From the sequence record MK250029.1: a DNA stretch of 64,000 nucleotides; one strand, given 5' to 3'. The notes beneath the pieces were generated by a model. That model searched no databases and was not told where the DNA came from. It saw only the letters and a list, made by a program, of their open reading frames with translations. A program made the translations under genes and the position numbers. This document shows positions 1 through 64,000 of the stretch, piece by piece; positions within the stretch are counted from its first letter, which is position 1, and each line of letters opens with the position of its first letter.

Positions 1-54
1 GGACAAAGTTTAAAATCAAGAATTGATAGAAAAACATTTAATAGCAATTAATAT

Positions 55-516
55 ATGAAAGCAGAAAGAACAAATTTTGAAGTTTTTGATTGGATGAAAG
101 AACATCAAAAAGAGTATAATTATAGTGATGAATTTATTAATGCATATAAGGACTGTTATTTTTTGAAACGTCTCGAAGGAAAAGTATTTAAAGGTGAATT
201 TTGTGGATATAAAGTAACACCTGATAATTCAGATAAATCTTATTTTGTAGAAGAAGGAATTAGAGGATGTGAACGAGGATTTTTTACTGTACTTGATAAT
301 AAACTTATTAAACTTGACTTATTAAATGATGAATTAACTTTTTGTAATAAGTATAAGGTAAATGAGAATTCAATTATAGAAAAATATATTAATCCTAAAT
401 TGAAATATCTTACAGAATTCTTGAAACTTGATAGCTTATCAGATAATGAAAAGATGTTAATTAAAGAACATATTCAATCATTAGAGTTTATTATTAATTC
501 ACTTTATAAAATTTAA
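55..516 (+). CDS. hypothetical protein (153 aa)
   Basis: ATG to TAA, no internal TAG, no recognisable motif. Confidence 0.75.
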   Translation: MKAERTNFEVFDWMKEHQKEYNYSDEFINAYKDCYFLKRLEGKVFKGEFCGYKVTPDNSDKSYFVEEGIRGCERGFFTVLDNKLIKLDLLNDELTFCNKYKVNENSIIEKYINPKLKYLTEFLKLDSLSDNEKMLIKEHIQSLEFIINSLYKI

Positions 517-527
517 TTTTATTTAAT

Positions 528-689
528 ATGAGTTTCCTTACATATTTTTTAATTGCATATGGTATTATTTCAACCATTTCTATTTGTGTATTTGCATATG
601 AAATAAAGCATGCGCGTAATATTGATTCTAATGCATGTTTTTTAAGAGGTGATATATCAAAAGATGCGTTTAATAATAAAACAAAGTAA
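528..689 (+). CDS. small membrane protein (53 aa, MSFLTYFLIAYGIISTISICVFAYEIK...)
   Basis: Below the ORF-track cutoff. ATG 528 to TAA 687-689, hydrophobic N-terminal half, fills the gap between two + strand genes. Confidence 0.6.
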   Translation: MSFLTYFLIAYGIISTISICVFAYEIKHARNIDSNACFLRGDISKDAFNNKTK

Positions 690-714
690 TTAATATATTA
701 AAATTATAAGATTC

Positions 715-1476
715 ATGGCGTATATAGACAAAACCTATATTGTTGATTATCAACAGTTTAAAGAAGTTAGAGATTGGTGTAAAGGTAAGATTGTCGAACT
801 TCCTAATGGCCTTAAATATCATGCAGAGAATTTTTTGAATGATAAAGATATGTCAGAAGAGTATTTCAATAATTGGAAGAATGAAATTATTGAAAATCGA
901 ATGAGGACTTATGGAGAGACATATGAAAAGGCATATAAAAATGCAGAAATTCCATTATGGAATACACCATATTACTTTGATATATGGCTTATAAAGAATT
1001 GTCCTATACAATTTATACAGGATCGACTTAAATATCAATATGATGATGAATATGAGCAGATTAAAAATGGAACATCATCATATGATACATATAAGAGAAA
1101 TGGTCTTGGAAAGAATTTTCATTATAAAGTAATTCGCAAACCAAATTGGAACCCACGTTATAAATTCACTTATGTTGATCGACTCGGTAATGATAAGTGT
1201 TATAAGGAAAATCAAAAACCGTGGTGGCTTATCACTATTGAAGATACTAAAACAGTAAATCCAATTTCATGGTGGGTAAATACTGAACATAATTATTGGA
1301 CATGTTCAGAAGAAGGACTTCCATTTAATAGTAATATGCTGGATATAAAGAGGAAGAATCTTAATATTCATGCTATCATCAGAATGATTAAGAAATGGGA
1401 TTTACCTGCCGGTTCACAAGTTAAGGTATTAAATAGATATTTCAATTACGGTTGGATTATTAATATTAAGAAATAA
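715..1476 (+). CDS. hypothetical protein (253 aa)
   Basis: ATG to TAA, TAG-free, followed by a strong hairpin. Confidence 0.8.
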   Translation: MAYIDKTYIVDYQQFKEVRDWCKGKIVELPNGLKYHAENFLNDKDMSEEYFNNWKNEIIENRMRTYGETYEKAYKNAEIPLWNTPYYFDIWLIKNCPIQFIQDRLKYQYDDEYEQIKNGTSSYDTYKRNGLGKNFHYKVIRKPNWNPRYKFTYVDRLGNDKCYKENQKPWWLITIEDTKTVNPISWWVNTEHNYWTCSEEGLPFNSNMLDIKRKNLNIHAIIRMIKKWDLPAGSQVKVLNRYFNYGWIINIKK

Positions 1477-1480
1477 AATT

Positions 1481-1518
1481 AGAAGGATGTTATTTAGGCG
1501 GTTAAATAACATCCTTCT
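1481..1518 (+). terminator. intrinsic terminator hairpin
   Basis: agaaggatgttattta / taaataacatccttct 16-bp stem followed by T-run. Confidence 0.75.
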
Positions 1519-1556
1519 TTTATTATAAATATAAAAAATGGGATTAATACTTATAT

Positions 1557-2606
1557 ATGAATAAACAAATCAAGCAATTGTTAGAAAATTTATTTGATGA
1601 TTATGATGACTTAATATAGGATGATAATGATAATATTGAAAAAGATTCCATAGGTAAGAAAATAACTGATGAAGATATAAAGAAAAAAGTAAAAGAATGG
1701 TTGCGTTATAATATTGCATCAAGTCCAGAAAATAATAATATAGATAGAAATCTTACTTTTGAATATATTGATGACATACTTTATTGTAATTTACATTTTA
1801 ATGGTTATATGACAGTATTTATGAGTGAAATACCAGATTATGTAAAGATTAATAAAATTACATGTAAAAATATTAAATTTAATAGTTTATATAATTTACC
1901 AAAGGAAATAGATGGAGATATGTTTATAGATGGTTATAATCATACGAAATTAATTGGTAATTTTCCTGAAAAAATAGGTTGTTTAAAGATATGGAATTCA
2001 AAAATAAAATCATTGGAAGGACTCAATGATAATTGTGATTCTATTGAATCATTAGAGATTGAGGCATGCAATAATTTCCAATATTTTATGGGTATTCCAG
2101 AAAATGTAGGACGTGTTTCTATACAAGAATGTAATAAACTTCAAAATTTAATAGGATTACCAGAATCTGTTGATGATATAGAGTTAACAGATTTAAGGAA
2201 ATTTTCAAGTTTAGAAGGATGCCCAAAAGAGTTAAAGGGTGATTTACGTATAACAGATTGTAAAAAATTATTATCATTAAAATATATTTCATCTTTAATT
2301 ATAGGAGATTGTTCTGTTACGTATACAGGTATAGAACATCTTGATATGACTGAATCAAATACAAGAGTTATAGGAGACTTTAATGTTTCTAATAATAAGT
2401 TAGTTGATTTAAGTAATGGACCAGAAGATGTAAGAGGTAATTATGATTGTGCATATAACTCAAAATTGACATGTTTAAATGCGCAAGATACACTTATGTC
2501 TGGATATAAGAAAACATTTGATTGTACGAAAAATAGAAGACTAAAAACATTATAGGGATTACCTATGATGATTAAAGGAGATATAATAGTAAATACAGAT
2601 TTATAA
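1557..2606 (+). CDS. leucine-rich-repeat-like protein, paralogue 1 (349 aa, code 15)
   Basis: ATG 1557 (MNKQIKQLLENLFDDYDD), reads through TAG at codon 21 and at 2553 to TAA 2604-2606. Repeats of the SLEGCPKELKGDL type. Colinear with the next gene. Confidence 0.85.
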
Positions 2607-2689
2607 AAATTAAATACGTCATACAAATAATATATATGTTATAAGTAAACTATTTGATAAATATAAAAATTATATTAAACAATTTATAT

Positions 2690-3736
2690 ATGAATAAACT
2701 TATTAGAAAATTATTAGAAAATCTATTTGATGATTATGACGATATAATATAGAATGATAATGATGATATTGGAGATGATCTTATAGCTAAAAAGTTAAAA
2801 GAGGAAGAGTAGTAGAAAGTAAAAGAATGGCTTTGTAATAATATCTCAACTAACAAATATGAAGTGTTTCTTAATAATATAGATAAATACGTTACATTTG
2901 AATATATTGACGGTATACTTTATTGCAATTTAGAGTTTATTGATTCTATAACAAAATTTAAAAGTCCAATACCAGATTATGTAAAGATTAATAAAATTAA
3001 AGGTCACGGTCACATTACATTTAAGAGTTCATATAATTTACCAAAAGAAATAGAAGGAACTATGTGTATAAAAAGTAATGAGACAAAAATTATTGGTCCT
3101 TTCCCACAAAAAATTAAAGTCTTATGTATAAAGTGCCCAAAATTAAAGTCATTAAAAGGCCTTAATGATAATTGTGTTTCTATTGGTAAATTATATATAG
3201 ATAATAGTTTGAATTTACAAGATTTAACAGGTTTACCAGATTCTGTCAACTATTTATAGTTGACTTATTGCAATTTTCCAAATTTAAAAGGATGTCCAAA
3301 ACAATTAAATGTTTTAAACATACAAGAATGTAATAAACTTGAAAACCTTATAGGATGTCCAGAAACTATTGAAAAAATAGATTTGTTAAATTTAGAAAAT
3401 TTTTCAAGTTTAGAAGGATGTCCAAAACAATTAGATGGATTGGATATATGTGGTTGTGAAAAATTAAAATCATTAAAATATATTTCTCCTTTAATAGGGA
3501 AAGGTGGATTAGGTGTTTCACGCTCAGGCTTAGTTGATTTAAGTAATGGTCCAAAAGAGATAGAAGGTAATTATTATTGCAATACTAATCCAAATTTGAA
3601 ACGTTTAAATGCACAAGATACAGTTATGACGGGACATGAGACTGCATTTCATTGTTATAATAATGATAGCTTAAAAAGATTAAAGGGATTACCTAAGATG
3701 AAATACAAAGATATAAAAATAAAGACTGATTTATAA
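2690..3736 (+). CDS. leucine-rich-repeat-like protein, paralogue 2 (348 aa, code 15)
   Basis: ATG 2690 (MNKLIRKLLENLFDDYDD). Track ORFs 2864-3259 and 3260-3736 are one frame separated by a single TAG. Repeats LxGCP/SLEGCPK, and the end ...KTDL matches paralogue 1 ...NTDL. Confidence 0.85.
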
Positions 3737-3741
3737 AAAGA

Positions 3742-3782
3742 AATGAGGAATTAAACATTTTTGAAGTGTTTAATTCCTCATT
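3742..3782. terminator. bidirectional terminator between convergent genes
   Basis: aatgaggaattaaaca / tgtttaattcctcatt 16-bp stem. Confidence 0.75.
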
Positions 3783-3803
3783 ATTATTTTGTTAATATAT
3801 TAA

Positions 3804-4604
3804 TTACTTTCCATAGTGGATGTAATCAATAAGTGCATTTGTATCAAGATTAGACTCAATTGCCTCCTGATCGTTAACTTCCTTAAGAGCTGCAATAACA
3901 GCCTTAAGCAACTTACTACGACGAGCAAGAAGGTCTGCACGCTGCTTCTGTGACCACTCACCAGTAAAACGCTGATGTGTATAATCACCAACCTCAACTG
4001 TCTTCTTACGCTGAACAACTGCTGCACGATAGTTTGCAGGAATATTAGCAGGGTCGATATTAGGATCTCGAAGAATTTCCTCAGTTGTTTCTGTTGTACG
4101 AGAAACACCCTTTACAAGTTCATTCTCAAGAATTTCACGATTACCATATTCTGCATTATTTGTAGGTTTCCAAATTTCAGAATCTGAATAAACAGGGATT
4201 CTCTCATACATTGTTACGAGTTCTTTTGATGTAAGAATACTCTTAAGACGCATAAGATCAAGAGCTGTCAACTCACCGAATGAATGGCCATCTACAACAA
4301 GCTCAACCTTACGAGCACCCATAGAGTTTGTAGCCTCAACAGAGAATACCTCATTAAGATAATTTGTTGCAATATTCTTAAACCAATCAAGCTGTTCTGA
4401 TACAGTTGTCTGAACTGCTGTTACACCCTTCTTTGTAGGATCATCTGGATAACCCTCACGTGGGATATATGTCTTCTTCTCTCCGCGGAATGCGCCCTGT
4501 GCATTCTTAAAATACTGTGCATACTCATTTACCTCTTTTGCATACACTGATGCAGAATGATCGACCTTTGCAAGGACGACATTCATCTTTTCTACTTTTG
4601 CCAT
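3804..4604 (-). CDS. hypothetical protein (266 aa, largely helical)
   Basis: ATG to TAA, TAG-free, higher GC and codon usage like the capsid gene. Family not confidently recognised. Confidence 0.85.
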   Translation of the reverse strand: MAKVEKMNVVLAKVDHSASVYAKEVNEYAQYFKNAQGAFRGEKKTYIPREGYPDDPTKKGVTAVQTTVSEQLDWFKNIATNYLNEVFSVEATNSMGARKVELVVDGHSFGELTALDLMRLKSILTSKELVTMYERIPVYSDSEIWKPTNNAEYGNREILENELVKGVSRTTETTEEILRDPNIDPANIPANYRAAVVQRKKTVEVGDYTHQRFTGEWSQKQRADLLARRSKLLKAVIAALKEVNDQEAIESNLDTNALIDYIHYGK

Positions 4605-4709
4605 AATTTACTAAAATTAAATGTTAATGTTAAAACTAAATTTATTATATATACATGTGTTATAGAGAAAAGTCTAATTATAAATAGAATAAAATAAGAT
4701 AATTAATTT

Positions 4710-5684
4710 ATGTATTTACGAAAGAGTTATTTATATAATAGTATAATGAAAGATGTATCATATTCATTAAAACAAATATTAGATGAAACATTAGGAAGTT
4801 TATATTTAAATGATAAAGAGAAAAGTATAGTAGATAAAATATTTAATGATATTGATACAGAAAAATATAAAAATAATAAACTATCATATAAAGATTATCA
4901 ATAGATTGCAGATTCATCTGATACATTATATAACTTATAGTATGATAATATATTACCATGGTTAGAACATTTAGAAATAATTATTATAGAAAACGATTCA
5001 TATAATTCTACAAATGCGGCTGCTTTATTAGATTATGATAATTATACAACTTTTTCTAATGAGAAAATTATATATGCTACTATTGTTATTATTAATCCAA
5101 AAAGAGAAAGATTTACAAAAAATAAAATTACACATGAATTAAACCATTATTATTCAGAATTTAATAGATATAAAACAACATCTATATTTAATGTATATGG
5201 AGATTTAGAATTAAATATTAAATTATCTAATAGTTAGATAGATTTTACTAATTATGAATATATACAAGATAATTTAACAAATTTCGGTTTTATTAGATAG
5301 GTATTTCTTGATTGTTTATATTGGTTAAATGAATCTGAAATAAAAGCACATATAGAAGATATATATAGTGAAATACATGATAATGTATAGAATAATTTAA
5401 ATTGTAAAAATATATCTGATATAACAGAATTATCACAAACATTAAAAACATATTATAACATAGATAAGATATTACATTTTTATAAAGATAATTTAGATGA
5501 TATGTAGAATAAAATGTTATAGAAAACTTTATTAAATAAAGTAAAAACAATTTATAATAGAAATAGAATGTCATTAAATTAGATATATTCTAAATTATTT
5601 AATAAGATTAAAAAAATCTATAAGCATGTTAATAGACTATATGCTTATAATAAAAATGAATATGTAAATAATTATGGTAAATGA
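4710..5684 (+). CDS. putative zincin-like metalloprotease (324 aa, code 15)
   Basis: Frame stays open through TAGs to TGA 5682-5684. HExxH motif ITHELNHYY (His at 5133) with downstream LNESEIKAHIE. Confidence 0.7.
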
Positions 5685-6045
5685 TGATATTATTAATTTT
5701 ATAGATGATGTATATATAGATAAAAATGAAGCTATAAAAAATATATAGAAATATAAGTATGATAATTTATTTTACCTTATTCATAGTGAAATATTATATT
5801 TGTATTTTGATTATGTAAAAGATATTATAATTCATAAATTATATTTAAATGATGATATAGATATTAAAAATGAATTTAATATTGAATTAACAAATGATTT
5901 AATTAATTTCTATATACCGAATATAGATGTCTTAAAAACATGCGTTTTATATAATTATAACATAGACGACTCAACATTAAATAGTGTATATAATAAAGTT
6001 AAGATATATAAACTAAATAATTTAAATAATGATAACAGTAAATAA
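5674..6045 (+). CDS. hypothetical protein (123 aa, code 15)
   Basis: ATG 5674 overlaps the upstream stop. One TAG, then joins track ORF 5800-6045. Confidence 0.65.
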
Positions 6046-6553
6046 GTCTATAGATATAAATAAGGAATCATATCCGAAATGTCCATACAGTAAAGAATTA
6101 TGTGATCCAAATATATTGTTTAATGAATATTCTATTAATAAGAAAGATAAATGTATATCATGTAAATATTTGAAATCTAATTATGATTATATAGTGAATA
6201 AACATTTAGAAGATGTAAAGAAGAATCCTAATTCAAATTATAATATTATTGTTAATGAAGTAAACAGAGATGGTGGAAAGTATATAAAATTTGATAATGA
6301 TGATATTGGGTTTTTGATTTGTGCGACATCTACAATAGAAGATTATTACTATATGTATATGGATAAAGACAGAAATATTAAAATGTCGTCATGTGTCGGA
6401 GGATATAAAATTATAGAATCTCCAGAAACAATACAGAATCTCTCCGTATTGAGTTATATTCGTAAACATGATAAAATGTATATCAAAGAAAAAATAACGC
6501 GATACATAAAGAATTTGAAATATGATAAAGTAATAACTAATATATTTTATTAA
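6029..6553 (+). CDS. hypothetical protein (174 aa)
   Basis: ORF track. Overlaps the upstream gene, Cys pairs near the N-terminus. Confidence 0.75.
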   Translation: MITVNKSIDINKESYPKCPYSKELCDPNILFNEYSINKKDKCISCKYLKSNYDYIVNKHLEDVKKNPNSNYNIIVNEVNRDGGKYIKFDNDDIGFLICATSTIEDYYYMYMDKDRNIKMSSCVGGYKIIESPETIQNLSVLSYIRKHDKMYIKEKITRYIKNLKYDKVITNIFY

Positions 6554-6630
6554 TAAATATTTAAATGATTAAATATAAGTTTTATATTTAAATAAATATA
6601 ACAAATAAAAATATATTTTTAATTGTAAAG

Positions 6631-7077
6631 ATGAAAGTTAAAGATAAGAAAGCATTATATGAATCCATCATGATGAATGTATCAAAGATGGTTAAGAAAG
6701 CCATAAATGAATATGGTGACGGTATTGATGCAGAAGATGAAATCGTTGATGACGAACCAATGGATGATGATATTACTGTATATGTTCCATTGGTTGGTTG
6801 TGAGTGTAAATGTATTCTTTGTAATGATGAGGATGGAAATTCATATTATGAGGTTCATGATGATAATGATGATTATGTATGTGAAGTTCATGATGATGTT
6901 GATCCAGAGGATGAAGATGCATTGGTTTCTGCTATTGAAGATAATTATCAGTGGGAAACACAGTCTGGTGATTATGAGGATGTAGATCCATTGGGACCTT
7001 CAGATGATGATGAAGATTCTGATGATATGGATGATGCATTTGATGATTATGAGGATGAAGAAGATTATGATGTTTAA
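6631..7077 (+). CDS. acidic protein with KKALYESIM...KKAINE leader (148 aa), possible head-packaged protein
   Basis: ORF track. Very Asp/Glu rich, leader resembles that of the 4710 gene. Confidence 0.8.
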   Translation: MKVKDKKALYESIMMNVSKMVKKAINEYGDGIDAEDEIVDDEPMDDDITVYVPLVGCECKCILCNDEDGNSYYEVHDDNDDYVCEVHDDVDPEDEDALVSAIEDNYQWETQSGDYEDVDPLGPSDDDEDSDDMDDAFDDYEDEEDYDV

Positions 7078-7081
7078 ATAA

Positions 7082-7441
7082 ATGAAACGGATTATTAATA
7101 TAAGACCTTTATCAGAAGAAACTATGCGAAAATCTTTTGGTGCTTCAATGGAAGATAAGTTGAGGGAATTGAAAGATGAGATTAAAGACAGCAGGTTATT
7201 GGAAGATACATTGGCATTTCCTATTGGGCGTGAAGTTTATGTTGATCCGACCGCTGGTATGCGGTATAAGATGTTGGGTGGACATTTGTCATATGCCGGT
7301 ATGAGTCTCAATCAGTTGGATTAGCAGTTGTATTCTGATTTGGTTTCCGGTAGACAAACTGTTGATGCAGTATTAGATACCTGGAAAAATAAAAGGGTTA
7401 AAAAAATGAACTTTTCTTCAGGAAAAATGAAGAAAAAGTAA
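7082..7441 (+). CDS. hypothetical protein (119 aa, code 15)
   Basis: Reads through TAG 7322 to TAA 7439-7441, basic C-terminus, followed by hairpin. Confidence 0.75.
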
Positions 7442-7464
7442 TATAAAACTATAAAAAATTAAAT

Positions 7465-7515
7465 AAAAATGAGAATTAATAAAATTTCGTATATATTTTA
7501 TTAATTCTCATTTTT
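7465..7515. terminator. bidirectional terminator
   Basis: aaaaatgagaattaataaaat / attttattaattctcattttt inverted repeat between convergent genes. Confidence 0.7.
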
Positions 7516-7525
7516 TAATTATTAT

Positions 7526-8002
7526 TCAGAATAATGCATCACATTTATTCTCTTTTATCGGACACCAATTTTCATAATCCCATTTGAAAAAATCTGTACA
7601 AACGAGATTATTGTTTAATATTGATTTTGCTGTATCAACATTATAATCTATATTAAGTTTAGATAACATTTCTAATATTCGTTCATGTGTTTCAATGACA
7701 TTATCTTGAATTAGTTCTGTTCCGTATGTATGTTCTAATGCTTGTTGCCATGTTGAACCATGTTGTATCTTATTATATATTATATAGATAACGAAATTTC
7801 CATTTCCGAATGAAGGCTCTAAGAAATTTGATTCTGTATTATTCCACTGTTCTTCTGAAACTTTATCAGACATACGCTTAACTAATTCAAACGGAGTGAA
7901 AAACTCATTTGAACCATCTGTGCCTTTTCGACGAGAAACTCGCTCTTCTGTTGCATAACTATCTAAACTCAAAAACTATTCTATATCAAAACTATTATTC
8001 AT
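7526..8002 (-). CDS. small N6-adenine methyltransferase subunit carrying only the SAM-binding half (158 aa, code 15)
   Basis: ATG 8002 (MNNSFDIEQFLSLD, TAG at codon 9). Motif X EFFTP and motif I FLEPSFGNGNF are present, no NPPY. Confidence 0.8.
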
Positions 8003-8003
8003 A

Positions 8004-8441
8004 TTAACCAAATTCATTTTCTAATATTGTATTTGTATCTTTAAATATTATATCTTTTTCTAATTTTTTTAAAATAATTTTGTCAGAATCATTAAATTCA
8101 TTTATTTTATTTTTAAATGGTTGGAAAAAGAAATATGATTTTTTATTTTTTAATGATATAACATACGTATTTGATAGTTTTTTGTTATATAATTCTTCAC
8201 CACGTGTACAATTATCTGCATACCATACATGTGTTCCCTCTATTTTTATATCATTTTTAAAATCTGCAATAGTTAATTCTTTGATAATTTTATATTTATA
8301 ACCATATATTAAAAACGTTTTTGATATATACCATATACTAGATATGATAAAAGATATACTCATACATAAATGATATATAATAGTTGATTGTATAAAAAGC
8401 ATAAAATTATAATTAAAATTACAAATATCGCCATTATACAT
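8004..8441 (-). CDS. hypothetical protein with hydrophobic N-terminus (145 aa)
   Basis: ORF track. Abuts the start of the small MTase gene. Confidence 0.55.
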   Translation of the reverse strand: MYNGDICNFNYNFMLFIQSTIIYHLCMSISFIISSIWYISKTFLIYGYKYKIIKELTIADFKNDIKIEGTHVWYADNCTRGEELYNKKLSNTYVISLKNKKSYFFFQPFKNKINEFNDSDKIILKKLEKDIIFKDTNTILENEFG

Positions 8442-8548
8442 ATTATTAATAAAGAATTATTATTTTGCATATTTATATAAAATATATTTACTAATTATAT
8501 TAATAATATGTTATATTGTTTCTTTTTATTAAAGAATAAAAATAAAAA

Positions 8549-8588
8549 AATACAGATGGTATTTAAATTACTTATTACCATCTGTATT
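8549..8588. terminator. terminator hairpin
   Basis: aatacagatggta / taccatctgtatt 13-bp stem. Confidence 0.6.
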
Positions 8589-8675
8589 ATTATCCGAACT
8601 AGTTTTACTAGGTACATCTGGATTTGGTGTTACCTCATTTGGTCCTGAATTTGGACAAAAACTTCTTTTCTCCAT
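8568..8675 (-). CDS. possible 35-aa peptide MEKRSFCPNSGPNEVTPNPDVPSKTSSDNNTDGNK
   Basis: ATG 8675 to TAA 8568. GC-richer island in an AT-rich gap, ends inside a terminator hairpin. Confidence 0.4.
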   Translation of the reverse strand: MEKRSFCPNSGPNEVTPNPDVPSKTSSDNNTDGNK

Positions 8676-8830
8676 AGCTGTTATGTATTTAATTTGTATA
8701 TTATATGATAATCATATTATTTTGTCTTCTTTTTACTATCAATCTTTTACATATAATTTTTTACAAATTTATTAAACTAATTTAATTATATAATATATAA
8801 AGTTTGTTTTATTTATTATAAAATATATGA

Positions 8831-8860
8831 AATCCTACTAATCATAATAGACGCTATATA
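8831..8860 (+). repeat. left arm of 30-bp inverted repeat (partner 10144-10173)
   Basis: aatcctactaatcataatagacgctatata is the reverse complement of 10144-10173 at 29/30 positions (perfect 22-bp core 8839-8860). Confidence 0.9.
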
Positions 8861-9505
8861 ATTTATGATGGTAAAGAATATAATAAATGTAGTGAAATAA
8901 GTTCTACTAGCAATGATAGTTTATTATAGAACTTTAAAAATATAATAACATCGATATGTAATAAAGATAATTTAGAAAAACATATGAGAGCTATACCAGA
9001 TGATCCTCATTTAAAGAAATATTGGTATAATAATTAGAATGTAGATGAATATTGTATAAAAGTTGATTTAATAAGAGGACACGAAAATAAAAAAACAGGT
9101 TAGCATAAAGATGATTTTTATACAATAATTTCTAATAATGAAAAAACAATATTATCATCAATAGGAAATTTTAAAGATTTAATTAAAAAGAAAAATAATT
9201 TAAATAAGAGATTAATAAATTTCTATATTCCATCTATTAATTTAAATATTACAAATAATATTATAAATTATTTAAAAACAGATTTTTGTAGGGCAGGACT
9301 ATTATTCCAAAAAATTAATACAAATATGTATCCAAATGTTTTTATTTATATTCCATGGTTTGATTTTTCTAATAATATATTTAGTAAAACTCCTTCAGAA
9401 ATAGATGATTATTTATTTACTAAATATAATATATCAAATGAAATAAGAAAACATATTGAAGAATTACTTCCAGACTATTATAATATAAGAAAAGGTAGAG
9501 ATTAA
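8831..9505 (+). other. silent alternative C-terminal (target-recognition) cassette of the R-M-like enzyme, 224 codons, no in-frame start at its 5' end
   Basis: Code-15 frame NPTNHNRRYIIYDGKEYNKC...KYNISNEIRKHIEELLPDYY is paralogous to the last 223 aa of the 9502-13818 gene (NPINHNRRYILFDGKKYDKC...KYNISQDIVNHILEILPNYY). An in-frame TGA (8828-8830) lies immediately upstream. Confidence 0.8.
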
Positions 9506-9517
9506 TTCTCTACCTTT
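9491..9517. terminator. bidirectional terminator at the junction of the two convergent cassettes
   Basis: aaaggtagaga-ttaat-tctctaccttt. The loop holds the overlapping TAA stops of both cassettes (9502-9505). Confidence 0.75.
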
Positions 9518-12500
9518 ATATTTTTATATTTACTTAAATCTAAATTATAATAATTCGGTAATATTTCTAATATATGATTAACTATATCCTATGATATATT
9601 ATATTTTTTAAATAATTGTATATCTATATCTTCTGGTTGATTATTAAAAATAGAGTCACTAAAATCAAACATCGGTATTGTTTTTAATTCACCTCTAAAT
9701 AAATGTAAATTTGTCTTATTAAAATATAAACAAATTCTAACAAAATATGTCATTAAATAATGCTATAAGTTTATTATATTATCTTTATTGGTTGTATTTA
9801 TATCAATATAATATTGTAAATATTGTTTATTTGTTTTGTCTTTTTCATTAATTAAATCACAATATTTACCAATATTTTTATTTAAGTCTCCTTTATACAT
9901 TAAAGAATAAAATGATAGTTCTCCACCAATTAATGCTGTTAATCTTAATACAATATTATTAATATTTTGATGTTTATTTATTTTTTTAGGTATATCTATA
10001 TTTCCAGGTACACCAAATATATAATTCTATAAGTTATCTTTTAAATATAAAGGTTCAACAATAGATTTAAATTTCATTAATAATTCATCATTCGAATATG
10101 CCGATATTTCTTTACATTTATCATATTTCTTTCCATCGAATAATATATAGCGTCTATTATGATTAATAGGATTATTCTCTTTAAACAACTAAATAGCCAT
10201 TACACCACCAATATTAGCGTCAAAAAATTCATTACCATTTATAGATTCTATATCACTATAATCCCATGTATCTACATGTTTAACAATATCCTTCTTCTAT
10301 TGTTTACCTAATAACCATGTACTAGGCTATACAGTACAAATTTCACTTCCTATTTCAAAATATTTTGCTAACATCTTATTAGCCAAATTATATGGTGGGT
10401 TACTCAATATAACATCAAATTTCTTTCCCTAATTCATCTTAATTATATCTTCATTTTTCATCTCAAGAAAATCCTTAACATCGTAAAAACCATTTCCGTC
10501 AATGTCATTTATCTTCATAATTATACTTTCCGGAAGCTATAAAGTCTTTAAAATCTTTCTAATAAAATTAATAGTCAATTCACTACTTGGAACTATCTTA
10601 CATTTCTTACAAACTTCAATTCCATAATCATTATATAACTATATAAAGAATTCACATACCTTTTCATTCACCAATAAAATACTATCCGCATTCTATACAT
10701 CTTCACGACTCAACTTCTTTACCATCTTACTAGTCAAACTAACAGGCGTTATAACTTCACTCTTATCTAATTTACCTAACTTACTAATAGCATTCTATAC
10801 TCTCTATATCGCAGAAATATTCTTATCATCCAATAAACACTTCAACTGATATATCAACATATTAATCTACATTATTTCCGCATCATTCATACGGCTAATA
10901 ATATCAGATAACTCATCAACATCAATCTTAAAATCCTTAGCAATCTGTTCACACTCTGAATCACTACATACCAATTCTATATAATTCATTATATCCTCAG
11001 GAATGTTATTCATACAGATACAACTATACAAAACAGACTTTAACATAGTCGTAAACTTCTTTTTCATAGTCTCTAATTCTGCCTTATCCTTCTTATCAGC
11101 TTTACTAACATTTCCAGACTTTTCCTATGCTTTATCTACAGCAGAATCAAATCCCTTATCATCAACAGGTAATTCATCACTTCCTTCTTTCTGTTCTAAC
11201 TTTGTCTAATTCAATAATCCTTCAGACCATCTCTAAATATATTTCATATTATCTAAATTATCCAAAAAAGAATTAAACTATTTCAAATCAATAGAATCTT
11301 CAATACTTCTTTCACGATTATACTTAACATATTGTTTCAATAAATCATCTGCTGTAATCTCATGAATTCCATTCAATATATGCTTTCCATTAGTATCATA
11401 TACACTGTCTACATATGTAGGAACCTGTTCAATACTCTTATTGATAAGCTCTTTAACTTCTTCAATATTATGTTTCTTATCTTTATCTGCACCACACTGT
11501 GAAACAGCAGAATTTACCATCATATTATACATTCGATCAACCTTAAAATCAATCAAATATACATTAGCCTTCCTACAAATTTTCTGTTTCTGTTCAACAC
11601 CATTTTCATCTGTATAAGTAGCATTACCTACATTTCTTGTACATAATCTGAATATTGCCTGATCATATTCCTATGGTGAAGCTGTATCTTTCATATAAAA
11701 CATTGCATCCCATAAAGGAACACTAACACCAGTTAAAAATCTGTTTACTGTAATAGTTAAAGATCTCTTTCCTTTATTCTCTAAACTCCATAATGCCTGA
11801 TTTAATGATGTAGAATCAGTCGCTTCAGGATCTAATTTTCTTGCATCTTTATCTTTTGCAGTTCTTCTTTCTGTCGCTACAATAATCTTTCTATATTCAT
11901 CTGATTCCGGATCATCATCGATAATATTTTTATCAATTAATAACTTTTTCAAAACATGACAATCATCAATATGTGGAAGAACCATTATAATATGCTTAAA
12001 TATTTCACCTTCCTTAATTCTTTTCTAATCTAAGAAACCTGGCATTTTATGATTATTCGCACCGAATATAGATTCCATTAATTCTGTAACAGCAGATTCA
12101 TTTTCAAACTTATCATTTGAATTTTTAAATAAAAATGATAATGATGTATTAATATCCTTATTTTTACTTAATACTTTTCTACATTCCTTTGTTAAATTCA
12201 TACCGAATTTAATCATATTAGGAATACCAAAATAAGGAGATTTACTTTCATCAAAATTATCATCATTAATATGCTCATCTACCCATTTATCACGCGCATC
12301 AATCATATCAGAGAATCCAACATTAGAAATGATTTCCTTATTCTTATAAATTTCAGAAAATTCTCCGCTTGCTAATATATAATATGGTGTACCAGAACAC
12401 TGTAATGTATACTTATGCTTTATTTCATCAACAGCTTTAGATATACGATCAACATCTTCAGCTTCTTTCTTTGCTTCTTTTAATTCTGTACTATTAGCTT

Positions 12501-13818
12501 CATATTTATTTTTTGCTAAACCTACAGCAGTTCCATATACATTTGAATGTGAACCATAATGAGTTTCATCTATAATAATCATATCTAATGGATATTCATC
12601 ATTATATAAGAATTTATGTTTATCTTTAATTACATTTGCATCAAATCCTTTCTTACCGGCAAGATCCTGTAAAGTTGCAAATACAATTACAGTTTTTCCT
12701 TCATCTATATACTGTTTTATCTTATTAGGATTTTCTTTCTTTACTTCTTCATATACACCCTTTTGGTTTTTCTTTGATATAGTTAAACTTCCGTCTGATG
12801 GTAATTCAATAAATACAAAATTATCCAAGAAATCTTCATGATTAATATCATCTTTCCATGCAGCTCTTACATCCGCTTTCGCAGAGGTAACTAATACATA
12901 TTTAATATCAGGCGCTTCTTTAATAATTTCATAACAACAATGAGTCTTTCCAAATCTCATAACAGCACTTAACAATAAATCTGTACATCCTCTCTTCATT
13001 GCATCAATAGCTTTGTTAATTGCATCCTGCTATAATGGAGTATTTTCATATGTATCAGCTGCACCATATTCATGATGTGTAGTTTCCTAATGAGTTTCTA
13101 AATCATATAGTTTACCTACATTCTTACCTTCTTTAATATCATTTTTAATTTCTGTTATAATATCAGTAATAATCTTTTCATTTAATTCTGATGATGTATC
13201 CTTTATTTTCATATCTTTATATTTCATAAAGAATTCAGATGATACATGAATATTTTCAATACCATCTTCTTTTGCTAATCTCTTAAATTCATCAAAATCA
13301 AATTTATTTGCAGGATCTTTTAAATTAGAATAACCATAACTACGTGTACGCGCATGAACATTAAAATCCATAAAGAAAACTTTATGCATTGCATTATCTA
13401 ACTATGTAGCAGTCCACCATCCTATTAATTTAGCATCACTATAATACTTCTGCCATTGTTTAACACGCTATTCAGCACCCTGAACGGTATAACCGATCTT
13501 AATGGCATTAGGCGCATATTTTGTAATAAACGCATAAATAATAGGTGTATTAGTCTGTAACAATTCTTCTTTAGAAAATGTCTGTCCTTTATGAATTTTA
13601 TCCAATTCAGACTACATACCTAAATGATTCTGATAATCATTATTTAATATATCATCAGAATCATTGTCTGTATCAGATTCATCATTAGTCTAATCATTAT
13701 TCTAATTTAATTCATCCTATTTCTATCTGATACTTTCATCAAAATTATTTGACATATCTTCATTTAATGATATAATATCCATATATGTCTATATAAGTTT
13801 AACTATATAACTCTTCAT
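9502..13818 (-). CDS. single-chain restriction-modification-like enzyme: GIY-YIG/T5orf172-type nuclease + SF2 helicase + m6A methyltransferase (NPPY) + C-terminal TRD (1438 aa, code 15)
   Basis: One frame from ATG 13818 to TAA 9502 interrupted only by TAG, joining track ORFs 13087, 12025, 11671, 11278 and 10867. Motifs: PIIYAFIT...IKIGYT, Walker A-like AVMRFGKT, DETH, FLTGVSVPLWD, SEVITP, ILSNPPY. Confidence 0.85.
10144..10173 (-). repeat. right arm of 30-bp inverted repeat, inside the R-M gene
   Basis: tatatagcgtctattatgattaataggatt. Encodes NPINHNRRYI, in register with the left arm NPTNHNRRYI. Confidence 0.9.
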
Positions 13819-13820
13819 AT

Positions 13821-14288
13821 TTAAAGGAATATTTTTACAATATCACATGCTAATCCTTCTCTATCTTCAACAGGAATATAATTATAAATGATATAATTAA
13901 ACATTACACTTTTAGAATATTCTTTCTTTTTCTTACTCTTATACATCATCAAATCATAAACCTGATTTTCATTCAGATAATCATCAATAAGCCAATCCAC
14001 AACATTATCTATATCATCTTTCTTAAGAAAAGTAACAATAATATCAAAATAAGTTCCGTTCAACTCAATAGCCCTATTCGCAAATGAACTAAATCTTCCA
14101 AAATTCCTTTTCCTATAATCTTCAATAGATAAAGCTCCTTCACCTGTTAATATCCTACCTGCAACATATCTTCTAATAGCCTTACTGGAATCTTTAATAA
14201 GCTTGCACATCGTTGAACCATCATCATTGGTATCTATAAGTTTCTGAACCCTCTTAAAATCTTTATTCTCAACTTCTGTATAAACCAT
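13821..14288 (-). CDS. hypothetical protein (155 aa)
   Basis: ORF track. Stop lies 2 nt before the R-M gene start. Confidence 0.75.
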   Translation of the reverse strand: MVYTEVENKDFKRVQKLIDTNDDGSTMCKLIKDSSKAIRRYVAGRILTGEGALSIEDYRKRNFGRFSSFANRAIELNGTYFDIIVTFLKKDDIDNVVDWLIDDYLNENQVYDLMMYKSKKKKEYSKSVMFNYIIYNYIPVEDREGLACDIVKIFL

Positions 14289-14437
14289 AATTATAAAATC
14301 TTTATTAGTTAAACAAAAATTAGCATATGAAAATTCATATTATTTATTAATAGAATTTTATATGTCTAATATATCATTATTTTATATAGTATAATAATTA
14401 AAAAGTCAATATATAAATAAAGAAAAATATTTTATAT

Positions 14438-15382
14438 ATGATAAAGAAACATCCGGGATTAATAGGTTTACCAAGACCGTCATTTATGAGTAGAACACAT
14501 ATATGTGAATATCACGATAAATTATATGAAATATCAAGAATAATATATAATATAAAAGAATACACAATAGACTTTAGTTTTACATTCAAATATATAACAT
14601 CATTTATTAAAGAAATAAATATTATATTATCTCATGAAGATATTAATAAAATAAAAAATATACAAATTAATAAAAATGAACATATAATTGATACATGTAC
14701 AATTTATATAAGTAAAGAATATATGTTTAATAAAGATTATATATAGGAAACAATATTAGAAAAATTAATATATGCATTTTCTATTTTATTAAAAAATGAT
14801 ACAAATATTGATGATAATACAAAAGAAGAATATTTATATAATCTTTTATATAGAGGCGATATTGATTTTAAACAAATTAGTAAATTATTTTATTATAGAG
14901 TTGATATATTAAATATATTAGGAAATTTATTAAATTATATATGTGAAGATAGTTATAAATTTAGTGATTATTTATATGGTTCAATACGTTATATACATAA
15001 AAGATATAATGATATAGATAATATTAAAATGTTAAGAAGAAAATATACATATCATGAAATAAAGAAATTAATGGATGATGAAGTTTCAATTAGAATAAAT
15101 GCTATTAAGCGAGAATATAAACAAATATATGATTATATTAATTATATAAATGAACCAAATATTTTTTCGACTTTATATCATTGGGATGAAGAATTAGAAG
15201 ATATTTATAAAATAATATATAATGTAGAAAACACAAAAGAATTTATAAATTATATTAAAAATAGAATAGATATATTTTTAAATAAAACATTACCAGATAT
15301 TCCAATTAAAGAATATGAAAAATCTAATTTAAAGAAATTATTTGATAAATTTGAATATAAAAAGGTTGAATATTACACATAA
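14438..15382 (+). CDS. hypothetical protein (314 aa, code 15)
   Basis: Track ORFs 14438 and 15029 are one frame joined through TAG 14744. Confidence 0.7.
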
Positions 15383-15401
15383 TATTCAACCTTCATATAT
15401 A

Positions 15402-17306
15402 TTATAAATTTTCTATAATCTTATCTCTTTCTTCTTTTGTTATTATAATAACAAATTCTTTATTAGAACCAAAATGAGATCTATTTGTCAATGTTTCTTT
15501 TATATATGGAACATATTTAGTAATCAAATCATCTGTCACAAATAAATATTTCTCACAATCATAATTCTTCAAACAAATATCTATCCAACCATCACAATCC
15601 CTATTAACAGACTCAACACCAGGCCAATTCTCAATATTCCCATATGGTGAACATGTCAATAAACACTGATACTTACCTGTATTCGTACAACAATCAGCAA
15701 TATCTAAATCACATGTAACATTACATAATAAATCAGAATCAATAACAGGTTTCAAAAATTCATATATTTCCTTACTTTCCTTTACACTCGATTCACATAA
15801 ATCCCTACCTATATATGATTTACAACATGCCAATGTTCCTATCATTCTGCCACTATATCCTGAAAACGGATCAAATATTGTATCAAACTCATTAAGATAT
15901 TTCTTTATAAGATATTTTGCAAGATCAGGTTTAAAATAAGTAACAGTCTGAAACATCCTTGATGCATTCAATCCTATTCCATAAATAAAATCAGGAACAT
16001 AACATTCATCAATAAAATGCTTCCTTCCTTCTGATTTATACCAATCTGCAAACTTCAATCTGTTAACAAGAAGTTTCCTAAATAATTCCTTATCTGACTT
16101 AATTTTATTCCATCCTTCATATGGTGATATACTGTTATCAATATGTGCATATATAATAGACTTATGAAACTTCTTTATAATTTTAGAAGGTGTTCGCAAA
16201 TCTCTATCCTTTGATTTAATATATTCAAATTCTTTAATACATTCTTCCTCAGTAACAGGATGTACAGTAGAAGGTGGAAAATATATATCCTGAATCTTTT
16301 CAAACTCTCTGTCTAAATACTTATCAACAACTTCATTACAATGTGCTGTCGTGCAATTCGCGCTCTTACATAAATTATCTTCTGTCTCTTCTTCACCGTT
16401 TACAATAACCGGTTTATATTTAGGTTTACTTAATAATTCAGAAATATTAGTATATTTGTTAACCGATTTCTCTTTCTCTTTCTTCTTTTCTTCAGGTTTA
16501 TCTTCTTTTTTAACCTCTTTATGTTTAGTCTCTTTAACTTTCTTTTGTCCTTTAACTGGAAATGCTTCTTGAATACTGGTTTCTATTAAATCCTGTTTTT
16601 CAATGATTTCATTTATATTATCATCAACAGTATATTTAACTAACAAAACAGGTTTATATTTAAAACGCGGTGCTTTACTGGCACAACTTGTAGAACAATA
16701 TTTCGTATACAATTTTGTATTCTTTCCAATCCAAATAACAGGTTTTCCGCAAACAGGACATTTAGGTTTCTCATAAACACCTTTCCTTATTCGCTGAACA
16801 GTCTCAAGAATAGAAGATGAATCATCAAATCTATTATTCAAATAATCTAATATAATAGGATTATCTATAAGTTCAACATATTTGTCATATATAATATGAT
16901 TAATAACAACATAATCATTCATATATTCAGAATTATCTATAGACTTCTGCCATTCCTTAAATCTATCATCTCGATGTTCTGCAATTTTAAAACTGTCTTT
17001 ATATTGTTCTCTACATAATGAATTATACTTTGACTTACATATAGATGAATCACATGTTTCTTTATAACCGTTTCCTATTCTTCCACTCCATCTTGCTTTT
17101 TTACCACAAAACTTACATGTTACAACAGAATGCAAATCATGAATAACATAATATAACCTCTCTAATATATCTTCATGATGTGTTAAAAAATCTGTGAAAT
17201 CATAAACTTCTTTATTTACATCTTCATTATTTTTAACTATATAAATTAACTGTCTTAAACTTATTTCTTTATTATTATATTGTTTTAAATAATCATTTAA
17301 TTGCAT
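15402..17306 (-). CDS. DNA amino-methyltransferase-like protein with two N-terminal CxxC...CxxxC zinc-ribbon modules (634 aa)
   Basis: C-terminal FKPDLAK, IFDPFSGYSGRMIG (motif I), YIGRD, LLTCSPY (atypical motif IV). N-terminal TCKFCGK...TCDSSIC and KCPVCGK...YCSTSC. TAG-free. Confidence 0.75.
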   Translation of the reverse strand: MQLNDYLKQYNNKEISLRQLIYIVKNNEDVNKEVYDFTDFLTHHEDILERLYYVIHDLHSVVTCKFCGKKARWSGRIGNGYKETCDSSICKSKYNSLCREQYKDSFKIAEHRDDRFKEWQKSIDNSEYMNDYVVINHIIYDKYVELIDNPIILDYLNNRFDDSSSILETVQRIRKGVYEKPKCPVCGKPVIWIGKNTKLYTKYCSTSCASKAPRFKYKPVLLVKYTVDDNINEIIEKQDLIETSIQEAFPVKGQKKVKETKHKEVKKEDKPEEKKKEKEKSVNKYTNISELLSKPKYKPVIVNGEEETEDNLCKSANCTTAHCNEVVDKYLDREFEKIQDIYFPPSTVHPVTEEECIKEFEYIKSKDRDLRTPSKIIKKFHKSIIYAHIDNSISPYEGWNKIKSDKELFRKLLVNRLKFADWYKSEGRKHFIDECYVPDFIYGIGLNASRMFQTVTYFKPDLAKYLIKKYLNEFDTIFDPFSGYSGRMIGTLACCKSYIGRDLCESSVKESKEIYEFLKPVIDSDLLCNVTCDLDIADCCTNTGKYQCLLTCSPYGNIENWPGVESVNRDCDGWIDICLKNYDCEKYLFVTDDLITKYVPYIKETLTNRSHFGSNKEFVIIITKEERDKIIENL

Positions 17307-17473
17307 AATAATACTTTATTATTTCTAATAATATTTATATGTTAAAAAAACTCGTTTGTTTTATAATATTAATGGATTTGTTTTCAAAGACTTTCATATT
17401 AAACATATATATAATAAATAAGATGTAATCTTTATAATTTAGATATATATTATAAATTAAATAATTTAGACAA

Positions 17474-18079
17474 ATGAAATATGTAAGTGCAAAAGAAGCA
17501 AAGAAATATTTTTAGATTTCAGGTTAGACATTGAAGGTATGGAAAGATACTAATAAAATTTTAACTAAACAATTTTCATAGAAAAAAATTTTATATGATA
17601 TTGATTCAGTAAATAATGATAATAATATTACAAATACCAGGAAGAATGTAATATATGCAAGAGTTTCATGTAGTAATTAGAAATAGTCATTAGATAATTA
17701 GATTGAATTAATTAAATCATATATGATTTCTAATGGTATTAAAGTAGATGATATATATTCAGAAATATCATCAGGTTTAAATGAAGATAGAAAAGAATTA
17801 GCTAGATTAATTCATGATATTGATAATGAACAAATTAATAAAGTATATATATCATTTAAAGATAGATTAACACGATTTGGATTTAATTATTTTAAAACCA
17901 TGTTTGAAAATCATGGTACAGAAATTATTGTATTAGATGATAATGAAGATACAAATAAAGACTATAAAACAGAATTAGTTGAAGATTTAATTTCTATTAT
18001 ACACAATTATTATACTAAATTATATTCTAATAGAAGAAAAGAATTAAAAGAAATAGAAAAAATTTTAAAAAATGAGTAA
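17474..18079 (+). CDS. tnpA: IS607-family transposase TnpA (HTH + serine recombinase; 201 aa, code 15)
   Basis: ATG 17474 MKYVSAKEAKKYF, catalytic region VIYARVS, SEISSGLNEDRK, KDRLTRFGF. Six TAG in the first 83 codons. Confidence 0.9.
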
Positions 18080-18096
18080 TTTTTTAAAATAATTTA

Positions 18097-18104
18097 GATA
18101 AATA
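18097..18104 (+). promoter_or_regulatory. T4-late-promoter-like GATAAATA upstream of tnpB copy 1
   Basis: Same octamer at similar spacing upstream of many genes here (see findings). AT-richness lowers specificity. Confidence 0.4.
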
Positions 18105-18130
18105 TTATAAAGATTACAAAAGTTACAAAA

Positions 18131-19480
18131 ATGCAAGTATTGAAGATTAAATATCAAACAGATAAAGAATCATTAGATATTATACGGAATTATATGAGAC
18201 AATATAGTTCTGTATAGCATTTTGTATATAATAGGATATAGGAAGGTAAATTATAGAAAGATATAAAACAATAGATTAAGTTATTAAATAATGTAGATTT
18301 ATTAGATAGTTGGTTTGTTTAGTGTAGTTTTTATAATATACCTAAAGTTGATAAAGTAATATTTGGTGGAAAGAAGAATTATTTTTAGAGATTAAAAAAT
18401 AATATATCTAAAGAACAGTTTAAATAGAAACGTTTATCCCCTATATATTCAATAGGTGAAGTTATAAACAAATCTGTTAAAGGAAATAGAAAATTTCATA
18501 TAGAACAAGACTTAGAAAATATTATCTTTAAACCTAATAAATTAACTAAAATAAATTTACAACTTATTGGTTTAAATAAACGAAAGTAGATGTTATCTAA
18601 ATTATATTAGAAACAAGAAAGAAAAGAAATAAAAATAGCTTATAAATTAGATTTAGAATATATCTATATAATATTTGAAGAAACTGATATTTATAATTAT
18701 GAAACAAAATTTATAAAAAATAGAGTTCTTGCATTAGATTTAAATCCAAATTATATTGGATGGTCTATAGTTGATTGGAAATCTGAGAGTGAATTTGATG
18801 TTATTAAATCAGGTGTTTATTCAATTAAAAAATTGAATGACATAGATTTTGGTTTAAAAAATAAAGGATATAGTTCAGAATCTAATGAAAGAAAATATAT
18901 TTCTGTTAAAAGAAATTATGAGACTTTACAAATTGTAAAGAATATAGTGAATAAATCTATATATTACAAATGTCAGATTATATCTATTGAAGATTTAAAT
19001 ATTAAATCAAGTGATAAAGAATTAGGTAAACGATTTAATAAGTTAGTAAATAATTCATGGTGTAGAAATGCATTTGTGAATAATTTAACTAAAAGATGTA
19101 ATATTCATAATATTAAATTATTGAAAGTGAAACCTGAATATTCTAGTTTTATAGGAAATTTCTTATATAGAAGTTTAAATTTACCGGATATGATATTAGC
19201 TTCAATAGAAATAGGAAGACGCGGATATGAGTTTTATAATCAATATATAAGTAAAGTAAAAGAAATTAAAAAGAATATAGTAAGACCGAATTTAAGTATA
19301 TTTCAAAAGTTGTATCTTAAGTCGTTGGAAGAATTTAATTTACAGCCGATATACAAGGATTTGATTGAATTATATTACTTCTTCAAAAAGTCGAAACTTA
19401 AATATCGACTTTCTATAGATTCATTCAATCTATAGTTTTCTAGCTTTTATTCGAATACAAGTTTAATTGTATTTATATAA
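18131..19480 (+). CDS. tnpB: TnpB-like RuvC nuclease, copy 1 (449 aa, code 15)
   Basis: ATG 18131 MQVLKIKY to TAA 19478-19480 through 10 TAG. RuvC-I LALDLNP, RuvC-II ISIEDL, VKPEYSSFIG, LPDMILAS. No C-terminal zinc finger. Confidence 0.85.
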
Positions 19481-19557
19481 ATTATAATGTTTATAATTTA
19501 TTATAATAAAAGTATTTAAGGCAATTTAATAATTTATTACGATACCATGAAGATTTA

Positions 19558-21174
19558 TTGGATATATTAAAGAAGAAAACTTCTTTTTTAGATGAACATA
19601 ATCCTTCTAATCCAGAACGTGTATATTGCTGGTATAATAATATAACAGAAATTCAGAAATGTCCTCATTGTGGAAAATCCAGAAAATTTCATAAATTTAC
19701 ATATGGATATTTTCCTACATGTGGTTCAAAAGAATGTCGTGCAAAATCCGTTGTATATGGAAATAAGTTTAATCATAATTTTGTAGAAATACAAAAGAAA
19801 ATGAGAGAAACATATGCAAAAAACCATAATGGTTATACGCATAATATGCAAGATCCAGAATTTAAAAAGAAGTTTTTTGATGAGTTTAAAAAGAAACATA
19901 ATGGTATATCATGTGGTGTTCAGACTGATTTAGCAAAACAAAACAGAGAGAACACAACATTAGAAAAATATGGTTGTAAATATGCTTTATCATCTAAAGA
20001 TGTAAGAGATAAAATATATGAAAAATATGGTGATGATGCAAAAATTAAATTTGCAAAAATCGCTACTGATACACGGAAAGAAAATACATTAAATGACATT
20101 ATTAAAAAGATTGAAGAATTAAATTATACATATATTTCAAATAATAATAATTTATTTAAAATTAAATGTAATAAATGTGGACATATAAATGAAATTACAA
20201 GACAAGCAATAAACTATTACTATAGGAATAGTAATCATATATATTGTAATAAGTGTGAATATAAAGAATTAACATATAGGAGTAATTTTGAAAAAGATGT
20301 TGTTAAAGAAATAGGAAATATTATAAAAGAAACTAACTATTCTATTATAACAAATAAACATATTTATAATGGTAAAGAACATTTTGAAGTTGATATATTG
20401 ATTCCTGAGTTAAATTTAGCAATAGACTGNNNNNNNNNNNNNNNNNNNNNNNNNNNNNNNNNNNNNNNNNNNNNNNNNNNNNNNNNNNNNNNNNNNNNNN
20501 NNNNNNNNNNNNNNNNNNNNNNNNNNNNNNNNNNNNNNNNNNNNNNNNATGATATTTATAAGAAAGACATTATATTAAGTCGTTTATCTAGTAAATTAAA
20601 ATTAAATAAACATATATATGCAAGAAAATGTTTAATTAAAGAATTGACTCCTAAATTATATAGGGATTTCTGTAATGAAAATCATTTACATGGATCTGTT
20701 AATGCTTCAATAAAAGTAGGATTATTTTTTAATGATGAGTTAGTTGAAATAATAGGTTTAGGTAAATCTCGTAAATTAATTGGTAATAATAAAGAAGAAG
20801 TTTCATATGAATTATTACGTTTATGTACAAAGAAATATATTAACGTTATAGGTGGTTTTTCTAAATTAATGAATTATGTTATTAATAAATTTAATATAAA
20901 TTCAATATATAGTTATGCAGATTTATCTTGGATAGATTTAAAAGGAACATCATACATTAATAGTGGATTTTATATAGATAAAGTTATTGATAATGAATAT
21001 TGGTGGGTTGTAAACAATATACGAGAGAATCGATTGAATTATACAAAGAGTAAATTGGTATCATTAGGGTATGATAAGCATTTAACAGAAATTGAAATAA
21101 TGCATTCTTTAAAGTATTATAGAATATTTGGTCCTGGAAATTTAAAATTTATATATAAAAAGAAAAGTCTCTAA
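19558..21174 (+). CDS. Hef-like homing endonuclease (zinc ribbon + PD-(D/E)xK-like nuclease + GNAT-like C-terminal domain); start uncertain, contains assembly gap
   Basis: KCPHCG...TCGSKEC, T-LEKYG repeat, EVDILIPELNLAID, YARKCLIKE...NHLHG...YELLRLC...GGFSKL. TTG start is provisional. Confidence 0.7.
   Translation: MDILKKKTSFLDEHNPSNPERVYCWYNNITEIQKCPHCGKSRKFHKFTYGYFPTCGSKECRAKSVVYGNKFNHNFVEIQKKMRETYAKNHNGYTHNMQDPEFKKKFFDEFKKKHNGISCGVQTDLAKQNRENTTLEKYGCKYALSSKDVRDKIYEKYGDDAKIKFAKIATDTRKENTLNDIIKKIEELNYTYISNNNNLFKIKCNKCGHINEITRQAINYYYRNSNHIYCNKCEYKELTYRSNFEKDVVKEIGNIIKETNYSIITNKHIYNGKEHFEVDILIPELNLAIDXXXXXXXXXXXXXXXXXXXXXXXXXXXXXXXXXXXXXXXXXDIYKKDIILSRLSSKLKLNKHIYARKCLIKELTPKLYRDFCNENHLHGSVNASIKVGLFFNDELVEIIGLGKSRKLIGNNKEEVSYELLRLCTKKYINVIGGFSKLMNYVINKFNINSIYSYADLSWIDLKGTSYINSGFYIDKVIDNEYWWVVNNIRENRLNYTKSKLVSLGYDKHLTEIEIMHSLKYYRIFGPGNLKFIYKKKSL
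20430..20548. other. assembly gap (119 N)
   Basis: Run of N inside the endonuclease gene, right after the LAID motif. Confidence 0.98.
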
Positions 21175-21194
21175 GAAATAAATCTTAGAGACTT
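21165..21194. terminator. bidirectional terminator between endonuclease and capsid gene
   Basis: aagtctctaaga / tcttagagactt 12-bp stem. Confidence 0.7.
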
Positions 21195-21223
21195 TATTAT
21201 ATAATATTGTTTTGATAAAATTA

Positions 21224-23212
21224 TCAAAGTCCAGCAACGTCAACACAGAATGTAATATACTGAGTTTCAGGATAGAAACCTGCATCAACAAGAGCATATC
21301 TTGATTTTATCATCAACTTAGGGGACATTGTACCCTCTGCGATAATCTGTACAGACTCAGCCATTACGTATGGACAGAAATGAACACCTGGCTCATCTTT
21401 ACCACCCTTACGACCAACAAGTACACGGTTATCAGAACCACCCATAAGAGGATCTACATAGATTGTCAAACCGAACATTCCACCGATAGGATAAAGTGAA
21501 CCACCATTCTGTGAAATTGTGTTAGCAACAGGAGAGAATGTATAGTTAGCATTACTCTGAAGAAGAGTTGCAATTGTAATGTTAGTTACTGCGAATGTAG
21601 CTGCACCATAACGACCTCTCTGAAGAATCCAGTTAGAAGCTGCAAGGAAGTTAACTGCTAATCTCTTAAGAAGAGTATCACGGTTTTCGAAAGCAGCACC
21701 AGAAGGAATATACATTGGTTTGTAAGGAAGTGCAACGTTTACATAGCTCTTATAAGCAACACCAGTAGGATCATTCTATTCTGACTGAGGAATTGCAAGA
21801 GCAGGAGTCATACGAACACCAGAAGTTGCAGTATAAGATGGGTCAAAACTCAAGTTCAAGTTAGCTGCAGGACCTTCAACCTCAACGAGCTTGTAGTGGT
21901 TCTTCCAACCAAGAGCGAACAAACGAGATGTGATATGACGGTTAATAGTTGCAGAAAGCTCATTGATACCAGCATTTTCTACCATCTTAATAACATCAAT
22001 ACCCCACTGTTTCTGAAGGTCTGTTACCTGTTCCTGAGTTACAGCGCAACCAACCATGATTGTACCAACCTGTACATGCTTTGTAAACAACTGAAGTGAA
22101 AGTTGACGAGCCATTGTCTGCTCACCAGTACCACGACTCATTGGTTCATAAAGTGTAGTACCATCCTGATATGTACCATACCATGCATCACGATCACGTT
22201 CACCAGCACCAGTGAATCCCTGGATCTGATCCTCAAGCATTGAGATAAGACGAGGAGCGTGAAGTGTAAGAACTACATTTACTTCTTCAGCAGAACCTAC
22301 AGGAGTATAAACTGCTTCAAAATCAAGTGCACCACCGTTGAAATATGCACCGAGTGACTGTGAACCAGAAACAACCTTGAACATAGGATCACCATCAATA
22401 CGAGACCAACCAACGAACTCAACAACAAGTTTGGCTGCATTATGAGCATCATCATCAAGTGCATCCATCTTTGATACAAGAGTTGTACCAGCAGGCATTG
22501 CAGAAGCGCCCTTTAACATACGCTTAATCTGTGCAGGAGAAAGCTTAACAGCAGCAGATGAATCAGTTGTAGAACCATCAACAATTGTAGCCTCACCAGG
22601 AGCGATAGAAGCCTTGAATGCATGAGGAAGACCATACATCTCAAAAGGAGCATTTGACTGTGAATTTGCCATAGGATTCTGAGTTTTAGCAGAATATGCA
22701 GGTGTAGCACCAAATGGCTGCTTTGAACCAGAATATACATAATCCATATAAGGAAGAACACCAGTAGGACCGTCAAGTGGAGTTGTATTTACAAGCTCGA
22801 AACCGATAGTCTTAGCAGCAACCTTAAGAGCAAGAGGTAACAAAGTAGGATACTTATCACCAGAACCAAGGTTCTTATTATCTGCGTAGTCAGCACCAGT
22901 TAAAGCAGGTTTGCCAGCAGGAACTGGATCACCAACACCAAGTGTGTTATAAAGGTTATTATATGGTTGATATGTTCCACCGAACTGTGAATATGCATTA
23001 GATGGCATTACAAATGCATCCTCATTCAACTTAGCTGTATTATGTGCAAGCTGAGACATCCAAGCAAGTTTATCAGCATCTTCAACACCTGTAATCTTCT
23101 TAATAGTAGGTGCCCATGATTCGTAGATAGCTTTGTCGCTATTCTTAGCAGTTGCACGATTTACATATGATTCGTAAGCCTATGCAACAGACTTATTACT
23201 TTTGATTTTCAT
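21224..23212 (-). CDS. gp23: major capsid protein, T4 gp23-like (662 aa, code 15)
   Basis: ATG 23212 through TAG at codon 11 and at 21776. Motifs PLDGPTGVLPYM, QVTDLQKQWGID..LSATINRHI, GVHFCPYV, PKLMIKSRYALV. Confidence 0.92.
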
Positions 23213-23266
23213 ATTAAAATTTTGTTTATTAATTTTTTGTTAAATTTTATATTGAATTTCTTAAAA

Positions 23267-23274
23267 TATTTATC
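23267..23274 (-). promoter_or_regulatory. late-promoter-like GATAAATA upstream of the capsid gene
   Basis: Octamer ~55 nt upstream of the ATG. Further TAAATA copies occur in the 23213-23617 gap. Confidence 0.5.
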
Positions 23275-23617
23275 TAAGTTATTTTTATAAAAAATTTGAT
23301 TTAAAACTTATGTTTAAATATTTATTCAATATAATAAAGGTAAATATTTGAATTTACCTGTGTAATTGTTAACTCAGATTACTAAATCAAATTATTTACA
23401 TAACGAAATCACTATATTAAACGTTTGATTTCCATATAATTACACTTTTTTATTTATAAGTATATCTTATTAAAATCTAGTCTTTAAATATAACCATTTT
23501 AATTTATTATGGTTAATTCAGTAGAATTAATTACAATAATTAATTTATTAAGTATTCTGTTGTATATATGTTATTTATCTAATTATTTATCTATATTAAA
23601 ATAATTAAAAAAGAAAT

Positions 23618-23893
23618 TTACTTAGAAATTGTATCGTTTTTTGCAAATGATCTATCTTGTTGAACTTTTACATAAGCATCATAAAAACTAATAGTATCGC
23701 TTGCAAATTTAGTATTTAGTTTTTCATGTATATCTTTTACTTCTACACGAATATCTTCTATTGATTCTCGCATAGCAGGTTTAGTTACACAAATATCCCA
23801 TATAATAGAACCAATCACGAATAAAATTATCAATATAGAACCTATGCAACTAAATGAATTATAACATTTTTGTGTCTAATTAGTATCAATCAT
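23618..23893 (-). CDS. small membrane protein (91 aa, code 15)
   Basis: ATG 23893, single TAG at codon 6, one TM segment followed by a short coiled coil. Confidence 0.7.
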
Positions 23894-23949
23894 TTTTCAT
23901 TAAAGAGATTTAATTTTAATTTATTATTTCCACTGTATTAACTCTTTAA

Positions 23950-24480
23950 TTATTTATCTTTAAATTCTAATGAATCTGCAACTTCAATTTTTTTATATTT
24001 TGCACTATTATTACAACGATCCATAGCTCTCTTATATTTTTCGCCAAAGAAATGATATGTATATTCATTGCGTTCTTTTATTGCTTTAATATCTAATAAC
24101 ATCGGATCTGTTGGATGATACTAAGAAACAAATCGATAAACCAAATCAAGTTCTAATTGCATAGTTTGATATGCATGTCGATTAATTTCTTCCTCTATAT
24201 TTATCACCTCTAAAAGATAGTAAATATCATCTGCATAATCATCTTTATCTACTGCATCTTCAACTACAACTTTTACATTTTTTACTTCTGTTCTTAATTC
24301 CTATATTTCATTTGTATATATCTTAGAATAACTAAAATATATTACACCCAGTAAAATGACGATACCCAGTAAATTTCTTAAAGCTTTTGGAATCTTAAAC
24401 AACTAATCAATAAACTCTTTAATTGCTTCCTGGTCTCCAACTTTTTTGAAAAAATAGGAAAGAATCTAAAATATATACAT
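23950..24480 (-). CDS. membrane-anchored coiled-coil protein (176 aa, code 15)
   Basis: Missing from the ORF track. ATG 24480 to TAA 23950 through TAGs, TM segment LLGIVILLGVIYFSY. Confidence 0.7.
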
Positions 24481-24538
24481 TTTTAATTTATTTAATTATG
24501 TTATTTTAATATTTATCAAAAATATATACATAAGAAAA

Positions 24539-24572
24539 AAAGGTTAAGATCTTAAAAGAGATCTTAACCTTT
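24539..24572 (-). terminator. terminator hairpin
   Basis: aaaggttaagatct / agatcttaaccttt 14-bp stem. Confidence 0.7.
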
Positions 24573-24580
24573 ACTATATT

Positions 24581-25459
24581 TTATCTATAATTATTTCGAC
24601 CTTTATAATAACCAATATTTTTATAAAATTCTATTTTACTATCATCTATTAATACATTATCTACTCCATTTGTATACCAATGCATTCCATTTGTTGTTTT
24701 ATATTGTTTCCCCTACTTTGCTTTTAAAGAATTATCTATTGATTTCTATGAAGGACCTTTTATATATCCCTATATTAAATACTAATCTAATTCATTTGGA
24801 TCAATATATTTATTTTTATTATCTTTATGTATACAAATTTTTCCTTTTTTGCTATTTTTTATTTTCTCACAAATGTCTTCAGAACGTTTAATACCATAAT
24901 AAGGAGAATCCTCTCCTGATAATTTTCCTTTCATTATATTTCTCATATGCTATTTATATTCTTCAGTATGGTGTTTACCATATCGATTATTACGTTCACC
25001 TGCATTTATATGTTCAACTTCTCCATTTATATATCTTTCATCATCTTTAGAGCAAATAAATATTTCATTTGTTTTAGGATCTATTACAACTACATGATTA
25101 TTTAATGGTGCATTACCACCTAAACAAAGATTATAATTATTATTATCTTTTATAAAGTCCTCAGTAACTAATTCTGATTCTTTACTTAATAATTCAGTTC
25201 TATCATTAAAAAACTATAATATGTATTTTATAAAATTATTATCTCCATATTTTTCATATGCTTCATTTAATGCTAATCCTGAACCTGAATAATTATCATT
25301 AATATTTTTTGTAGAATGAATACCTATATAAATTTTATTATTTACTTTATTATATATTTTATATAAATAATGGTAAAAATTATCATTTCCTACAAAAACA
25401 TTATTTGTCTAATATATTGTTTCTAATTTTCTAAATCGGTATTTTCTATAATCTTTCAT
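24581..25459 (-). CDS. GIY-YIG (Seg-like) homing endonuclease with NUMOD3-type repeats (292 aa, code 15)
   Basis: Missing from the track. YLYKIYNKVNNKIYIGIHSTKNINDNYSGSG, YNLCLGG, RYGKHHTEEYK, PYYGIKRSEDICEKIKNSKKG. Confidence 0.85.
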
Positions 25460-25470
25460 ATAATATTAAA

Positions 25471-25504
25471 AATAGTTATTATAACACCGGTTATAATAAC
25501 TATT
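25471..25504 (-). terminator. terminator hairpin
   Basis: aatagttattataac / gttataataactatt 15-bp stem just after the DUF2828 gene. Confidence 0.65.
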
Positions 25505-25510
25505 AATTTT

Positions 25511-26872
25511 TTATTTACTTATTGCGTGTGAATACTCTTCAATAAGTGTATTCAAGAACTTCTGTCCATCAAATCCAACATTAAGGAACTTCAATAACAT
25601 TGGTGAATAACCAGACATAAAAATATTTCCATACTTATCTGTCTCTGGTGAAGTTGTATTATGTGCGTTAAAATTCCACCAGACAAGCTTTGTATGCATT
25701 CCATTCTTCTTAAAGATATTCATCATCTCATCCTTTGTTTGATTTGAACCGCTATCAAACTCCATATCTGACAATACGACAATCCAATCTGGAGCGTTCT
25801 TTGAATCAAGTTCCTTCAGCTTTGCGCATACAGCACCAAAGTCTGTATTAGAGCAATCACCTGTATACATTGATTCAAGTTCTCTCTTATACTGAGATTC
25901 CTTCTCGAGAAGTCGCTGTCTTGTAAATTCAGATGTTCTCCAATATCCATGGCGTGTATATGTATTTTCAACACCCAATTTTAACAATGCAGGTTCTGAA
26001 GAAAAACTCAAAACAGTATCTGGAGCATATGTTGAACACTTTGCAAGATAATGACCTACAGCTAAAGCCTTTCCATAACTATCATTACTATCTTGCATTG
26101 AACCAGAAGAATCTACAACAGGAATCCAACTTCCTGAAATCTTTTCAATCTTTGAAAAGAACAAATCAGGATCAATCTTATCACGATTCTTATAAATGTC
26201 ATAAACATTTGTAGTAGAAACCTTCAATTCTTGCTTACCTGAACGAACATCTTCCAAATACTTCTGAAACCTTACCTTTGTGTCTTCACCTGTTGAAAAT
26301 CTCTTAAAATACTTAATCATTGCAAGTGATGGAACCTGTGAGAAAATAATCTCTTCCGTTCTATGTCGTGACAACTTATTTTCTGTTGTATCAGACTTAA
26401 TAAAATGTCCATAAGTCTGCTTATTCATATGAAACTGCTTTGCAATCTTACGAGCAAGCATAAGATTCTTAGATGAATATCTTGGCATCCACTTCTTACA
26501 AAGTTCATTTCCTGACTTAATTTCACTATACAAAAATTCGCACATTTTTGCAAATGAAATTTCTCCCATCGATTCCCATCCAATAAACAAATCATCGAAA
26601 CGACCAGCTTTTACTACATCAGATGGTGTCACCTCTGTCAATAGCATAAGGCGACGACCAAGTTCACGTCTACCCAATCCAAAACGAGGATCTCGCATCA
26701 TCATGGCAAACAACTTTGCAGTCATAGAAGTACCAATATATGGAATTTCATCAAGATGCTTACCATAATATTCTGACATAAAGAGAATATCCAACATAGG
26801 ATTCATTGTAGTGTTATATGCATTATCACCATTCTCTGTAGTCTTCTTTGCAAAAATTTCTTCAAGTGTCAT
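25511..26872 (-). CDS. DUF2828-type Ro60/TROVE-like protein with C-terminal vWA domain (453 aa)
   Basis: TENGDNAY, RDPRFGLGRRELGR, KWMPR, VVDSSGSM (MIDAS), TDF, LSDMEFD, WWN, SGYSP. TAG-free. Confidence 0.85.
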   Translation of the reverse strand: MTLEEIFAKKTTENGDNAYNTTMNPMLDILFMSEYYGKHLDEIPYIGTSMTAKLFAMMMRDPRFGLGRRELGRRLMLLTEVTPSDVVKAGRFDDLFIGWESMGEISFAKMCEFLYSEIKSGNELCKKWMPRYSSKNLMLARKIAKQFHMNKQTYGHFIKSDTTENKLSRHRTEEIIFSQVPSLAMIKYFKRFSTGEDTKVRFQKYLEDVRSGKQELKVSTTNVYDIYKNRDKIDPDLFFSKIEKISGSWIPVVDSSGSMQDSNDSYGKALAVGHYLAKCSTYAPDTVLSFSSEPALLKLGVENTYTRHGYWRTSEFTRQRLLEKESQYKRELESMYTGDCSNTDFGAVCAKLKELDSKNAPDWIVVLSDMEFDSGSNQTKDEMMNIFKKNGMHTKLVWWNFNAHNTTSPETDKYGNIFMSGYSPMLLKFLNVGFDGQKFLNTLIEEYSHAISK

Positions 26873-27107
26873 AATCTTTTCTTTTTAAATTTTGTTATTA
26901 CAAAAGTTGTTTAAATATTAATTACCAAAAAATTATACTAAATTAAAAATTGCGGACTTAACTTTCATTTTTAATAACAAACAAGAGTCTATTTACCATA
27001 TCAAGGATTATCTTACAAATAATATATTTTCTAATTAATTTGCTGTTTTGACTCTCATGTATTTTTTATATGAACAAATATGTATTTTGTCTATCTAACG
27101 AATATTT

Positions 27108-27662
27108 TTAATTTTTATTTGCACTTGGTAAATGTCCATGTGAAATACACCATAACATTAGATCATATACAAGTGAAATAAGTTCATCACCTTCAAGTTC
27201 AGGATCTTTAAATTCATGTTTTTTTATTTTAATGTGTTTATATATACCTTTTGTATTAATAGGTTTATATAACACTTTATACATATAATCAATATCTTTA
27301 TTTTCGTCTTTTTGTTTAATTATATGTAATTTTAATGTATGATAATTTTTTGTTTCGTCTATATTAACTGCATTATATTCATTATCACAATATATAGTTG
27401 ATGGGAGTAAATCTATCATTTGTTCAAGTGTCCAACTTCTATATGATAATTTTGTATTAACTCTATAATAATTAGAAGTACCAAAATGTAAATCATTGTA
27501 TGATGTTGTACGCTGTGTCAATACTAAATCAAATTCATAACTTATATTATCAAGTGAATTAGTATGTGAAAAACACATATGAACATGTTTATATGATGGA
27601 GAATATCCGCCATATACATCATTTATTTTCTTTTGCTCACTTTCTGTTAACCACGTTCTCAT
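27108..27662 (-). CDS. hypothetical protein (184 aa)
   Basis: Start moved to MRTWL (27662) because the track ATG at 27692 lies inside a terminator hairpin. Confidence 0.7.
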   Translation of the reverse strand: MRTWLTESEQKKINDVYGGYSPSYKHVHMCFSHTNSLDNISYEFDLVLTQRTTSYNDLHFGTSNYYRVNTKLSYRSWTLEQMIDLLPSTIYCDNEYNAVNIDETKNYHTLKLHIIKQKDENKDIDYMYKVLYKPINTKGIYKHIKIKKHEFKDPELEGDELISLVYDLMLWCISHGHLPSANKN

Positions 27663-27677
27663 ATTATTATAATTAAA

Positions 27678-27716
27678 AAAGAGTAGATACATATTGTTTT
27701 TATGTACCTACTCTTT
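27678..27716 (-). terminator. terminator hairpin
   Basis: aaagagtag-a-tacata / tatgta-c-ctactcttt imperfect stem. Confidence 0.6.
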
Positions 27717-27752
27717 ATCATATATATTAAATATTAAAAAGTCTAATTAGAA

Positions 27753-30700
27753 TTAAACTAAAATACGAATTGCATGTTTTGGTAATTGTGTTACTTTACC
27801 TGCAACTGTACAATCTACAAGGTCTGTATCATCTGTAGTATCTACATATGACTTAGGATTTACTTTAATCTTACGTAATGGTTCATCATTTTCAGAAGCA
27901 ATTACAGCAGGAATCCAATCTTCAACATCAATGTCTATATTGTCTTTATGCCATGTTTCTTCTTTATCACCTACATAAACTCTTACGTCATCTACACCTT
28001 CTAGAATATCTTTAAGATTTGCTTTAAATCTTTCACCATTCAATGTATTTTTCAAAACCATTGAATCTACTACAATATTACATTCAACTGTTTTTCCATT
28101 TAAATCCGCCATTTTTTCAGCTTTAGGATTTTCTGGTGTTTTATTTAAATTATTCTTATCGAATTCAAATTGATCTGGTGTATTGTCAATATCCTTAAAT
28201 TGTGAAGGATCTGGTTTAATATCCTTTGAAGTTACATCAATTGTTTTACCATTCTTTGTAATTTTCAAATTTTGTTTATCCCCAGTTTCTTCATCTACTG
28301 CAAATACAGTCCAAGGTTCATTTTTATAAAGAACTTTATCGTTTACTTCATATTCAATAACAGCACCTTCTTCTAAGAAAGGATTTTTATTATGTTCAGT
28401 AACAAGATTTACATTAGGAAGTTTTGGTTTTACTGCTTCATTTTCATCCTGTTGTGGATCTAATGCACCGACTAAACCATCCTTCTTTTGTTTATCTTCA
28501 ATTTCCTATTTAAAATCATTTTCTTCTTTTGTTCCATATTTAGCGTCATTCGCTACTTTAGAATTATCAATATCATTATCGGAATCGACTTTTGTAGAAC
28601 GTTTAATCTTACAATTTTCAGTTATATACTTATTATTACTATCATAAGATCTTCCTGTTAATGCACTGAATATAGAAGATATGATAAACATACAATCATC
28701 ACTATCTGTTATGTTATAAGATGTAAGTTGTTCACCTTTATCTGCATAATCGACTTTTAATGATTCTATTGTTTGTCCAGGAACTTCATCTTTGAAATCT
28801 TCAATTATTTGATAAAATTCTTTTGCATCGCGGTAATAAATATCTGCACCAATTTGATAAATTGCATATGATTCTGAATCACCAGATTCATAATTATCAG
28901 AAATAATAAAATACTTTACTGTATCAGAATCATGTCCTTCTGTTGCTAAATCAGTAACTATAACATTATTTCCGTCTTCATTTGCTTTTTCAGCAGATTT
29001 TATTGCCTTTACCTGCATTTTACTTAATGTATCATAATCTGTTTCTTCATTATAATCTTCTATTGGATTATTACCAGTAGAATCGGATGTAGAAATCTCG
29101 TTTGTGGTACTTCCATCAATTATCTCTTCTGTAAGAGGAGTACCTTTCTAATCCTTTGATTTAGAAGCCTTGATGGTAGCTTCATTTAAGAAAAAACTTT
29201 TACCTGCCTTATTTTTAAATACAGGAGTAATCTTAATAGACTTATGTTCTTTAAGTGGTTTCTTTGCCTTAACCTCTTTTGATTCTGGAATTTCTGTTCC
29301 GTCTGCAGAAGGTGCTGGTAATTCAATTTCTGTATTTCCTGATTTATATGTAGGAATAATTACAGTTTCTTTATCATCTGAATCATCATCATCCTCATCT
29401 GAATCATCATCATTATCCTCTTCATCATCAGTTATATCAGACATTTTAAAACCGAACATATCATCGTCAGAATCATTATCTGAATTATCATCATCGTCAT
29501 CATCTGATAACTTTGTTAATGGGAAATCCCAATCATCGTCGTCATCATCAGAATCTAATTTCTGAGAATATTCTTCACGATCTTCATCATTTCCATCTCT
29601 TAAATATGCGGCTTCCCAATCATCATCGTCATCATCATCTGCAAGTTGTGCAGCAACAGTTGGACCTACTTCTTCATTTGCAGGTTCAGCAGTTTCGCAA
29701 ACATCACTATAATCAGGATGATTCTTAATTGCATCAATAACAGCGGCATAAAGTTCATTTGTCATAGGTTCGTTATCAAGAATAGGATTATTATCATCAT
29801 CCAAGTAGAACTCAATTGTCTTGTTCTCCACATACTTCTTACCTGTGCCATCAATCATAGGAACAATTACAATAACAGAACCTGATTTTTCTTTCTTACC
29901 ATCCTTAACATTCTCATCAAACATTACATCTGCAATTTTATATGAAAATTTAGGTTGATATGTTTCTTCTTTCTCATCTTCAACTGTTTTAGGTGTATTA
30001 GCTGGAATATCTTCAATTTCAGAATTTGTTCCAAGTGGATCTTCTGTATCACCACCAAATACATCTGTTGCTTCATCACCAGGTTCAGCAGTTTCATCAT
30101 CATCTGAATTATCACCCATATCAACAGTTGTCATTGAATTATATGTATCTTCATCATTATCTTCTGATGCAGTTTCTTCATCATCATCAGAATTTCCAAA
30201 TTCATCTTCATCATCTGTTTCTGTTTCATCAGAATCTTCTGGTTCAAATATATCTTCATCGTTATCAGTAGATTCTGAATCATCAGAATCATCATCGAAA
30301 TTAACTTCTTTAAATGCTTCTTCATCATCTTCATCAGAATCTTCGTCAGAACCAAATACATCATCTGAATCATAGTCATCATCTGAATCTTCAAAATCAG
30401 TTTCATCATCATCTGCATCATCATCTGCATCAATTGCATTAGCTGCTGCATCATCAAATCCGGTACCTTCAGAATCTTCATCATCATCTGAATCATCATC
30501 TGAATCATCATCTGAATCACTACCAAGGAATTTTGCAAATTCATCATCAGTAACACCTTCATCTGACTCTTCATCATCAAAATTATCGGTTGCTTCAGAA
30601 TCACCGTCTTCACCACTTAATGGTTGTGAAAGTTCATCTTTTGATGCATCAACTTCTTCATCAGACATTGGTTCATTTGGATTTTCCTTTGTTACTGTAC

Positions 30701-32810
30701 CATCATCTGTTGAATCGTCATCTGTTGTTTCATCATCATCTATATCATCAGAATTATCTTCACCTGTTACATCATCTGCTTGTTTCTGCCATTCCTTATA
30801 TTCTGCCTTAATATCATCAAGTTTCTCTTCTGCATCTGCAATAGCTTTTTCAAGTTTCTCCTTATTTTCATCAGATGCTGATTCAAGAGCTTTATTAAGT
30901 TTTTCAATCATATCCTCATACTTCTCAATAGAATCTTCATATTGGTTCTTTGTCTCATTAAGTTTAAGAATAATCTTATCTTGAGATGGAAGTAAATCAC
31001 TGAATAATGATGATACATTAATACCCATATGTTCATTTAACTTATTCTTACAGAAAATAGGATTTACGTTTCTGTAGAATGTATGCTGACCAATCGCATC
31101 ATTATGTGTTGCAATGAATATATTCTGATCAAGTTTAAACAAGTCTGCATTAATATTATTATTCTCATTAAGAGTTACATGCTTAGCCCAATCAATCTTT
31201 GCAATATTATTGAAATTCTCCAATAAACAAGAACACATAATATAGAAATTTGTATCATAATCATCATACTTCATACACATTTCACGAAGATTACGAAGTG
31301 TTTCTTTTGATTCTTTATGTCCATAAATATCAACATAACCTTCAAAAATTGTTGCATACTTATCATTACTGTGAAGTATAATATGATCTTCATTTATTTC
31401 AACATGTGGATCATTTACAAGACGACAAAGTTCAACAAATCTCTCATCAAGTTGATCAACAAGTTTATCTTCTAATACAGCAATATTATTTCCTTTCTTT
31501 ACATAGAACTGACCGTTAACATTGAAAATTGCTTCATTTTCCTTAACATACTGAACAGGAGTATAGATATTAGAAACTGATGCATTTTCTCTAATAATAT
31601 TAATCTGATCTTTAATATTTAATGCTTTCTCAGTAAGTTCATTTGCTCTGCGAGAATTATCTGAATAGATAACATTAAACATTTCATTGATATAAGGATC
31701 AGAAGCATATGGCATCAACGCATTACGTAATTGAACTCTGTTAATAGCATTAGGTTCTTTTACATAACGAGCAACATCTTCTTGAATAAGGTCTACATAA
31801 ATGAATGAAGAATGATCATCCTTCATTTCCTCTAAAATCTTAGTAAGTGTAATTTCTTCACGTTTTGAATCTACCTTTTCGGTAATAGACTTCATTGCCT
31901 TACTAACAGGAAGCAAATAATTAAATTTAGATACGTTCTGAAGGAATGTTTCATAAAGTCTTTCTTCATATGCGCCCTGATTAATAGCATTAGAATAAAG
32001 ATTAATAACTTCCATAAGGCGCTGATTAGATGAAGCGTCTGAATGACGAATGTTATTAATATGTTCGGAAAGATTAATTCCTTGATTATTTGCAATAGCA
32101 TTTAAACAGAAATCATCTTTTTCTGTTAAACGTGCTTTTTCATCTTCATCAAGTTTCTCATCAATATAACGCTGAACCTTTGAGAAAATCTGATCCATTG
32201 TTTTCTTATCGCGTTGCTCCTGAAGTTTCTTTTCAAAATTCTTTACTTCAGACTCATTAACATAATCTGCATGGATAAAATTAGCAGACATAGAAGATTC
32301 TTCAGTAAGAAGAATATTTAATTTAGTTGCAACTGGATCACCATCTTCTACGAGTGGAGACAATGCTTCAACAAGATTATCCTTTGTTTCTTGACATTTA
32401 TTTGCAACATATTGATTATACAAATATTTGATATTATCTTTTGTTAAAGGATTCTCAATCTGTTCAATAAGTTGATAACCGACAAGATTTGCCCCATCAG
32501 TTGCCAATGTATTATTCATCTGTTCAATTACAGTCTTAATAGATTTATTACCTTTTGCGTATTTAGCAAGTCCTTGTCCAAACTGCTCAAAAAGCATAAA
32601 ATCCTGAGCACCATTTGCAAGTGCATTATTATAGTTAACCAAATAGCTCATTAATTCGGGGTTCTTATGTCCCTCTTCAATAAGTCCATTTACATATCTA
32701 TGAATATTGAACTTAGTGGTACCATCGAAGTTTTCTGTATCTCGATTAAAACTTTCTTGAATAATATTACGAACGCCTTCTAAAAGCTCGTTTTTATTTA
32801 ATTTTCCCAT
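27753..32810 (-). CDS. giant acidic protein, putative head/prohead-core component (1685 aa, code 15)
   Basis: Track ORFs 29148, 28506 and 27753 are one frame joined through two TAG. Helical N-terminal half, Asp-rich low-complexity centre, several (L/I)xE motifs. Confidence 0.8.
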
Positions 32811-32858
32811 TAAAGTTTAAATATGTATTTTTATTTTTATTATTTATTATCGAAAAAA

Positions 32859-32886
32859 TTAAGCATATTTTCAAAAATATGCTTAA
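32859..32886 (-). terminator. hairpin overlapping the stop of the gp15-like gene
   Basis: ttaagcatattt / aaatatgcttaa 12-bp stem. Confidence 0.55.
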
Positions 32887-34253
32887 ACTATTAGTATTGA
32901 ATCACTTACACATTTATTTTCAGTATTATAGTGATCTCTTAAAATTAATTTTACGGTTTTTGTATTAACCTTTCTTGGATAAACGAAACATTCAAATTCT
33001 ATAGGATTATTTTCATCTATCATGAAATTTTTAAGATTTAATTTAGCAGGAACTTCCTTTAACTATCCTTTATTATCTTCATATGATATTATACAGTCAA
33101 CTTGTGGTTTTGCTGTTATAAAATATCCTTTATTTAATACATAAACAGTAGATTCATCAACAATACGTGTTTCTGGATCCGGATACATATAAATTTCAGG
33201 ATTTGTATAAACTGTACATTCATCTGTATTAGGTACTAAAATATCAATACGAGATGGATTCTCAATAAAATCTAGAGGTATTCTCCAATGATAGAAATTA
33301 TGATTATCGACTGAATCTAAAAGAAACTGTTCACCTTTATCATCTTCATATAAAATATCAACTTGAAGAAGATCTCTATCTTGATATGAATATTTCCATT
33401 CAACAAGAAGATCTTGCCCAGAAACTAGAATCATATCTTCAAAATCTGTTACCCAACGTAATGGACCTGTTATTTTTTCTGGATGTTGTCTATTTACCCA
33501 TATAGCATAACCCATATTATTAATGGTATTATCTACAGGTCTTTCATTATATCTGTCAAATATAGGTTGATATGTTTCGCACTATATTGTAAATGGAACC
33601 TTTATCATCGTATCAGTTGGTAACTGTCCGAATGTATAAGTGCCTCCAGCAGTAGGTTGATATGCAGATTCTGGAAATCCTACACGTACAGGTACAACAG
33701 TTCCTTTATAGTTTATATGAAATGTTAAATTTTTATAAAAGAATTCTCGATATGCCTGATTTATTTTCATTGCTTCATTCATTGTTGAACAACGAATTTC
33801 TACATTAAAACTATATGTTAATGGCATAGAATATAGATATGAAACATATGATTTAAGCTTACCATTTTCTCTGCGCGTATATTTTCCCATTACAAATCTG
33901 TTTGTAATGTTTCCTGATTCTATCTATACACTTGACATTGATAAACGTCCCTAAGGATAAAAATCAAAATTACCGTCTATTTTTTGTAAACCTATATCAG
34001 TACATTCATCACTTGTAAAATTTGTATAATTATCTTGAATAAACTTTTCTGAATTTTGATTTGAACCACCAAAATCATAAAAGAATGGAACACAAACATT
34101 TTCTATTCCTTCTTCTGTATCATCCCATCTCTATTCGTAAAATAATCTTCTATTAAATACTTTTAATAAACCTACAAGAATAGCTCTATCAAAAACATCT
34201 GTTGTATTTCTAATTTCGAAAAGCTATTTAGGTGTTAATTGAGTTTTTGACAT
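32883..34253 (-). CDS. T4 gp15-like tail terminator / tail completion protein with C-terminal extension (456 aa, code 15)
   Basis: One frame from ATG 34253 through TAGs joining track ORFs 33582 and 33063. VPFFY...KF, RLSMSSVQIESGNITNRF, MPLTYSFNVEIR resemble the gp15 pattern. Confidence 0.6.
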
Positions 34254-34289
34254 AATAAACTAAAATATAGTTTCAATATTTATTAAATA

Positions 34290-34329
34290 AAAAATGTGAC
34301 TTATATATCGGAATATAAGTCACATTTTT
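34290..34329 (-). terminator. terminator hairpin
   Basis: aaaaatgtgacttatat / atataagtcacattttt 17-bp stem. Confidence 0.75.
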
Positions 34330-34332
34330 ATA

Positions 34333-35541
34333 TTATCTTAATTCTTTATCTAATAAGCATAAACCTGATTTATAAAATTTCCATATATTTATGGTATATA
34401 TATGTTTACCTGTTTCTTTATCATCAAATTCAAACATATATCTTACTTTCATATAATTACCATGTTCATCTTTTCCTTGTTCACCTTTATCTTTAGATCC
34501 ATAGTATATAGATGTCATATAACCATAGGTTGGGACATTATAACCTTTATTTTGCAGATAAAGAATTGTTTCTTTATTTATAATAGTTTCAATTTTAATC
34601 GAATCTTTAAATATATATTGTTCAAAATTATTATCTATTACAAATTGTTTAAATAAATCTTCACCATATTCAAATCCTTTATATTTAGATGGTTGTAATA
34701 TAGATGGTTGTGAATTCATTCTATATTTCTTAAATCCTAATTTTTTAAGGAAATTCAAGAAATCATCAAATGATTTTAAAGTATCAAATACATTTGGATA
34801 TTCAAATGTTATATATGATGTTTTCCATGCTTTTGATATAGATATAGGTTTTTGTGTTGATGTTTCTTGTATGACATCTGAATTTATATTATCAAAATAA
34901 TTATCAGATTCTGATAAAACAAATGTATTTGCATATGAATTTATATTATCAGATGTAATTGGATAATCCTTTGTTGAACTCATAATAATATCTTTCATTT
35001 TTGATGGTATTCCATCTTCAAAATCAATAAATACTTTTTCAACAGTATAATTATTTTTTATATATACATTCATTAAAAAATATGTATTAATATATACAAA
35101 ACGTTTTTTTGTACCATATGTAACATATTCGCAGTCATTATCATCATTTGCATATATTATAATTCTATGAATAATATTATCAGTTACATATATTGAACAT
35201 ATTTTATGATTTCCAATATATATTTCTACACAATCATATGAATCATTTATATTATAACCTGCAAATTTACATCTAATTTCATAATAATCTAATCTCTTAT
35301 ATGAAACTAATTGTGTAATAGATGATATATATAATTCTCCTATTTTATACAAATTTTCTGCTTTATCTAAATCTGAATAACCTGATGGATATTCAGTTTT
35401 ATTCCATGACTTATTTTTTAATGTATTTAATTCATCATCGATAACCTTCTATGTAAACACAGACTATGTTGCATCATTATCCACAATATCATCAATATCA
35501 TCAAATAAACTCTCTATTAAACGCTTTATTAATTTATTCAT
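34333..35541 (-). CDS. hypothetical protein with MNKLIKRLIESLFDD leader (402 aa, code 15)
   Basis: ATG 35541 overlaps the upstream TGA. TAG at codons 26 and 31 only. Confidence 0.8.
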
Positions 35542-38500
35542 AATTTTATTATTCTTGATATACTCAATTTTGTTTCTTTTGAATCTGGTGCAGTATATTT
35601 ATAATTATAATTAATATATAGCTCTGACAAACCATAATACGTTATTGAACTATCTATTCCTGGAAGTTTTTGATTTATATTATTTAAATTTATAGATGGA
35701 TATAACTATGTATTATTAGACCTATTTGTTGCATTATATATATTGTTACTTATCTTATTATAGTATTTAGAATCCAATTGTTTTGACTTGCGATCTTTTT
35801 CTGTTGGTGGATCTATATACATCATAATACGATTTATATTTGAATTTACATATGTAAAACCAAAATTTTCTATATTACTAGTTTCATTTTTTCTATAAAG
35901 ACCTTCTAATCTAATACTTATTTCATTATCTATATTATTTACTACATTATTTATTAATATTAAACTATATGATGTTATTGAAGAATATTTATGATCTACA
36001 TATGAATTTTCTTTTAATGACACATGTATTTTAATATGTGTAGAATAATATGTAACAGAATCAGCACCAACACCATTAGTAATAGAATTTATTGTTAATA
36101 TTGCCGTTTTATTTTTTGTATTATATGATAATTGTCCAACTTTTGCATAGTTATTTTTAAAATCTTTTGCATAGCCAGCTAATGCTTTTGCTTTTACTAT
36201 AGTAGTTTTCATTATAGATGAATGATTTTCATTTGTTAATGTTCCATTTATTTTATATATATTACATATTGCAGGATTAAATGGTATTTTATTAAAATCT
36301 ATATGATTTAAATAATCCATTCCAAATGTTATATTATCACCTTTAAATGTTTCAAAATAAATATTTACTTTACCATCCCAAATACTACCACCAAACCATG
36401 TCATCCATATATCAAAATTTAAATTAATATCTTTTTTATTTAACTAAAAATCTAATAAAATTTTTCTAAAGTTTACAGCTACACTTTCATAACCACAATC
36501 TTGAGTATTATCACCACTAAAATTTATATATGATAAACATGGATAAGACACTTTATTTAAATAAACACTGCTATAAGTATCAGGAATTGGTTGTGAGAAA
36601 CCCATTGATAATGTACATAAATCTACTTTCTCTGTATCATCATTATATGATTTATTAACTAATAATGTTCCATTATCAGACCGTGTTAATAATGTCACTG
36701 TATCTAAATCATGACCGCCTTCCCACTAATATTTCAATCCGAATATATCAAATGCAGGGAAAAAAGTAGCATCACCATTTTGAACTATATCTATATCTAA
36801 AGATTTTTCAATATCTCCGTTTTTATAAGTAATAGACCAATTTCGTTTGAATATTTTATCTATATTATTATCTTCCACTCTTGCAGGAACACTAAATACA
36901 TATTCAACCTAATAATCTGTTACTGTAGGTCCTGAAACTTTTGTTGGTGTATAACTCTTAAATCCATCGACTGAAGAGTCATTTAATTCTAAATCTGTTG
37001 TAACGTGATTTTCTTTTATATTTGGATCTGTTCCTACATAACCATAATAAATTATTTTACACTAACCTCCTAATTTAGGTATAGGGTCTGGTTCATTTTT
37101 TAATATTAATTTTATATCACCTGGTTTTTGTGTAAAACTTATAGACTTTGATATATCTTGATACGTTACAGTAAATTTATATTTAATAGTATTTGGAGTC
37201 TTATTTAATTTAAATTTATATTTTCTACTTAATACGTTATTTTCTGTATCTGGAGTTACTTCTCCTTTGTCCATAAGACCCAAACCATCTCCAACTGTCT
37301 CATTTTTAAATTCTACATTTTTAGTTACATTTTTACCATTTATGCGCCCAAAATATATTATTGTTTTAATTTCACCTACAGGATTAACACTATTTTGTTT
37401 TGACTAATCAGTTTCACTATCATATATAAATACCTCAAATGTTGCACAATTCTATGTTATACTTACTTCTGCAGGATATTTTATCTCATCAGTTAACGTA
37501 TAACTACAATTAAATTTATATGTTATACTATCTTCTGTTTTATTCTCTGGAACATTATATTTTTTGCTATATACACCATTTGTAAATTCTCCCACATATT
37601 CATCTTTATTTAAAATATTTCCCTCTTCCTGCTCAATACTAAATTTATGTTCATCTACATCTGTGTAAACATTTCCACTATTATCTTTTTCTATATAACA
37701 TGTGATAGTAATAGTTCCAGGATTTAATGCTGTTAATGTATTTTCAGGTTTAATATTTGCAACTAATTTATATGTTGATTTGGACTATGTACATGTTAAT
37801 TCTTTTTTATGTTTTTCATCATCACCACCAAATTGAATACTAAATTTATATGTCTTCTTTTCTGTTGTAAGATTTGCATCAATAGTATAATCAAATGAAT
37901 ATTTTTTTGATTCACTATCGTATATAACATTAAAATTATGTTTATTATTATTTAAACTATATGTAAAATTTCCTATTGCTTTTTCACCTAAATCTATTAT
38001 TTCACCATTATTGTATTGTAGATAAAATGTAATTTTTACTGTGTCACCATTATTGCTTATTTCAGTATTATCTATATCTGCATTTAATTCGCAGTTGTTA
38101 TCTCTACCGAATGATGTTCTTATTACTGTTAAATCATTTGTCTTTGTGTTATCTTTATCAATACCATTATAACGATAATAAAATTTATATGTTTTATTAT
38201 CAGGTTCAATATAAAGATCATCTAAATTATATTCTGATTTATATGTATTTAAACCTGAATCTAATATACCATCATTAATCTAAAATGTACTACTGTCAGA
38301 AGTAAACTTAAAATAACTTGAATATGTTGGTTGTAATTCATCATTTAATAAAACTCTAACATGTAAATTCTAGTTTGACTATGGATATGCACTATATGTT
38401 ATAATTGCACTACTATTTGTACCATTATTCTTTATTGGTCCAGAATTACTACTATCAAAAAATGCAACTAAATCAAGTGAAGCGCCATCCTAATATATTT

Positions 38501-41500
38501 CAATTCTATTATTAGCATTATTCTAATCATTAGTAAATGCATTCTAATTATAATGATAATCTGTTCCATTTATATTATCACTAATAAATTCATATTTTAT
38601 AGATTTATATATATCTAATTTTGATAATCCATCATTTTTATTTACAGTAAATTGAATTTTTAAATAGTCAGAACTATCATACGATTCTTTTTCTGCTTTT
38701 GAAAACGCTTCTTTATCTACAGTTATATTACTCGTATCTACAAAACTAATAAAATGTGTTTTATCTAAATCTATATATGTTTTATAATCATCATCGTAAA
38801 TATAATTAGCATTATTTTGTAAATAAATTTTAAATACAACTCTATAATATAATGTTACTTGACATCCTTTTGATGATATTCTTTTATCATCAGTACCTAT
38901 TTTCAATATACTTTTATTATCATTGGATGAAGCATCATTGTTAGATCTATATTGAATATTTGTTTCATTTAACGGATTAGGATTAATATTATCTGTGCAT
39001 GTTCTAATCTCAGGTTTATAAATATTTAATTGCTTGTAAATAGATAACTTTGTATTTATATTACTATAACCCTATTCATACTTAAATTGATATGAAACCT
39101 CAGCAGGACATATATATCTTGGTATTGTAATTTTACCTCTATATGTATAATCTTCTTTATTATATGTTGGATTTTTATCTACATATGCCTATACAGCAAC
39201 CCAATCATCAGAAATAATTGAAAAACTGGGTTTCTAAAATTTTGATATATCTACTTTCTTAAGTGAACCGTCTGTTTCAATTTCACATACATAGCATTTA
39301 TAATAAAGTATATTATTAATAAAAGGAGATATATTCAATTCTGATGAGTCATATACTAATGAAGTTGAATAACTACGTTCTTTATATAACTCTACATATA
39401 TCTATAAATATAATTGTTTAATATCATAATAAGAGTCTGAATCTTTATATTTTACTTTAATACGAAATACAATATCTTTCGTAGTAGTTATATGTTCACC
39501 ACTCATAACCTATGGTTCTACTCGTATAATAGACTAAGATTTATTAACTAATTTTCTATTACTTTGTATCACTTTTATATAATTAGGTTGACTATCATTG
39601 TTTGTATATGTAAATTTTACATCATCAACTGCAGTTTCTAAATGTTTATTTAAAAAACCATCTTTAATAATACCTACACTTATTACTTCAAATTTATCTT
39701 CTCCTAATGCAGAAATATAATTTGAATTTGGTCTAATTTCACATGCATATACTACTGATTTCTATATTACATCATGAGAAACAACTTTTGTATTATATTC
39801 TACAGTAAATGTTAAACGTCTATCTTCTTTTTTATCATATATGTCTTTACATCTTATATTACTTGCAACTACATAATTAATATTTCCATATGTTATAATT
39901 TCATATTGTATATCTAATAAATTAACATCATCATTATCGCATGTAATTGTATATAAATTTACATCTTCTATCGTAATTCCTTTTTCGTTATCAAACGCTC
40001 TAAATGCTAAAATTATATTATTATATTCAGGTATACCTCCAATTTTTTTTGTACATTTATCTTGATTAAGTGCCAATTTAATTGAAAGTACACCCTATGT
40101 TAATGTACATGAAGCAGATGAAATATTAAGATTATTATTCATATTAAACTCTATAACCTTTGTAATATAAGTACTTTCATTTCTATCAAAATTAATATCT
40201 AATATATATTCATCCCCATTTAATGTAACATTATTATATAATACATTACCAACTATTGCATCTATTGCATATGTTGTTGTAATATTATTTTTTGTATTAG
40301 TAACACTTGTAATCTTTACAGAAGAATTTTCATCAATTTTTATTATACCATAATAATGTAACCTTATTGTTTCACCAAATGCAGAAACATTATATGTTCC
40401 ATTAGTAGAAGAAGAATCCACTTTATTTCTATCTAAATATTCTACATAATACTATAATGATATTTTCGCATTAGCTTGAATTATATGGATTGGTTTACTT
40501 TCTATTTTTTTAGAACCATTATATACAGCTTTAACATTTAACTGCCTTTCTTCACTTGTATAATTTTCATAAACATTTATAGTAGTTTTAAATGTCTTTG
40601 ATTTAGTATCATATATAGTTTTAATTATACTATATTTTAATTCATTTTGATTCTCTTCATATGAAAATTCTAAATATAAATTATCTTTAACTTCTATAGG
40701 TTCTTTATTAATACCATTTTTATATGTACACTTATATTCTAATATTCTATTATCTCCTTTAAAAACTACTGAATTTAGTTTATCAATATCTAAAGTAATA
40801 GTATATGTATTAAGTCTCTATTCTATTGATTTTAAACACTTAACTTCATTATATTGAGTTTTAAATATAGCTTCAAATTTTAATGACTTATTATCTATAT
40901 CAATATTCTCATCTATTAAATATACTAAGTCTACTATTACTTTGTTATCAGAAGAATTAATTTTATTAATTCTTAATGACTTTATTTTATCTTTATCTAA
41001 TAAATTATTATTTAATTTTAATGTTATATTAGACTAATATATATCATTTAATTTTGCCCAATAATTTATATGGATTTTCTATTCATCACCAGATATTATA
41101 CCACCATTTTCTGAAAGTCCGTTCTCTTTCTATTTTTTTGTAGGAATAAATACCAAATTAACTTTAATATCTTCTTTAGGTATCTATGAAACTTTTGCAT
41201 ATATATGATTTATAGGTGTTAAACTCTATACATTATTACGTACGGCAAATTCCATTACATCTTTACGTAATTTTCCTGTTAAATTATCACTAGTAGATGT
41301 AATGACTAATTTATTGTAATATTTTAATTCATCTTTTGTCTCATTTTCGTTTTCACCTTCTTTTATAAATTCATAACCAGTAATCCAATCAGGTTTATAT
41401 ATACAATCAATATCTGATGTAATAGGTATAATTTTTGATATTTTTGATTCTTCTATTTTTTCAAATTTTTCTAATACAGCATAATACGATGTATCAGTTA

Positions 41501-41576
41501 TTTTTTGAGATGCTGGTAATAACGGTAATGTAATAGTATCTGATAAAATTTTATGAAATTTATTATTGCTCATCAT
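35538..41576 (-). CDS. giant tandem Ig-like (BACON-like) beta-sandwich protein, putative fibre/adhesin (about 2012 aa, code 15)
   Basis: One frame from ATG 41576 to TGA 35538 with about 29 TAG, joining seven track fragments. Repeats end in x-x-(T/I/V)-Q (SFTQ, TCTQ, SITQ, DIVQ). C-terminal WEGGHDLDT...SGDN...ES domain. Confidence 0.75.
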
Positions 41577-41600
41577 TTATATGCAAATTAGTTTTATAAA

Positions 41601-43316
41601 TTAAATAAATCCATGGAATATAAAATCACCATAAATTGATCTAGTTGTTGGTCCCCATGTTGTCAATATAGCGACAACAAACCAAATATTTGTTAATTTT
41701 AATCGTTCATATGTAGGTAAGAAATCACCTCCAATGACAATAGTCCATTCTAATAATCTTACTAACTTTTCTATAGCAGGTGAATTTTGATCACTCAATG
41801 CTAACCGTATATCAAATAAATCAGGATCCATTAAATATTCTGGTGTTGTAATAGGAGGAAATGACTTTCTAACTATTTCATTTATTTTCTTAAAATCTAC
41901 ATTCTATAAAGCAGACTTTGCACCAATATCAAGTTTAAATTGACACTTACTCATATCAAATGCTATATTCATAACACCCATTCCCCAAAATGGTTTTCCT
42001 AACTATCCAGCTTTATATACAGTTGGATCAGTTTTATAAAAAGGACAAATTGCCATATTAGACTTTAATGTAAAGAAAAAGCCATATTCCTATGGACCTA
42101 TATAGAATGGACCACTTGCATTTATAATTGCATTATAGGCAACTGCTAATGCTTTTTCTAAAGCTTCCTTTGCTAATTGTACTGCTCTGATAATCTGATT
42201 AATAACTGCAAATAACGGTGCTAATTTCTCATCTACTGTACCGAATTTAATACGCCTTAGTAATTTTATAATTAACTCATTTTTCTTTATTAGAAGTAAA
42301 TTAATTATCTTTTTTATCTCTATAAATACAAGGTTTACTTTAGCAGTTACATAATCTCTATATTCTTTTGGCATAGTTGCTGTACCTGCTAAAATATCAG
42401 GTACTTTCTATACTACATTTAATACGAGATTGAAATAATCTAAAATATTTTTAATACGATCTATTATTTCTGGTGTCTCTGTTCTATATTCGCCTTTTAA
42501 TGTTTCTGAAATTTTTATAAGTAAATCTTTTGCAGCACATGTAAGTGAACAATAACCGTTTCCTGGCATAAAATCAATATGTTTACCACAAACAGGGCAT
42601 GTTCCACCTTTTGTAAGATAATGTCCAAACTGATCGACTGCAGAAGCTAATCCTATTGCAGCATCTAATGTATTTTTACTTGTTCTTGTTCCATCTTCAT
42701 CTTCTGTTACAGTATTTGTAACATTCTTAACTATATCTTCATCTTCTGCATTTTGTACAGAAGAAGCTGCTAATGTTGTTACATCCTATAATGCAACTGT
42801 ATCTTTTATCTGTTGATTAACATCTGTTTCTTTTCCTTGATGATATTCATTATCCTATACAGAAACACCATACATATCTTCTTCTATGATATTAGACTCA
42901 TCAAATAATGATGCTCCTGTATATTCCTCTAGATCTTCTTCTGATTGTTCAGTATGTCCAGTTGTATTTACAAATTCTTCATTATTATCTTCTTGTTCTT
43001 CTAACTATTTCTGTGTAAAAGAATTAATATATTCTGTTGTTTCTGCCCCAGATTTATTTTTTAATCTTTCACCAGTTGTTAAATTTTTAATACTATATAC
43101 CCGTTCAACATCAATCAGATTATTAGTTACATTTTCATCTTTATCTATTTCATAATAAACATCCCATGTTACTCGTATTTTATTTCTTGGATCTCCTACA
43201 TAATATGTTTTATATCTTAATGAACTAGTATAATATTTTTTATTCTCATCATACTAAAAATCATCGTCATCATAGTTATAATATATAACACCAGTTTTAG
43301 ATGTAATTGTTTCCAT
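41601..43316 (-). CDS. hypothetical protein with CPVCG...YCSLTC zinc finger and helical C-terminal half (571 aa, code 15)
   Basis: ATG 43316 through TAGs joining track ORFs 42090 and 41601. Confidence 0.75.
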
Positions 43317-43318
43317 TA

Positions 43319-44026
43319 TCAAATAATTAAGTTTTCAATATTTCCTAAATATTCAACTTCATTTAGATTAAATTTTTGTTTTGTATTGTCATTAAATTTT
43401 ACGATACATGTATTAACATTTTCCTATATAGAATATAATGTACCGAATTTATTATTCTTAATAACATATACATCATTTTCATGTAATTGATTTAATTTAA
43501 ATTTCAAATAATTATCATTTGTAAGTGGATATTTTGGTTTCTTATTTTGTTTATTTGCAATCATTTTACCTAATACTTTAGGTGCTCCATCAAATGTTTT
43601 TATATTATTGAAATTTGCATAACAATTACCATGAATAATATATGGGAATGCAGTCCAATCAGATAAATTATTTCCTGTCATATTACAAGAGCCATCTACC
43701 TCATTGAATTTAAATAACTGCATTCCCATACGATTCAATCCTTTATTGGAAAGATATAAATTATCATGGACATCTACTAATATACCATGACCTGTACATT
43801 TAATTTCGTAATTATCTACGTCTAATTCATTTAGCATTCTTTCGACTCTTGGTTTTAATTCATTTTCTTCATACTCTGAAGATATATTTGTTGATACATA
43901 ATCATCATCACCTAATATATCATCAAAATCATCATCAAAATCATCAAACATTGATTCGTTTAACGTAGATATATTTCTTTTATTGTATTTGTTTATTTTT
44001 TTATATTCTGGAACTGAAATAATCAT
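43319..44026 (-). CDS. LRR-like repeat protein with LNESMFDD leader (235 aa, code 15)
   Basis: Reads through TAG 43424 to TGA 43319. Repeats GNNLSDWTAFPYIIHGN / NNIKTFDGAPKVLG resemble those of the 1557 and 2690 genes. Confidence 0.7.
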
Positions 44027-44063
44027 AATTAGTTATTAAATAATAATTTATATTATTTATTTT

Positions 44064-44516
44064 TTAATTATTATCGTCCATAATCAAAGATGGTTTACCT
44101 CTATCATCTTTTTTAATTCCCTAACATTCTATTATTTTATTCTTATAAAAACGTTCATAGAAAAATACTTCCTCACACAAATTATACAGGTCTGTATGTT
44201 TAGGTAATATGCCATTATCTAAAAGTACAATTTTGTTTATTTCCTTAATCTTCTTAAATTTATTCTAAAGGTTAAACAATAAAGTTTCATCCAAATTTTT
44301 ATTTATGTAAATAATTCCTTGATATTTCTTTAATTTAGACGCCTATTGAATTTGATTCAATATTTCAGTATTAATGAAATATACATTCGACTATTTGCTG
44401 AGATCTAGTTTAAAACTACTTACGAACGACTATACATCAAGAATAAAAAAACTTTTAATGTTAGTAAATAACATTCTTAGTTTATTTTCAGATTCAGTTG
44501 TTACGTATATATTCAT
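44064..44516 (-). CDS. hypothetical protein (150 aa, code 15)
   Basis: Missing from the track. ATG 44516 to TAA 44064 through five TAG. Confidence 0.7.
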
Positions 44517-44575
44517 TTATATTAATTACTCGTTAGTTTTTAATTATAGTTACCAATTATTTATTATTGAAATTA

Positions 44576-45715
44576 TCAACCTTCTTGTTTTGTATTATCT
44601 GATAATGTTGATTCATAATAATCAGTTAAACCTTTCGCTAACGCTTCTTTCAATGTATTATTATTCATACGTCTTGAAATACTTGTAACAAAATGTTCTG
44701 ACATTCCTTCTGGATACACATCCTTTATAGTTTTATATACTTCCTTTGGAGGTAATTCAAGTTCAATATCAACACCAATATTATATACTTTCTTCTTACT
44801 CTTATCAATCATATTAGTAATAAGAATATCCTCTTTATAATCTGGATCTTCATATGGTGATATTTTCTTATCTTCCAAAACTTGGTCAATTACTTCATTA
44901 CGTAATCGTTTTGCAAATTGTTCTGTAGATAATGTAACAGTTTCTCCATTAGAAACTATATTAATAGAATCATATTCTGAATTAGACAAAATATCATCAA
45001 GATTAATAGTAATGCTTGCATGACGTACAGTTTCAATTACCGCAGTAGAAATAGGTGATTTAGTTGTATTAACTTGCTTACTATTATATTGAGTAATTTG
45101 AGGATTTGGAACTTTTGCAATTATATCTGCTACAATTTCTGGAGACTCTACTTTAATTTCTGGTTTCTTTACAGTTTTACCTAAAATTAAATTATCAGTT
45201 GATTCAGAAATATTAGTATTCTACTTTAATGATGGATCTAATAATTCAGGATGTAAAGAAAGTAAATAATTTTCTTTTGGTTCGATATTTGTAGTTTTAA
45301 CTGTAACTGGTGGTGTCGCATCGGTTCTCTTACCTGCATTACTTATAGGTCTAGATGAAGATTTACCATCTTCAGATAATGTCAGACTCATATGTTCTCC
45401 ATTAACACCTATACCTGGTTGAGGAACCTCAAACACCTCTCCATTGTCTCCAGTTACTGTTTTTGTTTCATTAAGATTAAACTCTACTGTTTTGAATGAC
45501 CATTTATTTGTAGGACCAGAAAGTTCAGTCATCATATATCTACCATTAAATGCATTCATATTGTTTACTTCAGCAATATATGATTCATCACATTTCGTAT
45601 TATCCTCAAATACATAAAGGGTTAATTCATCATCAGATATATCATCGATATATTTCAATTTTGTAATTTTACCAAGAGTTTCTCCTGGTTGCATATGCTA
45701 ATAAAACTTTGCCAT
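44576..45715 (-). CDS. hypothetical protein (379 aa, code 15)
   Basis: ATG 45715, TAG at codon 6 and at 45221, joins track ORFs 45221 and 44576. Confidence 0.75.
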
Positions 45716-45724
45716 ATTTTATAA

Positions 45725-45913
45725 TTAGTTTTCTTTTTCTTTTACATATCGTACTTTTACTGATACGATATTAATATTATTGTTTTCTAAATTATTTTCT
45801 AATTTATTTATATTGGTATTTTCTTTGGGTATATTTTTAAACTTATTGGTAAATAAACCCATGAACCAATACCAACATCGTTTAATAAATTGAATCATGA
45901 AGTTATTACACAA
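45725..45913 (-). CDS. small hypothetical protein (62 aa)
   Basis: ORF track. Fits the operon spacing. Confidence 0.55.
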   Translation of the reverse strand: MCNNFMIQFIKRCWYWFMGLFTNKFKNIPKENTNINKLENNLENNNINIVSVKVRYVKEKEN

Positions 45914-45967
45914 TATTAGTTTTACTCTAATATTTTATATCAAATATAATAAGTTTAGTTTACTTTA

Positions 45968-46372
45968 TTATTCACATGTATCTGCACTTCCATTTGATTG
46001 ATTTTCATCTTCAACTTCTGGTTTATTAACAGGTTTTTTTCTACAAGGTGCTTCAGTAATTTCTATCCTATTTTTACCAAAAGAACTTGTAATAGATTTA
46101 ATACCCATTAAACCTGCTGATACACTAAAGTATGTAATAGTTCTGTCTATGAATTCTAAAATATTTGCACATTCTCCTGGATTTATAAAATAATATAATA
46201 CAAGAATAACAAATAAAAATAAACACACACCTGATGCTATAAAACCTACAACTTTTGTTGAACTTGTTTTTCCGTTATTATTTGAAAATATTTCAACTGG
46301 AGAAAATTTATGGGCATTAAAAATAGGTACTCCATAAATTCCACAATCATCGCTTGTTTTCTATGTACTCAT
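45968..46372 (-). CDS. two-TM membrane protein, holin-like (134 aa, code 15)
   Basis: ATG 46372, TAG at codon 4. FSNNNGKTSSTKVVG then two hydrophobic helices and a charged tail. Holin role is inference. Confidence 0.6.
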
Positions 46373-46449
46373 TTGTTTTTAATTATTTTTCATTTAATTA
46401 TTTATTTTTATAAATATCATATACAAAATTTAATTAATTATTAATTTAA

Positions 46450-47484
46450 ATGAAATATTTTGGTTTTGACTCATCATATAAAAAACTATATGAATCATTA
46501 TTTGATGGTACAGATGGCATATTAGATAATAATGAAATTGATCATTCTGATTTATATATAGATGATGAATATATTTTTGAAAGATTTAAAGAATTATATA
46601 ATGAATAGGATTTATCAAAATATAGTATAATAGAATATCCTAAATTCAATAATTTTAATATATAGAATATAAATGGAATTGATTATAGATTTGTTGATAG
46701 TGTAGAATCTTGTGGACATTATACATTAGGTTATCCTAAGGGTATAAAACGTTCTGGAATATTTTCATATATAATTAATTCGCAGGAATTAATTGATTTT
46801 ATTATGAAATATAATATAATTATATAGTGTCCAATTTCATTAAATGGTAAATATTAGGAAACATATATAACTTATATTTTTGATAATATTAATATTCCTG
46901 AAAACTTTTTAAATAATTTTTCATTATATAAAGATTCATATGTAGTTAGAGCATATACACCTGGATTAATTTTTAATAACTGTAATATAATAGAAAATGA
47001 ATTAGAACATTTATTAAGTTCTACTGATTTTAGTTATAAACGAATAAAATATGTTAATTTAAATAAGGTAACATTAAAATCATTAAATATAACAATAACT
47101 TAGGATTTTTGTTTTGAAATAATGAATTGTAATTAGTTAACAGATTTAAATCTTATATATAAATGTAATATAGTCGATGATAATTCATTAGTTATAAAAA
47201 ATTGTAAGGCTTTGAAAAATGTTAATATATAGGATAATTCTAAATATGTTTCTTTATTAAAATTAAAAATTGATAAATGTCCTAATATTAATACAGATAC
47301 ATTAATATTACCAAATCATAATACAAAAATATATAATGTACAATTACTTAATGATAAAATAAAATAGCGTGCAATAAAATTCCGTGGTGATATAGTTGAA
47401 TATTTTTATAAGAATGGTAATGGTAAAGATTTTAAATATAAGTATTATAATATGGGACCAAACCCACATATGTATTGGTTATAA
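46450..47484 (+). CDS. LRR-like protein with KKLYESLFD leader (344 aa, code 15)
   Basis: Missing from the track. ATG 46450 to TAA 47482-47484, C-terminal LxIxNC repeats (IMNCNQL, IKNCKAL, IDKCPNI). Confidence 0.75.
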
Positions 47485-47500
47485 AAATAATATATAATAA

Positions 47501-47532
47501 AAGGGAAATAACTGTTATGAGTTATTTCCCTT
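47501..47532. terminator. bidirectional terminator
   Basis: aagggaaataact / agttatttccctt 13-bp stem. Confidence 0.75.
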
Positions 47533-47759
47533 AATTTATTAAAATAAGTTAGTAATTCGTTTGACTATATTTTTCCGTGTTTTATGTAAGATTTTGTATA
47601 TAGTCCAAACATGAGGACGAAATAAATACAGGTAAAACCTATAAAGTTTTTTTATTTCTTTAAAGGAGTATATATGAATTCCATCTGAATTTGTGCTTAA
47701 AATCTGTATAAACGTAAACATAGTATATATTCGAAAACTTATTTTAATTATTAAATAAT

Positions 47760-49127
47760 TCACTTATTCTGCTCAAAATATGAACAACATATATATGATT
47801 TGTCTGAAGTGAATCTAGAAAACTACAGATTAAACTAATCTATAGAAAGTCGATATTTAAGTTTCGACTTTTTGAAGAAGTAATACAACTCAATCAAATC
47901 TTTGTATGTAGGTTGTAACTTAAATTCTTCCAACGACTTAAGATACAACTTATTGAACATACTTAAATTCGGTCTTATTATATTCTTTTTTATCTATTTT
48001 GTTTTACTTATATATTGATTATAAAACTCATAACCTCGTCTGCCTATTTCTATTGATGCTAGAATCATATCCGGTAAATTTAATGAACGATATAGAAAAT
48101 TACCTATAAATGATGAATACTCAGGTTTAACTTTTAATAATTTAATATTATGAATATTACAGCGCTTTGTTAAATTATTCACAAATGTATTCCTACACCA
48201 TAAATTAATGGATAATTTATTAAATTGCTTTCCCTTATCTAAATCTTTTGATTTAATATTTAAATCTTCAATAGAAATTAGTTGACATTTATAATATATT
48301 GCTTTATTAATTATATTCTTTACTATCTAAATTGTCTCAAAATTCCTCTTATTATTTAAAAATTTTCGTTTTTTTGATTCAGATGAATATCCTTTATTTT
48401 TTAAATTAAAATCCTTATCATTTAATTTCTTTATAGAATAAACGCCTGATTTAATAACATCAAATTCATTTTCAGATTTCCAATCAACAATAGACCATCC
48501 AATATAATTTGGATTCAAATCTAATGATAAAACTCTATTCTTTATGAATTTTGTTTCGTAATTATAAATATCAGTTTCTTCAAATATTATATAGATATAT
48601 TCTAAATCCAACTTATAAGCTATCTTTATTTCTTTCCTCTCTTGCTTCTAATATAACTTAGATAAAACCTATTTGCGTTTATTTAATCCTATAAATTGTA
48701 AATTTATTTTAGTTGATTTATTAGGTTTAAATGTAACATTTTCCAAATCTTGTTCTATATGAAATTTTCTGTTTCCTTTAACTGATTTATTAACTACTTC
48801 ACCTATTGAATATATAGGAGATAATCGTTTCTATTTAAACTATTCTTTAGATATATTATTTTTTAATCTATCAAAATAATTTTTTTTACCTCCAAATATT
48901 ACTTTCTATTTCTTTGGTATATCATAAAATGAACATTGAATAAACCAACTATCTAATAAATCTACATTATTTAATAACTTAATCTATTGTTTTATATCTT
49001 TCTATAATTTACTATCCTAAATTCTATTATATACAAAATGCTATACAGAACTATATTGTTTCATATAATCCTGTATAATACATAATGACTAATCATCTGT
49101 TTGATATTTAATCTTTAATACTTGCAT
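47760..49127 (-). CDS. tnpB: TnpB-like RuvC nuclease, copy 2, stand-alone (455 aa, code 15)
   Basis: ATG 49127 MQVLKIKY to TGA 47760, colinear and highly similar to copy 1. No tnpA adjacent. Confidence 0.85.
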
Positions 49128-49215
49128 TTTAATGTATATAATATTATATTCTTTTATTATTTATCTAAATTTATTTTAAAATTATTAAAAATTCATAAAA
49201 AATATTATAAAAAAT

Positions 49216-49248
49216 AAGAGGAACTATACATCACGTACTGTTCCTCTT
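49216..49248 (-). terminator. terminator hairpin
   Basis: aagaggaac / gttcctctt stem with T-run on the minus strand. Confidence 0.6.
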
Positions 49249-49359
49249 TAATCTAAATAATTTAGAAAAATGAAAACTAATTGAAAAACGAGCAAACGTT
49301 TTTTCTTAGTTTTTCTATATCTTTTTATTTATCTATGTTTGAAAAATAATTTTTTTAAA

Positions 49360-51492
49360 TTAGTTTCCGCCGAATAATTTATCAAGTTCTTCCTGTGACA
49401 TTGCATCTACTGCATCATCACCGTTTGTTGATGGTTCATCATCTTTATTCTCGTCATCTGACTTATCATCATCTGAATCACTTGAATCATCAGAATCATC
49501 AGAACTATCTGAATCATCAACAATCTGACCACCAATCATTTCTTCAAATTCTTCTTTAGAAATACCATATTCATTATTTAAAACATCTGCAAGATCATTT
49601 ACATAATCAGTATTTGTTAAAACAACTTTAATAGGTTTATCTTCACTGTCAGAAGAATCATCTGAATTATCATCTGAACTTGCATCTGAATCTTCACCAT
49701 CTGTTGCATTATCATCTGTAGAATCATCTGTAGAATCATCTGCTGTATCACTTTCAGAATCATCATCTTCTAACAATTTCTTAAACTTATTATAATGTAA
49801 AGACTCATTAGGTGTTTCATCTGCAGTATCATCAGTATCTGTATTTTCATCTGAGTTTTCATCTGCTTCTGAATCTGTATCATCAGAATCTTCACTGTCA
49901 TCTGTTTCATCATCATCTTCAAATTCAATAGCATCATCTGGAACACCAGCATCTACAAGTGATTGTTTAAGTTCATCTGCAGCATCTTGATTTGCAACTG
50001 TAATTACAACGCGTGATAATTCTACTTCTTCATCATTATCGGGTGTTTCATCTGTATCGTCACCTGATTCAGTATCTGCATTATCGTCTGAAGCATCTGC
50101 ATTATCATCTTTACTATCTCCATCAGTAGGATCTACTGACAATGGTTCCAATGGATTTTCTTCATCTTCATTAATTGCTTTAGACTTATTCAACTTTTTG
50201 AAAGTCAAACGATATGTAAGTTCTTCATCAAGAATTAACATTAAACGCTCTTTATTTTCAATAGCTGTACGAAGTTCTCTCTTTGTTGATTTTGTAGCAG
50301 ATTCATTCAATGACTTATATGATTTCATAAGATTTGTATGCTGTTTCTTAACAGTATTTAACAATTCAAGAAGTTCTTTAGCTGAATATTCTGTAATATT
50401 CTTACCATTGATTGTTTTCTTAGAATATAATGTTTTCTTACCAGATTTCATAGCTTCACAAATCATATTGAACTTCTCTGCACCAAGTGATTCCTTTAAC
50501 TGCATAATCTCCTTTTTCTTCATGATAAGTTTCATCTTCTTATCATTACGCGGTTCTGTCTTTGCTTTATTAATTGCATTACTAATAATAGATTCATTAA
50601 GATATGGTTTCTTAGCAGAACGAACAATATCTCTTGTTGTCAAACCAGCTTTACGCATTTTTAATGCTTCAGAAAGGTTAACAAGTTTTTTACCTTTCTT
50701 TGGTGGACAACATCCCTTTTTCTTTTCAAGAAGTCTTCTTCTGTTTCTGAGTTTACGATTATTTAATGATTCATAGCATTCAAATTCACTGTCTTCCATA
50801 CATTCATCAAATTCATCATCTGCATCGTCATCTGAATCATTTAATGCATCATCATCAGCAAATTCCTCATCAGCATCTTCATATGTTTCATCATAAATAC
50901 CATCATCTTCCATATCTGCATATGCAGCATCTTTTGCATCTAATGCGTCAGGATCATCAGGATCAACTTCATCATAATCAGGAATCATATCATCATAATC
51001 ATCATCCTCTGTATCAATCCATTCACCTTCATCATCAAGACCATAATCTTCATCCATATCAATATAATCATCACCATATTCATCCTTCATATCTTCGATA
51101 GCGCAATCTCTTGCATCATCGTCACATGATTCATCAATATAATCATCACCATATTCATCTCTCATATCATCTTCAGCTGCTGCACGAGCATCATCATCTG
51201 ATTCAACGTCATCAAGTTCATCATCTGCATCGTCATATACAAAGAAATTATCAACGTCATCAATATAATAATCATTTTCAAATATGTCGATAATATCATC
51301 TTGTGTAAGACCATCAATTACCATATAAACAGTACCATCAGACTCTTCCTTAGTAATTGTTGCATCTGTTGTATCTTCTATCTATGAAGCGATTTTATCC
51401 ATCTAACCATTAAGTTCAGGATTTTCGTTTACAAGTCGTACAACATCAATCTTTACAGGAAATGTAAGACTTTCATTAAGTTTTCTTTTCAT
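49360..51492 (-). CDS. large acidic protein, putative prohead core/scaffold (710 aa, code 15)
   Basis: ATG 51492 MKRKLNESL, TAG at codons 30 and 37 only. Asp-rich tracts alternate with basic helical segments, repeated LNES/INE/LLE. Confidence 0.8.
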
Positions 51493-51553
51493 ATTATTAT
51501 AAATAGAATTATTTTCTTTTTTATTATTTATCTTTTTGAAAAAACACTATAAA

Positions 51554-52177
51554 TTAACTTAAATCGATTAATTTTTCATAATATTTTTTCAATATTTTTT
51601 CATCCAGTATATTATTACTTAACATATTTATATATGCAGTCTTAAACATATCATAATTATGATTATATATATCATTTCTTATAATAGTAGATGAAACACA
51701 TTCATTATTATATTCATCATTTCTATTAATATAATGTACCGGTTCAATATTAGCATTTATATATATGGTTTTTACACCTTTAGTTGAATCATAATATTTT
51801 CCGTTTTCTGAATATAATTGAAAAAATTCATCTTTTCGTTTAATGTCATTACCTTTATTTGATGTAACTAAACAGAATTTCTCATCATTAATTGAACTTC
51901 CAACATCATTATAACATTTACGTATAGGTGCAGGATATTCTGATATACCAACATTAATATTTACATTATATAGTTCACTTAACTTATCTTTAATATTATT
52001 TAAAAACCATAATGAACTATCTGCCGTAATATTATCTCTATTTTTAGATGATATATAAATACGTACTTCATCAATATGAACATTATCGATATTGAATATG
52101 TGTGATTTCAATATCGATAAATGTCCATCATGAAATGGTTTAAAACCACCAGGGAATAATAATATATTTTTACTCAT
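51554..52177 (-). CDS. HIGH-superfamily (cytidylyltransferase-like) nucleotidyltransferase (207 aa)
   Basis: LFPGGFKPFHDGH (HxGH) and VSSTIIR motifs. Confidence 0.8.
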   Translation of the reverse strand: MSKNILLFPGGFKPFHDGHLSILKSHIFNIDNVHIDEVRIYISSKNRDNITADSSLWFLNNIKDKLSELYNVNINVGISEYPAPIRKCYNDVGSSINDEKFCLVTSNKGNDIKRKDEFFQLYSENGKYYDSTKGVKTIYINANIEPVHYINRNDEYNNECVSSTIIRNDIYNHNYDMFKTAYINMLSNNILDEKILKKYYEKLIDLS

Positions 52178-52190
52178 TTATTTCTTATTT

Positions 52191-54746
52191 TTAAACTGAC
52201 TTAATTCCAAATTTAGATGTATCAATACCTATTAAATTTTTAAGTGAAATACCTCCAAGTGTTTGCATTTCATGGAATGTTTTTAATATAAATTTAACAT
52301 CTGGATTAAATACAACAAATACAATGTCTTTTCTTATTTTTGAAGGTATCTGTTTTAATTGTTCCCAACCAGAATCTTCTCCATCTGTAAATACCATAAT
52401 AGTTGTATGTTTTTCACCATTATCATAATAATATGGTTTCTTAAGCTTAGTAACACTTATAGTATTTCCTGGAATATCTGTACCTCCAGAACCACCTCGT
52501 TCTCCAAGAAGTTCAAGACGTTTTGAAATAGGTGTTTTAATATTCCACATTTCAACATCTTCAGGATGTATAGCACCTGTTGTAAAATAAGCTCTAGCAG
52601 AATTTAATACTTTACATTGTTTTTCTAATGTTACAATTTCTTTAAATATCTGATAGAATATACCATTACCATTACTATACATAGAACCTGAATTATCAAT
52701 AAGATAAAATATATTTGCTGCATTATTCTCAGCAAATGGAACTTTTTTATATGGGTTGTATCTATCATCACGCCATGATTGTGACATTGTACGTTTTGAA
52801 CGTTTCATCTGTGTTCCTGCTTCCATCGCAGCTGTAAAATGTTTCTTCATCTTCTGCTTCCAATTAGCAAGAGATTCCATATTTTTTAACTTATCTGCAA
52901 TATCATTAAGTTTATTTGCAAGATCTGGTGAAACTTGATTTAATCTTTCTTTATTTTCTTCATTATATCTTCTGGATATTTCTACAGGATCACATGTTAA
53001 TTCTTCTGCAGTATAAGGATCACCTGATTCTTTTGCAATTTCAGCCATTTGCTCTTGTGATAACATATCAGCACCACCAAATGTAGAAGATGTTGTTGTA
53101 TCAAATTCCTTACCTTCAAGTTGTTCTTGAAGTTTATCTTCATCTGGTACAGAATTCATATCTTTATCGATTTGTGATTTCATCTTATCAATTGCTTTCT
53201 TAACATCTTTACGTGCTTGTTCACGTGCTGCTTTTTCTGTAGGAGACATTTGACCAGAATTTCTACCAGTTTTTGAATTTCCCATAGAACCTTGAGATGA
53301 TTGGCTCATTTCACCGCTTTGACCAGATTGTCTATCTTGTGAATCACCAGAATCATTTCCAGATTGTCCTTGATTATCACCATCATCATTTCCTAAATTT
53401 CCATATTCATCTGAATTTTCAGAATCATTATTACCAGATTGTGAATCATTTCCAGATTGAGAATCATCATCACCTTGTTCATCAGAATCTGTTCCTGAAC
53501 CTTTACCCATAGCTTTATCTAATTCTTTCTGTATCTCATCATTATATGCATCTTGATACTCAGAAGATTTATCACTATTATCTGGCATATCATCCATACC
53601 ATAATCGCTCATAGTATCTGGATCTGCTGCACTTAAATCTGTATCATCATATGAACCACTTCCTTGACCTTGTTGTCTATCAGATTGATTATTTTGATTA
53701 CCTGATTGATTCTGTGATCCTTGATTTCCAGATTGTTGTTGAGATGAATCACTCTGCTGACCTTGTGAACCACCTTGACTTTGTGATTGACTATTATCAC
53801 CTTGCTGACCACTCTGACCTTGTTGCTGACTTTGTGAAGACTGACTATCACCAGATTGTCCTTGTTGTCCAGATTGCTGTTGAGAATTATTTACCGGATT
53901 TTGATTAATTGGTTGTTGTGGTGTAGAAACTTTATTATAGAAATAAGCATCAAAAATAATTTGCCATGGTTCCATTCTAAATCTATCATCAAAAATTCCA
54001 TCACATTCTTCTGTTGCTCCAGCAAAATATTTTGGAATTTGTTTTTCAAGATCTCGATTTATCTCAGCATCCATTGCAATATTTGCTAATTGATGATTCT
54101 TTCCACCTTGTGTTTCTGTTTTTCTTTCTGCTTGTTCTCTGTGTCTATATATCTGATGATATGCTTCATGACAAATAACATAAAGAACTAATCTAGCCAT
54201 TGTAATAACTCTATCAGATTGAGACATACGTTTACCTTGAGACATTAATTCCTTTACTTGTCCTTTCCCTTTATATAAAAGTTGTTCAGCAAATACAGGA
54301 TTAAATGCTATACGTACTCCATCTGATGCAGCTGTATCAATATTAAATGACCACAAAATAGGTTTATTAAATCTTCCTAAAATTGGTCCTAATTCTCTGG
54401 TTGATGCAGCTTGAGTTTTTGCCATTTCACAAAAAGATGCAATTTCAGCAGGAATAATTTCTTCTTCTGTTTGTTCTCCTGTTATCGCGTCAGTAATCTT
54501 CACCTTAACAGGTACACGCATTTTAGATACAGGAATAGAATATCCCATATCTTTCATTGTAGCACCTTTATATAACTTTCGCAAATCTAAGCTTTTCTGT
54601 TTCATAAGTCTTCCCCATAAACCAGCTAATTCACGTTGATTCTCTTCAGCAGACTTCATCTTAACACCCATTGTATTTTGTACTGTGTTTTTAGAATAAG
54701 CTTCGTATACTCGAGTTTTATTAGTTTTTAACTTTACCTTTACCAT
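52191..54746 (-). CDS. DUF2201-type metallopeptidase-vWA protein with Q/S/G/D-rich linker (851 aa)
   Basis: TAASDG, CHEAYH (HExxH), NIAMDAEIN, LIDNSGSM (MIDAS), GGTD, FTDG. TAG-free. Confidence 0.85.
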   Translation of the reverse strand: MVKVKLKTNKTRVYEAYSKNTVQNTMGVKMKSAEENQRELAGLWGRLMKQKSLDLRKLYKGATMKDMGYSIPVSKMRVPVKVKITDAITGEQTEEEIIPAEIASFCEMAKTQAASTRELGPILGRFNKPILWSFNIDTAASDGVRIAFNPVFAEQLLYKGKGQVKELMSQGKRMSQSDRVITMARLVLYVICHEAYHQIYRHREQAERKTETQGGKNHQLANIAMDAEINRDLEKQIPKYFAGATEECDGIFDDRFRMEPWQIIFDAYFYNKVSTPQQPINQNPVNNSQQQSGQQGQSGDSQSSQSQQQGQSGQQGDNSQSQSQGGSQGQQSDSSQQQSGNQGSQNQSGNQNNQSDRQQGQGSGSYDDTDLSAADPDTMSDYGMDDMPDNSDKSSEYQDAYNDEIQKELDKAMGKGSGTDSDEQGDDDSQSGNDSQSGNNDSENSDEYGNLGNDDGDNQGQSGNDSGDSQDRQSGQSGEMSQSSQGSMGNSKTGRNSGQMSPTEKAAREQARKDVKKAIDKMKSQIDKDMNSVPDEDKLQEQLEGKEFDTTTSSTFGGADMLSQEQMAEIAKESGDPYTAEELTCDPVEISRRYNEENKERLNQVSPDLANKLNDIADKLKNMESLANWKQKMKKHFTAAMEAGTQMKRSKRTMSQSWRDDRYNPYKKVPFAENNAANIFYLIDNSGSMYSNGNGIFYQIFKEIVTLEKQCKVLNSARAYFTTGAIHPEDVEMWNIKTPISKRLELLGERGGSGGTDIPGNTISVTKLKKPYYYDNGEKHTTIMVFTDGEDSGWEQLKQIPSKIRKDIVFVVFNPDVKFILKTFHEMQTLGGISLKNLIGIDTSKFGIKSV

Positions 54747-54790
54747 TATGTTAGAAGTAAAAAAATCTTTTTAATATTTATTAAAATAAA

Positions 54791-54827
54791 AAGAGTGAAT
54801 ATAATTCAAATAATTATATTCACTCTT
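54791..54827 (-). terminator. terminator hairpin
   Basis: aagagtgaatataatt / aattatattcactctt 16-bp stem. Confidence 0.7.
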
Positions 54828-54853
54828 AATATATATTGTTTATTTAATGTTTA

Positions 54854-57640
54854 TTATTTTTTCGCTCTACTCTTAACCGCATTACGTGTTTGATTGAAAT
54901 CAAACTTCTCTGAACGTGCAAGAATATTTAATGCAGGTAAAATAGGAACTTTAGATTCTTCAATCTGATGAACATGTGCAATCTATTGAAGACTTGGATC
55001 TTTCTTTGTACGAGCAGCTTCATATGCAGTAAGGGTCTTTCTAACTGCAACCGTATTATAGAATTCTTTACGTAAATCTGAATCAATATTATTACACTTT
55101 TCAAATAATGAAGTTCTCATATTATGTGCGATAGAACCAATTTCAGTTTGAATTGAAATCTTAGCAATCCATGATGCAAAGTGTGCATATAATTGAGCAA
55201 CACGTGAATTAAGTAATGAATTTACTTTATTACGTAATGTATCAATATCTTGTAATTCTGCATCATCAAATAATAAGTTATGTGTCTTACCATTAATATT
55301 AAATGAATATTCTTTAATAAGTTTCTATGCAGCAGATGAAACCTGACTGTCTGATAATGGTTTAGCATTTTCTAATGTTTCTATATCATTCTTTATATCT
55401 TCCTCAAGATCTCCAGGATATGCAGCTAATACCTATAATGGTAATTCTTTTGCAATACTAGAAATACACTTCCATTTAGAGAATTCTGATGTTGCATACA
55501 TATCAACTGATAATGGTTTCTTATCATCATCATCCTAATATTCAGAAGGCATACTACCAGTTTCCCAAATAGTTGTCATTACCTATGGAGTAAAGATCTT
55601 TGAATATTCATTATATGAACGCCATGCCTTCATAACAGGACCTGTAGCAGTTGCACCATTTGTACCAGTATCATCACCAATTTTATCACGCATATTATCT
55701 GTAAAATATGTCATAAAAATATTATAACGTCCGCGTATACCAATTGAACTATTACCAGTTGGATCCAATTCATCAAGACCACCATGTTCATCAACCCACC
55801 AGTCCCAATAATCATCATCAAGTTCATTTAATGCATCAATTAAAACATTTGGAAGAATTCCGCCATAATATTCTTTATATGTATTTCCTTCATCATCTGT
55901 TTTTTCTTCTACAGAAGAATCAATTAATTTCTAATAATATTCTTTTCCAGAAATACCATCAGGATTCTCATCAAACAAATCAATTAAAGCATCTTTATAG
56001 AATGGTCCAATTGTATTTGCCCATGTACGAGGAGTAACCATACGTTTTGTACGTAAAATAATTTCCTGATTAAGAACATCACTAATCTTAGATAAAGAAT
56101 CATTCTGATCTTCATGTGCTCTCTTATCTGCCTCTGGATTATCAAGCATATCATCATATCCACCATTTACAATAGTAGAATACCATACATAATCATCTGA
56201 AGCTTCAATAAAATCTGTAATAAATGGTGGTACATTAGCTTCATGTGTCAAAGGATCAACTTCACGTGCCCATTCAATCCATTCAGTCTTTGAAGGAACA
56301 TATGTATAATGTGTAAAACGGTTTGTTTGTGCAGCAGTAGGGAAATATCTTCTATCTTCTGATTCTGCTTCATTCTCATCAATAGAACGGTTAGATGCAA
56401 GAACAAAACCCCATTTAGATGCAACAACATAATTATCACCAAATTTATGATCATTAACAATACCCATGATAATATTTTGAACATTAGGTTCAACACGTGA
56501 ATACTCATCCATAAATACAACACCGCCTTCAAAAGGATGTCCATTAGCAGATGTAATTTCTCCTGTATTATCAGTTGAAAGGAATCTACATGTATTACAG
56601 AAATAATCACGTTTCTTATTCTCTTCTGGATCTGATGTATTAAGATATACTGGTAACCAAGTCTTAGGTGTATCTGTAAATCCTTCACGTGTATACATTT
56701 GTGATTTCTTTTTTGCTGAACCAGAATCAAGACCCCAACCAATTTCACGGGTAGCATCACGAGGTAATGTCCAGTTTTCTATTGTATAACCAGCAAGCAT
56801 AATAACTTCAAGATTCAAGTTAATTGCTTTATATTTAGCATTAGCCATATCTTTAATAGTTTGCTTAATGATTGCAGTTTTACCAATACCAGGAGCACCC
56901 CATATAAGGAATGGAACAACATCAGAGTGTCCGCCAAGAGGACCGGAAATTTGTTCACGAATATTAGTCTTAAGCTTAGAAATTAATTGCTTAGAATTAA
57001 TAGCAACACCAAAATGACTGAATCCATTACCATCTTTAACTGCATCATATGAATATACAGCTTCATTTAATGCTTTATATAATTTTGTTGGTTTATAATA
57101 TGTTTCATTAACATATTTAATAGATTCAGAAATAGTTTCATCTGTTGTTCCTGCACGTTTAATAACACGACTCCAGAAATTAACAATATCTCTACGGTCT
57201 TTTGCTATACCTTCTGCAAATGCCTAATCAATAGTCATACCACCAGTACCTGCAGTTTTCTTTAATGATGCAGATGGTGCAAAATAAACACCCTTTGGTA
57301 ACATACCTTTTGATGCTTTAATTGCTAGGTTACCAACATTATTTAATGACCATGAAACAACCTAATTAGCTGCATCATCAACAAGTGCAATAAAACCTCT
57401 TACTTTATCAGTAATATATGAAGCAACTTTCTTTCCGTATTCTTTAATCTTATCAATAAATCCTTCATTAATCAAAATCTTATTCAATGGTATATTATTT
57501 TCGACATAATTATCATCGAAACGCATTGAACATGTATCATTTGATTCATTAATTGATAAAAGAATACCATTAATCTTATACTATGTACCTTTAACACTAT
57601 GTACAAGAGTTGCTGGTATATTCAATCTAGTTTTTACCAT
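54854..57640 (-). CDS. MoxR-like AAA+ ATPase with N- and C-terminal extensions (928 aa, code 15)
   Basis: ATG 57640 to TAA 54854 through nine TAG. Walker A WGAPGIGKT, Walker B VFMDEYSR, VLASNR, NRF, TPRTW. Confidence 0.85.
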
Positions 57641-57725
57641 ATTTAAAAATCAAAAAAATTATTTTTTATATTTATCTTGTGAAAATATATAGTATTATTC
57701 AGTTAAATTATTTATTAATAAAAAT

Positions 57726-57763
57726 AAAAAGGTAAACTATGAATCAACATAATTTACCTTTTT
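57726..57763 (-). terminator. terminator hairpin
   Basis: aaaaaggtaaa / tttaccttttt stem. Confidence 0.6.
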
Positions 57764-57765
57764 AA

Positions 57766-58197
57766 TTAAACTTTCTTAATATTTTTATGTTTTGAAAGTC
57801 CTATATTATTTAAATAATTATATAATTCTATCACAGAATCTCGATGAACTACCACTAATTCATCATTAATAAGTGTTATTTCTATACGTGGTTTTTCATA
57901 TAAAATATTATCTTCAATAATATAATTATTTGCTATATTATCTTCGATATATTCTTTCATATACAATTCATTTAATTTTGCCCTTGTTATTTTACCAGAA
58001 AATAACTGTTCAAATATATCATCTTTATAATATACACATTCAATTTCTACTTTAAATCCCTTAAATTTTAATCGCCGTCTCTTAACAGTTCCTTTACGAT
58101 GAATTAATGTACATACAAAACTTTCATTAAGAACATCTTTCTTATCAAATATTTTAATAGAAATAACTTTATCTACGTTTATATATTTGTCTATCAT
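57766..58197 (-). CDS. hypothetical protein (143 aa)
   Basis: ORF track. ATGA overlap with the upstream gene. Confidence 0.7.
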   Translation of the reverse strand: MIDKYINVDKVISIKIFDKKDVLNESFVCTLIHRKGTVKRRRLKFKGFKVEIECVYYKDDIFEQLFSGKITRAKLNELYMKEYIEDNIANNYIIEDNILYEKPRIEITLINDELVVVHRDSVIELYNYLNNIGLSKHKNIKKV

Positions 58198-58934
58198 TTA
58201 TTCCAATTAAATATATTAAATAAATTATGATTATTAGCATAATTAAAAGCAGAACTATGTTTATTTCTAAATTCTGTTTTATTTTTACATTTTTTCATAA
58301 TATCTATAACTTCTATATCATTCCATTTATATTTTAATCCACCAATACTACCTGCATTCATACGATTTAAGATAGTATAATTCATTTCTTTATAATATTC
58401 TACCCAATATATTTCTCTTGTAGATGCTTCATAAACAGATAAATTTGTTTCAAGAATAATCGGTTCTGGTATATTACCATATTTTGTCATAAAATAATTA
58501 TAAACAGCAGAATTACTATATTTTCTTTTATGTTGTTCAAAACGTTTTTTTGAATGTGTCAACCCTATATAAATACTATTTGTTAATTTATCTATATATG
58601 CATAAATAAAAAACTGTTTATTTAATAAATGAAATTCTTTACTTTTTGATAACCATGAAAATGTATTAATCCATGCTTTTTCATTTGATAATTTACATAA
58701 ATAATTATCATGTTCATAAAAATCTATATAAGTATTATATTTTTTCGCAATATTATATACTTCATTATATGACCATAAAGAATAATGATTTATTGGTAAT
58801 ACTTTATCTAATAAACCATTATTCTTTGTATATGTATATAATGTTCTGTTATGATGACATAAATCTCTTCTATTTTTATATTTAGTTAATAATAATTCTA
58901 ACTATTCATTTGTATAATTATCATATTTTTTCAT
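58194..58934 (-). CDS. GIY-YIG homing endonuclease with flanking helical repeats (246 aa, code 15)
   Basis: ATG 58934, TAG at codon 11. FFIYAYIDKLTNSIYIGLT...RFEQHK, EIYWV, LNRMNAG, W-x-x-E...KKY repeats on both sides. Confidence 0.8.
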
Positions 58935-58939
58935 AATTT

Positions 58940-59479
58940 TTACTTTTTAAATACATCAATATCATCATCCAAACCTGTACTCATTACTGTCTTTGAACGA
59001 CCTGAAGAAACTACAGTATACTCAATATCTGCTGTATTACTAATAAACCACTTTCCTGGATAACGTGAACACAAATCTCTATGCTCTCTTACAATATCTA
59101 ACATTCGTTCCTGATTCTTCTGAAACTCTGTTCGCAATACCTCTACACTTTGCATAATATTCTTATAAAGACTTGCATCAAACTGAGGATTTGCTTCAGT
59201 AATCCACTTCATCAATGAACCATCATTTGCATCATAACGTTCACTCATGATATGTGTGTAAATCTTGTCAAAATCAGATGCATACTTATCACTGATTTGC
59301 GCCTGCTGGGCAATAACTTTCCACATCTTATCATGACAACCTTCAATCTTTCCACGCTGTGCTTCAGCTTCATTTCTCAATGAAATTTCCTGGTTATTAT
59401 ATGTAAAATACATAGATACACCAGAGATTACAAAAATACCGATAACCACGGCAATAATAACAATTACAATCTTCTTCAT
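58940..59479 (-). CDS. LemA-like membrane-anchored protein (179 aa)
   Basis: N-terminal TM helix, then YNNQEISLRNEAEA and a helical body ending YPGKWF. Confidence 0.65.
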   Translation of the reverse strand: MKKIVIVIIAVVIGIFVISGVSMYFTYNNQEISLRNEAEAQRGKIEGCHDKMWKVIAQQAQISDKYASDFDKIYTHIMSERYDANDGSLMKWITEANPQFDASLYKNIMQSVEVLRTEFQKNQERMLDIVREHRDLCSRYPGKWFISNTADIEYTVVSSGRSKTVMSTGLDDDIDVFKK

Positions 59480-59497
59480 AAATTATTTAATAAATTA

Positions 59498-59656
59498 TTA
59501 TTTAGTATTATTTTTATTTAATTCATAAACAACAAAATGATGATATTCATTCATTGCTTTTTTTAATTGTGATGCATCAGTAGACAAATACTGAGCAGCA
59601 ACATACATATTATCTGCTAATTTTTTTAATTTTTCAAATTTCTCATTTGTATTCAT
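59498..59656 (-). CDS. small hypothetical protein (52 aa)
   Basis: ATG 59656 MNTNEKFEKLKKLADNMY to TAA 59498. Fills the operon gap. Confidence 0.6.
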   Translation of the reverse strand: MNTNEKFEKLKKLADNMYVAAQYLSTDASQLKKAMNEYHHFVVYELNKNNTK

Positions 59657-59666
59657 AACAATGAAA

Positions 59667-59891
59667 TTACATTACTTTTCGATAATATACATTTCCTTCT
59701 TCCTCAAACATTTCAATCTGAAAAACCTCATAATCTGTATATTCATTTCCGTTAGAAAAGTCTGTTAATTTTCCATCTGTAGATTTAATATGTCCAGAAA
59801 TAGTATTATCTCCACATGGATGAATTTCATATACACCATTTGTATTCTTTACTTCTGTAATAGTTCTTACAATATCACCAATCATTACCAT
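59667..59891 (-). CDS. hypothetical protein (74 aa)
   Basis: ORF track. Confidence 0.65.
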   Translation of the reverse strand: MVMIGDIVRTITEVKNTNGVYEIHPCGDNTISGHIKSTDGKLTDFSNGNEYTDYEVFQIEMFEEEGNVYYRKVM

Positions 59892-59920
59892 ATTAATATT
59901 TTATATTTAATTAAACATTA

Positions 59921-60298
59921 TTAAAGTTTCTCTACCAATGTATCAAGATTATCTATAGTAATTCCTTGAACATCGAATTCTATTTTATTATCATTAATAT
60001 TTTTTACAGTTAATACACTATAATCATAATAAATCTTATCACCTACTGTAAGTTCAGAAGCTTTAACAGTTTTAGATTCACCATAATTATGAGTTTCTCT
60101 ACGAAATTCATCCATACCTTCAATTGTAATTGGACAAATAGCTTCATAATGTTCTAATATCCATTCTTTACTACAATTGCCAGATACAAATTCAGGAGCA
60201 CCATAGCCTTTTGGCAATCCTAAATAGTCCTTTACTTTAGACATATTATCTACATATTCTGATGCTTTATGCCACTTTATATTATTATTTGTATTCAT
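59921..60298 (-). CDS. hypothetical protein (125 aa)
   Basis: ORF track. Confidence 0.7.
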   Translation of the reverse strand: MNTNNNIKWHKASEYVDNMSKVKDYLGLPKGYGAPEFVSGNCSKEWILEHYEAICPITIEGMDEFRRETHNYGESKTVKASELTVGDKIYYDYSVLTVKNINDNKIEFDVQGITIDNLDTLVEKL

Positions 60299-60367
60299 AA
60301 TCTTTATTTTTTAATTGTTTATTATTTCATTAACAATACAAAGATACACATTTTATTTCAAATAAAA

Positions 60368-60396
60368 AAATCTTGGATAAAGAATATCCAAGATTT
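60368..60396 (-). terminator. terminator hairpin after clpX
   Basis: aaatcttggata / tatccaagattt 12-bp stem. Confidence 0.7.
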
Positions 60397-60419
60397 AAAA
60401 TGATAATTTAAAATAATAA

Positions 60420-62633
60420 TTAATTATATGTATTTTCATACTCCAATAGTTTTTCCTTAGCATATTCTATTGTTATATGAAGTTGTTTTTCATCTGTTGC
60501 TGGCATTTTATACATATCATCAGATAATAATGCTTCTACAATACCTCTTAAACCTCTTGCACCTAATTTATTCTTTATTGATAATTTAACAATATAATCA
60601 TATACATCATCATCAATAATAAGTTCAATACCATCTAATTCAAATAATTTTTTGAATTGTTTTATAATTGCATTCTTAGGTTCAATCAATATTCTTTTCA
60701 AATCTTCTTCTGATAATGGATTAAGATATGTAATAATTGGAAGACGTCCAATTAATTCCGGTATTAAACCAAAATTCTTAAAATCTTCAGCATTTGCATA
60801 TTTAAGAATATTATTATTTTCTTTATCTTCTATATATTGTTTATTCTCTTCTTTAGATATAAAACCTAATGAAGATTTATTCATACGTCTTTCAATAATT
60901 TTATCTAAACCTACAAAAGCACCTCCACAAATAAACAAAATATTTTTTGTATCAACTTGAACCATTTTTGCATCAGGATGTTTTCTGCCTCCCTTTGGCG
61001 GAACATTTACAACAGTACCTTCAATAATCTTAAGTAATGCCTGTTGAACACCTTCACCTGAAACATCTCTTGTTATAGACGGATTACCTCCAGACTTTCT
61101 TGCAATCTTATCACAATTACCAGTAACAGTAACAAAATTATTTTGACGAATCATTATCATACCACTAGGAACAGTAACACAATATACATCATCAGTAAAA
61201 TCTTTATATACTTTTAATAATTTACTGTGTTGAGACATATATTTTTTATTTTTTATTACACAACAATATGAAATATCATATCCTTTTTTATATCTATTAT
61301 GAATAGAACAACTCATACCAGAAGTATGAGCAATAGTTTGTATAAATAACATTTCATCTAATTTAGAACTTGTAAAATATATATTATCCTTATAATAATT
61401 TAATAATCCATCCCAATATCTTAATTCATTTAAGAATAATTTCTTTTGTCTTATAGATGCGGTTATTAAACAATCTAGACATAATGTTTTCTTTCCATCC
61501 TTAAAAAATGGCATATTAGATATATCACCAAAATAAAAATTATGGTAACTATTTTTTTCATTAAATGTATATGTATATTTTATATGTAAATTATTTAATA
61601 TTTCGCTTAATCTATTATATTTTCGTTCTTTTTTAACGGTTAAATAACCATATTTACCATTTTTTATACAACCATCTGCAGCAAATGCCACTATAAATTT
61701 TAACATATCATCAGATATATCTATATCATTTCCGTCAAAAATACCTGTAACCGGGAAATCATATCCTTGATTTAATGATTTTTCTGCAATTACTTTTTTA
61801 ATTATATATTTGTCTCTGTATTTGCCATGACTAATAACAACTCTATTATGATTTGGTGTAGATGTATGTATTATTTGACCTGTTTTTGAATTTTGCAATG
61901 ATAATAATCCATTTAAACACTTATGCTTTACTATCCTTTCAGAATTTACTAATGACATTGTGCTATCACTATTCCATTGCATTATCTTTGTAGAATCTGT
62001 TAAATCTTTAAAAGGAATAAAACCATTTTCTGTCATTACTTCAGTATTTCCATCAAAACATTCATCTAAAAAGACTATGCCATGTTCTGCTTTCTTAACA
62101 TCATAATCACATGCTTGAAGAAGTCTTGTAATAGAAGTTTCTACATCATCACCTACGTAACCTGCTTCTGTAATTGAATTGCAATCTACTATACTAATAG
62201 GCACATCTAACATTTTAGCTATAGACTTAACCAATAACGTTTTTCCAACGCCAGTTTCTCCACAAAGTATGCAATTTGACTTCTCAATTTCAACATCATC
62301 AAATCCTTTTTGCTTTATTCGTTTATAATGGTTATAAACTGCAACTGCTAATCTTTGTTTTGCTTTATCTTGTCCAATAACATATTGATCTAGAAATTCT
62401 TTAATCTCTGTAGGTTTCTTTACATCATCTTTATGAAATTCATCTTCTGGTATAAAATTTGTATTATGATTAATTATACTAAGATTCATATTGTATATTT
62501 GATCACAACACTCATTACATATACTACCAAATTCACCATTAAATAATAATGCAACATCTTTTTTTGTTTTACCACAAAATGAACATTTGTTTTCTTTATT
62601 TGTATCTTTATTTTTATCTTTCTTAACTGCCAT
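60420..62633 (-). CDS. clpX: ClpX ATP-binding subunit containing an intein (737-aa precursor, about 422 aa spliced)
   Basis: CSFCGK...ICNECC zinc domain, [38 protein letters not shown]...[33 protein letters not shown]-free. Confidence 0.95.
61116..62060 (-). mobile_element. intein with LAGLIDADG homing endonuclease (315 aa) in the ClpX Walker B motif
   Basis: Begins CFDGNTEV after VFLDE and ends [24 protein letters not shown] before C(+1)DKI. Internal FIVAFAADG and ELRYWDG blocks. Confidence 0.9.
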
Positions 62634-62750
62634 AATTAAAAACTAAAACTTAAATAACTATAATAACAACATATATTATATATTATGTAATAAATAAAGT
62701 TTAAAAATAATACAAATAAATAACTAAGAACAAATTTATTAAAAAAAAGA

Positions 62751-64000
62751 ATGTAGACCATAAAAATTAAATATACAATAAACGATAATGATAAATTATT
62801 GCTTAATGATTATATTAGACAGTATAATCATGTATATCGTGTTGCATTTAATAATTTATAGTCACATAAGAAAAATAAATTATCCGAATTAACAAATTTA
62901 AACAATATAGATTTATTAGATAGTTGATTTATATAGTCTGCTAATTATGAAGTGAAAACTTTATATAAATTAGTTGGTGATAAAAAAGTTATATTTGGTG
63001 GAAGAAAAAACTTTATAAAAAGATGTTAGAATAAAATTTCATATGATGAATTTAATTCATATAGATTTCAACCATTATGTAGTTATGGTGAAAAGAAATC
63101 AGGTACGAAATCTGTTCATGGAAATAGAAAATTTAAATTATCAGATGACCTAATATTTATAACATTAAAATTAAAAGAAAGAAAAATTAAAATTAATCTA
63201 CCAAAATATTTACATTCAAATATCAAATATATACTTAAAAATGTATATGTACACCAAATATTAGATGATACACCTATTACATATAAAATAGATTATAATT
63301 ATGTATATATTCAGTTTGATGAATCTGTAATTTTAAATAAAAATAATAATTTAGATAAAATATAGAATCGCGTATTATCATTAGATTTAAATCCTAATTA
63401 TATAGGTTGGTCTATAGTTGATTGGAAGTCAGAGAATGAATTCAATGTTATCAAATCAGGTGTTTATTCTATAAAGAATTTAAATGATAAAGTTTTTAAT
63501 TTAAAAAATAAAGGTTACTCATCAGATTCTAGTGAAAGAAAATATATTTCAGATAAGCGTAATTTTGAGACAATATAGATAGTAAAGAATATAGTTAATA
63601 AATCTATATATTATAAATGTCAACTTATTTCTATAGAGGATTTAAATATTAAATCTTCAGATTTGAATAAAGGTAAGCGACTCAATAAGTTAATTAATAA
63701 TTCATGGTGTAGAAATACATTTGTAAATAATTTAACTAAAAGATGTAATATTCATAATATGAAATTATTAAAGGTTAAACCAGAATATTCAAGTTTTATT
63801 GGTAATTTCTTATATCGTTCATTAAATTTACCGGATATGATATTGGCTTCAATAGAAATAGGAAGACGAGGATATGAATTTTATAATCAATATATAAGTA
63901 AAGTAAAAGAAATTAAAAAGAATATAATAAAACCAGATCTAAATATGTTTAATAGATTGTATCTTAAGTCGTTGGAAGAATTTAAGTTACAACCAATATA
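62751..64000 (+). pseudogene. tnpB: TnpB-like RuvC nuclease, copy 3, with in-frame TGA at codon 59; runs off the window end
   Basis: ATG TAG ACC (MQTIKIKY). TGA 62925-62927 where copies 1 and 2 have TGG (LLDSW). Frame otherwise open to 64000 with RuvC motifs intact. Confidence 0.75.

Follow-up and report, generated by a model that had tools for sequence, protein, structure and literature searches.

An invertible cassette for the predicted DNA-recognition domain of a restriction-modification-like enzyme in a Lak-type megaphage

Inversion of coding segments is a known means of altering specificity in bacteria. Gene-altering programmed inversions are documented for bacterial single-chain Type II/IIG restriction-modification (R-M) enzymes, Eco57I-domain methylases and BREX PglX, where in-frame inverted repeats inside a methyltransferase-containing gene swap a specificity-determining part for a silent paralogous copy, and where nested repeats and multi-cassette versions also exist (Milman et al., 2023, PMC9881135). 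Those cases are chromosomal loci of bacteria, and in that survey recombinase and invertase genes were strongly enriched next to predicted inversion targets. In the Type I hsdS shufflons of Streptococcus pneumoniae (SpnIII/ivr), Bacteroides fragilis and Mycoplasma pulmonis, TRD-coding cassettes are inverted between an expressed and a silent copy, which results in alternative methylomes within one lineage, but a separate S subunit with two TRDs is rearranged, usually by an adjacent tyrosine recombinase (PMC7672463, PMC7641763). Phages, in turn, possess inversion systems for tail fibers, i.e., the Gin/G segment of Mu and the Cin/C segment of P1, in which the C-terminal, specificity-determining part of a protein is exchanged for an alternative copy encoded on the opposite strand. 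These switch the host-receptor specificity of a structural protein and use an adjacent serine invertase with defined sites.

Here, we describe a locus of a lytic-type megaphage in which the TRD is the C-terminal domain of the catalytic polypeptide itself, the gene is TAG-recoded, and no linked recombinase is evident. An earlier note, based on the sequence alone, had proposed that inversion of a 1.34-kb segment fuses one catalytic body to either of two TRDs, and stated that no megaphage example was known. Our literature searches found none either, and our analysis confirms the observation and supports the interpretation, although a change in specificity remains an inference.

Organization of the locus

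The analyzed stretch of DNA (64,000 nt of record MK250029.1, hereafter the window) belongs to a Lak-type megaphage with 26% GC. Reading TAG as a residue raised the summed length of long ORFs from 12,634 to 20,286 aa and opened the single ORF of the enzyme, P0001. The window's own protein lies on a 540,217-nt contig, a mate in its 90% cluster is named Lak_Megaphage_RVC_AP1_GC26/Vetruanivirus porcinprimi, and relatives lie on contigs of 531-553 kb. The features of the locus are collected in Table 1.

Table 1. Coordinates of the features of the switch locus in the 64-kb window.
Feature	Coordinates	Strand	Remarks
Gene for the single-chain enzyme P0001	9502..13818	-	1438 aa; 29 in-frame TAG codons read as a residue
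T5orf172 domain (GIY-YIG clan), putative nuclease module	13381..13542	-	residues 93-146; PF10544, 22.9 bits (cut-off 20)
SF2 helicase-like ATPase (ResIII)	12508..13044	-	residues 259-437; PF04851, E 6.6e-8
Catalytic domain of a gamma-class N6-adenine DNA methyltransferase (predicted)	10174..10683	-	residues about 1046-1215; NPPY at 10390-10401
Right (body-side) arm of the inverted repeat, 30-nt core	10144..10173	-	encodes NPINHNRRYI; weaker arm extends inward to 10105
Active target-recognition cassette (predicted)	9505..10173	-	residues 1216-1438 of the enzyme, 223 aa
Two-way terminator hairpin (predicted)	9491..9517		11-bp stem; both stop codons overlap in its TTAA loop (9502-9505)
Silent target-recognition cassette (predicted)	8831..9505	+	224 codons, no start codon; opens directly after TGA 8828-8830, stop TAA 9503-9505
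Left arm of the inverted repeat, 30-nt core	8831..8860	+	encodes NPTNHNRRYI; weaker arm extends inward to 8899
Exactly shared 22-nt core	8839..8860		TAATCATAATAGACGCTATATA; partner at 10144-10165

The two extended arms comprise 69 nt each and are 84% complementary, while the 30-nt core matches at 29 of 30 positions. This core occurs exactly twice in the window, and no match was found in 100 dinucleotide-preserving shuffles (chance expectation 0.00). Both arms are read in the same codon register, and DNA similarity between the two cassettes starts sharply at the outer edge of the repeat. The plus-strand cassette is 39% identical (E 2e-46) to the C-terminal end of the enzyme. The note had further claimed conserved ends and a divergent middle of the cassettes, which holds only partly. 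It is seen between the two cassettes of the window, but across the family only the C-terminal third is conserved, with mean pairwise identities of 0.36, 0.32 and 0.67 for the first 45, the middle 100 and the last 79 residues, respectively. The hairpin shared by the convergent cassettes scores as a terminator on both strands, with folding z-scores of -5.0 and -3.4.

We considered whether the apparently silent cassette might be expressed on its own. It could start at ATG 8984 (codon 52) to give 173 aa. In relatives, it could be a 320-aa protein containing NPPY that pairs with the neighboring small gene for an N-terminal-half methyltransferase, thus acting as a separate or split methyltransferase or as a modulator. 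Indeed, the long cassettes of the related loci L002 and L006 begin with ATG and include NPPY, and a conserved gene of 158-163 aa carrying methyltransferase motifs X and I lies beside the locus in all relatives. However, the cassette of the window starts directly after a stop codon, lacks NPPY and has no start before codon 52, the upstream ends of the silent frames show no conserved start in five loci, and the same cassettes are found as in-frame ends of full-length enzymes (see below). We regard independent expression as very unlikely.

The flipped arrangement in L004 and recurrence in relatives

The predicted alternative fusion exists in nature. A 46-kb Logan contig (L004) encodes a 1439-aa enzyme, P0132, in which the same body (98.5% identical over residues 1080-1215) is joined to the window's silent cassette (98.7%). 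Window positions 8831-10162 match L004 7646-8977 on the plus strand at 99.6% identity, whereas window positions 10019-14454 match L004 7800-3363 on the minus strand at 98.1%, i.e., the segment is inverted relative to the body. The exchange is reciprocal, as the window's active cassette sits in the silent position of L004 at 99.5% identity. In an alignment of the junction, L004 keeps the body-side flank and the body-side T variant and continues with plus-cassette sequence right after the core; the crossover which produced the L004 form must lie within the 22 nt. Thus, both states exist in public metagenomes, although the plus-active state is represented by this single contig, whereas the window's orientation has 15 sequences in its cluster. 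Switching may therefore be rare, or one state may be favored.

An assembly artifact at a short inverted repeat could mimic this result, with the window's locus being fixed in one orientation. L004 is a k=31 contig, the repeat core has 30 nt, and the contig ends inside the far arm, so that its second junction is not seen. On the other hand, a unitig-based assembler does not cross an ambiguous repeat node, and if the arms differ at position 8, as in the window, we infer that the 31-mers joining the body-side T variant to plus-cassette sequence must come from reads. Furthermore, independent assemblies made with larger k show the same kind of difference (related loci L002 against L007 and L005 against L008), and L002 also carries the window's body-attached piece in inverted orientation. 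An artifact is, in our view, highly improbable.

The architecture recurs in six other related loci (L002, L004, L005, L008, L009 and L010), down to about 60% body identity. L002, L005, L008, L009 and L010 each have a convergent start-less cassette whose stop overlaps the stop of the enzyme. The convergent cassette of L004 overlaps in the same way, but is cut by the contig end inside the repeat. Each has a repeat of 42-121 nt at 96-100% identity, which lies at the boundary between catalytic domain and TRD in L005, L008, L009 and L010. In L002, the strong outer pair lies just before NPPY, and a weaker inner pair (64 nt, 83%) lies at the boundary. Silent cassettes were found to be active elsewhere: the inner silent cassette of L002 equals the active cassette of P0125, the enzyme of L007, at 100%; the silent cassette of L005 matches the active cassette of the proteins P0128-130 at 98% and that of L008 at 93% nucleotide identity in inverted orientation; and the silent cassette of L009 matches the active cassette of P0129 at 94%. 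Three bodies which are 98-99% identical (window, L004, L007) carry three different active cassettes, and 96 cassette sequences fall into 52 types at 70% identity. The window appears to hold the minimal version. Relatives appear to carry three or more cassettes with nested repeats that also swap the second half of the methyltransferase domain, such as those in L002 and L006. An exact search of IMG/VR with a 20-nt part of the core found nothing, and a search of IMG/VR with the family alignment found only distant, single-cassette relatives without inverted repeats. The nearest genome record, a 76%-complete fragment, lacks the module.

Assembled contigs of four runs were also inspected. In one run, a whole contig spans exactly 8833-10171, and in the three other studies contigs break at the right arm. 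No flipped junction was listed among these contigs; since assembled contigs drop rare variants, this is only weak evidence against switching. Conversely, we do not rely on the contig breaks as proof of mixed orientation, because strain mixtures and near-k-length repeats can cause the same breaks.

Predicted function of the exchanged domain

The enzyme has the domain order T5orf172, SF2 helicase, gamma N6-adenine methyltransferase and TRD. The PADLOC profile PDLC03626 (REase_MTase_IIG, Type IIG restriction enzyme-methyltransferase) matches residues 91-1118 at E 9.6e-85, covering profile positions 21-979 of 1359, while the C-terminal part of the profile is not matched. The T5orf172 domain is only marginally above the cut-off of Pfam, and the Pfam Eco57I match is below its cut-off (22.1 against 25.3 bits). 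In NPP[Y/F] the Asn and the second Pro are invariant, and the DF motif and an acidic motif II are conserved in the 29 full-length members. However, motif I of the methyltransferase is degenerate (LLVNEKVCEF, or EVNSKYGEF in relatives), so activity is not certain.

Residues 1040-1438 were modeled with AlphaFold (pLDDT 93). In a fold search, the catalytic-domain-only methyltransferases KsgA and HsdM align to model residues 1 to 177-204 and stop at the start of the cassette, whereas M.TaqI (Z 14.2), LlaBIII (Z 13.9), DrdV and CamA align through it. The silent cassette modeled alone has a pLDDT of 93.2. With Foldseek, no match of the cassette alone reached E 0.001, but an exhaustive search of 48,161 chains gave 17 matches at Z 2 or more, 15 of which are DNA methyltransferase or R-M proteins. 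Where the matched range is interpretable, it is the C-terminal or specificity part. The best are CamA (Z 7.3), M.BseCI (7.1), PglX (6.2), BpuSI (5.7), MmeI (4.1) and TaqI (4.0). The models and searches place the boundary at the end of the catalytic domain, which supports the cassette being a TaqI/CamA/Type ISP-like target-recognition domain.

The domain order corresponds to that of the Type ISP enzymes LlaGI and LlaBIII (PDB 5ffj, 4xqk; nuclease, SF2 ATPase, gamma N6A methyltransferase, C-terminal TRD), which are among the best structural matches for the methyltransferase-TRD part (Z 14.5 and 13.9). Nevertheless, no sequence-level family match to Type ISP was found. Type ISP enzymes probably carry an Mrr-like PD-(D/E)xK nuclease, but the N-terminal module scores as T5orf172 here, and no Mrr or PD-(D/E)xK family was hit.

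Possible mechanism and biological meaning

Based on these results, we conclude with good confidence that the locus is a two-cassette inversion switch for the DNA-recognition domain of a phage-encoded, single-chain, restriction-modification-like enzyme, although reversible switching within one population is not shown. Recombination within the shared core inverts the segment and puts the other TRD in frame behind the unchanged body. We infer that the two fusions recognize different DNA sequences; a phage population would then carry alternative methylation specificities and, if the T5orf172 and helicase parts are active, alternative cleavage specificities.

No dedicated invertase was found next to the switch within the 64-kb window. 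The only recombinase there is an IS607-family transposase (168.7 bits, cut-off 110) in a 2-kb block, which is absent from the related locus L001 and was not found beside the locus in L004 or L007. A neighboring 314-aa protein (14438..15382) has no family match and is absent from L001, L004 and L007. The complete genome of L001 has no Phage_integrase or Resolvase match, but it also lacks the switch, making this result uninformative. Further, the repeats differ in length (30 to 121 nt) and exact position between relatives and share no common core sequence, and the arms are kept near-identical within each genome. Thus, the exchange is most likely driven by homology, using the phage's own recombination machinery; RecA/RadA is a core gene of Lak phages (PMC8346664).

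Alternatively, the spare cassette could be a reservoir used only occasionally over evolutionary time, with diversity arising mainly by homologous recombination or gene conversion between co-infecting strains rather than by a programmed, frequent, reversible inversion within one genome. In favor of this, in addition to the lack of a linked invertase, the skewed orientations and the lack of a flipped joint among the assembled contigs of the four runs, a cassette unit is 100% identical over 838 nt between strains whose bodies are only 96.8% identical; exchange of cassettes between genomes therefore also happens. L001 even carries a wholly different methyltransferase-TRD module on the same body, which is a replacement rather than an inversion. 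However, the window and L004 differ by a precise, reciprocal inversion with the breakpoint in the core, the start-less, convergent, in-frame design with a shared terminator is conserved, and one run has the segment as a separate contig bounded by the arms. Moreover, the arms are kept 96-100% identical while the cassettes behind them have diverged to about 40-50%, which indicates ongoing exchange between the arms. We therefore consider the reservoir explanation unlikely.

A more far-reaching possibility, which we put forward only tentatively, is that Lak megaphages run a recombinase-independent diversity generator for DNA recognition. Short in-frame repeats at domain boundaries would let the homologous-recombination machinery of the phage shuffle a pool of dozens of TRD cassettes, and in some strains half-methyltransferase modules as well, behind one helicase-nuclease-methyltransferase body during replication, and each burst would release progeny with different methylation or restriction specificities. 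This viral counterpart of bacterial phase-variable R-M systems could serve to pre-empt the varied R-M systems of Prevotella hosts or to exclude competing phages.

Specificity switching by inversion is regarded as a bacterial bet-hedging device, used for defense and for epigenetic regulation. Finding the same device in a huge lytic-type phage would show that viruses also diversify the DNA-recognition end of a modification/restriction enzyme, and the apparent absence of a dedicated invertase would make it a case of homology-driven programmed variation. The locus also offers a natural library of TRDs grafted onto one constant body at a defined junction (NPINHNRRYI), which could be useful for studying or engineering recognition specificity. 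The finding bears on how megaphages cope with the many and variable R-M systems of their hosts, and on how they compete with other phages.

Inverted repeat and paralogous cassettes

The window is AT-rich (26% GC) and reads sensibly only when TAG is treated as a sense codon, in which case the long-ORF content rises from 12,634 to 20,286 aa and a single 1438-aa ORF with 29 in-frame TAG codons appears on the minus strand. This gene can be translated only where TAG is decoded; no tRNA gene was found in the window. A repeat search detected an inverted repeat with arms of 69 nt (84%), whose 30-nt core, AATCCTA[C/T]TAATCATAATAGACGCTATATA, occurs exactly twice in the 64 kb and was not matched in 100 shuffled sequences. 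On the plus strand, a frame opens directly after a TGA and reads NPTNHNRRYIIYDGKEYNK... for 224 codons, with its first ATG at codon 52. It is 39% identical (E 2e-46) to residues 1216-1438 of the enzyme, which start NPINHNRRYILFDGKKYDK in the same codon register. DNA similarity begins abruptly at the outer edge of the repeat. The two stop codons overlap in TTAA, in the loop of an 11-bp hairpin which scores as a terminator on both strands. The elements described in the earlier note are therefore confirmed, although its conserved ends and divergent middle hold only partly, since among 96 cassettes (52 types at 70% identity) the first two thirds are variable (32–36% mean identity) and only the last third is conserved (67%).

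Coordinates of the features in the window and in related loci
Feature	Sequence	Position	Strand
Conserved gene for the N-terminal half of a gamma methyltransferase	window	7526..8017	minus
	L002	6419..6895	
	L006	170..673 and 4213..4557	
Stretch of 787 nt, an insertion relative to L002 and L005	window	8008-8794	
Gene in this stretch, 145 aa	window	8004..8441	minus
TGA preceding the silent cassette	window	8828-8830	plus
Inverted repeat, arms	window	8831-8899 and 10105-10173	
Silent cassette, start of the frame	window	8831	plus
Terminator hairpin	window	9491-9517	both
Overlapping stop codons	window	9502-9505	
Gene of the 1438-aa enzyme	window	9502..13818	minus
Exchange of methyltransferase-TRD modules	window	about 10727-10835	
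	L001	6001-10401	
IS607-family element	window	17430-19453	
Gene of the TnpA serine recombinase	window	17474..18079	plus
ORF with weak TnpB/Cas12-like matches, 449 aa	window	18131..19480	plus
Run of 119 N inside ORF 19558..21174	window	20430-20548	
GIY-YIG homing-endonuclease-like genes	window	24581..25459	minus
	L002	5362..6234	minus

Predicted domains of the enzyme and its cassettes

PADLOC places residues 91-1118 of the enzyme in the family ‘Type IIG restriction enzyme-methyltransferase’ (PDLC03626, E 9.6e-85), while Pfam finds a T5orf172 domain (GIY-YIG clan; 22.9 bits against a cut-off of 20) at residues 93-146 and ResIII at residues 259-437. An AlphaFold model of residues 1040-1438, built on 110 homologs, is confident (pLDDT 93, pTM 0.85). 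Using Foldseek, it was matched to gamma-class N6-adenine DNA methyltransferases with C-terminal recognition domains, namely CamA, M.TaqI, M.BseCI and BREX PglX, and a second structural alignment ranked the Type ISP enzyme LlaGI (Z 14.5), M.TaqI (14.2), DrdV (14.1) and LlaBIII (13.9) at the top. Methyltransferases consisting of the catalytic domain only (KsgA, Erm, HsdM) align to model residues 1 to about 177-204, whereas TaqI, LlaBIII, DrdV and CamA continue to about 350-369. Since the cassette starts at model residue 177, the repeat sits at the boundary between the catalytic domain and the recognition domain.

A separate model of the silent cassette alone is also confident (pLDDT 93.2). In an exhaustive comparison with 48,161 chains, only 17 reach Z 2, of which 15 are DNA methyltransferase or R-M proteins. 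Where the matched range is interpretable, it is the C-terminal or specificity part: CamA (320-577, Z 7.3), M.BseCI (298-576, Z 7.1), PglX (550-941, Z 6.2), BpuSI (577-863, Z 5.7), MmeI (618-892, Z 4.1) and TaqI (243-413, Z 4.0). Several HsdS subunits and the LlaBIII TRD also appear. The Z-scores are modest, but the list is very one-sided. In the catalytic motif NPP[Y/F], the Asn and the second Pro are invariant across 110 sequences, and the DF motif and an acidic motif II are conserved in the 29 full-length members. Motif I, however, is degenerate.

The conserved gene of 158-167 aa beside the locus encodes only the N-terminal half of a gamma methyltransferase (FFTP and EPSFGNGNF, motifs X and I) and stops just before where NPPY would be. 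It is present in every relative, including L001, which has no switch. In L002 and L006 the long spare cassettes have their own ATG and carry NPPY, so that a split methyltransferase is conceivable. In L002, one of the GIY-YIG homing-endonuclease-like genes is inserted next to the half-methyltransferase gene and shares its C-terminal tail (...CDALF / ...CEALF); the copy in the window has GIY-YIG and NUMOD3 matches. Further, one ORF of at least 100 aa in the window matches Pfam Lar_restr_allev (restriction alleviation protein Lar, E 3.6e-6), which may be relevant to the phage’s dealings with host restriction.

Orientation of the segment in metagenomes and related loci

The cassette has a large family in metagenomes (156 hits). 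One member is P0132, a 1439-aa protein from a 46-kb Logan contig (L004). Its residues 1080-1215 are 98.5% identical to the body of the window’s enzyme, but its residues 1216-1439 are the silent cassette of the window at 98.7%. On L004, window 8831-10162 aligns at 99.6% in one orientation, while window 10019-14454 aligns at 98.1% in the other, and the convergent cassette is the window’s active one at 99.5%. The two genomes therefore differ by a reciprocal inversion of exactly the segment bounded by the repeats. L004 keeps the body-side flank and the body-side T at repeat position 8, and carries plus-cassette sequence immediately after the shared 22-nt core; consequently, the crossover lies within TAATCATAATAGACGCTATATA. 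Misassembly was considered as an alternative. However, a unitig-based assembly with k=31 does not cross an ambiguous repeat node and, if the arms differ as they do in the window, the joining 31-mers must come from reads, although this is an inference rather than a check of the reads themselves.

Four further relatives have a start-less convergent cassette whose stop overlaps that of the enzyme, and a repeat at the catalytic-domain/TRD boundary: L005 (repeat of 121 nt, 99.2%; silent cassette of 242 aa), L008 on a 550-kb contig (69 nt, 95.7%; 232 aa), L009 (42 nt, 100%; 209 aa) and L010 (50 nt, 100%; 222 aa). Their bodies are down to about 60% identical to that of the window. The locus L002, on a 434-kb scaffold, is larger and holds three cassettes plus a tail remnant. 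Its outer repeat (95 nt exact, 108 nt at 96%) lies just before NPPY, with an inner NHNRRYI repeat nested within it, and the window’s body-attached half-methyltransferase (10019-10494) lies there in the opposite orientation. L006 holds an array of three long cassettes. In contrast, L001 has no spare cassette and carries a different methyltransferase-TRD module from residue about 1030 onward, reading MNPPYGAKGEKDLHY... at that point. Contigs of all four metagenomic runs examined have loose ends at this boundary, which is a second, coarser level of module exchange between strains sharing the same body.

Silent cassettes recur as active ends elsewhere. The inner silent cassette of L002 equals the active cassette of protein P0125 at locus L007 at 100%. 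That of L005 matches the active cassette of proteins P0128-130 at 98% and the active cassette of L008 at 93% nucleotide identity in inverted orientation, and that of L009 matches the active cassette of P0129 at 94%. The window, L004 and L007 have bodies 98–99% identical but three different active cassettes.

Among the assembled Logan contigs of the four runs (X1, X3, X5 and X15), no joint between the two arms on opposite strands is listed. Nevertheless, one whole contig of X3 lies exactly on 8833-10171, two contigs of X15 overlap by exactly 30 nt at the right arm, and contigs of X1 and X5 also end there. This fits a segment sitting in more than one context within a sample. On the other hand, strain mixtures could give the same picture, and these breaks are consistent with mixed orientation but do not prove it. 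Some contigs of X5 join 9390 to 9634 and 9257 to 10026 on opposite strands, and skip 8900 to 9348 with unknown sequence between; these are probably further cassette variants or chimeras with conserved ends. The 787-nt insertion next to the locus, holding a gene without any family match, is skipped by contigs of X3 and X5, with 12 other letters in its place. The window’s orientation is the commonly assembled one, as its cluster holds 15 sequences against 1 for the plus-active form.

Recombination and known inversion systems

The only recombinase in the window is the TnpA of an IS607-family element (NF033518, 168.7 bits against a cut-off of 110). It is followed by a weak TnpB-like ORF (E 0.0016), and both lie in a 2-kb block that L001 lacks. 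It is therefore a passenger and not a partner of the switch. Both genes contain TAG sense codons (6 and 10), so the element seems adapted to the recoded genome. The repeats differ in length and position between relatives, and the NPINHNRRYI arm of the window and the IIFDGKKYSKCEEI arm of L009 share essentially no sequence. Within each genome, however, the arms are near-identical. This pattern fits homology-driven exchange and gene conversion better than a fixed recombinase site, and RecA/RadA is a core gene of Lak phages (PMC8346664). An unlinked site-specific recombinase is not excluded, since no complete genome bearing the shufflon could be searched.

Gene-altering programmed inversions, including nested designs, were confirmed in bacterial Type II/IIG-like R-M enzymes, Eco57I-domain methylases, N6 methylases and BREX PglX by Milman et al. 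2023 (PMC9881135), whose phage cases are prophage tail fibers only. Type I hsdS shufflons are the classical relatives (PMC7672463, PMC7641763). No description of the present locus was found in literature searches for megaphage or Lak phage together with inversion, restriction or methyltransferase, and two Lak genome papers mention none of these terms. The enzyme has the domain order of Type ISP enzymes, but its N-terminal module is T5orf172 rather than Mrr-like.

Based on these results, we conclude that the locus is very probably an invertible TRD switch in a Lak-megaphage R-M-like enzyme, which exists in both states in nature and whose design is conserved across relatives. This supports the interpretation in the earlier note that inversion fuses the same catalytic body to either TRD, while the change of specificity, any restriction activity, reversible switching within one population and its frequency, and the recombination machinery are inferred. 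Compared with the inversions already known, the switch is distinguished by its phage host, the recoded gene, and the absence of a linked invertase.
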